64,000 nt of DNA, from NCBI GenBank assembly GCA_963797095.1, contig CAWCNY010000001.1, forward strand, positions 64,001 to 128,000, in the 5' to 3' direction. The stretch is from an uncultured Chloroflexia bacterium. GTDB taxonomy: Bacteria > Chloroflexota > Chloroflexia > QHBQ01 > JADMIH01. Positions 1-64,000 of the stretch are shown here, piece by piece (the stretch's first letter is position 1; the number at the start of each line of letters is the position of its first letter). The notes under the pieces were generated by a model, which saw nothing but the letters and a program-made list of their open reading frames with translations, did no database searches and had not been told where the DNA came from. Both the position numbers and the translations under genes were made by a program.

Positions 1-107
1 GGCAACATCTTTGCCTTGTCCCAACGATAGCAAAGAGAGAGCTAAGTGGCTCCCTTTTTGACTGTCAAGATTTCATCGAATGGCTCCCTTTTACATTAGC
101 AGAAACA
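1..107 (-). mobile_element. Probable IS21-family element end, continuing off the window edge
   Basis: Minus strand begins TGTTTCTGCTAATGTAAAAGGGAGCCA, with a second AAAAGGGAGCCA copy 35 bp later. A TGT terminus plus internal repeated motifs is typical of IS21 ends. It cuts the neighbouring integrase after ...ECLDRLLIL; a possible ATG lies at 8. Confidence 0.45.
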
Positions 108-1355
108 CAATATGAGCAGCCGGTCCAGGCATTCTTCTCTGGCCGAGCGGATCCATCTTTCAGCGAAGGCGTTCGCCCTTGGTGCTCTGTAAGGAGTAAG
201 TACCGTTTCGATACCTTCTGACTCGAATACCCTGTCGAATGACGAAGCGAACTTGGCGTCCCGGTCGTGGATCAGGAAGCGTATGGGCAACTCTCGGTCT
301 CCCACATCCTGCATGTCCTGGAGATCCCACGCCAAGATATGTGCCTGTTGTGTGACCCATGCAGACGTCGGGTGGGCTGTACAACCGGCAAGGTGGACTC
401 TGCGTGTGCTGAGCTCTATGAAGAACAGGACGTACAGGGTCTGTGATGACTCCGCATGGCGTAAACGCCAGCAGCTTCTACGGTTTTGCACCGATGCATA
501 CTCATCCATATGCCATTAAGGTTGCACTATAGGAGACACCTAAGATGCTTTTACGCTGCACAAGGGTTTCGTGCAACAACCCGCTAACATCTTGCAATTT
601 CAAAGTGCGGACTACTACCCGAAGGCAATAGTGGCGTGTAGCATTGGTTAGCTTCCACGTTACTTCAATTATGCGACAAAGGAGAGACTATGAGCAACCT
701 TTTATCAGCCGAACCACAGCCCATAAATGGGCATGGCTTTCAAGGTTTTCTGTAAGCGTATTGTCTCCAGCGTCAAGAAATCGCAGGCGAGCATTTCGCC
801 GGCATAGTGACCAAGGAAGTTGCGCCAATTGCTCCCTTGCTTCTTCCGCTGGGGAGACGGACGGATGTGATGGCGTTTGAGCACGTTTCTAACACTGGAT
901 CGGCTGACTGTGTACCCGAGCTTGAGCAACTCGCCCTGGATCTTGCTGTAGCCCCATCTTGGGTTCTCGTTGGCCAGGCGCGCTATCAGTTGTTCCAGCT
1001 CACTTGCAACAGGCGGCCTGCCGGTTGGTTTGCCTTGTGGAAAGGTCCACTTGCGTCGTACCAGTTGCCTGTGCCAGCGAAGCACAGTATCGGGCTTGAA
1101 CAGCAGCAGGACCTCGTCGAGTCGCCTGCCTGTGCCGACAGAGCATCTTCTGAACTGGACAGCGAGCACAGCAAGAATGCCTTTCTCCCATTTGGAGACG
1201 CGGGGTGCCTGAGCAAATTTGCGCTGCACGATACGGAGCTGGTGACGCAGCAGTAGTATCTCCATGTCCTTTTCGGAATCCGATAGACGTCTGGTAGCAA
1301 GTAGGTTAAGGAGTAGCCCCAAGAGGCCCTGGACTGAATGAAGGTAGGTGTGCAT
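96..1355 (-). pseudogene. rve/DDE integrase-core transposase (IS481/IS3-like), split by an insertion and 3'-truncated
   Basis: ORF 705-1355 (HTH, ENPRWGY..IQGEL, ACDFLTLETIRLQ) and ORF 96-509 ([10 protein letters not shown]..., [20 protein letters not shown]) are in the same frame. They join once 445-753 is removed. Confidence 0.9.
445..749. mobile_element. 305-bp insertion flanked by the direct repeat CTGT inside the transposase
   Basis: CTGT occurs at 441-444 and 750-753; removing the insert restores ...[10 protein letters not shown]. The insert holds an RBS plus a short plus-strand ATG ORF. Confidence 0.7.
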
Positions 1356-1474
1356 GGTTCAAGCATAAGCCGACTTTCCCGTCTGCACAAGGCACCTGCA
1401 GGCTTCGGATGCTTATTTACACACTACAGGCTAAAAGCAAAGAGGGAGGAGAAAGAGAGTAAAGGGAAAGAGAT

Positions 1475-1591
1475 GCCCCGCAATGGCCTACTTTCCCACA
1501 GCCGGGTAGCTGAAGTATCATCGGCGCTGTACTGTTTCACTTCCAGGTTCGGGATGGGGCTGGGTGGGTCCAGTACGCTCTGACCACGGAA
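1475..1591 (-). rRNA. rrf: 5S rRNA
   Basis: Conserved CCCATCCCGAACCTGGAAGTGAA...GCCGATGATACT...GGGAAAGTAGG. Complementary processing arms flank it at 1441-1468 and 1597-1624. Confidence 0.97.
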
Positions 1592-1794
1592 CAAAATTCC
1601 CCTTCTCTCTCTTTCTCCTCCCTCCATGCGTTGGGAGTACCTAAGAGAAAAGGCAAGCAGACGAATTGAGCGGTTTTGGGTAACTGAGTAACCTATTTGC
1701 GTCTGTGATGAAATTGTTTGATGCTTGCTCTTGCTTGTGCTTACCTTTTGCAATCCTCTTGAGGAGGATGAACAGAGGGGGTAAGCCGAAAGCG

Positions 1795-4985
<3,191 letters not shown>

Positions 4986-5174
4986 CTAACTCTCAGCCTA
5001 CCCCCTCCGTTCACAACTCCGACAGGAGGTGAATGAAGGAAGCACGCAAAAAGCGCATCAAACAATTATTTCATTCGTAGCGCAAATGTGGTTACTCATA
5101 TCACACACTTGATCGGTAATCTTATGTGCGAAATTGTATCCCAATTTTGCTTTTCTTCGTTGCTTGCTATTCTC

Positions 5175-5191
5175 TTGGTAAGGTGCTGGCA
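5175..5191 (-). promoter_or_regulatory. boxA antitermination element in the 23S leader
   Basis: Minus-strand GCACCTTACCA resembles the 16S leader boxA (GAACCTTAACAA, ~8686-8697). Confidence 0.65.
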
Positions 5192-5463
5192 CCCCTAGGT
5201 GCTCACTCCCTGAGGAGCCTGTCAGCCTTGTGACTGCCAGTCTTCGACCTTGTGCAGGGCGAGGAGCGGAAGTCGTTGCGGCTTATTTTGTATTTTGGTG
5301 TTTAGTGAGCTTGCAGATGTGGTCGAATGGCAACAAAAGAGGCTTGGGCACTCGCGCCTCAAGCCTTGGCGGCTGTTGGTATGCGAGATGGCCTATCTGG
5401 TTGTGGCCTCAACTATGTGCATGCTTTGCTCTTTCTTTGCACCATTTCCCAGGCGCAACACTA

Positions 5464-5492
5464 AGTATACTAAAGCCTCAGGCCTTTGTCAA
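5464..5492 (-). promoter_or_regulatory. sigma70 promoter dedicated to 23S-5S
   Basis: TTGACA-17bp-TATACT on the minus strand. Confidence 0.85.
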
Positions 5493-5623
5493 GCAGATTT
5501 AAGCCCTTTTCAATCGATTTGCCAGGGATCATTGTTCAATTTGCCAGGGATCATTGTTCGCTAATCAAGTTCAGAGTGCTTATGGAGTTTGGTTGGCATA
5601 GCATATTCAAGTGACATGAAAAT

Positions 5624-6574
5624 GTGTGTCCCATATGCGATAATATTGAGGAACATGGCACTCCTTGGATAGTGCTGATGAGAGACAAGCAACAAACATT
5701 CGCATTGTTCTTTCCCGAGCCTTTGGCCAATATAGACCAGGCTAATCTCCTTATGTCGCGCGTTCAGCGCGTCGAAATGTTACTCAGTGTGGCGCGCAAC
5801 AATCCGGCCCAGCTAAATTGGCTTGCAGCACACGGCATCCGGGCTATTTTTCGTGTAGAAGAGCCATCGCGGGGGAATATCGCCGAGGTGGCTGCTTCTT
5901 ATTACCGACCTGACGGGCGTGTTAGCGTTACTCATAGGCTTGCTGAGATCAGGGCAAGCGCGCCCGGTCTGACTATCGAAGCTGTTATCGCGGGTAATGA
6001 ACCCGAAGTTGAATACGACCTCCGCCGCAACACCCCCACCTGGGGCGACCTACCCGAGGCTACTTTTCCGCAGGGACGGGTCTGGGAACACCGCTTTGCT
6101 GTCAGTGAATTGCGCCGGTTGCTGGCCCCTACTGTGGTGGTAGCGCCCGGGTGGTCGCATAAGCAGCAAACACCACGCGATGCTCCCGAACCTGGACGTG
6201 CCACGTGGGGCCGCATACTGGCGGACGTATACAACCAGGGCCCCGCTGCCATGCACGCGTATTGCATCAACTGGCTCGGCAGTGAAGACGAACACCGCTT
6301 GCTTTGGTGGGTGAAGCACGAGCTTGAGCGGATCCATAGCGACGTGTGGGTTGATGAGATCAATGTGGTAACTCATACACTCGATAGCGAGCCTGTTGAG
6401 AGGATGCGAGCGGTGTTGGGGATGTATGACCTGATCGCGGCCCAGGACTGGTCATCGGTGATAAAGAGCTTCTGCCCGTTCGTAGCAAACGGGCGATCTG
6501 ATCAGGGGTGGTCAAACATGATTATGAATGACCGGAACTGTTATAGCCTGCTGGCGCAGTGGATTCAGACTTGA
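5624..6574 (+). CDS. Glycoside hydrolase clan-A-like TIM-barrel protein inside the 16S-23S spacer (start probably 5672/5678)
   Basis: Long ORF with a GNEP acid/base motif, MHAY, and a VWVDE nucleophile-like motif. Confidence 0.7.
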   Translation: MCPICDNIEEHGTPWIVLMRDKQQTFALFFPEPLANIDQANLLMSRVQRVEMLLSVARNNPAQLNWLAAHGIRAIFRVEEPSRGNIAEVAASYYRPDGRVSVTHRLAEIRASAPGLTIEAVIAGNEPEVEYDLRRNTPTWGDLPEATFPQGRVWEHRFAVSELRRLLAPTVVVAPGWSHKQQTPRDAPEPGRATWGRILADVYNQGPAAMHAYCINWLGSEDEHRLLWWVKHELERIHSDVWVDEINVVTHTLDSEPVERMRAVLGMYDLIAAQDWSSVIKSFCPFVANGRSDQGWSNMIMNDRNCYSLLAQWIQT

Positions 6575-6578
6575 GGTT

Positions 6579-6633
6579 GGTGAATCAAAACAGCGCAGCC
6601 GGTACAAAGACCGTTGCGCTGTTTTGATTCACC
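6579..6633. terminator. Long hairpin, probable bidirectional terminator between the GH gene and tRNA-Ala
   Basis: GGTGAATCAAAACAGCGC...GCGCTGTTTTGATTCACC inverted repeat directly between the convergent 3' ends. Confidence 0.75.
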
Positions 6634-6635
6634 GG

Positions 6636-6708
6636 TGGACCTGAGGAGACTCGAACTCCTGACCTCCGCCGTGCAAAGGCGGCGCTCTCCCAGCTAAGCT
6701 ACAGGCCC
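6636..6708 (-). tRNA. tRNA-Ala(TGC)
   Basis: Cloverleaf GGGCCTG...TT TGC AC...GGAGTTCGAGTCTCC CAGGTCCA. It is followed by CCG, so CCA is not fully encoded. Confidence 0.97.
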
Positions 6709-6720
6709 ATACTGCCCGTT

Positions 6721-6749
6721 ATTATATCAACTCCGGACCTACTCCGCAA
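6721..6749 (-). promoter_or_regulatory. sigma70 promoter for tRNA-Ala
   Basis: TTGCGG-17bp-TATAAT with an extended TG, ending 12 bp upstream of the tRNA. Confidence 0.8.
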
Positions 6750-6758
6750 ACTACGCTC

Positions 6759-6786
6759 AAGCAAAAGGCACCCTCGGTAGGGTGCC
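6759..6786 (-). terminator. Intrinsic terminator downstream of 16S rRNA
   Basis: GGCACCCT-ACCG-AGGGTGCC followed by TTTTGCTT on the minus strand, just after the 16S processing-stem arm. Confidence 0.7.
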
Positions 6787-6999
6787 CTGGCCTTGGCCAA
6801 CTGAAGGGTGGAGACAAGCACAGAGAACGAGACGACAAGAAAGGTGTTCATCTTGAGCAAGGCTGATGGGTTAGAACAGCTTTGCTTTTGTTAGTCAATG
6901 ACTAACAGGTAGGTTACGCCGGTCCGAGGACCGACGGTTGACCTGGGATCGTCCGAACTTGGAGTGAGCAAGCTCACCAAGCGAGGAACAAACTCCCTA

Positions 7000-8559
<1,560 letters not shown>

Positions 8560-8738
8560 AAAAACCTTGAAAATCGTCACACGACTTTCAACATTCGCTT
8601 GGGTGTTCAGGTGAACACCTCAGCCCCTTGTTTGAAGGAACTGACTTGTTTTTCTCGTTATTTGTGGATTATCTCCACTCTTCAGTTGTTAAGGTTCATT
8701 TTGCCTTTTTACACGCCCTTTTCTGGGGCGCAAAAGTA

Positions 8739-8767
8739 ATTGTACTAAATCCGGAAGGGCTTGTCAA
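8739..8767 (-). promoter_or_regulatory. sigma70 promoter of 16S rRNA
   Basis: TTGACA-17bp-TACAAT, followed by boxA and a processing-stem arm. Confidence 0.85.
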
Positions 8768-8897
8768 GGAAAAATGAGATAATTCTGTGGGATTTGCCAG
8801 GATTCTTTGTACACGAAGATGCGAAGGGTTGTTGGTATTGCGTATTGCGTAGTTCGTCTGGCGTAGTGCGTACTGCTTATTGCTTATCGGTTAGTTG

Positions 8898-9499
8898 GGT
8901 ATGGGGAAGAGGGTGCACTTGCTGGTTGGGCTTGTGCACCCTTTTCCTTTTTGGTTTGTTGGTTTTGTGCTCTGCCTTTGGGGATCTTGCTCGCTGTGGG
9001 CACTCTGTGGGTTGGTTGGCTGCCAAAGTGTGGTTTTGGAGAGCGAGATCCTTCGCTTCGCTCAGGATGACAAGGACCTTGTTGGTTCGTTTGCTTGTGG
9101 GTCTGTCGTTAGCTGAGCGGCGGATGGTTGGCTTTTGGGATAGGAATGGTGTCCCTGTGGCGCAACTGGTACTTGTGGCGCAGGGTTCCTCTTGCCTTTA
9201 GAGGGTGTGACACGAATGCACACTGGATTACTGCTCCGTGTTGGTCCCCTTAGGGGCCGGTGGTGGGAGACCGGAGCGGTTGGTGGTCTTGTTGGTGATG
9301 GTGATGGTGGTGATGGTGGTGATGGTGGTGTTGAGAGAGCCACCGGCTTCTGGCTGACCATTCTTTTGGTTTGTAAGGTGCTGGCAGTAGTGATGGTTTA
9401 TGTGGTTTGTAAAGGTGCTAACGCAAAGATACACAGGGACACCAGTCTTGTCTCTATGTCCTCCTTGCTGCGCGGCTCGGAGGTGAATTAGCTATTCCA
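8898..9499 (-). ncRNA. Candidate long non-coding RNA / rrn-like leader with two boxA-like motifs
   Basis: Promoter at 9506-9534, boxA-like motifs at 9373-9386 and 9409-9420, a 13-bp long-range inverted repeat (9147-9159/9432-9444), and no credible ORF. Confidence 0.4.
9045..9072. repeat. REP-like palindromic unit GAGATCCTTCGCTTCGCTCAGGATGACA
   Basis: Resembles a widespread short palindromic repeat family (ATCCT...AGGAT stem). Confidence 0.6.
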
Positions 9500-9505
9500 C
9501 TCTTG

Positions 9506-9534
9506 ATCTTAGCACAGATGTTCTGTGTTTGCAA
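9506..9534 (-). promoter_or_regulatory. sigma70-like promoter upstream of the rrn locus
   Basis: TTGCAA-17bp-TAAGAT with an extended TG. Confidence 0.6.
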
Positions 9535-9555
9535 GTAGCCATTGGAATGGTCTTT

Positions 9556-9590
9556 GACGAGTGACGAGTGGCGAGTGACGAGTGGCGAGT
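9556..9590. repeat. Heptamer tandem repeat (GACGAGT/GGCGAGT x5)
   Basis: Seen directly; the same unit recurs at 47874-47901 and 50192-50223. Confidence 0.9.
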
Positions 9591-9616
9591 GGGAAGTATA
9601 TTGTATTTGGATAGGG

Positions 9617-10018
9617 TCAGCTTGCCTTTAGCTCTGAGGTGCATTCGGGGCAGCGGGTTGCGCCGAGGGGGATCGTGGAGAGGCAGTAGGGGCACTCTTT
9701 GGTGTTGGTGACGGCGGGAGTTGCGGGGCGCATTCTGTTGTAGGCTTTCAGGACGAGGAAGATGGAGAATGCTACTACAAGGAAGTTGATAAGCGCGTTT
9801 ATGAAGGAGCCGTAGGCGATTATGCCGTTGCCGATGTTGAAGGTGAGGCTGCTGAAATCGGGCTGTCCGAAGATGGCGGCGATTATCTGCATGAGGATGT
9901 CTTTCACGAACGAGTTGACCACCGCCCCGAACGCAGCCCCGATGATAACGGCCACCGCCAGGTCGAGCACATTGCCTCTATTGATAAATGCCTTGAATTC
10001 ATCGAGCATTTCTTTCAT
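9617..10018 (-). CDS. mscL: Large-conductance mechanosensitive channel with C-terminal zinc ribbon
   Basis: EFKAFINRGNVLDLAVAVIIGAAF signature; C-terminal CPYC...CPEC. Confidence 0.96.
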   Translation of the reverse strand: MKEMLDEFKAFINRGNVLDLAVAVIIGAAFGAVVNSFVKDILMQIIAAIFGQPDFSSLTFNIGNGIIAYGSFINALINFLVVAFSIFLVLKAYNRMRPATPAVTNTKECPYCLSTIPLGATRCPECTSELKAS

Positions 10019-10279
10019 AGTGTTCTCCTGTGGTCGTTTATTGTAACCGTGTGAAAGCAGCCATCTGCTCAACGGTTGGCATTTGTGTTAGACTCCACCT
10101 ACCGGCATCTTCATGGGCTAAATGCAACTTTTCGGGGAGAACAGTTGTCTTAATAGGTATGGATGCCGGTGTGCGCCAATACGAGCCTCAGGAGAAAAGT
10201 CCTTTCTCCGATACCAACGCCCGCGCAGGTGCGCACAGAGTATAATAATTGCTACATTTATTGTCAATAGGATTGCACG

Positions 10280-10894
10280 ATGAGCAACGAACAGACTTTT
10301 CGCATCGCTCCCTATAACGTTGTCGCCTGGATTTGGACCATCACATACGTAGTGGCCCTGTTCTTTTTCGGTATTCGCCTGAGCACAACATTGGCCGGTG
10401 GACTTGTCCCCGATCCTCTGGATCTTGTGTTCACTATTCTGCTCTTGTTTGTGGTGGTGTTTGCCTGGCTGCGCTCTGTGCGCTCCTATGCAATCGCAGG
10501 GGGGCAGCTTGTGATCGTGAGGGCAGGACCAGGCAGACTGGCTATCCCTCTTGACGAAATAACGCGAGCGCTTGCTGACGCATCAATCGGCTCTTTCTTT
10601 AATGTCAGTTTCTTGAGCACAGGTGGCGTGTTCGGCTGGGCGGGCCGGGCCAGGGTGCGTAACCCCTCAGACCTCAAGTCGATGGACGCCGAGGTGTATG
10701 GCACGAATCCAAAGTTCGCGGTGCTGGTCGAGCTACGAAGCGGGCGTAAACTGGTGCTCACGCCGACGGACCCTAAGGGCCTGGAGACCGCCCTGCATAT
10801 CGATGGCGCAGGCTCTGAAGTAGCGGTGAAGCGAACGGAGGTAGCCGCCAGGCCCGATTCTGCGAAGCCCTGGTTGCAGGGCGGCAAGAAGTAG
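10280..10894 (+). CDS. Membrane protein with bacterial PH-like domain
   Basis: Two TM helices followed by GGVFGWAG and LVLTP.DP motifs. Confidence 0.7.
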   Translation: MSNEQTFRIAPYNVVAWIWTITYVVALFFFGIRLSTTLAGGLVPDPLDLVFTILLLFVVVFAWLRSVRSYAIAGGQLVIVRAGPGRLAIPLDEITRALADASIGSFFNVSFLSTGGVFGWAGRARVRNPSDLKSMDAEVYGTNPKFAVLVELRSGRKLVLTPTDPKGLETALHIDGAGSEVAVKRTEVAARPDSAKPWLQGGKK

Positions 10895-10906
10895 CCTGGA
10901 TCTACA

Positions 10907-11212
10907 GTGTCTGAATCTTCCTCGCCTGTTCGGCCTGCGCCGGGTGGGGCAGGAGTTACTATCCGCCTGTATGTCGCGCCTCGCGCTTCGGCTAACAAGG
11001 TGCTTGGCATCCACAACGGGGCGGTGAAGATCGCGTTAACTGCTCCGCCTGTTGAGGGCGCGGCCAACAGGGCGTTGGTGGCGTTCCTGGCAAAGGTGCT
11101 TGATGTTCCCAGGTCGTCTGTTACCCTCCTAGCGGGCGAAACCTCTCGCAACAAGATCGTTTTGGTTGATGGGATAGCTGTCGTGAAGGCCGTCGAGGCG
11201 CTGGGTATATAA
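10907..11212 (+). CDS. DUF167/YggU family protein
   Basis: V.PRAS...KIALTAPPVEGAAN..L..FLA..L.VPRS.V.L..GETSR.K signature. Confidence 0.92.
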   Translation: MSESSSPVRPAPGGAGVTIRLYVAPRASANKVLGIHNGAVKIALTAPPVEGAANRALVAFLAKVLDVPRSSVTLLAGETSRNKIVLVDGIAVVKAVEALGI

Positions 11213-11332
11213 TGACCTCCATGAGCGACTACCAAGCATTCGGTCTGGAGAGCTATATGCGGCGTATCAAGGGTGGGCCGTGTTTTATCTGTGACGTAGT
11301 GGCAGGACGGGAGGGGACGCACCATGTAATTA
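11212..11332 (+). pseudogene. 5' fragment of a HIT-family-like gene
   Basis: MTSM...GPCFICDVVAG resembles a HIT N-terminus, then runs into a terminator. Confidence 0.4.
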
Positions 11333-11374
11333 AGAAGAAAAGCCCCGGAGTTTGCACCGGGGCTTTTCTTCTTA
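11331..11374. terminator. Bidirectional intrinsic terminator
   Basis: TAAGAAGAAAAGCCCCGG-loop-CCGGGGCTTTTCTTCTTA between convergent genes. Confidence 0.85.
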
Positions 11375-11434
11375 TTCAATTGTTACCCTTGTTACCCTGT
11401 TTATGTTACCCTTGTTACCCTGTTTACTGCTTAT

Positions 11435-12010
11435 TTACGCCCTGCTTGTTGCGGGCGCAGGAGTTGCAACCTTTTGCTCAACCGACATCTGGGCGAAGAA
11501 GAGTTCGAAGACCAGCGCGCCGAGTACTATCAGACCTATTGCGCTGAGGCCGAAGCCTGCATATGTGCCCACAGTGCCGAAGATTGAGAAGGCCCAAGCC
11601 TGGTTCAACATGGAGCGGAGGGTCTCACCTTTGAAGGCTGTGTCTACGAGGGCGCTCTTCTGTGCCTTCAGTGTGGGGTCGGTCTCTGCGCGAGCCTCGG
11701 CGGACAGTTCCGAATATACCTTGCCGTCGGCCAGTTCGCTGAGGTGGAGGCCGATGTAATTCTCAGCAAAGACGTGAGCCTGCTCACCGGTCAATACCTG
11801 CTGGCCCACATACGGCTGCAAGGCGCTCTGCTGAGGCTGGGGCAAAGTGGAGACATCAGCGGGGAAGAAGATCTTCTGGGGCTCCAGTTGTGCCTTGACT
11901 TGCTCGTTCGTGAAATTGCCGGCCCAGAAGGCCAACCCAGCCGCGAATGCGAGCACTACGACCATCACTACCTGTAAAGTAACTATTCTCCAACGAAGTT
12001 GAGGTGTCAT
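11435..12010 (-). CDS. Conserved two-TM membrane protein of unknown function
   Basis: N- and C-terminal TM helices; QL..QKIFFP and FKGETLRSML motifs resemble an actinobacterial membrane family. Confidence 0.75.
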   Translation of the reverse strand: MTPQLRWRIVTLQVVMVVVLAFAAGLAFWAGNFTNEQVKAQLEPQKIFFPADVSTLPQPQQSALQPYVGQQVLTGEQAHVFAENYIGLHLSELADGKVYSELSAEARAETDPTLKAQKSALVDTAFKGETLRSMLNQAWAFSIFGTVGTYAGFGLSAIGLIVLGALVFELFFAQMSVEQKVATPAPATSRA

Positions 12011-12331
12011 TGTTTTTTTCCTTCCATCAGTAAAGATTGTTTTTGCCAAAGAGCTTTCTAAGCCACTTGGAGGTTGTTTGTTTATTGTTACCGGTTCTCT
12101 CTTCCAGTTCGCCGGTGTTATTTCCTCCAGACATTCGAAGTTTATCGTGCCAAGGGGAATATGGCGGTATGCATGGGTGAACAGAGGGTGTGAATAGGTG
12201 AATATCGTGTAAAAATTGAGTCGGAAAGATAAATTATGGGGCGCAAGCCCGAAGAAGTGGGGCTTGCGCAGCGGGTTGTTCCCATGTATCGTAATATGGA
12301 AACGCGTGCCAGCGAGGGACGAGAGCTAAAT

Positions 12332-13039
12332 ATGCACCCACCCGATCCGACAACCGACCATATCCTCTCTGCATTGAGGAAGAGCATCCTGTTTCAGGGG
12401 ATGGACGACGAGAGCTTGCTGGAAGTGATGAATGCGGGCCGATTGAGGCGGGTGAGGAAGGAGGAGTTCTATTTTCACCAGGGCGACCCGGCAAAGGTGC
12501 TGTATGTGCTGGTGGAGGGGAGGGTAAAGTTTACGCAGGTGACGGCGGAGGGGCACCAGGTGATCGTGCGCGTGAGCGGGCCTGGCGAGGTGTTCGGGGC
12601 GGTGGCGGCGCTGGGGGATGCTGTGCACCCGGCCTCAGGTGAGGCTACGGGCGATTCGGCGGCCCTTGGGTGGCGTAGCGAGGTGATCAGCGGGCTGCTG
12701 GAGCGCTTTCCACGGATGGCGCTCAATGTGGTGCGCTTTCTGGCGGGGAGGGTGAAGGAGTTTCAGGACAGATACCGCGAACTGGCGACGGAGCGGGTGG
12801 AGCGGCGAGTGGCCCATGCGCTGTTGCGGCTGGCGGCTCAAATCGGCAGGCCGGTGGAGGGTGGGACGTTGATAGACCTGACGCTTTCGCGGCAGGACAT
12901 TGCCGAGATGACGGGTACAACTATATTCACTGTGAGCCGTATTTTGAGCGGGTGGGAGACGCAGGGGATCATCAGGAGCGGTCGCGAGCGGGTACTTGTG
13001 CTCAAACCGGAGGCTTTGACCGCTATCGCTGATGAATGA
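12332..13039 (+). CDS. Crp/Fnr family transcriptional regulator (start may be upstream, to 12236)
   Basis: cNMP-binding domain (QGDPA...GEVFG) and HTH LSRQDIAEMTGTTIFTVSR. Confidence 0.95.
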   Translation: MHPPDPTTDHILSALRKSILFQGMDDESLLEVMNAGRLRRVRKEEFYFHQGDPAKVLYVLVEGRVKFTQVTAEGHQVIVRVSGPGEVFGAVAALGDAVHPASGEATGDSAALGWRSEVISGLLERFPRMALNVVRFLAGRVKEFQDRYRELATERVERRVAHALLRLAAQIGRPVEGGTLIDLTLSRQDIAEMTGTTIFTVSRILSGWETQGIIRSGRERVLVLKPEALTAIADE

Positions 13040-13171
13040 ATTTAGGTAGAGGTGTGTTGAGTTTGCGCTCTGACAACGACTGTAGAGGGTATGTGCGGTA
13101 GGATGTTTGCGTAAGCCTGGATCGATCCTGCTCCTTACTATCTTCCATCTAAATAAAGGAGACAGAGTAAT

Positions 13172-13429
13172 ATGGCCTACGTGATTACCGAGCCGTGCAT
13201 CGGAGTTAAGGATACGGGGTGCGTGGATGTGTGTCCCGTTGATTGTATTCACCCACACAAGAGCGAATTGGGTTTTGGTGCGGCGCTTCAACTCTATATA
13301 GACCCTGACGAGTGCATCGATTGCGGGGCGTGCGAGCCTGAGTGCCCGGTGAACGCAATCTACCCTGAAGAGGATGTGCCCGAGGAGTATCTGAGGTATA
13401 TTGCCATCAACCGCGATCATTACAGGTAA
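13172..13429 (+). CDS. fdxA: Ferredoxin (FdxA-type dicluster)
   Basis: MAYVITEPC...CVDVCPVDCI...CIDCGACEPECPV; strong RBS. Confidence 0.95.
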   Translation: MAYVITEPCIGVKDTGCVDVCPVDCIHPHKSELGFGAALQLYIDPDECIDCGACEPECPVNAIYPEEDVPEEYLRYIAINRDHYR

Positions 13430-13548
13430 GTACAGGTAAGGAGGCGTGAGGGGCACCGCGAGGGTGCCCCACGTATTCAGTATGAAGCTATCGGTTACGC
13501 TGCTTGCTCACCTGTGTAGCCCGCAGTTTAGAGGATGCGAGGATGGGC

Positions 13549-13641
13549 AACAAAGGAACAGGGGCGTGGGTCCTGATCGGCCCACGCCCCTGTTCGCGAG
13601 CGTAGTTCAAGCGGAGGGGACATTACGCACTCCTTCCGACA
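13549..13641 (-). ncRNA. Candidate ~90-nt small RNA
   Basis: Extended -10 TGTTATAAT (13647-13655) and a 15-bp perfect terminator stem (13556-13595) plus U-rich tail, antisense to both neighbours. Confidence 0.5.
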
Positions 13642-13957
13642 CTACCATTATAACAAACACGAGAGGCAAAAAAAACCGTCCGCAGCCCGATTTATTCTCG
13701 GCCCGGTAGCAATATACTGGGCGAACACCAAACTGCATTCACGCACCATCGAGGTGCTGACGCACTACACCCAGAACCCTACGAAATGGGAGTGGCAAAA
13801 TGCGTGTGTTGGTGTTGGCGTGTGGGTCGCGTGGGGGGCGCCGGGTCGCTGGCTGCCCTCGTGGTGAGGTTGCGGGCACACGGCGCGTAGGTACAGGTAA
13901 GCACGCCGCCGGACTGCGCGGAGCGGCGGGCGGTATTATGCCCAAAGGAGTGTGGCT

Positions 13958-15484
13958 ATGACTGAACATGAGGTGGTGATCGTGGGAGCGGGTCCGACCG
14001 GGCTGATGCTGGCGGGGGAGTTGGCGTTGGCGAAGGTCGACGTTGCTAGTGTCGAGCGGCGCACCAGCCAGGAGCTCCCCGGCTCGCGGTCAGGCGGTCT
14101 GCACTCGCGCACCATCGAGGTCTTCGATCAGCGTGGCATCGCCGATCGGTTCCTGTCGGAGGGGCAGGTGGCGCAGGTCGCGGGGTTCGCCGGGGTCTCC
14201 CTGGACATCAGCAACTTTCCCACCCGCCACCCCTACGGGCTCGGGCTGTGGCAGAAACATATCGAGCGCATACTGGCCGGCTGGGTCGACGAGCTTGAGG
14301 TGCCGATCTATCGCGGACGTGAGGTGACCGGCTTCGCGCAGGATAGCACAGGAGTCGACGTCCAACTGTCCGACGGCAAGTCGATGCGGGCGGAGTATCT
14401 CGTCGGGTGCGACGGAGGACGAAGCTTGATCCGTAAAGGAGCAGGCATCGAGTTCCCCGGATCGGATCCGACAACGAGCAACCTGATCGCCGAGTTCGAG
14501 CTGGCCGAGGGGGCCGAGGAGCCGCCATGGGGCATCCGCCACGATGCGCTCGGCATCCACGGCTTCAGCAGGGTGGAGTACGAGATCCGCGACGGCGAGG
14601 TGATCTACAAGGATGAGGGGCCGGTACGGGTCATGGTGACCGAACAGCACGTTGGACGCACCAACGAGCCCACCTTGCGCGATCTCAGCGAGGCGCTCAT
14701 TACCGTATACGGAAACGATTACGGGATCCACAGTCTCACCTGGATCTCCAGGTTCACCGATGCAGCCAGGCAGGCCGCGGCCTACCGCAAGGGACGGGTG
14801 CTGCTGGCGGGCGACGCCGCACATATACATCCCCCGGACGGCGGACAGGGCCTCAACATCGGTGTGCAGGATGCGGTGAACCTGGGATGGAAGCTGGCCC
14901 AGGTGGTCAAGGGGACAGCGCCGGAAAGCCTCCTGGATACCTACCATGTCGAGCGTCACCCGATCGCTGCCCGCGTGCTGCGCAACACGATGGCGTCGGT
15001 CGTGCTTCGCCGCCAGGACGACCGCACCAAAGCCCTGGGCGAGGTCGTGTCGGAGCTGCTGAGCATGGACGAGCCTCGCAAGCGGTTCGCCGGGATGATG
15101 TCTGGCCTGGACATTCATTACGACCTCGGTGAAGGACACCCGCTGCTCGGGCGCCGTATGCCCGATCTCGATCTGGTCACGGCCAATGGTCCGCTGCGGG
15201 TATTCACCCTGCTGCACGATGCCCGGCCCGTGCTACTCAACCTCGGTGAGCCCGGCAGCTTCGACAACGACATCACTCCATGGGCAGATCGGGTTCGGTT
15301 GATCGACGCCCAATATGATGGTATGTGGGAGCTTCCAGTCCTGGGCGCGGTCGCGGCTCCCGCTGCCGTGTTGATTCGGCCCGACGGATACGTCGCCTGG
15401 GTGGGAGACCAAACCCACCTGGGGCTCACTGACGCGCTGACTACCTGGTTCGGACCGCCCACTGCGGCGTATGCGGTACCATAG
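13958..15484 (+). CDS. FAD-dependent aromatic monooxygenase (PheA/TfdB; rifampicin-monooxygenase-like clade)
   Basis: GAGPTG, GCDGGRS and AGDAAHIH..GGQGLN.G.QDA motifs; C-terminal LIRPDGYVAW. Confidence 0.93.
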   Translation: MTEHEVVIVGAGPTGLMLAGELALAKVDVASVERRTSQELPGSRSGGLHSRTIEVFDQRGIADRFLSEGQVAQVAGFAGVSLDISNFPTRHPYGLGLWQKHIERILAGWVDELEVPIYRGREVTGFAQDSTGVDVQLSDGKSMRAEYLVGCDGGRSLIRKGAGIEFPGSDPTTSNLIAEFELAEGAEEPPWGIRHDALGIHGFSRVEYEIRDGEVIYKDEGPVRVMVTEQHVGRTNEPTLRDLSEALITVYGNDYGIHSLTWISRFTDAARQAAAYRKGRVLLAGDAAHIHPPDGGQGLNIGVQDAVNLGWKLAQVVKGTAPESLLDTYHVERHPIAARVLRNTMASVVLRRQDDRTKALGEVVSELLSMDEPRKRFAGMMSGLDIHYDLGEGHPLLGRRMPDLDLVTANGPLRVFTLLHDARPVLLNLGEPGSFDNDITPWADRVRLIDAQYDGMWELPVLGAVAAPAAVLIRPDGYVAWVGDQTHLGLTDALTTWFGPPTAAYAVP

Positions 15485-15534
15485 ACCCAACACTTTGTTG
15501 AGAGATTACCTGTTGGCGTATAATCCTGTGTAGA

Positions 15535-15797
15535 ATGCCGACTGCATTGCGAAGCGGACCCTACCGTTTCTACTTCTATTCATACGACTGTGGCGAGCCG
15601 CGCCATATGCACATCGATCGTGAGAACATGAGTGCCAAGTTCTGGCTCGACCGGATGTTTCTCTCGAGGAGAGCTACGGCTGCACTCGCCGAGAACTGCG
15701 AGACCTTGAGCAAATCACTCGTGACCACCTGGAGACTCTGAGAAATGAATGGGATGCCTTCTGCGGTGACGACCCCCGCACTACCCAGGATCGTTGA
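15535..15797 (+). pseudogene. DUF4160 (HicA-like) toxin with a 1-nt frameshift near 15652
   Basis: MPT..R.GPYRFYFYS.D..EP.H.H...AKFWLD continues as PDVSLEESYG...EWDAF if one C is added in GACCGG. Confidence 0.8.
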
Positions 15798-16119
15798 TGT
15801 GACCATCACAGATGATACGTTGTCCGCCGACCTAGAGGACGGGCGCACTATCAGCGTGCCCATTGGTTGGTATCCTCGTGTAGCATACGCGACACCCCAA
15901 GAACGTGCCTCTTTCCAGATTAGTGGGGCCGGGTATGGCATCCACTGGCCTGAGCTTGACGAGGATCTAGGGGTGGAAGGCCTGCTACTAGGCAGAAGGT
16001 CTGGTGAAAGCACTACATCTTTCAAAGAGTGGCTTGACCAGAGAGAGAAGCACAAAGGGCACAAGGAAAACAAGGAAAAGGAGCAGGAAGATTCGACTGG
16101 CTCGACCGGTAATGACTAA
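15754..16119 (+). CDS. DUF2442 family antitoxin
   Basis: L.DGR.ISVP..WYPR...AT...GIHWPELDEDL signature. Confidence 0.92.
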   Translation: MPSAVTTPALPRIVDVTITDDTLSADLEDGRTISVPIGWYPRVAYATPQERASFQISGAGYGIHWPELDEDLGVEGLLLGRRSGESTTSFKEWLDQREKHKGHKENKEKEQEDSTGSTGND

Positions 16120-16237
16120 TCCAAGGTCCAAGGCTTACCCTCTCCCTGCTCATTCTGCACTTGCCAGGTCAATTGCCGAGCCTGCCGGGCGACCTACTCC
16201 CCAGTCGGGTAGGAGTGCACACTACAGGCACTTTTTG

Positions 16238-17137
16238 TCAGCTACTTAACCGTTCTATGGCCTCCCTGGCTAATTCCGGGAAGTCGGTGGGGCCGGGCGA
16301 TTTCCTCATGCTTGCCGCCTGCTTGTAATATTCGAGAGCCTGCTGTTTATCGCCTTTGGCTTCGTAGGCGGTGGCAAGAATGAAAGGGCCGAAGCTCTGG
16401 TCGGGTGCGGCCTTCATCATGGCGCGGTATTCCTCGATGGCTTTGTCGTAGTTCTGGCGGTCCATCCAGACGTTGCCGAGGTTCAGGTGTGCCGGATAGG
16501 AATCGGGCTGCAATTCCAATAATCTGTGCATCACCTTCTCTGCCTGGTCGTAATCGCGCGAGAGGATCAGGGCCGAGCCAATCGCAAGCAGGGCGTCGGT
16601 GTCGTCGGGCCGCCAGAGGAGCAACGCCTGGGCGGAGTCCTGGGTGGCTCCCCACTGTTGCGCTCTGAGCGATTCGTTCATCTGTTTCTTGATGTCTTCG
16701 ATGTCGTGGTCGGTTGGGCCGTCGAAACTTTTGTGGAAGGCGGCTACTATGTCATCCGCTTCTTTGTCAGGCCCATCGACCTCCAACTCCAGGTAGGAAC
16801 GATTGCCTTTGTCCCACCGCATCTCGTAGCGGATGAGGGCGCGCCGACCGTCCAGCAGGCCGAACGTGGATACCTCTATGCCTGTGCCTTCTTTGGCGGG
16901 GTCTTTGGGCTGGGTCATTTCGCGCAGGCTGATGTTGATCCCTTTTTCCTTGCCGATCTTCGACCTGCGCCAGGTGACGTGGCGGTTGGAGTCGTCCTCC
17001 TGGTGGTCGACCGCCGTCATATCGAGCACGAACTGGGGGTCGAGGTGAGCCGCGTAGCCCGCAACGGCGTCAGGTATGCGGTCGTCCTCCGGGTTCTCCA
17101 TGAAGTAGGGTTGAAGCTTTACCGTTCTGGTAGCCAT
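16238..17137 (-). CDS. Tetratricopeptide-repeat protein
   Basis: C-terminal TPR repeats (AHLNLGNVW...AIEEYR; LATAYEAKG...ALEYY). Confidence 0.85.
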   Translation of the reverse strand: MATRTVKLQPYFMENPEDDRIPDAVAGYAAHLDPQFVLDMTAVDHQEDDSNRHVTWRRSKIGKEKGINISLREMTQPKDPAKEGTGIEVSTFGLLDGRRALIRYEMRWDKGNRSYLELEVDGPDKEADDIVAAFHKSFDGPTDHDIEDIKKQMNESLRAQQWGATQDSAQALLLWRPDDTDALLAIGSALILSRDYDQAEKVMHRLLELQPDSYPAHLNLGNVWMDRQNYDKAIEEYRAMMKAAPDQSFGPFILATAYEAKGDKQQALEYYKQAASMRKSPGPTDFPELAREAIERLSS

Positions 17138-17156
17138 CTTTTTCTCCAAAGGGATG

Positions 17157-18522
17157 TTAGAGTATCCGGTTGTCGCGCATCTCGCGCAACGTCTCGCGGA
17201 ATGCTTCGACCGTTTGATCGAGGTCGGTGCCGGTGTGGGCAGTTGACATAACACCTGACTTGCCGGACATCAGATCTACTCCGCGCCTCATCAGGCCGCT
17301 TTGCAGGGCGGCCTTTACCGGGGGCTTGTTCAACTCGCGGAGGGTGACGGCGTCGGCGCTTGAGCGGTCCAGAGTGCCGTCCGGGTTGGCCCTGGCACCG
17401 CGCCCAAGCAGCACGTGCCACATGGGGCCGTCGCCATAGACGCAGCTTCCCCCGATGCCCAGGTCTGCGATTGCTTCGTTCATCGCGACGATGAGCTTGC
17501 GGCCCATCTGCGTGATGTACTCCTGGGGCTTGCCTGTGGCGGCTTCCTTAAGCATGGCTATGCCCGCCGTCGCGCTGAGGGGGTTGGCGTTGAACGTGCC
17601 AGGGTGGTTGATGCGCCTGTAGCGGTTCCATTTTGGGTCGCCCGGGTGGAACTCCAGAGCGGCCATAACCTCGGCTCGCCCGACGACCGCGCCTCCGGGC
17701 AGGCCACCCGCCATGATCTTGGCGAGGGTGGTCATGTCGGGCACCACGCCGGTTTGAGCCTGCACGCCGCCCGGCGAGTAGCGGAAGCCCGTGACGATCT
17801 CATCGAAGATCAGCAGCACGCCATGCCTGCGGGCGACCTCGGCGAGGCCCGCCAGGAAGCCATCAGGGAGAGGGATGGTGCCGTCAGGATGCGCCTGTCG
17901 GCTCCAGGATGACACAGGCGATCTCATTACCCTGCTTGTCAAGGATGCGCTCTACTTGTGAGAGGTCGGGGGGTGCGACTACCACATCATCGAGCATGGA
18001 GCCAAGCACGCCAACCGAGGTCGGCACGTCGAATGGGGCCTGGAAGCCGGCGGTCATTGCGTCGTACCAGCCGTGGAAGTGGCCCTGGAACTTGAGGAAC
18101 TTTGGGCGCTGGGTGCAGGCGCGGGCCAGCCTGACGGCCAGCATGACCGCCTCGGTGCCCGATGCTGTGAAGCTGATTCTCTGGGCGGAGGGGATCATCG
18201 ACTGGATCAACTCGCCCCATTCGACCTCAAGGGGGTGGCCGCCTCCCAGGTGGGTGCCGAGCTTGATCTGCCTCTCGACAGCCTCCACGATGGTGGGGTA
18301 GCCGTGGCCGAGCAGCAGAGCGCCGTGGCCCATCCAGTAATCTATGTACTCTTTGCCGTCTACATCCCACTTGCGCGAGCCCTGCGCCCGATCGAAATAG
18401 ACAGGCTCTATCTCCCCGAAATAGCGATTGTCGTGGGTTACGCCGCTGGGGAATATGCGTTGGGCCCGCTCGAATAGCTCGTGCGAGCGGCTACCTGTGC
18501 TCATGGTTGTGCTTTCCTGCAT
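17157..18522 (-). pseudogene. Class III PLP aminotransferase (GSA-aminomutase-like) with a +1 frameshift at ~17885
   Basis: N-half (WDVDGKEYIDY, SGTEA, GHFHGW, EPTGAS) and C-half (LIFDEIVTGFR, TLAKIMAGGLP, GTFNANP) lie in different frames, joined at TCC-TGA-C. Confidence 0.85.
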
Positions 18523-18653
18523 TTGCCCCTCTTGTTATGATGAAGATCAATTTTATGTCGAAGAAGTATATCACTCTGTGGCGATTGCGGCTTTCCGGTG
18601 TCGTTGGGTGAAAGTGCATACTGACGGCGGAGGATATTGGACCTATCACCAAC

Positions 18654-18780
18654 CCCCTCTTCCCTGCCAGGGAAGAGGGGGCTTTATTCAGTAGAGATGA
18701 GAGTTGGGGGACACCCCCAACCCCCCGTCAGGGGAATACCCCTGCCCCCCGCGGCAGGCAGTTTCGCTTGCGCCCTCTTT
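18654..18780. repeat. REP-like palindromic cluster
   Basis: GGGGGACACCCCCAACCCCC...GGCAGGCAG units, similar to 27590-27700. Confidence 0.65.
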
Positions 18781-18816
18781 ACCCCCGATCTGAACACTTA
18801 CCTGCCGAGGAGTATA

Positions 18817-20178
18817 TCACGCTTCGGTGATTCTGGCCGCGCGACTCTGCCACTGGTGGGAGAGCAGGGACGACAGCCAACCAATCGCCACCCCCGCCCA
18901 GAGCGCTGAGAATGCCATCAAGGGCAGGGTGTATCTTTCCCAGTCCAGGCCCATATTGACTACGATCAGCGCGAAAAAGATCAGGGTCCATACCAGCGCT
19001 ACTATTGCGGCCTCGCCCTGCCGCTCAAAGATTGCGCCCTGCTCGTATTGCGGGCTGCGTATGGACGCGAAGAGCGTCCAGAGCGATGCTGCCAACCCTA
19101 ACGCTACCAGTATTGCATCCAATGGCAATACCTCTCCAACACCGCGCGCGTCTTCTCCCGCCAGCCACACAGTCAGGCTTACCCCCACGCCGTGGGTTAG
19201 CAAGGGCCGCTGTACCCCTGCCCATAACCTGGGGAGGCCCGGTGCGAGGGCCGCGGTGGGGTAAAGCTCCATCTGGTCGCGCATTTCGTTTGCACGGAAC
19301 TGGAACATCTGGAGCGAGTTGGCGAGGGGCGAGCGATAGAGCGCGGGGTTAAGCAGCGAGAAGATCGTGAAGGCAAGGAGGCCAGCGACGACCGTGGTGA
19401 CGATCGCTTCGGGCACGCCGCGCCAGTCCCAGGAGCGGAGGCGCACCTTGCGAAAGAGGAGCACAGCCCCCAGGGCGACGGGGAGGGCCGCCAAGCTGAG
19501 GGTGGCGGTAAGCTTGGAGGCCATGCCGAGGCCGAACGCGAAGCTGAGAAATACAGCCAGGCTTATGAGGGTGAGGAGAGGGGCGGGCTTGTTGATGGGG
19601 GTCAGGCGTTGGACGAGAATGATGGTCAGGAGGAGGCCCAGCAGTATGAAGAATACCAGCAGACCATCGGCTTCGGCACGAGTCATCAGCTCGCGTGCTT
19701 TGGAGTTGAGAGCCAGCCAGGAGGCGGCTCCGAGGCCCGCCGCCGGGCCGCCTACCCGGCTTGCGATGCCATACATGAGGAGAACTGAGGCGGCAGATAT
19801 GATTCCCATCGGCAGGCGCGCCCAGAAGAGCATATCGTCTGTGGGCATGTTTCCTTCGGCTACGTTCTCGTCCGGCTCTTTAGTGAAATCCCAGGGACTG
19901 TTGAGCGCCAGCAGATCGTAGCCTCTCGCCTTGAGCGATGCCCCCATGACATAGCGCGCCAGGGGGGGCTGTGTGTGGACCCAATAGCTATCCCACTCAG
20001 TTGAGTTGAATATGCCCTTGCTGAATAGCGTCAAGTAGCGGGCTGTGAAGATCCACTGGCTCTCATCGGGAGCGAATTCGGATGCCCACACGCCCGCGAA
20101 CATGAATGTCGCCAGCAAGCCGAGGAATATCCACCTCAGCGCCCTTGCGATCCCGTTGCCCCCACTTTTATCTCGCAT
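18817..20178 (-). CDS. GT-C (ArnT/PMT-like) membrane glycosyltransferase
   Basis: Multi-TM protein with a DE motif after TM1, QPPL.RY and WERY.LP. Confidence 0.8.
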   Translation of the reverse strand: MRDKSGGNGIARALRWIFLGLLATFMFAGVWASEFAPDESQWIFTARYLTLFSKGIFNSTEWDSYWVHTQPPLARYVMGASLKARGYDLLALNSPWDFTKEPDENVAEGNMPTDDMLFWARLPMGIISAASVLLMYGIASRVGGPAAGLGAASWLALNSKARELMTRAEADGLLVFFILLGLLLTIILVQRLTPINKPAPLLTLISLAVFLSFAFGLGMASKLTATLSLAALPVALGAVLLFRKVRLRSWDWRGVPEAIVTTVVAGLLAFTIFSLLNPALYRSPLANSLQMFQFRANEMRDQMELYPTAALAPGLPRLWAGVQRPLLTHGVGVSLTVWLAGEDARGVGEVLPLDAILVALGLAASLWTLFASIRSPQYEQGAIFERQGEAAIVALVWTLIFFALIVVNMGLDWERYTLPLMAFSALWAGVAIGWLSSLLSHQWQSRAARITEA

Positions 20179-20199
20179 ACCGTTTGCCGGTTATTGCTG

Positions 20200-20565
20200 T
20201 TAGATCCAGAGTTGCTCCTGTGCTGTCAGCTCGTTCACCACGTTACCTGTGTTGCGGGTAAGCTCGACAGGCTCAAGGAGCAAAATGTGTGCTTCCTCGA
20301 CGGCCATAGGTTTGTGTTCGACACCCCTCGGCACGATGAAGAACTCGCCCTCGTTCAGCAGTATATCACGGTCCTGTAGCTTGATAGTGAGGCGGCCCTT
20401 GACCACCAGGAATAGCTCATCTTCGTTGTCGTGGTGGTGCCAGGTGAACTCGCCGTGTACCTTTACCAGTTTGACGTGCTGGTCGTTCAGTTGGCCCACG
20501 ATTTTGGGGCTCCAGAGGTCGTTGAAGAGGCCGAATTTCTGCTGCAAGCTTACTTTGTCCATCAC
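20200..20565 (-). CDS. Cupin-domain protein
   Basis: WSPKIV..LN...VKLVK..GEF.WH.H..EDELF...VPRGVEH.P. Confidence 0.93.
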   Translation of the reverse strand: MMDKVSLQQKFGLFNDLWSPKIVGQLNDQHVKLVKVHGEFTWHHHDNEDELFLVVKGRLTIKLQDRDILLNEGEFFIVPRGVEHKPMAVEEAHILLLEPVELTRNTGNVVNELTAQEQLWI

Positions 20566-20687
20566 CTTCTCCTTACGCGTTGATGCCCGCGCGACTATCT
20601 CAATTATAAGGCTTTTGCCGCGACTTCTTTATGGTTGAGGCGCTACCTCGTAAGGCTGTCAGAGCAGGGTATATGGGCGCTATCTGC

Positions 20688-22510
20688 TTACCGAAGTTGT
20701 TTTAGAGATGGGCTGCAACTCGGGAAGTAGGTGTTTGACACTATCTTCGATGTCTGACCTCTCGTGGCATTGTTGTTCGGGCGGAAGTAGGGGAGGTTGC
20801 CTGAGCCGCATGGCTCTCCCGGCCCTCCACATGGATATCCACTCATGATGCTACGCGTTACCAACCGGTATGTGTATGTGTAGTATGTGCTGCCTACAGG
20901 GATGTCCTCGAACTGCTGTCCGCTCGGGTTATCGGTGTACCCCGCCGCATTGGAATCAATCTTGGTGATTTGAGCTCTGGAAGCGTTGGCATTGGGGCGG
21001 AAGTAGGGGAGGTTGCCTGCTCCGCATGGCTCACCTGGCCCTCCACATGGGTAACCACCTATGTAGCCACGAGAGGCGAGCCTACCTATGAAGTCGAAGA
21101 AGGTAGAGCCGACCGGCACGTCCTCAAACATCTGGGTGGTCTGTGTGTCGGAGAAGCCTGCGGAATTGGAGACTACCTTGGAGAGTTGACCCCTGGTGAC
21201 AGGGTTGTTGGGGCGGAAGGTGCCATCGGAGTAGCCTGAGACGATGCCAAGGCAGGCAAGGCAGTGGCCGAATGGGTAGAAAGTGGAGCCTGACTGCACA
21301 TCTGAGAATTGGGTAGAGCAAGAGGCCAGGGGGTTATGCCAAATGCCAAAGTAATCGGACGGCTTACCACCTGCCGAGGTGAAGTTCCCTCCGACATACA
21401 CATCGCCTGTGCTGTTCTCGGTTATTGCATAGACGTAATTGCTCATACCACTGCCAAGGGGAGACCATGAGGTGCCGTTCCACCTGGCTATGTAATTCGT
21501 GCTTACCCCACCTGCTGTGGTGAAAGCCCCACCTGCATACAAATCGCCTGTGGTGCTGTTCATAGTTATTGCATCGACAGTGCTGTTCATGCCACTGCCA
21601 AGGGGAGACCATGAGGTGCCGTCCCACTTGGCTATGCGGTTGACCGTTGACCCACCTGCTGTGGTGAAAGCCCCACCGGCGTATACATCTCCTGTGCTGC
21701 TCACTGCAATGGCAAGGACACTGTCACTCACACCACTGCCGAGGGGAGACCAGGAACTACCGTTCCATTTAGCCATGTAGTTGGCACTTACCCCCCTGCT
21801 ATGGTGAATGTCCCACCAGCGTACACATCACCTGTGGCGCTCACCGCTATTGCAAGGACACTGCCGTTCATACCACTGCCGAGGGGGGACCACCCATCGC
21901 GATTCCATTTAGCTATGTAGTTGGCTGTCGACCCACCTGCTGTGGTGAATGTCCCTCCTATGTATAGATCGCCATCACTGCTCATTGCCATTGCATAGAC
22001 GGAACTGCTCACGGAAGCTGTGCCGAACCTGCCGTCCCAATTCTCATCACCTGCCACCTGTGGTTGTGGTGCCACGGTGCCCGAGCCTGGGCTTGTGCCT
22101 GGATCTTTGGTTGTACTCAAATTGGTTGTAGATGTGTTGGAGGTGGAGTGGACAAAGCGAGGAGGCATGCCTGGGTCGGAGATCATCTGCCAGCCCGTGG
22201 CATCGAGGCTGCCCTGGAGGCCGCTGCTCATGTTGAGCGTGCCGTCAGGGTTGAGTATGCTCTCCAGAGGGGTTGTTGGCTGCCCCAATCCGGGGTCCAA
22301 CTCATGGGCCTCGGCAGAGGCAGAGGCAGAGGCAGAGGCAGAGGCAGAGCCGGAGAGTGCAAGTGGCTGTGGTAGAGTAAGACCTATAGCCAGGAAGAGA
22401 ATTATACCGAGAGTGCTAAGATAGATGCCAGTGGTGAAATGGGTACCGGCCCGGATAAAAGAGATGCCAGATTTTAGTGGAGTTACAGGGGTTGCCGGTG
22501 CGCCGGGCAT
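20688..22510 (-). CDS. Surface protein with beta-propeller repeats and SLH domains (apparent frameshift in a G-run at ~21790)
   Basis: Repeats LY.GG.FTTAGG..ANYIAKW.G..WSPLGSG and SLH-type GYSDGTFRPNN.VTRGQ. The two ORFs fuse if one G is added. Confidence 0.85.
22314..22349. repeat. Hexamer microsatellite (GCAGAG)n encoding ASASAS
   Basis: Seen directly. Confidence 0.85.
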
Positions 22511-22749
22511 AATGAGAAGAGGAGGAGAAGGAGTGTGCGGCGCGCGGGCACAGACCGTTGCTCTTCCTGGAAAATATCAAGGAAAGAGCGCGGAGATATC
22601 GCGAGGTCTGCTCCAATAATGGATACCGGATTATACATCCGATCCAGAAATGTTGCAGAGAGTTAGAGGTATCGGAACAAAGCTGATGCCAGAACCAGTG
22701 GGAGCCTCGCCTTCGTCCTCACACTGCTTATGGTGTTGTTGTTCAGGGT

Positions 22750-23625
22750 CTATCTTCTGAAGAGCTTGCCTATGGACCTGAGCACCAGGAGGCCAAAGGC
22801 CGCCGCACCTGCGAAGACGGCGTAGCCGCGCCAGGTGGGAGGCGGCTCTACTACATCGCCGCTGGGTGGGACATAGGAGCGCATGCGCCACCAGAGGCGG
22901 ATGATCTCTCTGAAGGCCCTGAATACCACCTTTAGGTTCGCGCCCGACTGCTCGCCTTCCATGCGTGGGTAGTGGTTGACGCCTACCTGGGTGAGGCTGC
23001 GGCCCTGGGCCTTGGCTTTGGCGAGTATCTCAGTGTTGATGAGCGCACCCGGCGACTCCAGGTTGATCCCTTTGAGCACATCGGCGTGCATGATCTTGAA
23101 GGCGCAATCTATGTCGCGCACCTGGATATCGAACATGAGCCTGACGGCCATGCCGAAGATGGCGGCGTTGAGGAGGCGGTGGGCAGGGTCGTTGCGCTTG
23201 ATGCGGTAGCCCGCCACGATGTCGTACTCTTGGACGTAGGGCGTGAGGTTGTGGATGTCGTTGATGTCGAACTGGCGGTCGGAGTCCATGAACATGATGT
23301 AGTCGCCGGTGGCGGCGTTGAAGCCGCTGGTGAGGGCCGCGCCGTATCCGCGATTGACGGGGTGATTTACAACTACTACGTGGGGGTTCTCGTTCTCCAG
23401 CTCGCGTGCGATCTCAAGCGTGCGGTCTTTGGAGCCATCGTTTACTACGATCACTTCGTAGTCGGCGAAGGCGGTTGGAAGCACACGTGCGGCTTCCTCT
23501 ACTACCGCCCTGATGTTTGGCTCTTCGTTGTGGGCGGGGAGCACCAGCGACAGTTTCCCTGGCACTTTGTCGCTGTCATCTGATGTTACGCTTTCTGTTT
23601 CAGTACGTTCCAGAGTCTGGGCCAC
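22750..23625 (-). CDS. GT2 glycosyltransferase (polyprenol-phosphate glycosyltransferase-like)
   Basis: LPAHNEE, VNDGSKD, NRGYGAA, MDSD.Q and DIDCAFK motifs. Confidence 0.93.
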   Translation of the reverse strand: MAQTLERTETESVTSDDSDKVPGKLSLVLPAHNEEPNIRAVVEEAARVLPTAFADYEVIVVNDGSKDRTLEIARELENENPHVVVVNHPVNRGYGAALTSGFNAATGDYIMFMDSDRQFDINDIHNLTPYVQEYDIVAGYRIKRNDPAHRLLNAAIFGMAVRLMFDIQVRDIDCAFKIMHADVLKGINLESPGALINTEILAKAKAQGRSLTQVGVNHYPRMEGEQSGANLKVVFRAFREIIRLWWRMRSYVPPSGDVVEPPPTWRGYAVFAGAAAFGLLVLRSIGKLFRR

Positions 23626-23737
23626 ATTGCCTCCGTTTGCGATACGCGATAAGTGATACATGACTATAAGCAGTCACGATTTAGATACCGAATAAGTTAC
23701 ACCATCCTGATAAGTGTATCGCATAGGAGTATGAGCG

Positions 23738-24223
23738 TCAAGAGTTTTGAGGTGACGGCACCGGCTTGCCGTAGCACAGGCTGTGGGGGTCGCCTGCATA
23801 CTGCCCGTAGCAGGGGATGGGGCTGTAGCCCTCGCTGATGTAGAGGCCGATTGCCTCAGTTTGGTTGACACCGGTTTCGAGCTTCAGTGTTGTGTAGCCG
23901 AATGATGCCGCCAGCAATTCCAGCTTGTGCAAGATCAACCTGGAGATACCCTGGCCGCGCATTTCGGGGATGACAAACATGCGCTTGACTTCCACGCTTG
24001 GCGGGTCGCCGGCAAAGGGCTTGATCGCACCGCAGCCCACCGGCTTGTTGTCTATACGAGCCACTAAGAAGGCGGCGCGCGGGGTCTTCACATCATCGGG
24101 CGAGAATGCTCCCGCCCCGTCACGACCGTACTGGCCGCCTAGCTCGGCGGTGAGCTGGCGTATAAGCTCCTGGGCGTCGGGGTGGGTGGCATCTTCAATA
24201 GTTATGGTAAGTCTGTCTATCAT
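23738..24223 (-). CDS. GNAT family N-acetyltransferase
   Basis: EVKRMFV...RGQG; LETG..Q.EAI.LY...GY. Confidence 0.93.
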   Translation of the reverse strand: MIDRLTITIEDATHPDAQELIRQLTAELGGQYGRDGAGAFSPDDVKTPRAAFLVARIDNKPVGCGAIKPFAGDPPSVEVKRMFVIPEMRGQGISRLILHKLELLAASFGYTTLKLETGVNQTEAIGLYISEGYSPIPCYGQYAGDPHSLCYGKPVPSPQNS

Positions 24224-24248
24224 GGCTTCCCTACAGCCGTCTCTATTG

Positions 24249-24629
24249 CTACACCGCGCCTTTGATCCAGTTTATGATGGTGCGCGCACCATCTATTGCG
24301 ACCGTTATCAGGTCGATACGCCAACTGGCGCTTTCGGGGTCGATGCCGGTCTCCTCTAAATAGGCGTACGCGGTGGCTGCCATGCTTGCCGCTTTCCTGA
24401 TTGAGATCGACTCCTCGGCAAGACCCTCCCGTCCATGCCGTGTGCGCACCTCCACGAAGGCAAGTGTTTCACCGCCCTCTTCAGAGGGGCATAGAGCCAC
24501 GATATCTATTTCGCCCGGGTGGGCGTGCCAGTTTCGCTCTACAATTGCGCAGCCCTCGCTTATCAGGTAGCGGGTGGCTCTCTCCTCGCCTTTGTCGCCT
24601 GTCGCGCTTCTTTCTTCATGCGACAACAA
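24249..24629 (-). CDS. yraN: YraN/UPF0102 endonuclease-like protein
   Basis: G..GE..A..YL...RNW....GEIDIVA...FVEV.TR; follows rnhB. Confidence 0.9.
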   Translation of the reverse strand: MLSHEERSATGDKGEERATRYLISEGCAIVERNWHAHPGEIDIVALCPSEEGGETLAFVEVRTRHGREGLAEESISIRKAASMAATAYAYLEETGIDPESASWRIDLITVAIDGARTIINWIKGAV

Positions 24630-25350
24630 GTTCCTCCTCGATAAATTCCTGCGATCCGGCTGGGATTTCGGTGAGCATGCCGAACCGGCCGAGCATCGCC
24701 GCCTTGATCGGTGCGAAGGATTTTCTGTGAACGGGAGCTACTCCAAGCAGCTTTATGGAGTCGCTATGGAGGCGGGTGCCGTATCCTTTGTGCTGTGCGA
24801 ATCCCCAACCGGGATGGGTCTCTTCCATCTCGCACATGATAGCGTCTCGCGTTACCTTCGCCACGACCGACGCCGCCGCGATGGACATACACGCTGCGTC
24901 GCCCCTGATTATGGCTTTTTGCGGGAGTTTCACCCCTGGGAGCCTGAAGGCATCAAGGAGAAGGTGGTCGGGTTGGACGCCGAGCGAGCGCAAGGCCCGC
25001 GCCCAAGCCAACCTGTTGGCCGGACCGATCCCGATCACATCGATCAGCGCGTTGGAGACTATCCCCACGCCCACAGCGAGAGCTACGCCTTTGATCAGGG
25101 AGAGCAGCCGCTCGCGGGTGTGGGGTGTGAGCATTTTGCTGTCGCGTAACTCTGCAAGGCTCTCACTTAGCTCAGGTGTATGCGCCAGCTGATCGGGGCG
25201 TGGGAGCACGACGGCCCCCGCGACTAGCGGACCTGCCCAGGCCCCGCGCCCGGCCTCATCTACGCCCGCTATCAGGAGATGCCCTTTCGCGTAAAGCTCA
25301 TGCTCGAAATCCCAGCTTGGGAATATGCGCCTGGTCGCGATCCTCTCCAT
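24616..25350 (-). CDS. rnhB: Ribonuclease HII
   Basis: GVDEAGRG.WAGP, DSK.L, SIAAASVVAKVTRD and HKGYGT. Confidence 0.97.
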   Translation of the reverse strand: MERIATRRIFPSWDFEHELYAKGHLLIAGVDEAGRGAWAGPLVAGAVVLPRPDQLAHTPELSESLAELRDSKMLTPHTRERLLSLIKGVALAVGVGIVSNALIDVIGIGPANRLAWARALRSLGVQPDHLLLDAFRLPGVKLPQKAIIRGDAACMSIAAASVVAKVTRDAIMCEMEETHPGWGFAQHKGYGTRLHSDSIKLLGVAPVHRKSFAPIKAAMLGRFGMLTEIPAGSQEFIEEELVVA

Positions 25351-25441
25351 AAATCGTATTGTACCAGAGCGACCGGCTAAAGGACGGGTTTTCAACAGAG
25401 CACGCGGAGCACGCGGAGCGCGATCCGACCTGGCCGCCGGT

Positions 25442-26687
25442 CTATTTTCGTCCGAAGATCTTCAGCGCCCTCATGATCCGCCCGGACTCGAGCCGGTTTA
25501 TGAGTGATTCGAGGTATTCGATGTGCCGGTTTTTCTCACTAATGATCTCGGTGAGCTTGGCATTCTCAACCATCAGGTGCTCGGTGTCGTTTGTTTCCTC
25601 AAGAGCATTGTTCTCCCACGACCCTCCTAAGGTGTGGAAAAGCGGCTCGAAGGCCGGCACTGCCTCCAACTGCTGCCACCCCTCTTCCCCCACTGTGTCG
25701 TTCTTGCGGAACGGCACCAGTTGCTCGAAATAGTTCGCGACGGCGCTATAGTCGCGGCGACCCACGCCTTTGGCCCATGTCATGATGTTGTAGTGGGTGC
25801 CCAGGTTATATAGATCAACGGTTTGCTTTTTCACCTGCGGGTCCTGTTCCCACAGGGCCCGGAATAGAGGCGGGATCACCTCGGATGGCCCGTCAACAAA
25901 CTTCCTGCCGAAGAAGAAAACCCCCGCCGCCACTTTCAACGCTCCCTCCTCTGTGAAAAGAGCATCGTAAGCTCGCAGGGGTTGAGCGAGCACCTTATGT
26001 AGCAGCATCCGGTAAGCCTGCACATGAGGGTCGGGATCGTTTTCCATCTGTTGCAGGTAGGTTACAAGGTTCATTTGGAGCGCAAACGAGGGCATCTGGT
26101 ATGGCGCGACACCAGTTCTTATCTTCTCGAATTGGGCGAACGCCTGCTCTAACCCTTGCTCGCTGGCGTTAAAAGTAGTGGTGAGGGTAGCCGTGGTAGG
26201 CGAATACGAAGTTGCAGTCTCCGTATACGTAGCCGCCATTGCGCAAGGCATTGAACATTTCCTGGGCCGCAAGGAACGGCTGGCGAAGGTGCTCGATCAC
26301 GGCGAGCGAGAAGATGAAATCGAATACACCTGGGCGGAAGGGCAGGGCATGTGCGTCGCCCACTACATCCACGTAGGGAGTTAGGGTCACGTCCATGCGG
26401 ATGACGTTCGGGAGGTCTTGCTTTTGGTTGCCCGCTCCCAGGTTGAGGATTATAGCGCTCCTGGGTAGGGATCTAATAACGAGCGGGGGAATCCAGAGAC
26501 CGTAGTCTGTTCGCACTTCCAACTCGTGCTGGTATTCGGTCTCGGGAACCGAGCCGTCGGGCAGAAGCACCGGGACACCATTTACGATGGGATAGGCGCG
26601 CTCGCACGATTGGCATATGAGCTTATCGCCCTCTCTCAGCAGGTCTCCCTTACATACGGGGCAGGCTAAGATAGTGTACAGGTCCAT
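25442..26687 (-). CDS. Trm112-like zinc-knuckle + class I SAM methyltransferase (apparent frameshift in a T-run at ~26170)
   Basis: LACPVCKG.L...YPIVNGVPVL; NLGAG, GDAH.LPF, YHGYPHHYF|NAS; coiled-coil C-terminus. Confidence 0.8.
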
Positions 26688-26758
26688 TACTCCTCCCCAA
26701 CATGCACAGAAGCCGCAGAACCATAATTGTTCCTGCGGCTTCTCCTGGAAAGCTGTTG

Positions 26759-27352
26759 CTATCCTTTTACTTCGCCGGCCTCTTCGGCCTCTTCATCGTC
26801 GCCAGCTTCGTCGTACTCTTCTTCGTCGGCGTCGGCCTCCGACTCGACCTCATCTGTCTCGTCGTAATCTTCGGCGTTATCGTACTCCTCGGCCTCCTCG
26901 GCTTCTTCGTACTCATCTTCCGCCTCGGGCCTCAGCTCCTCCGCTTCTACAGTGGCAGCAAGCGCGCCGCGCTTGCCTTTGCCATCAGCGGACGGCCTGT
27001 AGCGGCGCTCTTTGATGCGCGCGGCTTTACCTGTCAGACCGCGCAGGTAATACAACTGAGCGCGGCGCACTACGCCACGGCGTACGACCTCGATCTTGTC
27101 GATGCGGGGGGAGTTGAGGAGGAATGTGCGCTCGACGCCGATCCCGTGGGAGGCGATGCGGCGTACCGTGAAGTTGGCGTTAATCCCACCGCTTCTGCGG
27201 CGCATGACAACACCCTCGAACACCTGGATACGCTCGCGGTTTCCCTCAACCACCTTTACGCTCACACGTACGGTGTCACCTACGCCGAACTCGGGCACGG
27301 ACGCTTTCAACATGGCGGACGTGACCGCATTTATCGCCTGGGTGGGTTTCAT
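26759..27352 (-). CDS. rplS: 50S ribosomal protein L19 with long acidic C-terminal tail
   Basis: GDTVRV.VKVVEG.RERIQ.FEG, GVERTF and VRRA.LYYLR...GKAARIKE. Confidence 0.97.
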
Positions 27353-27409
27353 TTCTTCCGGTTCTCCTATGTATCGCTTTTGCAAGCCCTCTTTTTAGGC
27401 GCGAAGGTA

Positions 27410-27438
27410 ATTATAACACAAGCCAGGGCTGCTTGCAA
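27410..27438 (-). promoter_or_regulatory. sigma70 promoter of rplS
   Basis: TTGCAA-17bp-TATAAT with an extended TG. Confidence 0.75.
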
Positions 27439-27492
27439 CGGCTTTAGAGCGAACGCAGGGTTTATTCATTCTCGCCTGGAGCGAGGGAGAGA

Positions 27493-27700
27493 CCCCTCAC
27501 CCCCTGCCCCCCGCCTCCTTCGTCGGCACCCCTTCGTCGGCACCCCTTCGTCGGCACCCCGTATTCGGGGAGAGGGGAGAGTAGAAAGAAGATGAGAGTT
27601 GGGGGTGTCCCCCCAAACCCCCCGGCAGGCAGTTGCGCCTGCACCCCCTTTTGCAGGAACCTACCCCTGAAAGCGGTAGGGGAGAACCCCTGCACCCCTA
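27493..27700. repeat. REP-like cluster including a 14-bp tandem (CCTTCGTCGGCACC x3, 27517-27558)
   Basis: Seen directly; CCCCTCACCCC...GGGGAGAGGGG and GGGGGTGTCCCCCCAAACCCCC units. Confidence 0.75.
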
Positions 27701-27767
27701 TCGTGAATGAATAGACCGTGGAGCGAATGAAACGCGCGATACCTATTATATATGCAGTGCTCTTCAA

Positions 27768-28610
27768 TTACTCTATGACTATTTCCCGGCGCGACGAGAG
27801 CCACCATACCACCCCGATAATGGTTGTAGCGTATGCAGACACTACCAGCAGGGATGCTCGCGCTACCGTGTCGGGTTGCGTGTCGGTCGCGAAGTGGAGC
27901 GCGCCCACCAGCGGCGCTAGGAGGGGAGGTATCACCTCCACGAATGGCCTCAGGTTTTCAATGGGGAAAGTGCGTGGGTCAAACGCCATGACGCCAAGCG
28001 TAATCACGGCCAGCACCAGCAGCCTTACGCCGAACGGTGACACGAAGTTAGCAACCAGCGCCATCAACCCCACCATGCAGGCCAGCCCCACCGCCACAGG
28101 CAGAATGCCTCTCAGGAGCGTGCTCAGGTCGAGCCACTGTACATTATTTACCGGCGCGAGCACCGAATACCTGATGAATACGGCGAGGGCTGCCAGCCCG
28201 AAGGTTAAGATGCCTACGATCCAAGCCGACAGCAACCCCGCCGCCACATATGTGCTCTTACTCACTCGTCGCGCCAGGATCGGGTAGGTGTGGGGATGGT
28301 TTGCTCGCGAGAAGATGCCTGCCGTGTCGAGGGCCGCCAGCACCAGCGTCGAAAGGTATGTTACTGAGAAGAAGGCTCCACGGTCGGGTGCGCTGCCGAA
28401 AGAGAGGAGATGGGCGATGCCCACGCCGACTATGTTCAGCCAGATCCACGGACTGCGAGCGAAATCCTTCAGAATGAAGGTCGTCAGAGTGGCGAATATC
28501 GAGGTTCCACGCAGCCAATCAGGCACATATACCGGCTGTTTGAACGGGCGCTCGATCTGCCCGCCCTGGGCTGTGCCTTCCAACATGCTAGATGGAGTTC
28601 TCATGCCCAT
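27768..28610 (-). CDS. ABC-2 type transporter permease
   Basis: About six TM helices; overlaps the ABC ATPase gene. Confidence 0.75.
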   Translation of the reverse strand: MGMRTPSSMLEGTAQGGQIERPFKQPVYVPDWLRGTSIFATLTTFILKDFARSPWIWLNIVGVGIAHLLSFGSAPDRGAFFSVTYLSTLVLAALDTAGIFSRANHPHTYPILARRVSKSTYVAAGLLSAWIVGILTFGLAALAVFIRYSVLAPVNNVQWLDLSTLLRGILPVAVGLACMVGLMALVANFVSPFGVRLLVLAVITLGVMAFDPRTFPIENLRPFVEVIPPLLAPLVGALHFATDTQPDTVARASLLVVSAYATTIIGVVWWLSSRREIVIE

Positions 28611-29886
28611 TGGCAGGTGTCCCTTCTTCTGATACGTGGAGTGGCCTTGTAAAACGGCTATCCAGGGGGCCGGTCATTGCCCCGGTGCTCGTGTTCGTGT
28701 GTCCCTCGTGCTCGGGTGTGGTCAGAGGCCCGGTGACGAGTGGGCCTGTAATCAACGGGCCGGTTGGTGTGATCCCTGTTTGGGCCTGCATCACCGGTGA
28801 CAATGTTTGCGCGTAGATGCTTTCCAGGTCCTTCCTCTCCGTATATACCGAGATCACGTCCCAGCCTGCTTCCACCAGCATCTTCAAGGCCGAGGCCTTG
28901 ATCCCCTGCGCGTTCAATATCGCCCCGCCTGAGGGGAGGCTGACAATCAGAGGGCCGGACGGTTGGCTGTTCGTGACGGTGACGAATGGGTGGAGGTTCT
29001 TGAGGGCGCTCAGCAGGTGCGGCAAACGTTCGGGCACATCCTCCCTGGGCACCGCCACGATAATGGTGCGTGGGCTGTTCTCCACGACCGCCTGCAAGAT
29101 CAGCTTGCCCGCTTTCAGCACGCCTACGGTATCGCAGGCGCGTTCTACTTCGGTTACTTTGTGTGAGGCCATTAATATGGTGGAGCCGCGACGTTTGCAT
29201 TGGAGCAATATGTCGCGCATAGCTATCTGCCCTCCACGTTCGAGGTGCGCCGAAGGCTCGTCTAGTATCAGCAGGTCGGGGAAGTGGTCCCCTGCCCCTA
29301 CCAGAGCCACCGCCAGGCCCAACCGGTGGAGCATCTCAGGTGTGTAATAGGCGATGCGTCTCTTGATCCAGGCCTGCGCCGCTACTATTTCGACTGCCCG
29401 CGCTGCCGACGCGCGCGCGTTGCGCCGGGTGAGGCCGCACAACCTTGCCTGGAAGCGCAGGTATTCCCAGCCTGTGAAGTTCGGGTGGAAATAGGGGTGC
29501 TCGGCCAGGTAGCCTATCCTGCCTCGCGCTTCTACCATTTCTCCCGGCTCGTCGGCCCCAAATACCGACACTTTGCCTTCATCGGGGCGCAAGAAACCGA
29601 GCACAAGCCTCAATAAAGTGGATTTACCGGAGCCGGTTGGCCCGAGCAATCCGAACACTTCTCCGGCTCGTACTGTAATAGAGACGTTACGCAAAGCGTA
29701 TATGTCTTTGAAGTGTTTGTTTACCGAACTCAGATCTATAACCGGCACGGGAGCCGCGACAGGCTCGCCATTCGGCTCGGTGGAGATGGTGTCTGCTTCA
29801 AATTGCGATGGCACCCGGCCATTGAGGCTGCCGGCAGGTCGCGTAATCAAGCCGTTTTGTGGATACTGTTCTGTCTCCCCAATCAT
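28588..29886 (-). CDS. ABC transporter ATP-binding protein
   Basis: Walker A GPTGSGKST, Walker B LLILDEP, H-loop ASH; degenerate signature motif. Confidence 0.92.
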   Translation of the reverse strand: MIGETEQYPQNGLITRPAGSLNGRVPSQFEADTISTEPNGEPVAAPVPVIDLSSVNKHFKDIYALRNVSITVRAGEVFGLLGPTGSGKSTLLRLVLGFLRPDEGKVSVFGADEPGEMVEARGRIGYLAEHPYFHPNFTGWEYLRFQARLCGLTRRNARASAARAVEIVAAQAWIKRRIAYYTPEMLHRLGLAVALVGAGDHFPDLLILDEPSAHLERGGQIAMRDILLQCKRRGSTILMASHKVTEVERACDTVGVLKAGKLILQAVVENSPRTIIVAVPREDVPERLPHLLSALKNLHPFVTVTNSQPSGPLIVSLPSGGAILNAQGIKASALKMLVEAGWDVISVYTERKDLESIYAQTLSPVMQAQTGITPTGPLITGPLVTGPLTTPEHEGHTNTSTGAMTGPLDSRFTRPLHVSEEGTPANGHENSI

Positions 29887-30302
29887 AGGAGTATTATAGC
29901 ATGGAGGCAGCGGGAAGGCAGTGCCTGGCGCTCAGATCGGGGTGCCGGAGGTACGAAGAGCTTTGAAAGCTGCCCGATGGCGATTCATACCTGGGACCGA
30001 GGAGAAAGATCAGACTTAAGTACCATTGGCACGCGGCTTGCTTAACTGGTACAATAGTATTGGGAACAAGGGGGAGAGTCCTATTGCTTGTATTGGAGTC
30101 ACTTTCCACGAGAAGCTACTCCACATCAATACGGTCCTAGCAACCGCCAACTATCCTAGATCGTTCTATATATAGAACGCCCACCCCATATGCCGCCCTA
30201 TATATTATGGGGGGCGCGTTCGCCTTAGCTCTATGGAAAGCTTAGGTATGTATCTAACTTGTTTTGATATGATTGTAAATATAAGGTGCAAGGACATCAC
30301 GA

Positions 30303-32147
30303 ATGACAGCAGTAACCAGTAAGCCGGATGTGTTAGATCAGGCTCTATTTGAATATTTTGGGTATAGCGAGTTCCGCCCAGGCCAGCGAGAGGTGCTTGA
30401 TCAACTTCTCAAAGGGCAGGACGTGCTTGCTGTCTTCCCTACAGGCGCGGGTAAATCTCTTACTTATCAGCTGGCCGCGCTACTTCTTCCGGGCACGGCA
30501 ATCGTCGTGTCACCCCTGATCGCTCTTATGCGCGACCAGGTAGTGGACCTTCAGAGCAGGAGCATTGAGGGTGTATCCGCCATCAACTCTACCCTCACCG
30601 AGCAGGAAGTAAATGACCACCTCAGCGACCTTACCGGTGGCGAGGAAAAACTGCTTTATGTGACCCCGGAGCGCTGCTCCGATCCCGAATTTCTTGAGCA
30701 TCTTGAGAGAACCAACGTCTGCCTCTTTGTGGTAGATGAGGCCCACTGTATCTCCGAATGGGGCTACGACTTCCGCCCGGCCTATCTGATGCTCAACAAG
30801 GCGATCCGCGCAGCCAAGCGCCCGCCTATCCTGGCCCTTACGGCGACCGCCACCCCGCAGGTGCGCATGGACATCCAGTCCAACCTGGGCCTTATCGATC
30901 CGCTGGTGATCATCCACGGGTTCGACCGCCCCAACCTGGTGTTCGATGTCCTTTCGGCCTCCACGGATCGCGAGAAGGACTGGCAGCTACTCAAGCTTTT
31001 CGGCAGGGCTTCCTCCGGCAAGGCGGGAGAGGCAGGCGGTTATATGACCTCCACCTTCACGCGCCGCGATTTCCCCGCCGATATGAACTCGGAGTTGATA
31101 GAGAGGATTGAGTACCTCGATGCCACCCTGGAGGGTTCGGGGTTGGTATACGTGGCTACTACAGCCGAGGCTCGCCGTGTAGCCGGTCTCTTGAATGATT
31201 CAGGCCTGAAGGCGGCTTTCTATCACGGGCAGATGCGCAAGAGCGACCGGGACCGCGTGCAGCAGGAATGGATGGACGAGAAGACGCCCGTTGTGGTGGC
31301 GACCACGGCCTTCGGTATGGGCATCAATAAGCCCAATCTGCGCTATGTGGTCCATTATGACCTGCCCGCTTCTCTCGAAGCCTATTATCAGGAGGCAGGT
31401 AGGGCAGGGCGCGACGGCCTGCCGGCCAAGGCGATCCTCATTTACGACCCTCGCGACCGCAACATTCAGAACTTCTTCATCGGCGGTAGCGTACCGTCGG
31501 AGGCCAGCCTGCGGGACTTCTGGGACGAAATCAGGAAGCTGCTGCGCGCCAAAGAGCGCGCCAACCCAGGTGAGGGCAAGGTTACGTCCCTATCCATAAG
31601 CGAGGTTGCCAAGATACGCAATCTGCCTGTAGCGCGGGTTCGGCCTCTGCTGGCCGCGCTTGAGCAGGCGGGCGGGGTTGCCCTGCTGGAAGGGAACGGC
31701 GATAACCAGGATGTGGCGCACTTCCGCAAGCTGCACGTAATTGGCAGGCGTTTGCTACTCGATATGAAGAAACTCCAGGCCCGCAAGCAGTATGAGCAAA
31801 GCAGACTGGAGATGATGCAGAGATATGCCAGCACCCGCGATTGCCGCCGGAGGCTCCTCCTCGGCTATTTCGGGGAGACCTATGACCGCGAGAACTGTGG
31901 CGGGTGCGATAACTGCCTCAAGGCGGACGAAAGCACGGCCATTCGGAGCGAACAGTCGATGGCAGTGCCGGTGCCCGAAACTCCTTTCCATACAGGCTCC
32001 AGCGTTACCCATAAGAAGTGGGGCGCGGGCACTATCCAGACTATGGAGAACAACACAATTACCGTGCACTTCCCTGACGTGGGGTATAAGACGCTGGCGC
32101 TGGACGTGGTACTGACGGCCGGTATCCTCTTACCATCTTTTGGCTGA
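30303..32147 (+). CDS. recQ: RecQ-family ATP-dependent DNA helicase
   Basis: PTGAGKS, VDEAHCISEWGYDFRP, YYQEAGRAGRDG and Zn CRR...C..CDNC. Confidence 0.95.
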   Translation: MTAVTSKPDVLDQALFEYFGYSEFRPGQREVLDQLLKGQDVLAVFPTGAGKSLTYQLAALLLPGTAIVVSPLIALMRDQVVDLQSRSIEGVSAINSTLTEQEVNDHLSDLTGGEEKLLYVTPERCSDPEFLEHLERTNVCLFVVDEAHCISEWGYDFRPAYLMLNKAIRAAKRPPILALTATATPQVRMDIQSNLGLIDPLVIIHGFDRPNLVFDVLSASTDREKDWQLLKLFGRASSGKAGEAGGYMTSTFTRRDFPADMNSELIERIEYLDATLEGSGLVYVATTAEARRVAGLLNDSGLKAAFYHGQMRKSDRDRVQQEWMDEKTPVVVATTAFGMGINKPNLRYVVHYDLPASLEAYYQEAGRAGRDGLPAKAILIYDPRDRNIQNFFIGGSVPSEASLRDFWDEIRKLLRAKERANPGEGKVTSLSISEVAKIRNLPVARVRPLLAALEQAGGVALLEGNGDNQDVAHFRKLHVIGRRLLLDMKKLQARKQYEQSRLEMMQRYASTRDCRRRLLLGYFGETYDRENCGGCDNCLKADESTAIRSEQSMAVPVPETPFHTGSSVTHKKWGAGTIQTMENNTITVHFPDVGYKTLALDVVLTAGILLPSFG

Positions 32148-32260
32148 TTTCGGTGATGTAAGAAGCAAATCTTGCCTGAGATCAGGCATTGCAGAGTACT
32201 TGACTCATCTGGTAGAATTAGGTAACAGGCGGCCACATTATATAAGGAGATATAACAGAT

Positions 32261-32686
32261 ATGGCTATTGATCAGAAGGAATTGGTTGAGACCCAACCTG
32301 AAACCCTCAGCACCGACCTCGTTAGCATAACTCCGTCGGCTGTGACGCAGCTTCAGGAGCTTCTCACTCAGCAGGAGAACGTAAGCCCACAGCTTGGTTT
32401 GCGCGTTTTTGTCTATCCAGGCGGTTGCTCCGGTATGTCCTATGGTATGGCCTTCGAGGACCAGCCTGCGGATGACGATTTCACCATTGAAGTACACGGT
32501 ATTAGACTGTACGTTGATGAGATGAGCGCCCAGTATGTGGGCGGCTCCAAGATCGATTATGAGGATAGCCTCATGGGCGGCGGGTTCCGCATCCTGAATC
32601 CGAACGCGGTGCGCACCTGTGGCTGCGGCCACTCGTTCGACACCGGCTCGGACGGCAACTCGGCTCGCGGCTGCGGCTGCCACTAA
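32261..32686 (+). CDS. iscA: A-type Fe-S cluster carrier (HesB/IscA/ErpA)
   Basis: GGCSGMSY, NPNA..TCGCG.SF. Confidence 0.93.
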   Translation: MAIDQKELVETQPETLSTDLVSITPSAVTQLQELLTQQENVSPQLGLRVFVYPGGCSGMSYGMAFEDQPADDDFTIEVHGIRLYVDEMSAQYVGGSKIDYEDSLMGGGFRILNPNAVRTCGCGHSFDTGSDGNSARGCGCH

Positions 32687-32744
32687 TTCTCGGATATGGA
32701 TAGTCCAGGCTTCTCCTGACCGAGAGCTTACAGAGTGTTGGTTT

Positions 32745-32775
32745 GGGAACACCCCTGAGGGGTGTTCTCTTTTTG
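32745..32775 (+). terminator. Intrinsic terminator
   Basis: GAACACCCC-TGA-GGGGTGTTC followed by TCTTTTT. Confidence 0.8.
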
Positions 32776-32824
32776 TAATTGACAGCTATAATGGTGGCAC
32801 GAAAGTCACAAAGGGGATCGTAAT

Positions 32825-33421
32825 ATGGATGATACCGGCTCGTCTGCTGTACTGATAGTCGCTTGCCTGGGATTTCTGATCGTGGTGGGTGCCGTCGTAG
32901 CGATCTATGTGTTTGCTCTCACCCGCAAAGCTACCGACGCGGTCAAGACGAAACCGCGCAATATCCGAAGTTTCTCCACGCCCATCCCTTACGGCGATGC
33001 GATCAATCGCCTTCTGGGCTTCGCGCCGACGCAGAGCTATAAGGTGGAGGATGTCGCCCCGGACGGCAGCAGGGTGATTCTGGGCACATCAATCACATTT
33101 TTCAGCTATGGGTTCTTCTACCCGATCTATTTCAGCGTCGAGCCGGGTGGGAGCACGATCGTTGAGGTAGGGATCGTCAGCCGGGCTTTTCAGTGGGGAC
33201 CTGTGGTGTCGTTCAACCACGATAAAGTTTTCAATATGGTACGCCAGGCCGTTTTGCCTTACGTGCCAACTGCGCAGCCTCCCTCCCCTTACTCATCTCA
33301 GCCTCCTCAACCTCCTCAGTACACAGCTTATCCGCCGAACCAACCCCCACCCCCACCGCCCGCCAATCCTCCATATCCCAGCCAGTCTCCCACCGGCGGT
33401 GGCTCGCCCACATCGGGTTGA
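32825..33421 (+). CDS. Hypothetical membrane-anchored protein with Pro-rich tail
   Basis: N-terminal TM helix, globular middle, Pro/Gln-rich C-terminus. Confidence 0.7.
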   Translation: MDDTGSSAVLIVACLGFLIVVGAVVAIYVFALTRKATDAVKTKPRNIRSFSTPIPYGDAINRLLGFAPTQSYKVEDVAPDGSRVILGTSITFFSYGFFYPIYFSVEPGGSTIVEVGIVSRAFQWGPVVSFNHDKVFNMVRQAVLPYVPTAQPPSPYSSQPPQPPQYTAYPPNQPPPPPPANPPYPSQSPTGGGSPTSG

Positions 33422-34233
33422 TGCTCGCTCGTATTCGCTCCGAACTTATCCCTTCACGTTCTCCCTCGCTCGATTTGTCGGGCAGGCCCGCGACCTGGCT
33501 GGCGCTCATCACTTTCGGGGTCTACTGCTTTGTCTACCCGTTCGCCGTCTTGCTCCTGTCGTTCGACTGGATGCCGTTCGGCATGGAGTGGATGAGCAGT
33601 CTACTGCTTGCGATGATGGGCCTCTCCTGCTTCGGCTGGCTGTGGGCTAATGCTGGCCGCCTGGGTGCTCTGTTGGGGGCGCTGGTCTTTTTCCTGGGTG
33701 TGGCCCTCGAATACCTGGGCGTGTTTACGGGTTTCCCGTTCGGCACCTATCGCTACACAGGTGTGCTCGTCCCTGAGCTACAGGGGGGAGTGCCCTTAGC
33801 GATCGGGTTTGCCTGGCTGCTTGTGATAGTGAGCAGCCACTTGACGGTGCGCCGCCACTTTCCCGCTCATGTAACCCCAGGCAGCATAATTGCTGTCTCA
33901 CTGGTGGGCGCGCTTCCGGCTGTTGGCCTCGATCTTCTCCTTGAACCTGTTGCTTATCACGTCAAGAATTACTGGCAATGGCTCCCCGGCGATGGAGCTT
34001 ATTATGGGATACCGGTAGTGAACTTCGTCGCCTGGTTTGTGGCCGCCGCGATCTTCAACCTGCCGCTGGCTCTTGTAATCAGGGGGGAGAAAAGCCACAT
34101 CCTGCCCTGGCTTCCTGTTGCTCTCTTCGTAATGAATGTCCTTATGTTTGGGATCGTGTGCGTGGCTCATGGCTTCTGGTTGGCCGGTCTGATCGCCCTG
34201 GTGTTGCTTGCCGCTGCGTTCCTGTCGCGCTGA
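33418..34233 (+). CDS. cruF: Carotenoid 1,2-hydratase (CruF/DUF422 family)
   Basis: E..GV.TGFPFG.Y.Y, GVPL.I..AW, DL.LEP.A and GIP..NF..W. Confidence 0.88.
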   Translation: MMLARIRSELIPSRSPSLDLSGRPATWLALITFGVYCFVYPFAVLLLSFDWMPFGMEWMSSLLLAMMGLSCFGWLWANAGRLGALLGALVFFLGVALEYLGVFTGFPFGTYRYTGVLVPELQGGVPLAIGFAWLLVIVSSHLTVRRHFPAHVTPGSIIAVSLVGALPAVGLDLLLEPVAYHVKNYWQWLPGDGAYYGIPVVNFVAWFVAAAIFNLPLALVIRGEKSHILPWLPVALFVMNVLMFGIVCVAHGFWLAGLIALVLLAAAFLSR

Positions 34234-35406
34234 TCAGGCCCTCGTGCCCCGGCCTTTCCAGCTTCCTTTTCCTGTCCACGCCCACACCATCGAATTGATC
34301 TCAATGGCGATCATATAGGCTACCGCCAGTGGGTGCAGGAACGAACCGCGCAGAGGATAGGCGAACCTGACAGACAGCAGCAGACGTGTTTGGACGGCTA
34401 CCAGGTACATTGCCACGAAGAGCGCTCCCAGGGCCAGATTGCCCCCGAGGAACGCTCCCAGGGCCATCGGCAGCGGCAATATGTAGAGGGCGGACAGAGC
34501 GAGCACGCCCAGAGCGAGAAAATAGGGCTTGTACCCGAAGAAAGCATAAGCATTCTTCGAATAGCCGCGCCACACCTCGTTCGCACCTTCGTACATTCGC
34601 GTGTGCACAGTCGCCCCGCCATCCGCCAGGATCGCCCTGTACCCCGCCCGCTTTGTTGCACGTGCCAGGGCCACGTCCTCGAGAATCTGCGACCGCACGG
34701 CCTCATGACCGCCGGATGCCTCGTAAGCCTCTCGCTTGAAGAGCATGAACTGGCCGTTGGCGGCTGCGAAGTTTGGTCCCACTCGCGAGAAGGCTATAGG
34801 GAGAGGCAGGAAGTTGTACACGGTCCAGTGCAGCATAGTGGGCACCGCTAGCCGCTCGGCGAAACTCCCCAGCTGTTGCCTGGGAAAGATCGAGAGGAGG
34901 CCCGCATCCCATGCCTGCGCGGCAGCCACCGCGTGGCTCACCGCCCCTGTGTCGAATTCTACGTCGGCATCGGTAAAGAGGAGATAGTCAGGCTGGGCCT
35001 CCGCACTAACCATCTGATAGAGGCTGTGTAGCGCATGCGCCTTACCCAGCCACCCCGCAGGGGGTTGCTCCTTCCCCGCTATGACCCTGACCTGGGCGTT
35101 TCCGTTTTGTGCGTTGGATTGGACCACCTGCTTTGCTGTTTCCAGCGTTCCATCGTCCGAATCGTCGTCGTAGAGCCACATCATCAGGCTCGGGTAATCC
35201 TGTTTCATGAGGGAGCGCAGGCACTTCGCAATGTTGCCCTGCTCGTTGCGTACGGGAATTAGCACAGCGACGAACGGCTTATCTCCGTCCTCAAGCGGGT
35301 AACCGGTGGTGGTTGGTAACACGCGCATGTTTATGACCACAATCCCAAGGAAGGCCAGCAGCACAGCCAGCGCCACTACCGCATACACAAAGAGAGGCGT
35401 AAACAC
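34234..35406 (-). CDS. GT2 carotenoid glucosyltransferase (CruC/CrtQ-like)
   Basis: IPVRNE, DD.SDDGT, GWLGK.HA, FTDADV, ANGQF, EDV.LAR and RMY. Confidence 0.88.
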   Translation of the reverse strand: MFTPLFVYAVVALAVLLAFLGIVVINMRVLPTTTGYPLEDGDKPFVAVLIPVRNEQGNIAKCLRSLMKQDYPSLMMWLYDDDSDDGTLETAKQVVQSNAQNGNAQVRVIAGKEQPPAGWLGKAHALHSLYQMVSAEAQPDYLLFTDADVEFDTGAVSHAVAAAQAWDAGLLSIFPRQQLGSFAERLAVPTMLHWTVYNFLPLPIAFSRVGPNFAAANGQFMLFKREAYEASGGHEAVRSQILEDVALARATKRAGYRAILADGGATVHTRMYEGANEVWRGYSKNAYAFFGYKPYFLALGVLALSALYILPLPMALGAFLGGNLALGALFVAMYLVAVQTRLLLSVRFAYPLRGSFLHPLAVAYMIAIEINSMVWAWTGKGSWKGRGTRA

Positions 35407-36204
35407 CTAGTTTTGTGTGCCTCCAAAGAGCCGTCTTATTTTTCCAATGCCACTCATCACCCCATCCCAGAGCCTATTTACCGAGCCCCGGCCCCCCAGC
35501 ACGTGCTTGTAGCTGCTCTTATGGTATGCTGCCACATCCGCGTGCAATGCACCCGCTTCGGTTGCTATCGCTTCGCGTAATTTCTCCGTTAGAGCGCGCG
35601 ATCCTGCTGCCTCGCTTTCTTGGTCAAAAAGGATAGGCGGGCCGATCCGCACATAAGCATCGGGGGCTTGCTCTATCATGAAGTCGTATCTGATCGCTAC
35701 AGGCACGATCCAGCACTCGCCCACCCTGCGCGCTATGTTCGCCACCCCCCCGAAGAGCTTGAGGGGTCTCGCGTCGGGGTGGCGCATGGTGCCCTGCGGG
35801 AACATCCAGAGCGCCTTGTTCTCTCCGTCCGTCAATAGCGCCGTTATGTACTTGATAGAGTTGAGCGCCTTGCGCGGATCTTCCCTGTCGACCCCGAATA
35901 CCCCTGCCCATGTGAAGAAGGGGTAGCGCGATAGATTAGGCTCCTCCATCATCAAATACGCATCGTGCTCGAATACCCGCTTGTTGAGGAGGGCCGCAAT
36001 GTGCCCGTCGAACCACCCGGAATGGGTCAGGCAAAAAATCACGGGGTGAGTACCTTTGCTCCTCAACTTCAACGTTGCCGTATCTATCCTGGCGTATACC
36101 CCGCCGAACGCCCGCTTCAGCCCCGGCACGAGCAGGAGGTTGTACACTAGCCACTCGCCCGGCGGGTTCTTGTTCGCCCTGTGGAAACCTGAGCGCTGCG
36201 CCAT
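35407..36204 (-). CDS. Lysophospholipid-type acyltransferase (CruD-like carotenoid glucoside acyltransferase)
   Basis: H..WFDG (HxxxxD) and WMFPQG motifs; operonic with GT2 and desaturase. Confidence 0.85.
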   Translation of the reverse strand: MAQRSGFHRANKNPPGEWLVYNLLLVPGLKRAFGGVYARIDTATLKLRSKGTHPVIFCLTHSGWFDGHIAALLNKRVFEHDAYLMMEEPNLSRYPFFTWAGVFGVDREDPRKALNSIKYITALLTDGENKALWMFPQGTMRHPDARPLKLFGGVANIARRVGECWIVPVAIRYDFMIEQAPDAYVRIGPPILFDQESEAAGSRALTEKLREAIATEAGALHADVAAYHKSSYKHVLGGRGSVNRLWDGVMSGIGKIRRLFGGTQN

Positions 36205-37769
36205 TATCTTGTCGCCCCCATTACCAGCCTCGCCACGAGTCGCGCCGACAGCAGCACGAGGGGAATTCCACCGCCCGGGTGCACGCTCCCGCCCACGAAA
36301 TAAAGGCCGTCTACGCCCGGCGCGCGGTTCGGCGGTCTCAGGAAGGCAGTCGCCCGGCTGTTGGACGGCAGGCCGTAGATCGAGCCACGCCAGGCATTAT
36401 ACTGCTCCCTGAAATCTTCGGGAGTGATCACCTCTTCAAAAACGATCCTATCTTTTAGCGCAGCGAGGCCCGCCGCCTCCAGCTTGCCTATGATCGCGTC
36501 TCTGTAAGGTCGTTTCCACATATCCCATTTGCTTGCTCCGTTTGCGGGCAGGGCGGGAGCATTGACAAGCACGAAGAGATTCAGATGGCCGGGCGGTGCT
36601 TGCGCGGGATCGCTTTTTGAGGTGCAGGCTACATAGATTGTCGGATCCGGCGCGGGTATTCCCCGCTCGAAGATCGCACTGAACTCGCCTTTGTAATCGC
36701 CCCCGAAGAAGATGTTGTGGTGAGACAACCTCTCGTAATCGCCCCGCACTCCCAACAGCAATACAAACCCGGAAGAAGACGGCTCCAGCCTCTTCATCCT
36801 CTTCACCAGCCGCTTGTCCTGCCGGCGTGACGGGACCAGGGCCGGATAGGCGTACATTGGGTCGGCGTTCACCACTATGTTGTCCGCGCGCACCTCTTCC
36901 GAGTTTGCCAGTCTCACGCCGACCGCCTGCGCTCCCTGAAATAGTACCTGAGTCACCTCGCAACCGGGCCGGAATTCGACCCCTAACTCCTTCGCTACGG
37001 CCAGCAATGCTTCGGCCAGCCGGTACAGGCCGCCCTGTATATACCACCCACCGCCCGCGATCTCGATATGGGGGATCATCGAGAGGGTGGCGGGCGCACG
37101 GTAGGGTGACGACCCATTATAGGTCGCGTACCTATCGAAAAGCTGCACCAATCGCCTGTCCTTGAAGAACCGGCTCACCGCCCGGTGCATACTTATGTGG
37201 GCATCGATCCTGGCAGCGTCAATCCCGCGCCTGGATAGGAGGTCGCGTGGTTTTGGCCGCTCTCTCAACAGGAAGATCGGCCCCGCCCGCTTGAAAAGTG
37301 TCCGCGAATAAGCCAGGAACCGGAATAGCCCTGTCACATCTCCAGGGGAGAGTGTTTCGACCTCTCGCGCCAATTGAGATAGGTTGGACGACATATCCAT
37401 CTCAGAGCCATCGGGGAACCTGTAGCGGCAGATGGGGTCGAGCGGAGTCAGCGCCAGGTAATCTTGCATACGCCGCCCAGCAGCCCGGAATGTGTCGGCG
37501 ATCACGCCCGGCAGCGTCACGAGCGATGGGCCTGTATCGAACCTGAAGCCTTCGCATTCCACAAGGTTGAGCTTGCCGCCCGCTCGCTCGTGCTTCTCAA
37601 GTAGAGTGACCTTGTACCCGGCTCCCGCCAGACGTACGGCGGCCCCCAGCCCTCCAAGCCCGGCCCCTACTACGATTACGCTTGGTTTAGAGTCCAAATG
37701 CCTGGAAACCTCAACCCGAAAGCTAGAACCCGAAATCGAGGACGGAAAATCCAGCGTAGCCGTCCACAA
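36204..37769 (-). CDS. Phytoene desaturase family oxidoreductase (CrtI/CrtD/CrtP); true start likely near 37697
   Basis: VVGAGLGGL, FDTGPS, RYATYNGS.PY and GGSVHPGGGIP. Confidence 0.93.
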   Translation of the reverse strand: MWTATLDFPSSISGSSFRVEVSRHLDSKPSVIVVGAGLGGLGAAVRLAGAGYKVTLLEKHERAGGKLNLVECEGFRFDTGPSLVTLPGVIADTFRAAGRRMQDYLALTPLDPICRYRFPDGSEMDMSSNLSQLAREVETLSPGDVTGLFRFLAYSRTLFKRAGPIFLLRERPKPRDLLSRRGIDAARIDAHISMHRAVSRFFKDRRLVQLFDRYATYNGSSPYRAPATLSMIPHIEIAGGGWYIQGGLYRLAEALLAVAKELGVEFRPGCEVTQVLFQGAQAVGVRLANSEEVRADNIVVNADPMYAYPALVPSRRQDKRLVKRMKRLEPSSSGFVLLLGVRGDYERLSHHNIFFGGDYKGEFSAIFERGIPAPDPTIYVACTSKSDPAQAPPGHLNLFVLVNAPALPANGASKWDMWKRPYRDAIIGKLEAAGLAALKDRIVFEEVITPEDFREQYNAWRGSIYGLPSNSRATAFLRPPNRAPGVDGLYFVGGSVHPGGGIPLVLLSARLVARLVMGATR

Positions 37770-38439
37770 TCACATCAGCCGCCGATAGGTCTTGCTCTTC
37801 GTTGAAGCCGTTTTTCAGGCCGATGCAGAACATGCCCGCGCTCCTGGCCGACAGCACCCCGTTCTTGCTGTCCTCTATTACTACGCAATCTCCGGGTCCG
37901 ACGCTTAACTTACGGGCGGTGTACAGATAGATATCGGGTGCCGGTTTGCCCTGCCCGCCCACCTCCTCGGCGCTTACGACTACCTGGAACGCGCTCCGCA
38001 GCCGGAACCTGTCGAGCACGATCTCGATCCAGCTTCGCGGCGAAGACGAGGCCAGGGCCAGCGGCACCCCCCAACCGACCATCCTGTCAAACACGTTGCT
38101 GAAACCGGGCAGCAGCCGCGCTTTCTCACGGTAGATCTGGCCCGCGATTTCGTGGTACTGTTCCAGGAAATCCTCTCGCTTCTGCTTCATCCCGTACTCG
38201 TCCCTGAGCATGGCATACAGGTCGTCCAGGCTTCGCCCTATGATCTTGCCCTGGTCTGCCTGGGTCCACCCAGGCACGAGCGATTGCAAGAAGTAGCCTT
38301 CCAGCGATTTCCAGTGCATCTCGCTGTCGACGATTACGCCATCCATGTCGAAGATGATCGCGGCGTACGACGAAGCGCGAAAGTCGAAGGATGAGGGATA
38401 CGGTTTTATCTGGGGCTTGCTGTCGCCGGGATCGCTCAT
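37723..38439 (-). CDS. HAD-superfamily phosphatase
   Basis: [25 protein letters not shown]. Confidence 0.93.
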
Positions 38440-38954
38440 TTGTCGAAGGTTATCAGTTCCTGGCTGTACACTTCGTACGCCCGGTCGTTGAAGCAAACGA
38501 TAGTTACCTGCTCTATGGCATCGCTCTGCCTGAGCATGGTGACGATCTCGTAAATGGCAATATGGGCGGCCTTGTCCAGTGGGAAGCCGTAAGCGCCGGT
38601 GCTAATGGATGGGAAGGCAATGGTCTTGATGTTGTACTTTTCGGCCAGGGCCATGCAGTTCCGATAGCACCGCGCCAGCAATTCGGCTTCGTGGTGCAAG
38701 CCACCTTGCCAGACGGGGCCCACCGTGTGGATCACCCACTTCGCGGGCAGATTGTGCCCCTCTGTGATTTTGGCGTCCCCGGTTTCGCAGCCGCCCAGCG
38801 TTCGACATTCCTCCAGCAAGGCCGGCCCAGCAGCACGGTGGATGGCTCCATCCACGCCTCCGCCGCCCAACAGCGAGTTTTTGGCGGCATTTACGATGGC
38901 GTCTACTCGCTGCTGGGTAATATCGCCCTGCACAACTTCAATTCTGTCTCGCAT
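38436..38954 (-). CDS. ymdB: Macro-domain O-acetyl-ADP-ribose deacetylase
   Basis: GDIT...[24 protein letters not shown]; FPSISTG.YG. Confidence 0.93.
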
Positions 38955-39023
38955 AGCTGCTCCTCACCGTGTATTCATGCTGCTACAGAATACACTTTAG
39001 GCCGAGGCGTTGACAAGACGGAC

Positions 39024-40031
39024 TCAGGTAAACCAGGGAGAGTCCCTCAATTGTCTTCCGGCGCGTGGTTGCTTCTTTGCACCTTTTGCTTCTTCCGCTC
39101 CAGGCTCCTGGTCGCGCGGTATTCCCTGTTGGGCTCTCGTTTCCCCGGTTACGAATTGCGCGTTGGATGCGGGGCGCACCAGAGAGCCATATTTGTTTGT
39201 GTACACCTGAGTGAATTCGGCCCCGAAAAGGAATATCTGCGCGGAGTAGTAGATCCACACCAGCACCACTACGAGCGAGCCGGTGGCCCCAAACGCCGAG
39301 CCTACATTGCCGAATCTCAGGTATAGACCGAGGGCGAATTGTCCCAATCCGAACAGCAGCGCGCTGATCGCCGCGCCGACCCATACGTCGGTCCAGGCGA
39401 TCTTCACATCGGGCAGGAATTTGAAGAGCAGCGCGAAGACCACTGTGATCGCCAGGAACGTCAGGATCACGCTCAGTATCTGGCCCACTATATCGCCGCC
39501 GGGTAGGAGGCTCTTGAGGAACTCGCCCAGGGCAGCTACTGCTGCGTTCACCACCAGAGATACCAGGAGCAAGAAGCCTGTGCCCAGCACCATTGTGAAG
39601 GAAAGGAAGCGCTCTTTGAGCGTCGCTAGCAGGCCCCGGTTCGGTTTTGGCTCTACCTCCCAGATCGTATTCAGAGCATCCTTCAACTGGCCGAACACAC
39701 CCGACGCGCCGAGGAGAAGTGTGACGATCCCTATGGCGGTCGCGAGAATGTTGGCTCCCCCCTTGTTGGCGTTGTCTATGGTGGAGCTAATGACGTCAGC
39801 GCCATCCTGGCCGATCACTTGCGCTACAGTGCCCACGATCTGGTTCTTCGCGTTACTGAAGACAAGGCTGGCAATCGCCACCGTGATCAGCAGAAGAGGG
39901 CCGATTGAAAAGATGGTGTAGTAGGCCAGCGAAGCACCCAGCCGCGACGCTTTGTCTTCGCTCCACTCTTTGAAGGTGTCTTTGCCAAGCCCAAGAATGT
40001 CCCCTGCTCCCATAAGAGATGCTCCCTGCAA
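39024..40031 (-). CDS. YihY/virulence factor BrkB family membrane protein
   Basis: A.LAYYTIFS..P, ALNTIW and WIYYSAQI.LFGAEF. Confidence 0.93.
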   Translation of the reverse strand: MQGASLMGAGDILGLGKDTFKEWSEDKASRLGASLAYYTIFSIGPLLLITVAIASLVFSNAKNQIVGTVAQVIGQDGADVISSTIDNANKGGANILATAIGIVTLLLGASGVFGQLKDALNTIWEVEPKPNRGLLATLKERFLSFTMVLGTGFLLLVSLVVNAAVAALGEFLKSLLPGGDIVGQILSVILTFLAITVVFALLFKFLPDVKIAWTDVWVGAAISALLFGLGQFALGLYLRFGNVGSAFGATGSLVVVLVWIYYSAQIFLFGAEFTQVYTNKYGSLVRPASNAQFVTGETRAQQGIPRDQEPGAEEAKGAKKQPRAGRQLRDSPWFT

Positions 40032-40150
40032 GAAGATATGCGAACGCTATATTGCAAGGAGTATGCCGCGAGTGCGGGTGGTGGGAGTGACTGCTGCGTA
40101 CTGCGTACTGCGTACTGCTTATTCTGTTATTGGTTGGTTTTCGGGGCGAA

Positions 40151-41482
40151 TTATGTTGCAATTCTGACCACGGACTCGTAGATGGCTTTGAGGCCCAGCT
40201 CCAGATTTGGAAGCGATATGCGCTCGTCATGGGCATGCATCAACTCGGTGGGGTTGGCATCAGTCTCGTTTCTCATCGGGCCGAAGCCGTAAACGTACAC
40301 GCCGAGCGGCTCTGCGAAGCGTGCATCGCTGGCTCCTGTTGCCATGTAGGGGACCAACCCGCTTCCCGTCAACTGGAAAGTCACGTCCTTCATGATCCTG
40401 AAAAGCTCGGTATCGAACCGGCTCGATGCACCATCCCAATATTCGTAGACCTCGATCTCTACCTCATCGCCTACCGCTTTCTGTACCTCTTTAGCAAAGT
40501 CATCGAGTGTTACGTGCGGGAGCGTGCGCCCGTCGCAACTCACCCAGGCCATGGAGGGGATTACGTTGATCCGGCTGCCGGCAGGGTGCAGAATCGTGGG
40601 TGTTGCCGTGTTTCGCAACTGCGCGTTGAGCGCCAGCTTCATCGAGTGGGGGAACGGGGCGTGTTCCAGCGTTATGTAGAACAACTCGTCTCGCAGGAGG
40701 TCCTCGATCAGCCCTTTTGCGTCGTCCCAGCCATCCAGCATCTCCTCCAGCATACCGCGCACCGCGTCGGTCGGCTGCAACGGCAGCGGGTTGCTACCAA
40801 GCCTCTCGAGCGCCCTCCCAAGCTTGATGATCGCGTTGTCGTCGTGTGGTCGGGAGGCGTGCCCCGGCGAGCCGTGGGCCCGGATGTGGAACCTGCACGC
40901 TCCTTTCTCGGCGACCATGCACGGGAAGAACGAACGCTTGCCAATACGCATCTCACCGCCTGCGCCCTCGCTCAAGCCGTACTCGGCGTCGAGCCAGTGT
41001 GGCATATTCTCCGCGACCCAGCGCATGCCCTTATATGATCCATCCTCTTCGTCGGCAGCCGCCAGCAGCACAACGTCGCGCTTCAGGCGCACCCCTGACC
41101 TGGCAAGGTCAAGGAATGTGGTCAGGTGCCATGAGCACCACTGCTTCATATCCACGGCCCCGCGCCCCCATACATACCCATCCGCTACCTCGCCTGAAAA
41201 GGGCGGCCTTGACCAATATTCAGGCTCCGCGGGCACCACATCGGTGTGCGACATAAGGAGGAGCGGCCTCTCTGAGCCATCACCCTTCAGCACAGCCCGC
41301 AGATTAGCCCGACCGGGTTCCGGCTCGATTACTTCACACTCCACTCCCACCGCCTCGATCTGCTGCCTGATATATTCGGCAGCAATGATCTCGTTTCCCG
41401 GTGGATTGCTGGTATCCAGCCGGATCAACCTCTGCAAATGCCCGATGCAACCATCAAGGAGCGCCTGCCACTTCGTATCCAT
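40151..41482 (-). CDS. M20/M25/M40 metallopeptidase
   Basis: SHTDVVP, GRGAVDMK, DEE, GHAS.P and HAHDERI. Confidence 0.93.
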   Translation of the reverse strand: MDTKWQALLDGCIGHLQRLIRLDTSNPPGNEIIAAEYIRQQIEAVGVECEVIEPEPGRANLRAVLKGDGSERPLLLMSHTDVVPAEPEYWSRPPFSGEVADGYVWGRGAVDMKQWCSWHLTTFLDLARSGVRLKRDVVLLAAADEEDGSYKGMRWVAENMPHWLDAEYGLSEGAGGEMRIGKRSFFPCMVAEKGACRFHIRAHGSPGHASRPHDDNAIIKLGRALERLGSNPLPLQPTDAVRGMLEEMLDGWDDAKGLIEDLLRDELFYITLEHAPFPHSMKLALNAQLRNTATPTILHPAGSRINVIPSMAWVSCDGRTLPHVTLDDFAKEVQKAVGDEVEIEVYEYWDGASSRFDTELFRIMKDVTFQLTGSGLVPYMATGASDARFAEPLGVYVYGFGPMRNETDANPTELMHAHDERISLPNLELGLKAIYESVVRIAT

Positions 41483-41550
41483 ACGCTAATTTCCTCCACC
41501 AACGAGACACCGGAACCATGGACCAGCGCCATTCGCGCCTATGGTCTACC

Positions 41551-41580
41551 TTGACACCTTTCGCGCCCGGAAGGTATAAT
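41551..41580 (+). promoter_or_regulatory. sigma70 promoter of tRNA-Val
   Basis: TTGACA-18bp-TATAAT. Confidence 0.8.
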
Positions 41581-41589
41581 TATGCGTCC

Positions 41590-41663
41590 GGGCGGTTAGC
41601 TCAGTCGGCTAGAGCGCGTCGTTGACATCGACGAGGTCGGGGGTTCGAGCCCCTCACCGCCCA
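41590..41663 (+). tRNA. tRNA-Val(GAC)
   Basis: GGGCGGT TAGCTCAG...CGTCG TT GAC AT CGACG...GGTTCGAG CCCCT CACCGCCCA; CCA not encoded. Confidence 0.97.
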
Positions 41664-41932
41664 CCCAGAAGATTGTCAGGCTTGGGATTTCGGATTGAAG
41701 GGGCCTTATCTGAAATCCGGATTCACGATTCCCAAAAATCGGGTTTCCAGGCTCCGGAATTGTCCTGATTGGTACCATACCACTATTTGTGTATAGTATC
41801 AATATCCTATAGCGTCTCCTGTCTTTGACTTCCAGAGGGTGCTATAATGAGCTTGTGCTGTGAAATGCAGACGCCTCGGCATTCGGTCCGACATTTCCAG
41901 TGTGGTGTTTCAACCTTTCTCTTTGGTGGACT

Positions 41933-43189
41933 ATGGCCGAAAGATCTAAACAAACAAAAATCCTGGACCCCCAGGTGGCGCAAGTGCAGCCCCAAACGAA
42001 GCCGCTTACTATTAGCGGCCTTACGTCGTTGGACCGCCTGACCCGCCTTTATGATGTCATCCGGTCAATTACTTCTATTACTCAGCTTGACAAGCTTCTT
42101 GACCTGATCCTTGCCTCGGCTACCGGTATGGTAGGAGCGCGCGGTGGCTTCCTTATGCTGGTCAACCCTGAGACAAACGAATTGAAGTGCGAAGTGACCT
42201 CCGGCGGGATGGCAGCCGGCCTCAGAGGCGCGGTGCTCAAAATCGATGAGAGGACTGTGCCAGGTATGGTCGCCTCCAAAGGCAAGCCCTACCGGGAGAA
42301 CGATATATCGCGCAGCCCCTTCTTCGCCTCCCAGAAGCGCAACCCCTCAGGTGACTATCCGATCCACAAGCTGATGTGCGTTCCTCTCAAAGTGCAGGAT
42401 CGGATCACAGGAGTGGTGCAAGTTCTCGACAAGACCACCGGCGAAGATTTCAACGACGACGATCTACGCCTCCTGCAAGCGATGGCCGATTCGGCAGCTA
42501 TCTCGGTTGAAAACGTGCGTCTCTACGAAGCGGAACGCAAAAAGAGCGAGTTGCTTAGCCAGGCGTATGAGGACTTGCGCGCCAACTATGACGGCACTCT
42601 GCAAGCTCTTACCGGTCTCCTAGACGCCCGCGATACCGCCACCAGAGGGCACAGCAATCGCGTGGTGGCCCTTACTATGCGTCTCGTACAGGAAATAGGT
42701 ATAACAGATCCTCATCGTGTCCGCTCTATCGAGCTTGGCTCACTATTGCATGATGTGGGTAAGATCGGCGTTCCAGATGCCATCCTCCGCAAGCCCGGCC
42801 CTCTCGATGGGGCGGAGTGGCAGCAGATGCGCGCTCACCCTGAGATCGGTTACCGGCTTCTGAAGCACATTGAATTTCTCAAGGACGCGCTGCCCGTGGT
42901 CCGCTACCACCACGAGCGCTTCAACGGCACAGGGTATCCATATGGCCTTGAAGGGAGGCAGATACCCTTTGAAGCGCGTATATTCGCTGTTGCCGATGCT
43001 TTCGATGCCATCGTCTCGGAGAGACCTTACAAGAAGCCCCGTACATACGAGGAAGCGGTCCATATCTTCACCGAGGATAAAGGCCATTTCTTCGACCCCG
43101 AAGTTGTAGAAGCGTTTCTGAGAGTTCCTAAAGAGGATTGGCTACAGATCCTCGAGGAGTCCCGCGAGACTTCGCTCTCTGAAGTCTAG
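41933..43189 (+). CDS. GAF + HD-GYP cyclic-dinucleotide phosphodiesterase
   Basis: GAF domain, then HS.RV, LHDVGKIG, HHER.NG.GYP and ADAFDA...RPY. Confidence 0.93.
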   Translation: MAERSKQTKILDPQVAQVQPQTKPLTISGLTSLDRLTRLYDVIRSITSITQLDKLLDLILASATGMVGARGGFLMLVNPETNELKCEVTSGGMAAGLRGAVLKIDERTVPGMVASKGKPYRENDISRSPFFASQKRNPSGDYPIHKLMCVPLKVQDRITGVVQVLDKTTGEDFNDDDLRLLQAMADSAAISVENVRLYEAERKKSELLSQAYEDLRANYDGTLQALTGLLDARDTATRGHSNRVVALTMRLVQEIGITDPHRVRSIELGSLLHDVGKIGVPDAILRKPGPLDGAEWQQMRAHPEIGYRLLKHIEFLKDALPVVRYHHERFNGTGYPYGLEGRQIPFEARIFAVADAFDAIVSERPYKKPRTYEEAVHIFTEDKGHFFDPEVVEAFLRVPKEDWLQILEESRETSLSEV

Positions 43190-43290
43190 AAGAACCTGTA
43201 GCAGCGACTTTCCAGCCATTCTGCTCGGTTGTAGGGTTACTCGACCGGGCTATTGGTGTATGTGCTTTGGGTGCCTGTCTGACCTGGCTG

Positions 43291-43767
43291 TTAGTTTTTC
43301 CTCAGGGTTGTGACGAAACCGATTATATTGAACATCCCGTAGCCGATAGGCCATGTAAACGGGAAAATTGCCATGAAATATGCCACAATTGTCCAGATCA
43401 GAGATAGCCACCAACCGACCAGAATGAAATAGATTATACGCACGATCAACGGGAACTGAGTGTCGCCGCGGGCGATCCGCAGCACCCCATCGGCATCTTG
43501 TATCACGTTAATCGACTGACTGCCGGGCGAGAGAGTCATAATTTGCGGAACGCGATTGAGCATTGTAAGGCCGAGTGGTAACCCCACGATAGTGACGTTC
43601 AGCAACCAGGCAATAGCTATCCAGATTGCTGCAAGCCACCAGCCGACGAAAATGAAATAGAGGCCCCTTACGAAACACCCAGGCCCACTGGGGTTGACAA
43701 CGAACACGGTCTTCGGTATTGCTGACAACGGATCTGCCTCAGACCGTTGCGCCGGCGGTTGTGCCAT
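43291..43767 (-). CDS. YccF-domain membrane protein
   Basis: Duplicated R.LYFI.VGWWL...TI.GLP.G motif. Confidence 0.85.
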   Translation of the reverse strand: MAQPPAQRSEADPLSAIPKTVFVVNPSGPGCFVRGLYFIFVGWWLAAIWIAIAWLLNVTIVGLPLGLTMLNRVPQIMTLSPGSQSINVIQDADGVLRIARGDTQFPLIVRIIYFILVGWWLSLIWTIVAYFMAIFPFTWPIGYGMFNIIGFVTTLRKN

Positions 43768-44149
43768 TGATCCTGTTACCTCCTGATATCCATAATGGTG
43801 TTTGCATTACAACGAGAGTGCGAGGTGTTATCACCGCCCTGGAGATGCCTGTTTGGGCATATCAAGCTTCCCAGTCTGCTACATCTCGTCGTATGCGTAG
43901 AATAATAATATCATAGTCTGCCATCGAACCAATAATCTTTCGCAAGTACGCCTGGCGCGTACCTGTCGCCAGGCTTCCAAAAAAGAGCGTTATGCACATG
44001 GCAAGTACCTTTGGCGGCGATATCCACCCCCTAAAGTACGCTTTTTGAAGCCTATTCAAGCAACAACTTGATACGCTAAACTGAATATGCTAGCACAACA
44101 ATAGAACCTATGGTGTTACATACCATCAGATAAGACAAGGAGCAACAGG

Positions 44150-44467
44150 GTGACCAATCTAAGCGGTGTTGAAACGGCAGCCAGGCTTTCTCAGCAAACA
44201 ATCGAAGATTATATAGAAGCATGGGTAGCCAGGGAAATAGAGCGTGTAGCATTCCGCCGGGGTAAAAGCGATCCACGAAGCCTCGCACGCTCTCAAGCAA
44301 AGCTCATGTGTGCCACCCTGGAGGTTGCCAAAGACTGCACGGACGCCGATCACTATCTGGCCTGCAAACAGAGCCTGGACAGACAAGCCTACATGCTGTT
44401 GCGCATCGAGGAAAGCTATAGCTTCGCCTCTTTCCTCTCCGCACCGGAAGAAATCGCATATCGCTGA
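44150..44467 (+). CDS. Hypothetical protein
   Basis: AAGGAG RBS before GTG; followed by a hairpin at ~44510-44539. Confidence 0.6.
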   Translation: MTNLSGVETAARLSQQTIEDYIEAWVAREIERVAFRRGKSDPRSLARSQAKLMCATLEVAKDCTDADHYLACKQSLDRQAYMLLRIEESYSFASFLSAPEEIAYR

Positions 44468-44672
44468 TCATGAGGGGTCGATAGTAAAGCACTTATAGTA
44501 AACGGTGCATCAGAAGAGGCTCGGAAGAGCCTCTTCTGCTTGGCCCTCGCGCACAAATCCCAATCGATCTCGTGTCGAACCTCTGATCGCCCTATGGCCA
44601 CCTAATTGCATATTATGATTGACTCTCACCCATACGCGTGCTAAAATAGTAGTGATAGCGAGAGGGAAAGCA

Positions 44673-45308
44673 ATGGGCGAGCACATCGGTGGGCGACGTT
44701 TACGCGCTGCGGAAGGGTCGCGCTTCTATGTCGACCTGTTACGTGCGGCGGGGTTGGCTGTTGTCCTGGGCCTCATAATGGAGGCTTTGCTGGTAGTCGG
44801 TGGTCAGGAACCCGCCAATCTCACCAGTCTTCTCGATAACGGCCTGTGGCCTTTGCTGGTTTGTATGACGCTTGCCGTAGGTCAGGCGATTTCTTCTGCC
44901 AACCCATCCACCGCGGGTACATTTTCCCTCTTGATCACCCCTCTGGCGTTCCTGGTCGCCAAAATCGCCCCAAAAGGCGTGCGCGATCTCCTGGCAGGCG
45001 TCTCCCTTGGAAACTACCTCTCTGCCGATCTTCTTCTGGAAGCGGGATTGCGTGCTATTGAATATGCTGTGCTGGCGGCAGTTCTCGCCTACTTCTGGCG
45101 GCAACAAGGGGCAGGCATATTAATGCATCTTGGCCTGGGCCTGGGAATTGGTGTTCTGTTCGGCCTCTTTATCGCGGCCTTTGTATCACCGCCCTCTTTC
45201 CTCAACTGGGTTGAGGCGGAGGTGGTCTTTCCTACCGGCTGCGCCTTGATCGTCTACGTGTCGCAGACCCCAACCCAATTGTTACCAGACGACGATATGC
45301 TTACCTGA
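44673..45308 (+). CDS. Hypothetical multi-pass membrane protein
   Basis: About six hydrophobic helices with coherent coding. Confidence 0.7.
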   Translation: MGEHIGGRRLRAAEGSRFYVDLLRAAGLAVVLGLIMEALLVVGGQEPANLTSLLDNGLWPLLVCMTLAVGQAISSANPSTAGTFSLLITPLAFLVAKIAPKGVRDLLAGVSLGNYLSADLLLEAGLRAIEYAVLAAVLAYFWRQQGAGILMHLGLGLGIGVLFGLFIAAFVSPPSFLNWVEAEVVFPTGCALIVYVSQTPTQLLPDDDMLT

Positions 45309-45351
45309 AAAGGCGAGCAAACACAGAATACCTTTCATGCCGGAATCGGGT

Positions 45352-45648
45352 AAAACAAAAGACCCGAACAGTCCTTGCGGATCGTCCGGGCTTTTGTCCT
45401 TCAAGAGGTCTGCAAACTGAGCAGGCGCGCCACCTGAACCGAAGTCCCTGTGAAGTCCACCTTTCAATGGACCTGCGACCCGTACTCACATAACCGATGA
45501 GCCGTCTCCGAAGAGCGATCTCTCACGACCCCCGTCTCCGGTGCGTTCCCGGCGAACCGTTCACGCGCTCCGGCGGGTGGTCCGGTACTTCTCTCTGCGC
45601 CGTCGAAGCGGCTAGCCGTCTGTACCGCAGTCCCTGTAGTTCCGAAGT
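45352..45648 (-). ncRNA. Candidate stand-alone ~300-nt structured RNA
   Basis: Perfect TTGACA-17-TATAAT promoter (45655-45683), terminator at 45355-45397, several UUCG/GAAA-capped hairpins, no credible ORF. Confidence 0.7.
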
Positions 45649-45654
45649 AGCTTG

Positions 45655-45683
45655 ATTATAGAGCGGCTCCAACTCGCTGTCAA
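45655..45683 (-). promoter_or_regulatory. Consensus sigma70 promoter
   Basis: TTGACA GCGAGTTGGAGCCGCTC TATAAT. Confidence 0.85.
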
Positions 45684-45754
45684 TGCCCATCCTCCAAAGT
45701 TTTCCACATCCGTGCAACCCCTGGAAGACCGGCATTGGCAGCTTGCAATAGTGT

Positions 45755-47131
45755 CTAGTTCGTGATGTCGCTGGCTCCGGAGGGCCACGCCTGCAAGGTC
45801 AGTGTCAGGTCCTGGTGCTGACCATCCCGAACGATAGTGAGGGTAACTTTGTCGCCGGGCTGCTTGTTGTTCAGGTAGCTGGTCAGGTCGCTGACCGCCC
45901 CTACCTTCTGACCGTCGATAGCTACGATTATGTCTCCTATCTGAGTGGTTGAGGTAGCTCCGGGTTGGCCTGTGCCTCCCTCGATACCCGAGATAGTAGA
46001 AGCCTTGAGTCCTGCCTGGGCAGCGGGGCTATTGGCTGTGACATCCATTACCAGCACGCCCCGGCTCACCGGCAGATTGTATTCCTGTTGTAGATCCTGG
46101 CTGATCTCAAGCCCTGCGATACCGATCCATGGCCTTTGTACCTGGCCGCCCTGCTCGAGCTGGCTCAGCAGTGACTTTACCTGGTTGATAGGTATAGCCA
46201 GTCCCACTCCGGTGAAGCCTTCTACCGGGCTTTCGATCATGGTGTTGATGCCTATTACTTCACCTTCGCTATTGAGGAGCGGTCCGCCGCTATTGCCGGG
46301 GTTGATTGCCGCATCCACCTGGATCAGGCCGTTCAGCGACCTGCTGCCGGTGGATCCTGCATCAGTTCGGTTCAGGCCACTCACGATACCCGACGATACG
46401 CTCTGATCGAGGCCGTAAGGGTAGCCTATGGCGATCACCTCGTCTCCCACCTGTGCGGTGGACGAGTCGCCCAGCGTTGCAGGCACCAGCAGGTCGCTCG
46501 GGGCGTCAACCTTGATCACCGCCAGATCGTCCTGCGGCGCGGTTCCTACTACTGTCGCGTCGTACTCACTGCCGTTGGAAAACTCCACCTTGATCGATGT
46601 GCCATTGTCGATCACGTGGTTGTTGGTGACGATGTAGCCGTTCGTATCGATGATTATGCCTGTGCCTGTGGCTTCGCCGCTGGCCGCAAACCTGCCGTTA
46701 CCGCTGCGCACGATAGAGGTAATCCGCACTACGGACGGTGATACCTTCTGGTATACACTGCCGATGGTGATCGTGTTGCTCTGTGCCACCGTCTCTGAAC
46801 TGCCGCTCGTGGCTATTTCGCTATTGCTGGCGGTCGATGTCGGAGCTGTAGCCACCGCATTGGAGTTCGCGTTGGTTGCCAGCATGACGGCCTCGGCTCC
46901 CGCGCCGCCCAGCACTGTTCCGAGTACGAGGGCACCGGAAACCATGAGGCCGAGCACAAGCGGTTGCTTCTTGCTCTGTTTCTGTGGGTGTATGATTGCG
47001 GCTTCTTCATGGTGTTCCGGCATGTATGGCCGTCGAATATAGTTCGGCTCCAGGGGGGTGGTTTGTGGCCCCCCTGAGCCGGTATTGCTGTAAATCTCGT
47101 TCTGAGTATTTTGCGTGTTATCGCTGTCCAT
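45755..47131 (-). CDS. htrA: HtrA/DegP trypsin-like serine protease with PDZ domain
   Basis: TM anchor, TNNHVI, DLAVIK, DAAINPGNSGGPL and a PDZ domain. Confidence 0.95.
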   Translation of the reverse strand: MDSDNTQNTQNEIYSNTGSGGPQTTPLEPNYIRRPYMPEHHEEAAIIHPQKQSKKQPLVLGLMVSGALVLGTVLGGAGAEAVMLATNANSNAVATAPTSTASNSEIATSGSSETVAQSNTITIGSVYQKVSPSVVRITSIVRSGNGRFAASGEATGTGIIIDTNGYIVTNNHVIDNGTSIKVEFSNGSEYDATVVGTAPQDDLAVIKVDAPSDLLVPATLGDSSTAQVGDEVIAIGYPYGLDQSVSSGIVSGLNRTDAGSTGSRSLNGLIQVDAAINPGNSGGPLLNSEGEVIGINTMIESPVEGFTGVGLAIPINQVKSLLSQLEQGGQVQRPWIGIAGLEISQDLQQEYNLPVSRGVLVMDVTANSPAAQAGLKASTISGIEGGTGQPGATSTTQIGDIIVAIDGQKVGAVSDLTSYLNNKQPGDKVTLTIVRDGQHQDLTLTLQAWPSGASDITN

Positions 47132-47439
47132 TATTCTAATCTCCGTTTCTGTTCCTGTTTATAGCTTGATCTCATGTTCAAGACCGATTGCTATGTTCTC
47201 TCTATATCTATCTTACAGCGTAAGGCTTAATGTTAGCTGATTCATTTATTAATGTTTGGTGTAGAACCTACCCTGCGAGGGCGCTTGGATCAGCTACTAT
47301 TGGCCGTATGACGTTACATCGGGCGGTGCGGTATAATCAATTCAGGAACACAACATATCAAGGATCTCAAAATAGAAGCGCACAGCGCGAAACGTCCTAA
47401 ATGGGAATGGTAAGATAGGGTACAGGAGAAGCAGTACAT

Positions 47440-47877
47440 ATGATGCGAACAGTTTGCAAATCGAAGATTCATGGGGCAACCGTCACGGAAGCCAACCTCA
47501 ATTACGTAGGTAGCTGCACCATCGATCCCACCCTGATGAAAGCCGCCAATATTGTTCCTTACGAGTGGCTTCACGTGGTCAACGTCAATACAGGCTCTCG
47601 CTTCCAGACCTATGCTATACCGGGCGAAGCAAGCTCAGGCATAATCGCTCTGAATGGGGCTGCTGCCCGCCTCGGGCACCCCGGCGACAAAGTGATCATC
47701 ATGTGCGCGGCCTCTATCACCGAAGAAGAGCTTACAACGTTTCGCCCGCACCTGGTTTTCGTGGACGACCACAACCGGATAATCACCCCTACTGTAGGGG
47801 ACCGCTCCTGGAACCTTGACGACCTGGGCGCGGAATCGGAGATCAATGACGCTCTGCGCGAGATGTCGCAGGCGTGA
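47440..47877 (+). CDS. panD: Aspartate 1-decarboxylase
   Basis: KSKIH.ATVT.ANL.Y.GS; NGAAARL...GD.VII. Confidence 0.96.
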   Translation: MMRTVCKSKIHGATVTEANLNYVGSCTIDPTLMKAANIVPYEWLHVVNVNTGSRFQTYAIPGEASSGIIALNGAAARLGHPGDKVIIMCAASITEEELTTFRPHLVFVDDHNRIITPTVGDRSWNLDDLGAESEINDALREMSQA

Positions 47878-47953
47878 CTAGTGGCGAGTGACGAGTGGCG
47901 AGAATTGAGCTCTGTTTGGTGCTTATTCGCTTGCTGGGTATCAGGTATCACGT

Positions 47954-49153
47954 ATGAATGATGACCAAATCCAAAGTTCGATATCTAAGAGCCGCAATCT
48001 CAACACTCGGCTCATACATGCTGCCCACGAGGCCAACTCAACTGCGGCTGTCAGCCCGCCTATATACCAGACCAGCACCTATCGCCTTGCCTCTCCTGAG
48101 GAGGGAGCCGAGATAGCGCACGCCACCGCCCCCGCCGAGTTCTACACCCGGTACGGCTCGCCGAACAACAAGCAGGTCGAGCTGATGCTGGCGGCGCTGG
48201 AAGGCTCGGAGGGGGCGCTTGCCATCGGGTCGGGGGCGGCGGCTATCACGGTTGCGCTGATGTCCAACCTGGCTGCCGGGGATCATGTCATAGCGCAGAA
48301 CGTCCATTACACTTCGGCTATGACCCTGCTGACGTCCACTCTCCCCCGGTACGGGGTGGAGGTGACGATGGTGGACCAGACCGACATTGACGCGTTCGCA
48401 TACGCGCTTCGCCCGAACACGAAGGTTATCTACACCGAATCGCCTACCAATCCTACTATCGCCCTCACGGACCTGCGTGGTACTGCCGATCTGGCCCACT
48501 CGGTTGGCGCGCTGGCGATTACCGACAATACCTTCGCATCCTCGTTCAACCAGCAACCTCTCGCGCTTGGCTACGACCTGGTGTTGCACAGCGCCACCAA
48601 GTACCTGAATGGGCACGCCGACGTGACGGCGGGTGCGCTGATGGGGTCACGCGAACTGATCGACCGGGCGTGGGATTGGATGAGGGTGTACGGGCAGGTG
48701 CTGCACCCGTTTGAGGCGTGGCTGCTGCGGCGCGGGCTGATTACATATCCCCTGCGGATGGCCGTTCACAATTCGAATGCGCTGGCGGTGGCCCGGGCCC
48801 TGGAAGCGCACCAAGGGGTTGAGAGGGTGTATTATCCCGGTTTGGCGTCGCACGCGCAGCATGAGCTTGCGCTGGCGCAGATGCCGGGTGGGTTCGGGGG
48901 GATGGTGTCGTTCGAGGTGAAGGGCGGGTTCGACGCGGTGTACCGGCTGATCGGGCGCACGCAGGTGTGCGTGCTGGCGGTTAGCCTGGGCGGGGCAGAG
49001 TCGCTGATTACGCACCCGGCCTCTATGATCCACTCGCGGCAATCGGACGAAGAGCGCGAGGCAGCCGGGATCTCGCCGGGGCTGATACGGTTGTCAGTTG
49101 GGTTGGAGGCCGCCGAGGATATTATCGCGGACCTGGACCAGGCGCTCAGTTAG
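47954..49153 (+). CDS. Cys/Met metabolism PLP enzyme (cystathionine gamma-synthase / methionine gamma-lyase family)
   Basis: PPIYQTSTY, YTRYGSP, ESPTNP, DNTF, HSATKYL.GH.D and SLGG.ESL. Confidence 0.93.
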   Translation: MNDDQIQSSISKSRNLNTRLIHAAHEANSTAAVSPPIYQTSTYRLASPEEGAEIAHATAPAEFYTRYGSPNNKQVELMLAALEGSEGALAIGSGAAAITVALMSNLAAGDHVIAQNVHYTSAMTLLTSTLPRYGVEVTMVDQTDIDAFAYALRPNTKVIYTESPTNPTIALTDLRGTADLAHSVGALAITDNTFASSFNQQPLALGYDLVLHSATKYLNGHADVTAGALMGSRELIDRAWDWMRVYGQVLHPFEAWLLRRGLITYPLRMAVHNSNALAVARALEAHQGVERVYYPGLASHAQHELALAQMPGGFGGMVSFEVKGGFDAVYRLIGRTQVCVLAVSLGGAESLITHPASMIHSRQSDEEREAAGISPGLIRLSVGLEAAEDIIADLDQALS

Positions 49154-50169
49154 GAGTTCTCTTCGGCCAGGGCCGCCCGCACTTCCTCGGCTTGAGATCT
49201 GGCCGCGCCGGTTGGGTTGTCGCCCAGGTTTGCCAGCACGCCTTCGAGGGCCATTCTGTGGGCCAGTTTCAGGGCGTCTTCTTGAGGGACGGCTATATCA
49301 GGCTCGACGCCTGTGCCCTCCCAGTTTGTGCCGCTGATGGCGTTGATGGGGCGTCCTATTGGCACGAATACGCGGAAATGGGGTGTTATTTGCACATCGC
49401 CGCCGGGGTGGGCACCTCCTCCCGTGGTCTCGCCGATTAGGGTGGCGCGTTTGAGGTTCTTCAGGTTGTAGGCGAACTCCTCCGCTCCTGAGAATGTGTT
49501 TTTGCCGGTGAGGACGTAGACGGGCTTACCGGGCATGCGCTTGCCGGGTATGTAGGGGAAGGTCCAGGTTTGGGTGGTCTTGTCCTCGCTGCGGTTGTAG
49601 AAGCTGTTGAGGTGGACGGGATCAGGGTCTAGCAGGTAGCTGGTGAGGAGAGCCACCATAGAGGGGGTACCTCCATTGTTCCGGCGCAGGTCTATTATCA
49701 GGGCCTCGGTGTGGTAGAGGAGGCTCATGGCGGCAGCGGCGGTGTCGCCCGCGCCCTCCCACCCGGCGTCCCAGAGGTTGCGAAGGTCGAGGTAGCCGAT
49801 GTTGCCCGCGAGGCGCTCGACCCGGTAGAACCCGAAGTTTTGCCTGCGGGCCATATCGATGTAGGCAGCGATTTCCTCCGGCGAGTAGTCCTCGCGGGGG
49901 GCAGTGACGGGCCTTGCCTCCTCGTTGTAGCGCACCCTCACGTGTTTGTCGCGGTTGACGGCCTGGAGGTCGGATGTGAGCCGCTCGCAGAGGCTCTCAG
50001 GGCTGTCCAGAGGGTTGTAATCGCCTCGCGCCAGGGCATCGAGGATGGCCTGGCCCATCTTTGCCCCGATCTCAGGGAAGACGTAGTAATCGATGAGAGT
50101 GTGGGCTACGCTTTCTGTTACCTGGCGCTTTGTGGCTTCGTCCACAACTAGCTGGGTGTGTGTATCCAT
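49150..50169 (-). CDS. S41 family peptidase
   Basis: D.H, GNIGYL, IIDLR.N.GG, TFSGAEEFAY and WEG.GV.PD. Confidence 0.92.
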   Translation of the reverse strand: MDTHTQLVVDEATKRQVTESVAHTLIDYYVFPEIGAKMGQAILDALARGDYNPLDSPESLCERLTSDLQAVNRDKHVRVRYNEEARPVTAPREDYSPEEIAAYIDMARRQNFGFYRVERLAGNIGYLDLRNLWDAGWEGAGDTAAAAMSLLYHTEALIIDLRRNNGGTPSMVALLTSYLLDPDPVHLNSFYNRSEDKTTQTWTFPYIPGKRMPGKPVYVLTGKNTFSGAEEFAYNLKNLKRATLIGETTGGGAHPGGDVQITPHFRVFVPIGRPINAISGTNWEGTGVEPDIAVPQEDALKLAHRMALEGVLANLGDNPTGAARSQAEEVRAALAEENS

Positions 50170-50553
50170 TGAGAAAGCTCTCTTTCTGGTCAGTGACGAG
50201 TGACGAGTGACGAGTGACGAGTGGAGGGCAAGCGGTGATTCTTTGTTGTCTGTATACAGGGGCACCGGAGGGTGCGCTTCCGGTTCTCCGGTGGTAGCCA
50301 TGCTCTCTTTCGTGTGCCTTTCTTTGCATCATATTAGCATGGCGTTTTGTTTTGTGTCGAGGTGCGCGGAATGCGGAGTGGTTTTTGAGATTGTGGTGTG
50401 GCCTGCGGCCTTGGCCGCTGTGTGCTTTTTGTTTGTTGGCCTGATAAGGTGCTTCTGTATCTGATGTTAGCGCGTCTGTTTGTACCTGGATACGCACAAA
50501 TGGGTAGTTTTCGGGGGGATTTTGATGGGTGGGTGTTGTTGTTTAGGGTGCAA

Positions 50554-50654
50554 GGTATGGTGGGTAGGGTGCATGGGCCCTGGGGGTCATGCACCCTGTT
50601 GGTTGTTCTCCTTTTTGTTGCTTGTAGGGATAGGTGTCCCTTTGCGCAACTGGT
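50554..50654 (-). repeat. Partial second copy of the non-coding element at 8898-9170
   Basis: Shares GGTATGG, the AGGGTGCA/TGCACCCT hairpin, TCCTTTTTG, GGGATAGG, GTGTCCCT and CGCAACTGGT in the same order. Confidence 0.7.
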
Positions 50655-50684
50655 CCGTGTGCCGTGTGGGCAGCAGGGGACTAT

Positions 50685-51610
50685 TCCGGTTCCTAGCAAG
50701 CGATGTGTGGGCAGTAGGAGGTTATGATGACCAGCCTGGTACTCCCTTCCAGACGCTGGTCGAGCACTGGGATGGCACTTCCTGGAGCATCGCGAGTAGC
50801 CCCAGTATCGGCACCGCGGACAACTACCTGGTCGCGGTGTCGGCTGATTCGGGCAACGATGTTTGGGCGGCGGGCTACTACGATGCGAACTCCCCACAGC
50901 CATTGATGTTGCGGTACCAACCCTGTGCTTCCACACCTACACCTACGCCTAAGCCGAGCGCCACGCCAAGGGTCGTGGTCACACCCACGCCTGCGCCAAC
51001 CTACCCACCCGCCGACATCCCTGGCTCAAATAGCCGCTTCTTCCCCCAAACAGGCAAGACCGTCAGAGGTATCTTCCTCGACTACTGGAACACCCATGGC
51101 GGGCTCGCCCAACAGGGTTATCCCATCTCCGACATGTTCGGCGAGGTTTCCGATCTCAACGGACAAGTGTACACTGTGCAGTACTTCGAGCGAGCCGTGT
51201 TCGAGTACCACCCTGAGAATGCCCCTCCCAACGACGTATTGCTCTCGCTCCTCGGCTACTACACCTATAAGCAGAAGTACCCTGGACCGGAAGGTGCTCC
51301 ATACCAGAACAACAGCCCACCGGCAGGTGCCATGCTTTTCCCGGAGACGGGCAAATGGGTAGCAGGGGGGTTCCTGGTTTAGGCAGGGGGGTTCCTGGTT
51401 TATTGGAAATCACATGGTGGGCTGGCGCAGCAGGGCTACCCCATCTCCAACGAGTTCCAGGAGAAGTCGGCCACGGACGGGAGGGTGTACAGTGTACAGT
51501 ACTTCCAGCGAGCGGTGTTCGAGTACCACCCTGAGTACAAGGGCACACCAAACGAGGTGCTGCTGTCGCTGCTTGGCGCCTTCAGGTACAACGACATGTA
51601 TCCGGAGTAG
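50685..51610 (+). pseudogene. 5'-truncated Chloroflexi-type secreted repeat protein with an internal stop from a 21-bp duplication
   Basis: DVWAVG...LVEHWDG repeats, Pro/Thr linker and two FP.TGK...FL.YW..HGGL.QQGYPIS repeats; TAG at 51380-51382. Confidence 0.8.
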
Positions 51611-51928
51611 TGCGCCCGTGCGCCCGGCACGGCGCCACGGCCTGCTCCTAAGGCGTGCGACTTGATACTACCCGGCCCTACAGCCAGCCTGGCGTGTCTC
51701 AGTTGGCGGCTCGTATGGAAAGGCTCTCTCTCAACTGGAAAGGCTCTCTCTCAACGCCTATTCAGGGTAACATCAGAGGGCGCGCCGAAATCGCCACGGC
51801 TACCACGGCTACCAGGGCTAAAAAGAACCCAGCACTAGCACCAAGCACAGATTGGTTCATATCTGAACGATCCTTCTGACCTCGCAAACCCATAGGCACG
51901 TATACAACAGGCAGAACAAGTCTACGGA

Positions 51929-52423
51929 TTAGGGTCTGATTGTCGCAACTAGAGTCTGTGGCTGTTTGAGTTGGTACTTGTCGAAAGTGATAAGGGGTAA
52001 GTTGAGCTGTCTGGCTAGTGCCAAAAACAGAGCATCGGCTCCTCTGATCCTGTAGTCTGCGGCCAAGTCAGTGGCCTCATCAACAAGTGCCTGGTCTATA
52101 GGTACGAGTCGCATGATGGGTAGAGCGTAAAGCTGGCTGACCGCCTTATGCGCATCGGCCTGAGGGTTGTTGGGCGGTAGGGTTTCACGGGCAATCACCG
52201 ATGCTACCTCGATCACGAAGATCATGGGAGCCACAAATGAGCCACCATTAAGTATGTATCTGTCTATCCATGTGCGGGCAACCTGGTGGTTGGAGTCGTG
52301 AGGCAGTAGCCTGCTCGCCCAAACACTTGTGTCTATGATGACCGATACTCCCGCTGCTCCCGAAAACGCCGAAGGCGCAGAAATCGCTCGGGGACTGGGA
52401 TTGGTTGGGCTAGCGCCGGTCAT
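51929..52423 (-). CDS. vapC: PIN-domain VapC-like toxin
   Basis: IIDTSV, E, RGADAL..A and LITFD..Q. Confidence 0.88.
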   Translation of the reverse strand: MTGASPTNPSPRAISAPSAFSGAAGVSVIIDTSVWASRLLPHDSNHQVARTWIDRYILNGGSFVAPMIFVIEVASVIARETLPPNNPQADAHKAVSQLYALPIMRLVPIDQALVDEATDLAADYRIRGADALFLALARQLNLPLITFDKYQLKQPQTLVATIRP

Positions 52424-52658
52424 TGCTGATTGTTTCAGCCACGTCGCTCAGCTGAGTGTGGTGGCCTATTTCAGCAGCCAAGCTGTTCAGGTCTTGCACT
52501 ATTGCCCGTCGCACTTCAATGCTCACATCTCGGTTCACGGGTACTACCCTTGCCACTGTGCGCCCACGCTTGGTTATCTCAATCACCTCGCCCCGCTCTA
52601 CTTCTTCTATGGTTTCGCTCAGGTGATCCTTCAATTCTCGCAACCCTATGCTCTTCAT
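52410..52658 (-). CDS. Phd/YefM family antitoxin
   Basis: MK.IG.RELK.HLSE....V..GE.I.IT.RG..VARVVP. Confidence 0.9.
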   Translation of the reverse strand: MKSIGLRELKDHLSETIEEVERGEVIEITKRGRTVARVVPVNRDVSIEVRRAIVQDLNSLAAEIGHHTQLSDVAETISNDRR

Positions 52659-52685
52659 ACACACACTCCTTCCTTGACAGCAGAC

Positions 52686-52749
52686 CTATACTACATGAGG
52701 CCTCAGAAGAGGCCTCATGTAGTATAGCAGCGCCAGTTAGGCTTGGCAA
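52686..52749 (-). promoter_or_regulatory. TA promoter (TTGCCA-17-TATACT) with overlapping 19-bp perfect inverted-repeat operator
   Basis: CTATACTACATGAGGCCTC-AGAA-GAGGCCTCATGTAGTATAG at 52686-52727. Confidence 0.75.
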
Positions 52750-52920
52750 GGTCGAAGAAAGAATAGGAAAGAGACATTTCTTTCTGTTGTATACTTCTTT
52801 GAGGCAATCGTCCATGCCTAGCGGGGGCTATCTGGGCATCTGCTAAGGAGCAAGAATAACAGCGGGAAATATCTCCCGGTGCTATTGGCGGGGCATTGGC
52901 GGTAGATTGAGAGGGAAAGG

Positions 52921-54087
52921 ATGGCGGAAATGGAACCAGTGAAACCGGTCATACCGGTCATTCCAATCAGGAAGAGTCATATGAAGTGGACTCAAGAGCG
53001 GCTGTCGGAGCAGCTAGAGCAGTGGCGCCGGTCGCTGCAAGAGCAGGATCGATCCGCTGGCACCGTTGAGAAGTATGTGGAGGCGGTGCTGCGCTTTCTC
53101 GCCTGGTACGAGCAGGAAGAAGGAGGCGGTGCTCCATTGCAGTTGGAGGCCCTGACGCCGATTGCCCTGATTGGCTATCGGAGCTACCTGCAGCACGAGC
53201 AGCAGAAGTCGGTCAGCACCATCAACCTGCGTATCAGTGCCCTTCGTGCCTGGTGCGGCTGGTTGGTTGATAGGGGCCACCTGACTTCCGACCCGTCATC
53301 TCGCGTAAAGTTGGTGAGCACGAACAAGGACGGAGGTGGTGCTTCCGGTCATAACTCCAAACGGGAGGGGCTCACCGGTTCCCAGGTCAATGCTCTTCTC
53401 AGGCAGGCGCAGGCCTCCGGAGAGGGGGAGCGCAATTACGCAATCCTGCAAGTATTGCTGCAGACAGGCATCCGACTAAGCGAGTGCAGCGGCCTGCGCT
53501 TCGGAGACATCACTTTCGGGGAACGCAGTGGCATGCTTCTGGCGCGGGCAGGCAAGGGTAACAAAGCTCGCTCCGTGCCGCTCAATTCTTCAGCGCGAGA
53601 AGCGTTGGCAGTTTACGTTGCGCCTCGCTTGGGTTGGAGAGGTGTGGGAGAGGAAAAGACGATGTCGCTGAAGGTGCTCCTCAAGGTAGTTGCTGCTAAA
53701 TGGCCCAGGCCTGGGACGTCGCAAGCCTTTGAGCCGGTGTGGCTGAGCCGTAAAGTGTCTATTCTGCCCGCCCTGGCGGCCTCTATTCTGCAGGAACCTG
53801 TGCGGATAAAGGGTCGCGACAACCAGTCATACGTCGTCCTTACGCTGTGCCGCATGATGTATACGTTGCACCATGGCACAGTCGCTTCAAAGGCGGTTTC
53901 GGCACGCTGGGCGCAGGAAACATTGGATAGACGGTGGGGGCCGTTGATTGAGCGAGCGTTGGCTGAGCGGCACAATCCGGGAGCAGCAACGCCGGCCGAG
54001 GATGTAGAGGGAACATTAGAATTCATCCTCTATGCCCTGGAACGCAGTCAGGCGTTATCCCCAGCTTCGCACCTCATGTTATCATGA
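52921..54087 (+). pseudogene. Chimeric ORF: truncated tyrosine recombinase fused to a DUF4111/AadA-C-like domain
   Basis: SAM-like N-domain, R.YA.L..L..TGIRLSE and GKGNK.R.VP, but no HxxRH/Y. After ~53755 it reads Y.VLTLCR..YT...G.V.SK..A.RWA. Confidence 0.75.
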
Positions 54088-54478
54088 CGCACGTGGGGAT
54101 TGGGAACAGGCTTTGGACACTAGCCTGGGTTGATTGGTTCCAACCGTTCAACCACTCATGCGAAGCGACCTCGTATCGCACGGGACACTCAAAATTTGAA
54201 GTGACAGAAAACGTCCCGGCAACCGTTGGCATGACGATACGTAACAAGAACCGACGATCCCCTAGACGGGCATGACGGGTTGCCATCATGGCAACAGGCG
54301 AAATGGCGCCAGTCCGGTGTGCGGCTATGCCGACATGGCAACCGTGTCTCACCAGAGTGGAGAAACCGAGAAAGACCCCAACTCCTGAAGCACAGCGGGT
54401 AGATGTTCACGAAACGATGCATGATCCCATTTGGTCGCCAGGTCGTCCAGTTCCTCACACATTCCCGGAATCGGTCGT

Positions 54479-57400
54479 CTATGAGACTCTGAGATTTGGT
54501 ACCAGAACTCCTCTATATTTGTGCAGGGCGTACTCGACGGCTTCCGCCAGGCTCAGCGCTTCGCCCACTGCCCAGGCGCGGGCGAATATGCCCTTGTCGA
54601 GCAGCGCACGGGCCTGCGCCACGCTCTGCTCGTACGTCCTACGGTCGACGCGGTCCAGCACGGCGCCCAGGCTCGATACCAGCCGGTCCACAGCACCCAG
54701 CAGCATCGCCGCCCCCTCTCCCCGACCCTCGTGTGCGGCCAGCCCGCCCAAGCCGGCCAGCCCTGCCAGGGCCCCTTTCCGGTTGCCCATATCCGCAGTC
54801 AGCGTGAGGCTCTGGGCGAGCAGAGCCCTTGCCCGGGCATAATCTCCCCGTTCCATAGCCAGCAGCCCGAGCCGGCCGGTGGGCCAGGCCATCCCCAGCT
54901 TGCTGCCCACCTCTCTATTGCCCGCCAGCCCCTCCTCGTAGAGCGTCTCGGCGAGAGCGTAATCGCCTTCGCCGTGGGCCACACCGCCGAGGAAAGCCAG
55001 ACACCAGGCCACCGTCTGCTTATCGCCCACCTCTCGGAGCAGTAGCAAGGCTTCACCGAACAAGGACCTGGCGTGGACCGCCTCGCCTTCTTCCATGGCG
55101 ACCACCGCAAGCTGGTGCAGGCTCAAGCCGATACTCCCCTTATCGCCAAACTCCCGGCGGAGGGCCAGGCTCTCCTCGTAGAGTGCGCGGGCGCGAGCAT
55201 ATTCGCCCTGCTCCCTGGCCACAACGCCCAGGTTGTGCAGGCTCATCGCGATCCCTGGACGATCCCCAAGCTCCCGGCGGAGCGCCAGGCTCTCCTCGTA
55301 GAGCGCGCGGGCCGTGGCGTAATCGCTCAGTTGCTTGGCCACGAAGCCGAGGTTGTGCAGGGCCGTGCTGAGGCCGATCTTGTCCCCGAGCTCCCAGCGG
55401 AGCGCTAGGCTCTCTTCGAACAGCGCGCGGGAGGCATAGAAGTCGCCTTGCTCGTTGGCCACGATGCCCAGCCCGTTCAGCGCATTCGCGACGCCCCATT
55501 GATTGCCCAGTTCCCGCTGCACTACGAGACTCTCCTCGAACAGCACGCGGGCTGCAGAGTAGTCGCCCGCATCAAAGGCCAGCCTCGCCAGGTGGCCCAG
55601 CGAAGCGGAGATGCTGGACCCGTCCCCGGTCGCTTGCCCCAGCGCCAGCGCCGCCTCCAGCGCAGTGCGTGCGGCCGCCGCATCGCCCTGCCACCCGGCG
55701 AGGGAGCCTGCAGCATTCAGCGCTTTAGCCTTGATTCGGACCATGTCCGCATGATGTGGCGGGGGCGAGCCGTCTCCGAGCCCGGCCGGGCCCCTGCCCG
55801 CGTCCGCAGCCACAGCCCGTTCTTGGGACTCCAGTCCCAATTCAGGCTCCTTGCCCCGCTCGACGTTCGCCCATACAGACAGTGCTTTCTGCAAGTGGTC
55901 TCTTCCCTCGGTGTACAGGCCCTTTGTGTGCCAGAAGCGATAGAGGGTGGCTCCCAGCCGCAGTCCCAACTCTGCTGCTTCGGCTACTTCCTCGCCTTGT
56001 ACCACTGTGGCCTGGACCGCGGACCGGCCATCGGTATTCCCCGCCGTTGCCTGTTCACCAGCCCACACCAGCACCGCCCGGAGGTTTTCATGCTCATCTT
56101 CCAGCCGGGCGAGCCACTCCTGCTGCTCTTTGCCGGTGAGGTGCGGCTCCGCTTCCTCGGCTAGCCCCAAGAAGTAGCGGGCATGCTCCCGGGCCAGCAC
56201 AGCGGCTTCCCCGCTCTCCGCTAGCTTCTCCCGGGCGTATTCGTGGATCGTCTCCAGCATCCAAAAGCGCGGCTCGCCGGCGCGGCCTGTGGCCTGCCGC
56301 AGCAAGTTCTTGCTCAACAGGGCTTCGACCCCCTCGAAGACGTCGATCCCCAAGCGTCCATCCCAGTTGCAGACGGCTTCCAGCGCTTCCATGCTCCGCC
56401 CACCCGTGAAAGGAGCCATCCTGCGGAAGAGCTGCTGCTCGCCCGAGTCCAGCAGGTCATAGCTCCACTCAATCGTCCTACGCATCGTCTGCTGGCGAGC
56501 CGGGGCGTCTCGGGCGCCCTCAGTTAGCAGACTCAGCCGCCTGCTCAGCCGGGCGAGCAGGAGCGGGGGCGGGAGCATGCGCACGCGGGCCGCGGCCAGC
56601 TCGATCGCCAGCGGCAGCCCGTCCAGCCGGACGCAGATCTCCGCGACGGCTCGCGCATTCCCGGCGGTCAGCCGGAAGTCCGGCCGGACATCGGTCGCCC
56701 GCTCGACAAAGAGGCGCATCGCTTCGTACTGGGCCAGCTGCTCCAGGGGTGGCAATTGCCGCAAATCGGGAAGCGACAGCGGCGGCACCGGGTACTCCCG
56801 CTCGCCCCGCACGCCGAGGGGCACGCGGCTTGTCACCAGTACCTTCAGACCAGGGCATGAGGAAAGCAAATGGCTCACCTGGGGGCCGGCATCTACCACC
56901 TGCTCGAAGTTGTCCAGCAGAAACAGCACCTGCTTGTCCCGCAGATACGCAGCGATACTGTCCAGCACTCCCTCTATCCCCGGCAGCCGCTGATCTTTGA
57001 TCCCCAGCGCCTTGGCGATTGCGGCGACCACCAGCTCGGGGTCGGTCAGCGGGGCCAGGTCGACAAAGCATGCGCGGTCGGAGAAGTGCTCCTGCACGCC
57101 GGCCGCCGCATTCAGTGCGACCCGGGTCTTGCCGACTCCGCCCGGCCCCGTCACCGTGAGCAGCCGCACCGCGTCCTGCAGCAGGCGCTCACCGACCGCA
57201 GTCACCTCGGCCTCCCGCCCGATCAGCGGCGTTGCCGCGGCGGGCAGAAAGCTCGTGCCCCCCAACGGCGGCTCCGGGTGCACTTCGTGCGCGGCGTCGC
57301 GGATGCGTTCGTATAGGGCGCTTGTCTCGCGGGCCGGTTCGAGGCCCAGTTCGGCGGCCAGCGTCCGCCGGCAGGCTTCGTACTGGGCGAGCGCCGCGCT

Positions 57401-58150
57401 GCGCTGTCCCGTGCGCGAGAGGAGCCGCATCGCCTGGCGGTGGGCCTCTTCGCGCCAGGGTTCCAACTTCAACTGCCACAACGCGAAGTGCAACGATTGC
57501 TCGTGTTCGCCCACCTCCTCGTGAAAGTCCGCCAGGCGCTCGAGGGCATGCATCATCTGGCGATGGTGCGTCTCCCGCTCTAGCAGCAGCCACTCCTCAA
57601 ACGCCCCGGTATCCGGGACGAGGAACCCTTGCAAGAAATCGCCCCGGTACAGGGTGGCCGCCTCGTGAAAGTGGTCGATACATTCGGCACAGTGATCTGG
57701 ATGCCCGGATTGATGCTGATGCGCCTGGCAGGCCGCGAGGAGTTGGGTGAAGACCGCGACATCGCACCAGGTATCGCTCGCCGGGTTGAGTTGCACGGTC
57801 TGGCGGGTGACGAGCAAGGGGCTGGTGCCGTTGGGGTCGTCCTCATCGGGCTCCCGCAGAGCCTGCCCTGGGCTTGTCGAAGGGTCACAATTCGCTCCGA
57901 CACCACTCCCGGTGCTACTAAGGATCCGGCGCAGGACGTAAAGGGTCTGGCGCAGGCTATGCCGGGCCTCTTGGTCTGGCTGCTCGGGCCACAGGAGAGC
58001 CGCCAGGGCATCGCGGCGGTGGGGCCGGCCCCGCTCGATAAGCAGATAGGCCAGAAGCGCGCGCATTTTATCCGACTCAAAGCCGGTAACACTCACGCTA
58101 TTGCGCGTGAGGTGGAAGGGGCCGAGAAAATAAGTACACAGTTGCGACAT
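54479..58150 (-). CDS. AfsR/SARP-type regulator: wHTH-BTAD + STAND (NB-ARC-like) ATPase + TPR repeats
   Basis: LLAYL...RD.L..LLWP, LYRGDFL, EPWREE..R..M, GPGGVGKT, LDNFEQ, LDGLPLAIELAA and ~40-aa TPR repeats. Confidence 0.95.
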   Translation of the reverse strand: MSQLCTYFLGPFHLTRNSVSVTGFESDKMRALLAYLLIERGRPHRRDALAALLWPEQPDQEARHSLRQTLYVLRRILSSTGSGVGANCDPSTSPGQALREPDEDDPNGTSPLLVTRQTVQLNPASDTWCDVAVFTQLLAACQAHQHQSGHPDHCAECIDHFHEAATLYRGDFLQGFLVPDTGAFEEWLLLERETHHRQMMHALERLADFHEEVGEHEQSLHFALWQLKLEPWREEAHRQAMRLLSRTGQRSAALAQYEACRRTLAAELGLEPARETSALYERIRDAAHEVHPEPPLGGTSFLPAAATPLIGREAEVTAVGERLLQDAVRLLTVTGPGGVGKTRVALNAAAGVQEHFSDRACFVDLAPLTDPELVVAAIAKALGIKDQRLPGIEGVLDSIAAYLRDKQVLFLLDNFEQVVDAGPQVSHLLSSCPGLKVLVTSRVPLGVRGEREYPVPPLSLPDLRQLPPLEQLAQYEAMRLFVERATDVRPDFRLTAGNARAVAEICVRLDGLPLAIELAAARVRMLPPPLLLARLSRRLSLLTEGARDAPARQQTMRRTIEWSYDLLDSGEQQLFRRMAPFTGGRSMEALEAVCNWDGRLGIDVFEGVEALLSKNLLRQATGRAGEPRFWMLETIHEYAREKLAESGEAAVLAREHARYFLGLAEEAEPHLTGKEQQEWLARLEDEHENLRAVLVWAGEQATAGNTDGRSAVQATVVQGEEVAEAAELGLRLGATLYRFWHTKGLYTEGRDHLQKALSVWANVERGKEPELGLESQERAVAADAGRGPAGLGDGSPPPHHADMVRIKAKALNAAGSLAGWQGDAAAARTALEAALALGQATGDGSSISASLGHLARLAFDAGDYSAARVLFEESLVVQRELGNQWGVANALNGLGIVANEQGDFYASRALFEESLALRWELGDKIGLSTALHNLGFVAKQLSDYATARALYEESLALRRELGDRPGIAMSLHNLGVVAREQGEYARARALYEESLALRREFGDKGSIGLSLHQLAVVAMEEGEAVHARSLFGEALLLLREVGDKQTVAWCLAFLGGVAHGEGDYALAETLYEEGLAGNREVGSKLGMAWPTGRLGLLAMERGDYARARALLAQSLTLTADMGNRKGALAGLAGLGGLAAHEGRGEGAAMLLGAVDRLVSSLGAVLDRVDRRTYEQSVAQARALLDKGIFARAWAVGEALSLAEAVEYALHKYRGVLVPNLRVS
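57861..57884 (-). repeat. REP-like unit CCCTTCGACAAGCCCAGGGCAGGC inserted in frame
   Basis: Translates as PSTSPGQA within an expanded loop of the wHTH. Confidence 0.6.
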
Positions 58151-58330
58151 TGCCGGACCTGTTGCTACATTAACTAGCCAGCTGTCCTCTATCATACCGC
58201 ACGCCCGACGTACGTGCAATCGGCCCAGCAGCGGGCCAGCAGTAGGTCTGTTCAGTTGCCAGACAACAGCATCGCATAGCCGTGCCCCGCAGCCGACGTC
58301 GTGTTGCTCCCGCGCCGGGTTTGCCGCCTG

Positions 58331-58364
58331 TCTCATGACGGATCTCATGACGATCTAATGACGG
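58331..58364 (+). promoter_or_regulatory. Three direct repeats TCT(C/A)ATGACG, probable SARP/BTAD binding site
   Basis: Copies at 58331, 58343 and 58354 (11-12 bp spacing), upstream of a TACCCT -10-like element. Confidence 0.65.
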
Positions 58365-58409
58365 TTGGCTGCTACCCTGTTACCAACCCTGACTGAACTG
58401 GAGACGACA

Positions 58410-58628
58410 TTGCCGAACTCACCAGACGATCGTGAACCACACTATCTGTCCTATCTGCTCAGGCTATGGAGCAAAACGGACAATCAGGGCCAGCAGGTGT
58501 GGTGCGCGTCTCTGGAGACGCCTGGCAGCCACAAGACGGTGCGCTTTGGGGACCTACCCGCGCTGTTTACCTTCCTGCAAACCCAAGTAGGAACTGCACC
58601 GCAAGGGGGATTGGACCAAGAGGAGTAA
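58410..58628 (+). CDS. Small conserved 'SYLLRLW' protein of unknown function
   Basis: YLSYLLRLW...W.ASLE.P......F..L..LF.FL; GGAG RBS before TTG. Confidence 0.75.
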   Translation: MPNSPDDREPHYLSYLLRLWSKTDNQGQQVWCASLETPGSHKTVRFGDLPALFTFLQTQVGTAPQGGLDQEE

Positions 58629-58706
58629 CAGGCCCATGAGGAACCGTCCTCGTGACGGAGTTCCAAGTTGCATAGCTGTTTAGCGTCTGCCTGAAAGGAG
58701 GAATAC

Positions 58707-59015
58707 ATGTACGTAGTAATCAACCATTTGCACCTTGATATACCAGTAGATCAGATACTCGACACGGTGCGAGAGGAGTTCGTGCCTTCACTCGCCGCCT
58801 TGAAAGGCTTTCATCACTACTACCTGGTAAAAGAAGCCGAAGACCGAGCCACTGTGCTGGCATTCTATGAGAGCGCCGAAGATGCGGCTAGCGGGGCCGC
58901 TGCTATCGGCCCAACATACTTTGCCAAGCACATAGCCCCGCATCTCGCCAGCGAACAGGTGCGCACCGTGGGCGAAGTGGTAGTTCAGGCAAGTGGTAAT
59001 CCGGGCAAGGGATAG
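58707..59015 (+). CDS. Dimeric alpha-beta barrel (ABM-like) protein
   Basis: P.L...GF..YY...ES.E.A...GEV pattern; strong RBS. Confidence 0.75.
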   Translation: MYVVINHLHLDIPVDQILDTVREEFVPSLAALKGFHHYYLVKEAEDRATVLAFYESAEDAASGAAAIGPTYFAKHIAPHLASEQVRTVGEVVVQASGNPGKG

Positions 59016-59137
59016 TCTAGTTGCTTCGAAAGGAGGTATCGACAACTCGCATAACCAATCTCTTGCACGGTATGGATCGCACACCCTACAAACAAATGAG
59101 AGTACCCGATGTCAAAACAAACAAAGGAGATTAAGCA

Positions 59138-59566
59138 ATGTCAACTGAACAGAACAAGGCGGTTGTCCGCCGATTCATGGTGGAAGTGTTGACCGGTCGC
59201 AACGTGGGCCTGGCCGACGAACTACTAGCGCCGAACTACGTGAACCGCATGACAGGTGCCGACCTGCCTGCCTTTAAGGGGTTTCTCACCGGCATGGCGT
59301 CTGCGCTCAGCGACCTCCGGTTTGAAATCGATGATCTGCTGGCCGAAGGGGATGCGGTGGTGGCCCGCTGGAAGATGGAGGCAAACCACACCGGTTCGCT
59401 GATGGGAGAATCGCCCACGGGGAAGAAGATATCAGCTCGTGGCCTGACTTACTACCGCCTGGACAACGGCCGGATCGTGGAAGATGATCCGCTATCGACG
59501 CCCGATCTGTTGCAGGAACTCGGCGCACAGGTGCCTGCGCAGGCGGGCGCTGTCGCAGCAGGTTAA
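59138..59566 (+). CDS. SnoaL-like ester cyclase
   Basis: MS.E.NKAVVRRF...D..F.I.D..AEGD.V..RW...HTG...G..PTGK. Confidence 0.92.
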   Translation: MSTEQNKAVVRRFMVEVLTGRNVGLADELLAPNYVNRMTGADLPAFKGFLTGMASALSDLRFEIDDLLAEGDAVVARWKMEANHTGSLMGESPTGKKISARGLTYYRLDNGRIVEDDPLSTPDLLQELGAQVPAQAGAVAAG

Positions 59567-59576
59567 GGAGGAAATC

Positions 59577-59996
59577 ATGGACAGCGCTACCTCAATCCGA
59601 CGCCTCTACGACCTCATCAACGCCGGTGATATCGACGGTTTCGGCCAGCAACTCGCCGACGACTTCGTCGAGCGCGCCGAAATACCCGGAATCCCGCCCA
59701 CGAAAGCCGGCGTGGTCCAGTACTTTCGGATGCTAATCGCAGCGTTCCCGGACTTACGGATGGACGTCGAAGACGTGATTGCGAGCGGCAACAAGGCAGT
59801 TGCGCGTGTGCGAGTGACCGGGACGCATAAAGGTGAGTTTATAGGAATGCCGCCGACGGGCAGATCTGTCGCGGTGGACCTCATCGACATCACTCGCTTT
59901 GGCGATGACGGGCTGGCACACGAGCACTGGGGAGTGTCCGACCAACTCGCTCTGCTCCAGCAACTCGGCGCGATCCCGGCAGGGGCTCCAGCCTAG
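59577..59996 (+). CDS. SnoaL-like ester cyclase
   Basis: AFPDL...VED..A.G...GTH.GEF.G.PPTG...EHW...D.L.LLQQLG. Confidence 0.92.
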   Translation: MDSATSIRRLYDLINAGDIDGFGQQLADDFVERAEIPGIPPTKAGVVQYFRMLIAAFPDLRMDVEDVIASGNKAVARVRVTGTHKGEFIGMPPTGRSVAVDLIDITRFGDDGLAHEHWGVSDQLALLQQLGAIPAGAPA

Positions 59997-60048
59997 CTGG
60001 TCGCAGTGCGAATCGGTCTGGGAGACATCGCAGAAAGGAGCTAAGGCA

Positions 60049-60342
60049 GTGGCAATCAAGGTGATCGTGGAACTACAGGCCAAACCGGGCAAGCGGGCTG
60101 AACTCAAGGATCTGCTGGAGAGCGTTGCGGCGAAGCTTGGACCGGGCGAGCCCGGTTTCCTGGGCAGCACACGCTACGAGGTACTCGATAGTCCCGACGT
60201 ACTGGTTGAGATTGCCGATTGGCAGTCGGCCGAGGTGCGCGCGAGGGCTATGCAGGAGGCTATGGCCAGCGGCGCCTACGCACCTCTGATGGATCTGTTA
60301 GCCGCGCCCTTCAAGGCGCTAGTCATCAGGGAACTGCCCTGA
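60049..60342 (+). CDS. Antibiotic biosynthesis monooxygenase (ABM) family protein
   Basis: V...AKPGK..EL...PGFL......D.P...W.S.E. Confidence 0.85.
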   Translation: MAIKVIVELQAKPGKRAELKDLLESVAAKLGPGEPGFLGSTRYEVLDSPDVLVEIADWQSAEVRARAMQEAMASGAYAPLMDLLAAPFKALVIRELP

Positions 60343-60449
60343 CGGGCGGACGACGTCGCCGTCGTCGCCTTCAGCAGGACGCGGCCGGCGCGCTGCGCCT
60401 GCAACCCCTGTCAATCATACGTGTTTAGCAAAATCAAGGAGAATCAACC

Positions 60450-60882
60450 ATGTCAGCAGAAAACGATGTCCGACAGGCATCAGCACAATTCTACGCCGCA
60501 TTGAACAGTATGGCCAACGGGGATGCCAGCTCAATGCCTGACATCTGGTCCCACAGCGCGACCGTCACGACCATGCACCCGATCGGCGGTCGGGAAGTCG
60601 GCTGGGAAGAAGTCAAGGAGCCGTGGGGCCAGGTAGGCCAACTGGCCTCAGGCGGGCAGATTTAACCTGAACGAACAACTCATTCAGGTTTCCGGCGATA
60701 TTGCCTATGAAGTGGGACTCGAACAAGGTCAGTTTACACTGGCCGGAGAGCCGGTCGCCATCGATCACCGCGTCACAAACATCTACCGCCGCGAGAACGG
60801 GGCCTGGAAGATCGTCCATCACCATGCTGATACTTCTCCTGCCATGCTGGACATTCTCAGCCGTTTGCAGGCCAGGGCGTAG
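60450..60882 (+). CDS. NTF2/SnoaL-like (DUF4440) protein; apparent frameshift in a T-run at ~60662
   Basis: A...FY.AL...W.H...HP.G...GW.EV, then R.TNIYRRE.G.WKIVHHH in the shifted frame. Confidence 0.8.
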
Positions 60883-60972
60883 TTCTGAGGGGAGCCCCAT
60901 CCACTTCTGAAGCTTATGGATCTTATGGATGCTCACTATCCAGATCTAGCATGGAGGTTCAAACCAGTGCAA

Positions 60973-62244
60973 ATGAAGATCAGACGTTTCATTATGACAA
61001 TCGTAGCTTTCGCTCTGCTCATAGTCGTGACGGTGGGGGCTACCGGAAAGGCCACAGCCGCGCCGAACCGCCAGGCAGGTCCGCAAACCTGGACCGTGTT
61101 GGTAGGCGCGCAGGCCGAGATTGAACAGACCGATATGGGCCCGGCGGGTGCCTGGCAACTCATGAAGTTCTATCCGGACAAACTGACCATCAACGAAGGC
61201 GACACGGTGGTGTGGAAGATCAACTCGGCAGAGTTTCATGACGTAATCTTTGCGCCTCCCGGCCAGGCCTTCGTGCCGCTCACTACCGCCGAAGGGGGCC
61301 AGAACGGTCCGCCTACAGTGGTCATAAGTCCTCTATTTGCGGCGCCTTCAGGAGGCCCGAATTACGATGGCACAACCCTGGCCAATTCGGGCGAGCTGGC
61401 CATGGCCGCGCCGGGCTCACCGGAATTCCGCCTTACCTTTCCCAAGGCAGGCAGCTACGACTACTACTGCAACATCCATTCGGCTCCGCTTCCTGACGGA
61501 CAGATCGCAGGCATGACCGGCAACATCACTGTCCGGGCTGCCGGTTCGGCGCTTGCCAGCACTCCCGACCAGGTAAGCGCGGACGCCCAGGCCGCCATCG
61601 CTGCCGACCAGCAGGCTGCCACGGCAGAAGATACCCAGGTTAAGCAGGCGATTCCTCCTACGTCGAACTCTGATGGCACGATGACCTACCACATAAAGGC
61701 CGGCTTCGACACGCAGACGGCCGCGTATATGCGTTTCACCCCTTCGGACATCACGATCCACGCGGGTGATACAGTAACTTGGCAGCAGAATTCCGCCGTC
61801 TCGCCCCACACCTTTACACTTACATCAGGGGCAAAAGATCCCGATCTGGTGGTGGCGCTACCTCGATCATCCGGCCCGCCCAAGCTTATTCTCAATCCAC
61901 AGGTTTTGCTGCCTGCCGGTGGCACGACCTACGACGGGCAAGGCTTCTTCAGTTCAGGCTTTGTTCCCGGTACGCAGGATCCCACTCCCGGCCCTCGGAC
62001 TTACAGCCTCAAGTTCTCCACGCCCGGAACCTATGAATATATCTGCATACTGCATGATGACATGGGAATGAATGGGCACATCACTGTGCTGGCCGCCGGG
62101 GACGCCGGAACGACGCCGGGTATGCCCTCCACCGGGCGATCCGGTAGCGAGGGCGCGCTGCTGTTGGCTGCCGGGTTGGCTGGTCTGGTGCTCCTTTTGG
62201 CTGGTTTCACTCTTCGCCATAAGGTCATAAGCTTGCGCCGGTAA
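60973..62244 (+). CDS. Secreted tandem-cupredoxin protein with sortase-like anchor
   Basis: Signal peptide, two H...C..H...M type-1 Cu sets, and MPSTG + TM + basic tail. Confidence 0.88.
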   Translation: MKIRRFIMTIVAFALLIVVTVGATGKATAAPNRQAGPQTWTVLVGAQAEIEQTDMGPAGAWQLMKFYPDKLTINEGDTVVWKINSAEFHDVIFAPPGQAFVPLTTAEGGQNGPPTVVISPLFAAPSGGPNYDGTTLANSGELAMAAPGSPEFRLTFPKAGSYDYYCNIHSAPLPDGQIAGMTGNITVRAAGSALASTPDQVSADAQAAIAADQQAATAEDTQVKQAIPPTSNSDGTMTYHIKAGFDTQTAAYMRFTPSDITIHAGDTVTWQQNSAVSPHTFTLTSGAKDPDLVVALPRSSGPPKLILNPQVLLPAGGTTYDGQGFFSSGFVPGTQDPTPGPRTYSLKFSTPGTYEYICILHDDMGMNGHITVLAAGDAGTTPGMPSTGRSGSEGALLLAAGLAGLVLLLAGFTLRHKVISLRR

Positions 62245-62517
62245 ACAAGACGAACTGAGAGGACGATGAGCGGATTCGCCTTTGTCAAGCGGGTTCGCTC
62301 CTTCTCCGGTGGCCAACAGATGACAGTTGATAGTGCCAGAAGCAGCTGGCTGGCTCGGCTTAGCTGATTGGGACGATGAGACCTTGCTAGGCATCAATTA
62401 GGTCTTCCCCATATCGGGGATCAGCGTATTCCTCGTGTCCACGGGTCCACGCGTCCACTTTGTATGGCGAATGCCACGTTGCTCGTTACGCAGTGCGTAG
62501 TTACAGGAGAGCATTGA

Positions 62518-64000
62518 ATGGAGTGCCCGAATTGTAAGACACGAAATCCCGAAGGCGCCAGGTTCTGCTTCAACTGCGGCGCCCCGCTGCCAATAGCCTG
62601 TCGAAATTGCGGTACGAGCCTCGTGCAGGGCGCGAAGTTCTGCTTCAACTGTGGAACGCCGGTGGTATCGACGACCGACCATCGACCACCGACCACCGAC
62701 AATGGAGGGCGAGTGGCTGATGACGAGATGCAACCATCATCTGTGCAGCCCTATCCGTCCTCCGTACACACCTTGGAAGAGGAAGCCGTTGGGGGTCGGT
62801 CGTCGGTGGTCGACCGTCTGGAGCAATATATCCCCAAAGAGTTACTGGCCAAGCTGGAGCGGGCGCGGGCCAACCGCAGCATGGCGGGGGAGCGGCGCAT
62901 CGTAACGATGCTCTTTTGCGACGTGAAGGGCTCAACCAGCCTTGCCGAGATGCTCGACCCAGAGGAGTGGGCGGAGATCATGAACGGAGCGTTCAAGTAT
63001 CTCATCGAGCCGGTGTATCGCTACGAAGGCACTCTCGCCCGGCTCATGGGCGATGCTATCCTGGCATTTTTCGGCGCGCCGATCGGGCATGAGGACGACC
63101 CGCAGCGGGCGGTGCTGGCAGCCCTCGACATCGTAGAGGGCATGAAGGTCTACAGCGAGCAGATCAAGCGCGAGCGCAACCTGGAGCTCAATGTGCGCAT
63201 CGGCATCAACACCGGTCTCGTCGTCGTGGGTGAGGTGGGCTCCGACCTACGCGTCGAGTACACGGCCATGGGGGACGCCGTCAATGTGGCCTCGCGCATG
63301 GAGCAAACTGCCGAGCCGGGTACCCTACAAGTCTCCGCCAGCACATACAAATCGATATCGAATCTCTTCGAGTTCAAATCGCTTGGTGACATAGAGGTGA
63401 AGGGCAAGAGCGAGCCGGTAGCCGCCTTCCAAGTGCTCAGAGCCATAGACGGTGCTGTGCCTATGCGCGGAATCGAGGGGTTGAAGACTCCTTTCGTGGG
63501 GCGCGAGCGCGAATTGTCACAGCTGCGGTCAGTCCTCGACAATCTATTGCAGGGCCAAGGGCAGATCGTATCAGTAATGGGCGAGGCCGGCCTGGGCAAG
63601 TCGAGGCTGATCGGCGAAATGCGGAATTCGGAGTTTGGAGTTCAGAATGCCACGGACTCAAACATCCCGCATTTTGCATCCCACATTTCGCATTGGTATG
63701 AGGGGCGCTCCCTTTCGTATGAGACTGCCACTCCTTACGCTCCGTTCGTCGACATGCTCGGCACGCTCTTTGGCCTGCGCGACGAGGATACCGGCGAGGA
63801 AAAGTACAGCAAGCTCAAGGCGAAACTCGCGGAGCTAGTTGCGAGTAATACGGGGTACGAAAGACTGCCAGCTATCAACTCGCAACCTTCATCTCCCAAC
63901 TACCTTAGGGAAATCGCTCCTTACCTCTCGACTCTGTTCGGCATAAATCTCTCGGGGGAAGACGCGGAGCGGGTGAAGTATCTCGAGCCGCTTGCCCTGC
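62518..64000 (+). CDS. Double zinc-ribbon + class III adenylate/guanylate cyclase + AAA/STAND ATPase (runs off window)
   Basis: CPNC...FCFNCG x2, ERRIVTMLFCDVKGST, MGDAI.A.FGAP, GDAVNVASR and Walker A GEAGLGKS. Confidence 0.93.
   Translation, partial: MECPNCKTRNPEGARFCFNCGAPLPIACRNCGTSLVQGAKFCFNCGTPVVSTTDHRPPTTDNGGRVADDEMQPSSVQPYPSSVHTLEEEAVGGRSSVVDRLEQYIPKELLAKLERARANRSMAGERRIVTMLFCDVKGSTSLAEMLDPEEWAEIMNGAFKYLIEPVYRYEGTLARLMGDAILAFFGAPIGHEDDPQRAVLAALDIVEGMKVYSEQIKRERNLELNVRIGINTGLVVVGEVGSDLRVEYTAMGDAVNVASRMEQTAEPGTLQVSASTYKSISNLFEFKSLGDIEVKGKSEPVAAFQVLRAIDGAVPMRGIEGLKTPFVGRERELSQLRSVLDNLLQGQGQIVSVMGEAGLGKSRLIGEMRNSEFGVQNATDSNIPHFASHISHWYEGRSLSYETATPYAPFVDMLGTLFGLRDEDTGEEKYSKLKAKLAELVASNTGYERLPAINSQPSSPNYLREIAPYLSTLFGINLSGEDAERVKYLEPLAL

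Follow-up and report, generated by a model that had tools for sequence, protein, structure and literature searches.

The minus strand of the window, as the whole 64,000-nucleotide stretch analysed here is called, carries an independent, structured ncRNA gene that was previously unannotated, and the evidence set out below supports a gene in its own right and not a leader. The RNA belongs, as an enlarged member, to a many-copy small-RNA family of one Chloroflexia order, a family that was itself previously undescribed. The locus is probably best read as a stand-alone structured ncRNA gene of ~295 nt, the enlarged orthologue of an order-specific sRNA, whose transcription would be controlled by DnaA through an upstream box. 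The gene signals and the neighbouring genes are the following:

45678–45683, minus strand: −35 hexamer TTGACA, from the promoter scan.
45655–45660, minus strand: −10 hexamer TATAAT, from the promoter scan.
45700–45708, minus strand: DnaA-box-like 9-mer TGTGGAAAA (reverse complement TTTTCCACA), 16 bp before the −35 hexamer.
45722–45727, minus strand: upstream motif CTTCCA, 13–14 nt before the box and present in most family promoters of the genus.
45352–45648, minus strand: predicted transcript of ~293–297 nt, with the 5' end placed at A45648 and the 3' end in the U tract 45352–45358.
45352–45400, minus strand: intrinsic terminator, made up of a 12-bp stem capped by a GCAA loop, with an A-tract before and a U-tract after it.
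44619–45308, plus strand: convergent ORF of 229 aa without a Pfam family, found at this position in this genome only.
41933–43177, plus strand: GAF and HD-domain protein (HD_5 3.5e-37, GAF_2 4e-16), the syntenic neighbour on the terminator side.
45755–47131, minus strand: HtrA-type serine protease with a PDZ domain (Trypsin_2 4e-36, PDZ_2 1.5e-17).
47440–47877, plus strand: homologue of panD (aspartate 1-decarboxylase), by tblastn 80% identical to the neighbour in genome G017.
From 47954, after the panD homologue: conserved ORF read as a PLP-dependent enzyme.

The sigma-70 promoter (45683–45655, minus strand), which the first-pass annotation had called perfect, scored 12/12 in the promoter scan with a spacer of 17 nt. 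It was the sole perfect one of five promoter-like sites in 44000–47500, a region whose shuffles yielded a mean of 2.6 such sites at a score of at least 9/12. The 5' end was assigned to A45648, ~6–7 nt past the −10 hexamer, where the listed family members all start with ACUUC. Further upstream, CTTCC precedes 29 of the 36 tabulated promoters of the genus (g1), short and large forms together. At the other end of the gene, the terminator proposed at 45355–45397 was recovered as a strong hairpin at 45352–45400: on its own, the segment 45350–45400 folds into a hairpin of 18 pairs prolonged by A-tract/U-tract pairing (dG −27.2 kcal/mol, z = −5.8), a result that none of 200 shuffles equalled. A simple terminator scan missed this hairpin, and its five terminator-like sites all lie elsewhere on the plus strand. 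The terminator sequence is common to the whole sRNA family, and its alignment over 16 members contains 15 pairs, six of them with compensatory changes.

A convergent gene follows the large form in all seven carrier genomes. In this genome it is the plus-strand ORF at 44619–45308, as had been noted, and in the six others the GAF/HD gene is directly convergent on the RNA gene, which bears out the earlier statement that the RNA is not a riboswitch leader. On the promoter side, the panD homologue is divergent from the RNA gene in 7/7 large-form genomes. The HtrA-type protease gene, on the same strand as the RNA gene and upstream of it, lies here between the RNA gene and panD and is absent from this position in the other six; the names panD and PLP-dependent enzyme were given by reading the sequences and not from Pfam.

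The fold of the large form is composed of two closing stems and two branched domains:

45399–45647, minus strand: closing stem P1, CUUCGG (45647–45642) with UUGAAG (45404–45399), helix 1, 96% paired.
45410–45639, minus strand: P2, CUACAGG (45639–45633) with UUUGCAG (45416–45410), helix 2, 88.5% paired.
45492–45632, minus strand: domain A, closed by GACUG/CGGUU, helices 3–11.
45419–45487, minus strand: domain B, in which GAG/CUC and GGGUCGC/GCGCC close two hairpins, helices 12–16.

The single-sequence fold (−123.5 kcal/mol, z = −2.1) is a modest result that barely beats chance, 3 of 200 shuffles being as good, so the evidence for structure comes from the homologues. A MAFFT alignment of four sequences gave 88 predicted pairs, 20 of them compensatory. 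With nine distinct homologues, the proposed check by homologues and covariation yielded 70 pairs with 94.2% pairing (81.4% in shuffles, 35–42% with slid partners), and 36 of the 70 were changed on both sides, a count reached in 0 of 500 shuffles; these figures come from an alignment fitted to the structure of the model and therefore favour that structure. The consensus is multibranch, with 16 helices, four branch points and no central bubble, in line with the multibranch fold first proposed.

Domain A has three arms, at 45627–45583 (UUCG-capped), 45582–45527 and 45525–45498, and the middle one contains the hairpin CGG-UUCG-CCG of the family (45559–45550). Compensatory pairs in helices 4, 5, 8, 10 and 11 number 3/6, 3/4, 4/5, 3/4 and 3/3, respectively. 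The two hairpins of domain B are located at 45472–45455 (GAAA loop) and 45447–45436 (UUCG loop), and helix 14 of this domain shows compensatory changes in six of its seven pairs. Most helices read by eye in the first-pass annotation (GGUAC/GUACC, GACC..CC/GG..GGUC, the UUCG hairpins and GUCCAUU-GAAA-GGUGGAC) recur in this covariation-supported model, but the closing stem read there as GGACUGCG/CGCAGGUCC does not. Instead, GACUG (45632–45628) pairs with CGGUU (45496–45492), and the fold is in fact closed by CUUCGG/UUGAAG and CUACAGG/UUUGCAG. P1 is also present in the short forms of the family, where it is 75% paired.

The short forms are ~80–95 nt long and consist of two adjacent hairpins, of which the second is the terminator. 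In the first hairpin, the 5' ACUUC(G/A) pairs with ..GAAG/GGAG just before the terminator, and for the 5' ACUUC and for its partner GGAGG/GAAGG the sequence itself is conserved, in addition to the pairing. The family features are the 5' end ACUUC, the closing stem, the GGUUCGCC hairpin, the terminator and an upstream DnaA-box-like 9-mer. The short forms fold with 88.9% pairing, which none of 500 shuffles matched. A model built from 16 short forms (R2) matched all 25 other genomes of the genus, with 4–16 copies in each, and 36 of the 40 in the order; when a sample of the class was searched, 17/21 genomes of the order vs. 1/130 outside it had a match. Only soil-type uncultured lineages carry the family. 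The spacers between the motifs are unrelated among family copies, so that the motifs are under selection and not recently copied. No terminal repeats were seen. This genome has 10 R2 matches, counting the 3' part of the large form, and no recurrent neighbour of the 10 copies was found among the mechanical ORFs.

Membership of the large form in this family is supported at both ends of the RNA. R2 matches it at 45353–45451 (53.2 bits, E = 4.6e-10), its terminator has the family pattern (the hairpin CCCGGAYGNUCC-loop-GGAYUGU..GGG and a U tract), and BLAST with its last ~50 nt matched family members in many genomes. At the 5' end, the pairing of 45647–45642 with 45404–45399 is that of the family. 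In the two genomes checked for synteny, G020 (locus L029) and G006 (locus L010), an 88-nt member is located right after the GAF/HD gene, and its 5' end, central hairpin and terminator are as in the large form. A small ORF starting from an AUG in the terminator arm was rejected as an alternative reading of the family, as this AUG is ACG, AAG or AGA in several members including the large form, and most frames, in sequences read by eye, overrun the terminator.

The large form itself, described by a second model (R1) that matches 45399–45650 with 260 bits, was detected in a single genus, where seven of 26 species and four of the 10 high-quality genomes have it; with so patchy an occurrence, it is dispensable. 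It was found in none of the other 375 genomes of the class (401 in all, four unpublished genomes included), contrary to the class of ncRNA throughout Chloroflexota that had been inferred at first. A partial R1 match in G035 (23.8 bits, model positions 21–159) was rejected as a homologue. An exact 20-mer searched in 185,579 species genomes occurred in three MAGs only, all titled "Chloroflexia bacterium". An 18-mer gave 34 loci in JGI metagenomes, three of them true homologues by R1 and 31 due to chance. With at most one mismatch, the same 18-mer matched seven of the 401 class genomes, every match being exact; the reversed-pattern control likewise matched seven, so one-mismatch matches alone are unspecific. 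Two soil DNA runs (X1 and X2) provided a single 151-nt contig each, and none of the sequencing runs contains half or more of the words of the stretch; no meaning attaches to the parts of it that are left uncovered. Phage and plasmid collections gave no match to the RNA, and viral contigs gave none to the terminator motif. Relatives of the RNA were present as metatranscriptome contigs in two studies, one of them a contig of 273 nt ending at the terminator (45356); these contigs are ~88% alike, show neither ends nor strand and come from RNA libraries that may contain DNA, and none of the matches is a transcript of this organism itself.

Known RNA families do not account for the locus. At gathering thresholds, Rfam found only rRNAs and tRNAs in the whole window. 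At E ≤ 10, Rfam 15 gave just one chance miRNA match for 45250–45800, in the promoter region, and at E ≤ 1 nothing was found in the RNAs of seven homologue loci or of 10 short-form loci. The Rfam search proposed for 6S, Ms1 and raiA thus returned no family at the locus. The lack of tmRNA, RNase P and SRP signatures, as first noted, agrees with this, and all three RNAs are located elsewhere in the genome.

The DnaA-box-like 9-mers of the family, TGTGGAAAA or TGTGGATAA, occupy a fixed distance upstream of the −35 hexamer. In five of the seven large forms, the box was found by pattern at 16–17 bp, and in the other two by eye, before variant −35 hexamers. Across the family, 44 of 50 members have the box before the −35 hexamer, at 16–17 bp in genus g1 or at 5–6 bp in families f2 and f3; for three further members, it was found by eye or in a separate member listing, and it is missing in L112, L116 and L019. 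In this genome, 14 box-to-TTGAC pairs occur within 30 bp, and 10 of them are spaced 4–5 or 16–17 bp. In many members, the 9-mer is exactly TTATCCACA, which we take to be the universal DnaA-box consensus. The same 9-mers are located upstream of dnaA in 18 of 18 genomes, with 1–5 boxes within 800 nt (a count that excludes three further loci and three partial matches), and also ahead of nrdR; at both genes in this genome, the box stands 3–5 bp before a −35-like hexamer. By contrast with dnaA and nrdR, none of seven stable-RNA upstream regions (16S, two tRNAs, RNase P, tmRNA, SRP and 6S) has the box. From the clustering of these 9-mers at dnaA and their presence ahead of nrdR, we infer transcriptional control by DnaA for the whole family including the large form, and the upstream, in-phase position of the box suggests activation.

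DnaA is known to act on promoters of its regulon, as in dnaA autoregulation and at nrd genes in E. coli, B. subtilis and Caulobacter. The arrangement found here is similar in that a DnaA-box consensus adjoins the promoter, at dnaA and nrdR as well; it differs in that the controlled genes are non-coding RNAs and that the box of the genus is located one helical turn further upstream (16 bp). Literature searches found no paper joining DnaA boxes, the DnaA regulon and small RNAs, and no sRNA family with a DnaA box.

It is rather unlikely, though not negligibly so, that the family is real while the 9-mer is recognised by another factor in place of DnaA or serves as an UP-like element, in which case the family would form a stress or stationary-phase regulon unconnected to replication. 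Three observations are in keeping with such a factor: TGTGGAAAA is not enriched in the genome (60 occurrences vs. ~46 expected), the second conserved upstream motif, CTTCCA, is no DnaA box, and stress-type proteins adjoin members or box promoters (DUF2188, and an ORF of G020 read as YciF-like, not from Pfam). The exact consensus in many members, the clustering upstream of dnaA in every genome examined, the box ahead of nrdR and its absence from the stable-RNA genes nevertheless argue for DnaA.

Under DnaA control, the consensus sigma-70 promoter would drive the RNA gene and the strong intrinsic terminator would end the transcript, with the DnaA-box-type 9-mer, placed one or two helical turns before the −35 hexamer, as the presumed control site. 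Domains A and B, together ~210 nt of additional helices that fold independently, would have grown inside the first hairpin of the short form. To the gene signals, fold, family membership and conserved box, which are established, this account adds DnaA binding and action in trans, which are predicted from sequence. The RNA is most likely a stand-alone regulatory or protein-binding RNA under putative DnaA control. Because the hairpins end in stable tetraloops and little of the RNA is left unpaired, we think that a scaffold or decoy that binds proteins is more likely than an antisense RNA that pairs through a seed, and on such a reading the added domains may give the large form additional binding surface. 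A bolder version, which we regard as possible though doubtful, is that the order wires ~10 almost fully paired sRNAs per genome to DnaA, with a DnaA box in activator phase at each promoter, and that one genus, by insertions, built one of them into a multibranch RNA with an extra partner. The amount or nucleotide state of DnaA would then be broadcast post-transcriptionally, and the extra partner of the ~295-nt RNA may be a protein or a small molecule.

An antisense-type sRNA that pairs with specific mRNAs through a conserved unpaired seed is unlikely, but it would have well-known counterparts. Qrr1-5 of Vibrio, the csRNAs of streptococci under CiaR and LhrC1-5 of Listeria are multi-copy, regulator-dependent sRNA families, and the family described here resembles them in having several paralogous sRNA genes per genome with a variable middle part, a common transcription-factor site at a constant position ahead of each promoter and an intrinsic terminator at the end. 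This multi-copy architecture with a shared regulator site (the pattern known from Qrr, csRNA and LhrC) and the sequence conservation of ACUUC and GGAGG/GAAGG beyond pairing would fit antisense action. The family differs from these sRNAs in that its site resembles a DnaA box, its copies reach 16 per genome, its RNAs are almost fully paired without an obvious seed, and one member is ~295 nt long with conserved multibranch domains of its own. Against base pairing, nearly all bases of the short forms are in two long hairpins, the loops being UUCG or GNRA tetraloops. Duplex energies of all 10 family RNAs of this genome with the dnaA leader were no better than those with 150 random genomic pieces (15–87% of the controls were as good), in a crude test whose duplexfold structures span whole molecules. 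A CsrA sponge of the CsrB/RsmZ type was also rejected: the consensus loops are UUCG, GAAA and GCAA and not exposed, repeated GGA, and the GGA at the terminator tip covaries with its pairing partner among the paralogues.

An RNA like 6S or Ms1, sequestering RNA polymerase by binding the holoenzyme or the core, was the first interpretation of the locus and is now very improbable. 6S RNA is a long rod, largely double-stranded, whose big central bubble mimics an open promoter; it binds the sigma-70 holoenzyme and templates pRNA, and Ms1 binds the RNAP core. According to PMC9130861, Ms1 is ~300 nt long, has a 6S-like fold with a central bubble and one short hairpin at each of the 5' and 3' ends (both Ms1 and 6S being described as a rod with a central bubble), adjoins a HAD hydrolase or an oxidoreductase in a conserved context, has a family in Rfam and is little conserved in sequence. 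The length (~293–297 nt vs. ~300 nt) is the part of the proposed Ms1 resemblance that holds, and the low sequence conservation of Ms1 (PMC9130861) makes a failed homology search weak counter-evidence; the very strong promoter would likewise suit such an RNA, and like Ms1 and 6S (RF00013) this one is a stand-alone structured RNA that looks abundant. The resemblance fails in the fold, the Rfam model and the synteny, by which the RNA is set apart from Ms1: the conserved fold is multibranch (16 helices, four branch points, no bubble), no Rfam match was obtained at E ≤ 10 although Rfam includes Ms1 (PMC9130861), and the neighbours are panD and the GAF/HD gene instead of the HAD hydrolase of Ms1. 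The segment 45587–45566, singled out at first as Ms1-like, is among the least conserved stretches even within the genus. The only 6S match of the genome is located elsewhere, at C5:51445-51627, and is a full-length candidate with 42 bits (model positions 1–187). Furthermore, only 7 of 26 species of the genus carry the RNA, a narrow and patchy distribution where a global regulator of RNA polymerase would be expected to be retained, and the RNA derives from an 88-nt two-hairpin sRNA.

It is hardly credible that the unit acts in cis, as a leader, attenuator or riboswitch, or is a MITE-like mobile repeat, and is not an RNA gene: the unit is multi-copy and 7 of the 10 members in this genome have a same-strand ORF start (mechanical ORFs) within ~120 nt downstream, but the gene downstream of the large form is convergent in every carrier, at least two downstream genes have promoter-like sites of their own past the terminator (by eye), the copies have unrelated spacers and no terminal repeats, the locus is syntenic, and nothing similar occurs in phage, plasmid or viral collections.

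With DnaA control of the family as the preferred reading, R2 would represent a new, easily recognised sRNA family and R1 a new large structured RNA, neither of them in Rfam, and the family would apparently be the first sRNA regulon with DnaA boxes, tying replication status to RNA-based control. To our knowledge, little sRNA biology has been described for Chloroflexota, and full-text literature searches did not find an sRNA family of this Chloroflexia order. Several large structured bacterial ncRNAs of unknown function, such as raiA, OLE, ROOL and GOLLD, are similar to the large form in having a complex conserved fold with many compensatory changes and GNRA- or UUCG-capped helices, and in lacking coding potential or known function. 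Unlike them, the large form matches none of their Rfam models, has a far narrower distribution and has a traceable origin, in insertions that enlarged a small two-hairpin sRNA. The size series of ~80–95, 161 and ~295 nt would then show a complex fold growing inside an sRNA hairpin, one of the few examples where each step from a simple sRNA scaffold to a large structured RNA may be traced.

The large form, an RNA gene of ~295 nt predicted to run from ~45648 to ~45352 on the minus strand of the window, is delimited by the following features in window coordinates:

45683-45678, minus strand, -35 element TTGACA, read from the window sequence
45660-45655, minus strand, -10 element TATAAT, after a 17-nt spacer
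Large form, helix P1, CUUCGG/UUGAAG
Large form, helix P2, CUACAGG/UUUGCAG
45632-45492, large form, domain A, three arms
45487-45419, large form, domain B, two hairpins, followed by the terminator
45400-45352, minus strand, terminator hairpin, flanked by an A-tract on its 5' side and a U-tract on its 3' side
44619-45308, next open reading frame (ORF) past the terminator, 229 aa, convergent on the RNA gene

The perfect sigma70 promoter, the terminator and the opposing downstream gene had been proposed in the first-pass annotation, and all three were borne out. The promoter matches at 12 of 12 positions and is the sole perfect site among five promoter-like sites in 44000-47500. The terminator, when folded alone, gives -27.2 kcal/mol (z = -5.8), equalled by none of 200 shuffles; a simple terminator scan did not flag it. 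In all seven genomes with a large form, a GAF and HD-domain gene lies convergent on the terminator side, while the other flank holds panD and, after it, an ORF judged from its sequence to encode a PLP-dependent enzyme, both divergent from the promoter. Because of this orientation, the locus is an independent transcription unit rather than a leader, as had been argued when a riboswitch leader was dismissed. The source genome has additional genes inserted on both sides, including the 229-aa ORF and an HtrA-type protease. In G017, a related genome, a long near-perfect palindrome (L002 1893-2001) lies between the promoter and panD and scores like a miRNA hairpin on both strands (mir-1537, 43 bits each).

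A BLAST search of 61 related genomes returned full-length matches in G017 (84%), G015 (72%) and G014 (70%), together with many matches confined to the last ~50 nt. The covariance model of the large form (R1; 254 positions, terminator excluded) added three more diverged copies in G025 (74 bits), G004 (71 bits) and G018 (50 bits), bringing the large form to 7 of the genus's 26 genomes, or to 4 of 10 when high-quality genomes alone are counted. R1 found nothing convincing in the rest of the order, where a partial 23.8-bit match was not accepted as a homologue. Of 401 genomes in the class, the seven with a large form are also those that contain the invariant 5' 18-mer, and an exact 20-mer occurs in just three MAGs of 185,579 species genomes. 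Metagenomes gave 34 loci with the 18-mer, of which three are true large-form copies, and nothing similar to the RNA was found in phage, plasmid and viral collections. The unpublished genomes G016, G021, G022 and G033 contribute to the BLAST set, to the genus, order and class counts for R1, the 18-mer and the short-form model, and to the box and dnaA surveys; none is among the seven large-form genomes.

The terminator-only matches are small genes. For instance, G020 and G006 have an 88-nt gene directly 3' of the GAF/HD gene that begins like the large form (CUACUUCGGA), shares the pre-terminator GAAGGAACAAAAG and the terminator with it, and has a central hairpin CUGG-UUCG-CCAG-GAA against ACGG-UUCG-CCGG-GAA at 45560-45546. 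Pattern searching for box, promoter and terminator gave 20 more units, 19 of 76-96 nt and one of 161 nt. The short-form model (R2) was built from an alignment of 16 short forms (A5), two rows of which come from the unpublished G021. R2 found 4-16 copies per genome, often clustered in tandem, in every one of the 25 further genomes in the genus. Across the order, 36 of 40 genomes have a match; in a class sample, 17 of 21 order genomes matched against 1 of 130 outside it. Ten matches lie in the source genome, and one of these corresponds to the 3' portion of the large form. Each short RNA folds as a pair of neighbouring hairpins, with 88.9% of the 25 specified pairs formed in A5, a level reached by none of 500 shuffles. 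The large form therefore amounts to a short form with ~210 nt of folded RNA added to its first hairpin.

Several members were also observed in particular settings. The 161-nt member (L020 1721-1881, minus strand, G036) is intermediate in size and suggests that the first hairpin accepts insertions repeatedly. Family genes form tandem arrays with 0.8-2 kb between copies, and two copies flank a 179-aa ORF, presumably YciF/DUF892-like from its sequence, in G020 (L006 1317-2340) and a 296-aa Gly/Ser/Met-rich low-complexity ORF in the unpublished G021 (L014 1501-2968). In the source genome (G000), a short form at C5:197895-197985 (minus strand) lies 118 nt upstream of thyX on the same strand (L159:164-1078, minus; Thy1, 1e-58).

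Folded alone, the 299-nt stretch exceeds its shuffles in stability only modestly (z = -2.1, matched by 3 of 200), and for this reason the single sequence is no proof of structure. The four full-length sequences, run through MAFFT and RNAalifold, gave 88 predicted pairs, 20 with compensatory changes. Among 10 sequences (nine distinct) aligned to R1, 94.2% of 70 pairs are formed, compared with 81.4% in shuffles and 35-42% with partners slid, and 36 of the 70 changed on both sides, as in none of 500 shuffles; this alignment favours the R1 structure, to which it was fitted, and the four-sequence run is the independent check. The helices first proposed by eye are present in the covariation-model fold, except the closing stem, which is absent.

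Rfam 15 at gathering thresholds found only a complete rRNA operon (1475-8559) and two tRNAs in the whole window:

1475-1591, minus strand, 5S rRNA
1794-4986, minus strand, 23S rRNA
6636-6708, minus strand, tRNA within the operon
7001-8559, minus strand, 16S rRNA
41590-41663, plus strand, further tRNA

No family matches the large form. At E <= 10, the region 45250-45800 gave one match, a miRNA model across the promoter region, dismissed as chance (18 bits; threshold 90). Consistent with the reported lack of tmRNA, RNase P and SRP signatures, such RNAs lie elsewhere in the genome: tmRNA (161 bits), SRP RNA (73 bits) and RNase P RNA (C3:144530-144902, plus; 69 bits against 100, full-model match). 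A full-length 6S candidate is found at C5:51445-51627 (minus; full-model match at 42 bits, gathering score 46.4). Standard annotation would miss both 6S and RNase P RNA in this lineage, as they score below the Rfam thresholds. The 6S/Ms1-like identity first suggested is not supported. As described in PMC9130861, Ms1 is ~300 nt long, has a 6S-like fold in which a hairpin at either end accompanies a central bubble, binds the RNAP core, adjoins a HAD hydrolase gene and is represented in Rfam only near mycobacteria; of these traits, length alone agrees, and the segment first likened to Ms1 is poorly conserved even among the four closest homologues.

All listed family members share a promoter architecture in which ACUUC or a close variant, 6 nt past the -10, forms the 5' end. 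Upstream of the -35 lies a 9-mer (TGTGGAAAA, TGTGGATAA, TGTGTATAA, TGTGCAAAA or TGTGTAAAA), found in 44 of 50 members; its distance is 16-17 bp in the genus and one helical turn less, 5-6 bp, in the order's two other families. Among the remaining six members, two large forms show a box by eye ahead of a variant -35, the 161-nt member has one located by the pattern search, and three have no box at all. From copy to copy the sequences separating the motifs are unrelated, so the motifs are maintained by selection. A second conserved upstream motif, (C)CCTTCCA (window 45722-45727), lies 13-14 nt before the box in most family promoters of the genus and is missing from the order's two other families.

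Read as its reverse complement, TGTGGATAA gives TTATCCACA, the general DnaA-box consensus. Upstream of dnaA, all 18 order genomes examined have 1-5 copies of the family-promoter 9-mers within 800 nt, three loci and three partial matches being excluded; in the genus, a conserved box group at dnaA has its last box a few bases before a -35-like hexamer. Within 30 bp, the source genome has 14 box-to-TTGAC pairs, 10 of them spaced 4-5 or 16-17 bp, and nrdR, a DUF2188 gene and a CHAP-domain gene are each preceded by a box placed 5 bp ahead of the promoter. None of seven stable-RNA upstream regions examined has a box. DnaA would thus be the probable ligand of the family-promoter box. No listing or abstract returned by full-text searches describes an sRNA family with DnaA boxes or the Chloroflexi family presented here.

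The exact large-form sequence is not present as RNA in any sequencing run. Two metatranscriptomes from separate studies contain contigs of relatives, which hint weakly at expression: one of 273 nt (depth 22, ~88% alike) spans 45356-45578 and ends at the terminator, its remaining 52 nt resembling by eye the more variable 5' part, and the other run has four of 154-225 nt. Family RNAs paired with the dnaA leader no better than with random DNA, and no target or partner of the family was found. With almost every base paired and the hairpins capped by UUCG or GNRA tetraloops, the RNA would more likely bind a protein or serve as a decoy than act by seed pairing.

Further box-related loci were noted in the source genome. 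The 9-mer lies 4-5 bp before a TTGAC -35 at six protein-coding genes (C6:800250 (L108/L158), C1:552877, C2:169083, C2:410109, C6:684627 and C2:1207707), including nrdR (Zn_ribbon_NrdR and ATP-cone), the DUF2188 gene and the CHAP-domain gene, which may form a DnaA regulon. Three exact 9-mers within 60 bp, with near-boxes visible by eye, occur at C6:341302-341355 (L107), far from dnaA (C2:768145-769773), and this cluster may represent either an origin or a site that titrates DnaA. In addition, five partial DnaA ATPase-model matches (35.6 bits each; open frames of 385-401 aa) at C1:61564-61890, just before the window, C1:571122, C3:45402, C3:561739 and C5:170155 resemble copies of a single insertion-sequence helper ATPase, which we guess to be IstB-like; all five have identical scores.
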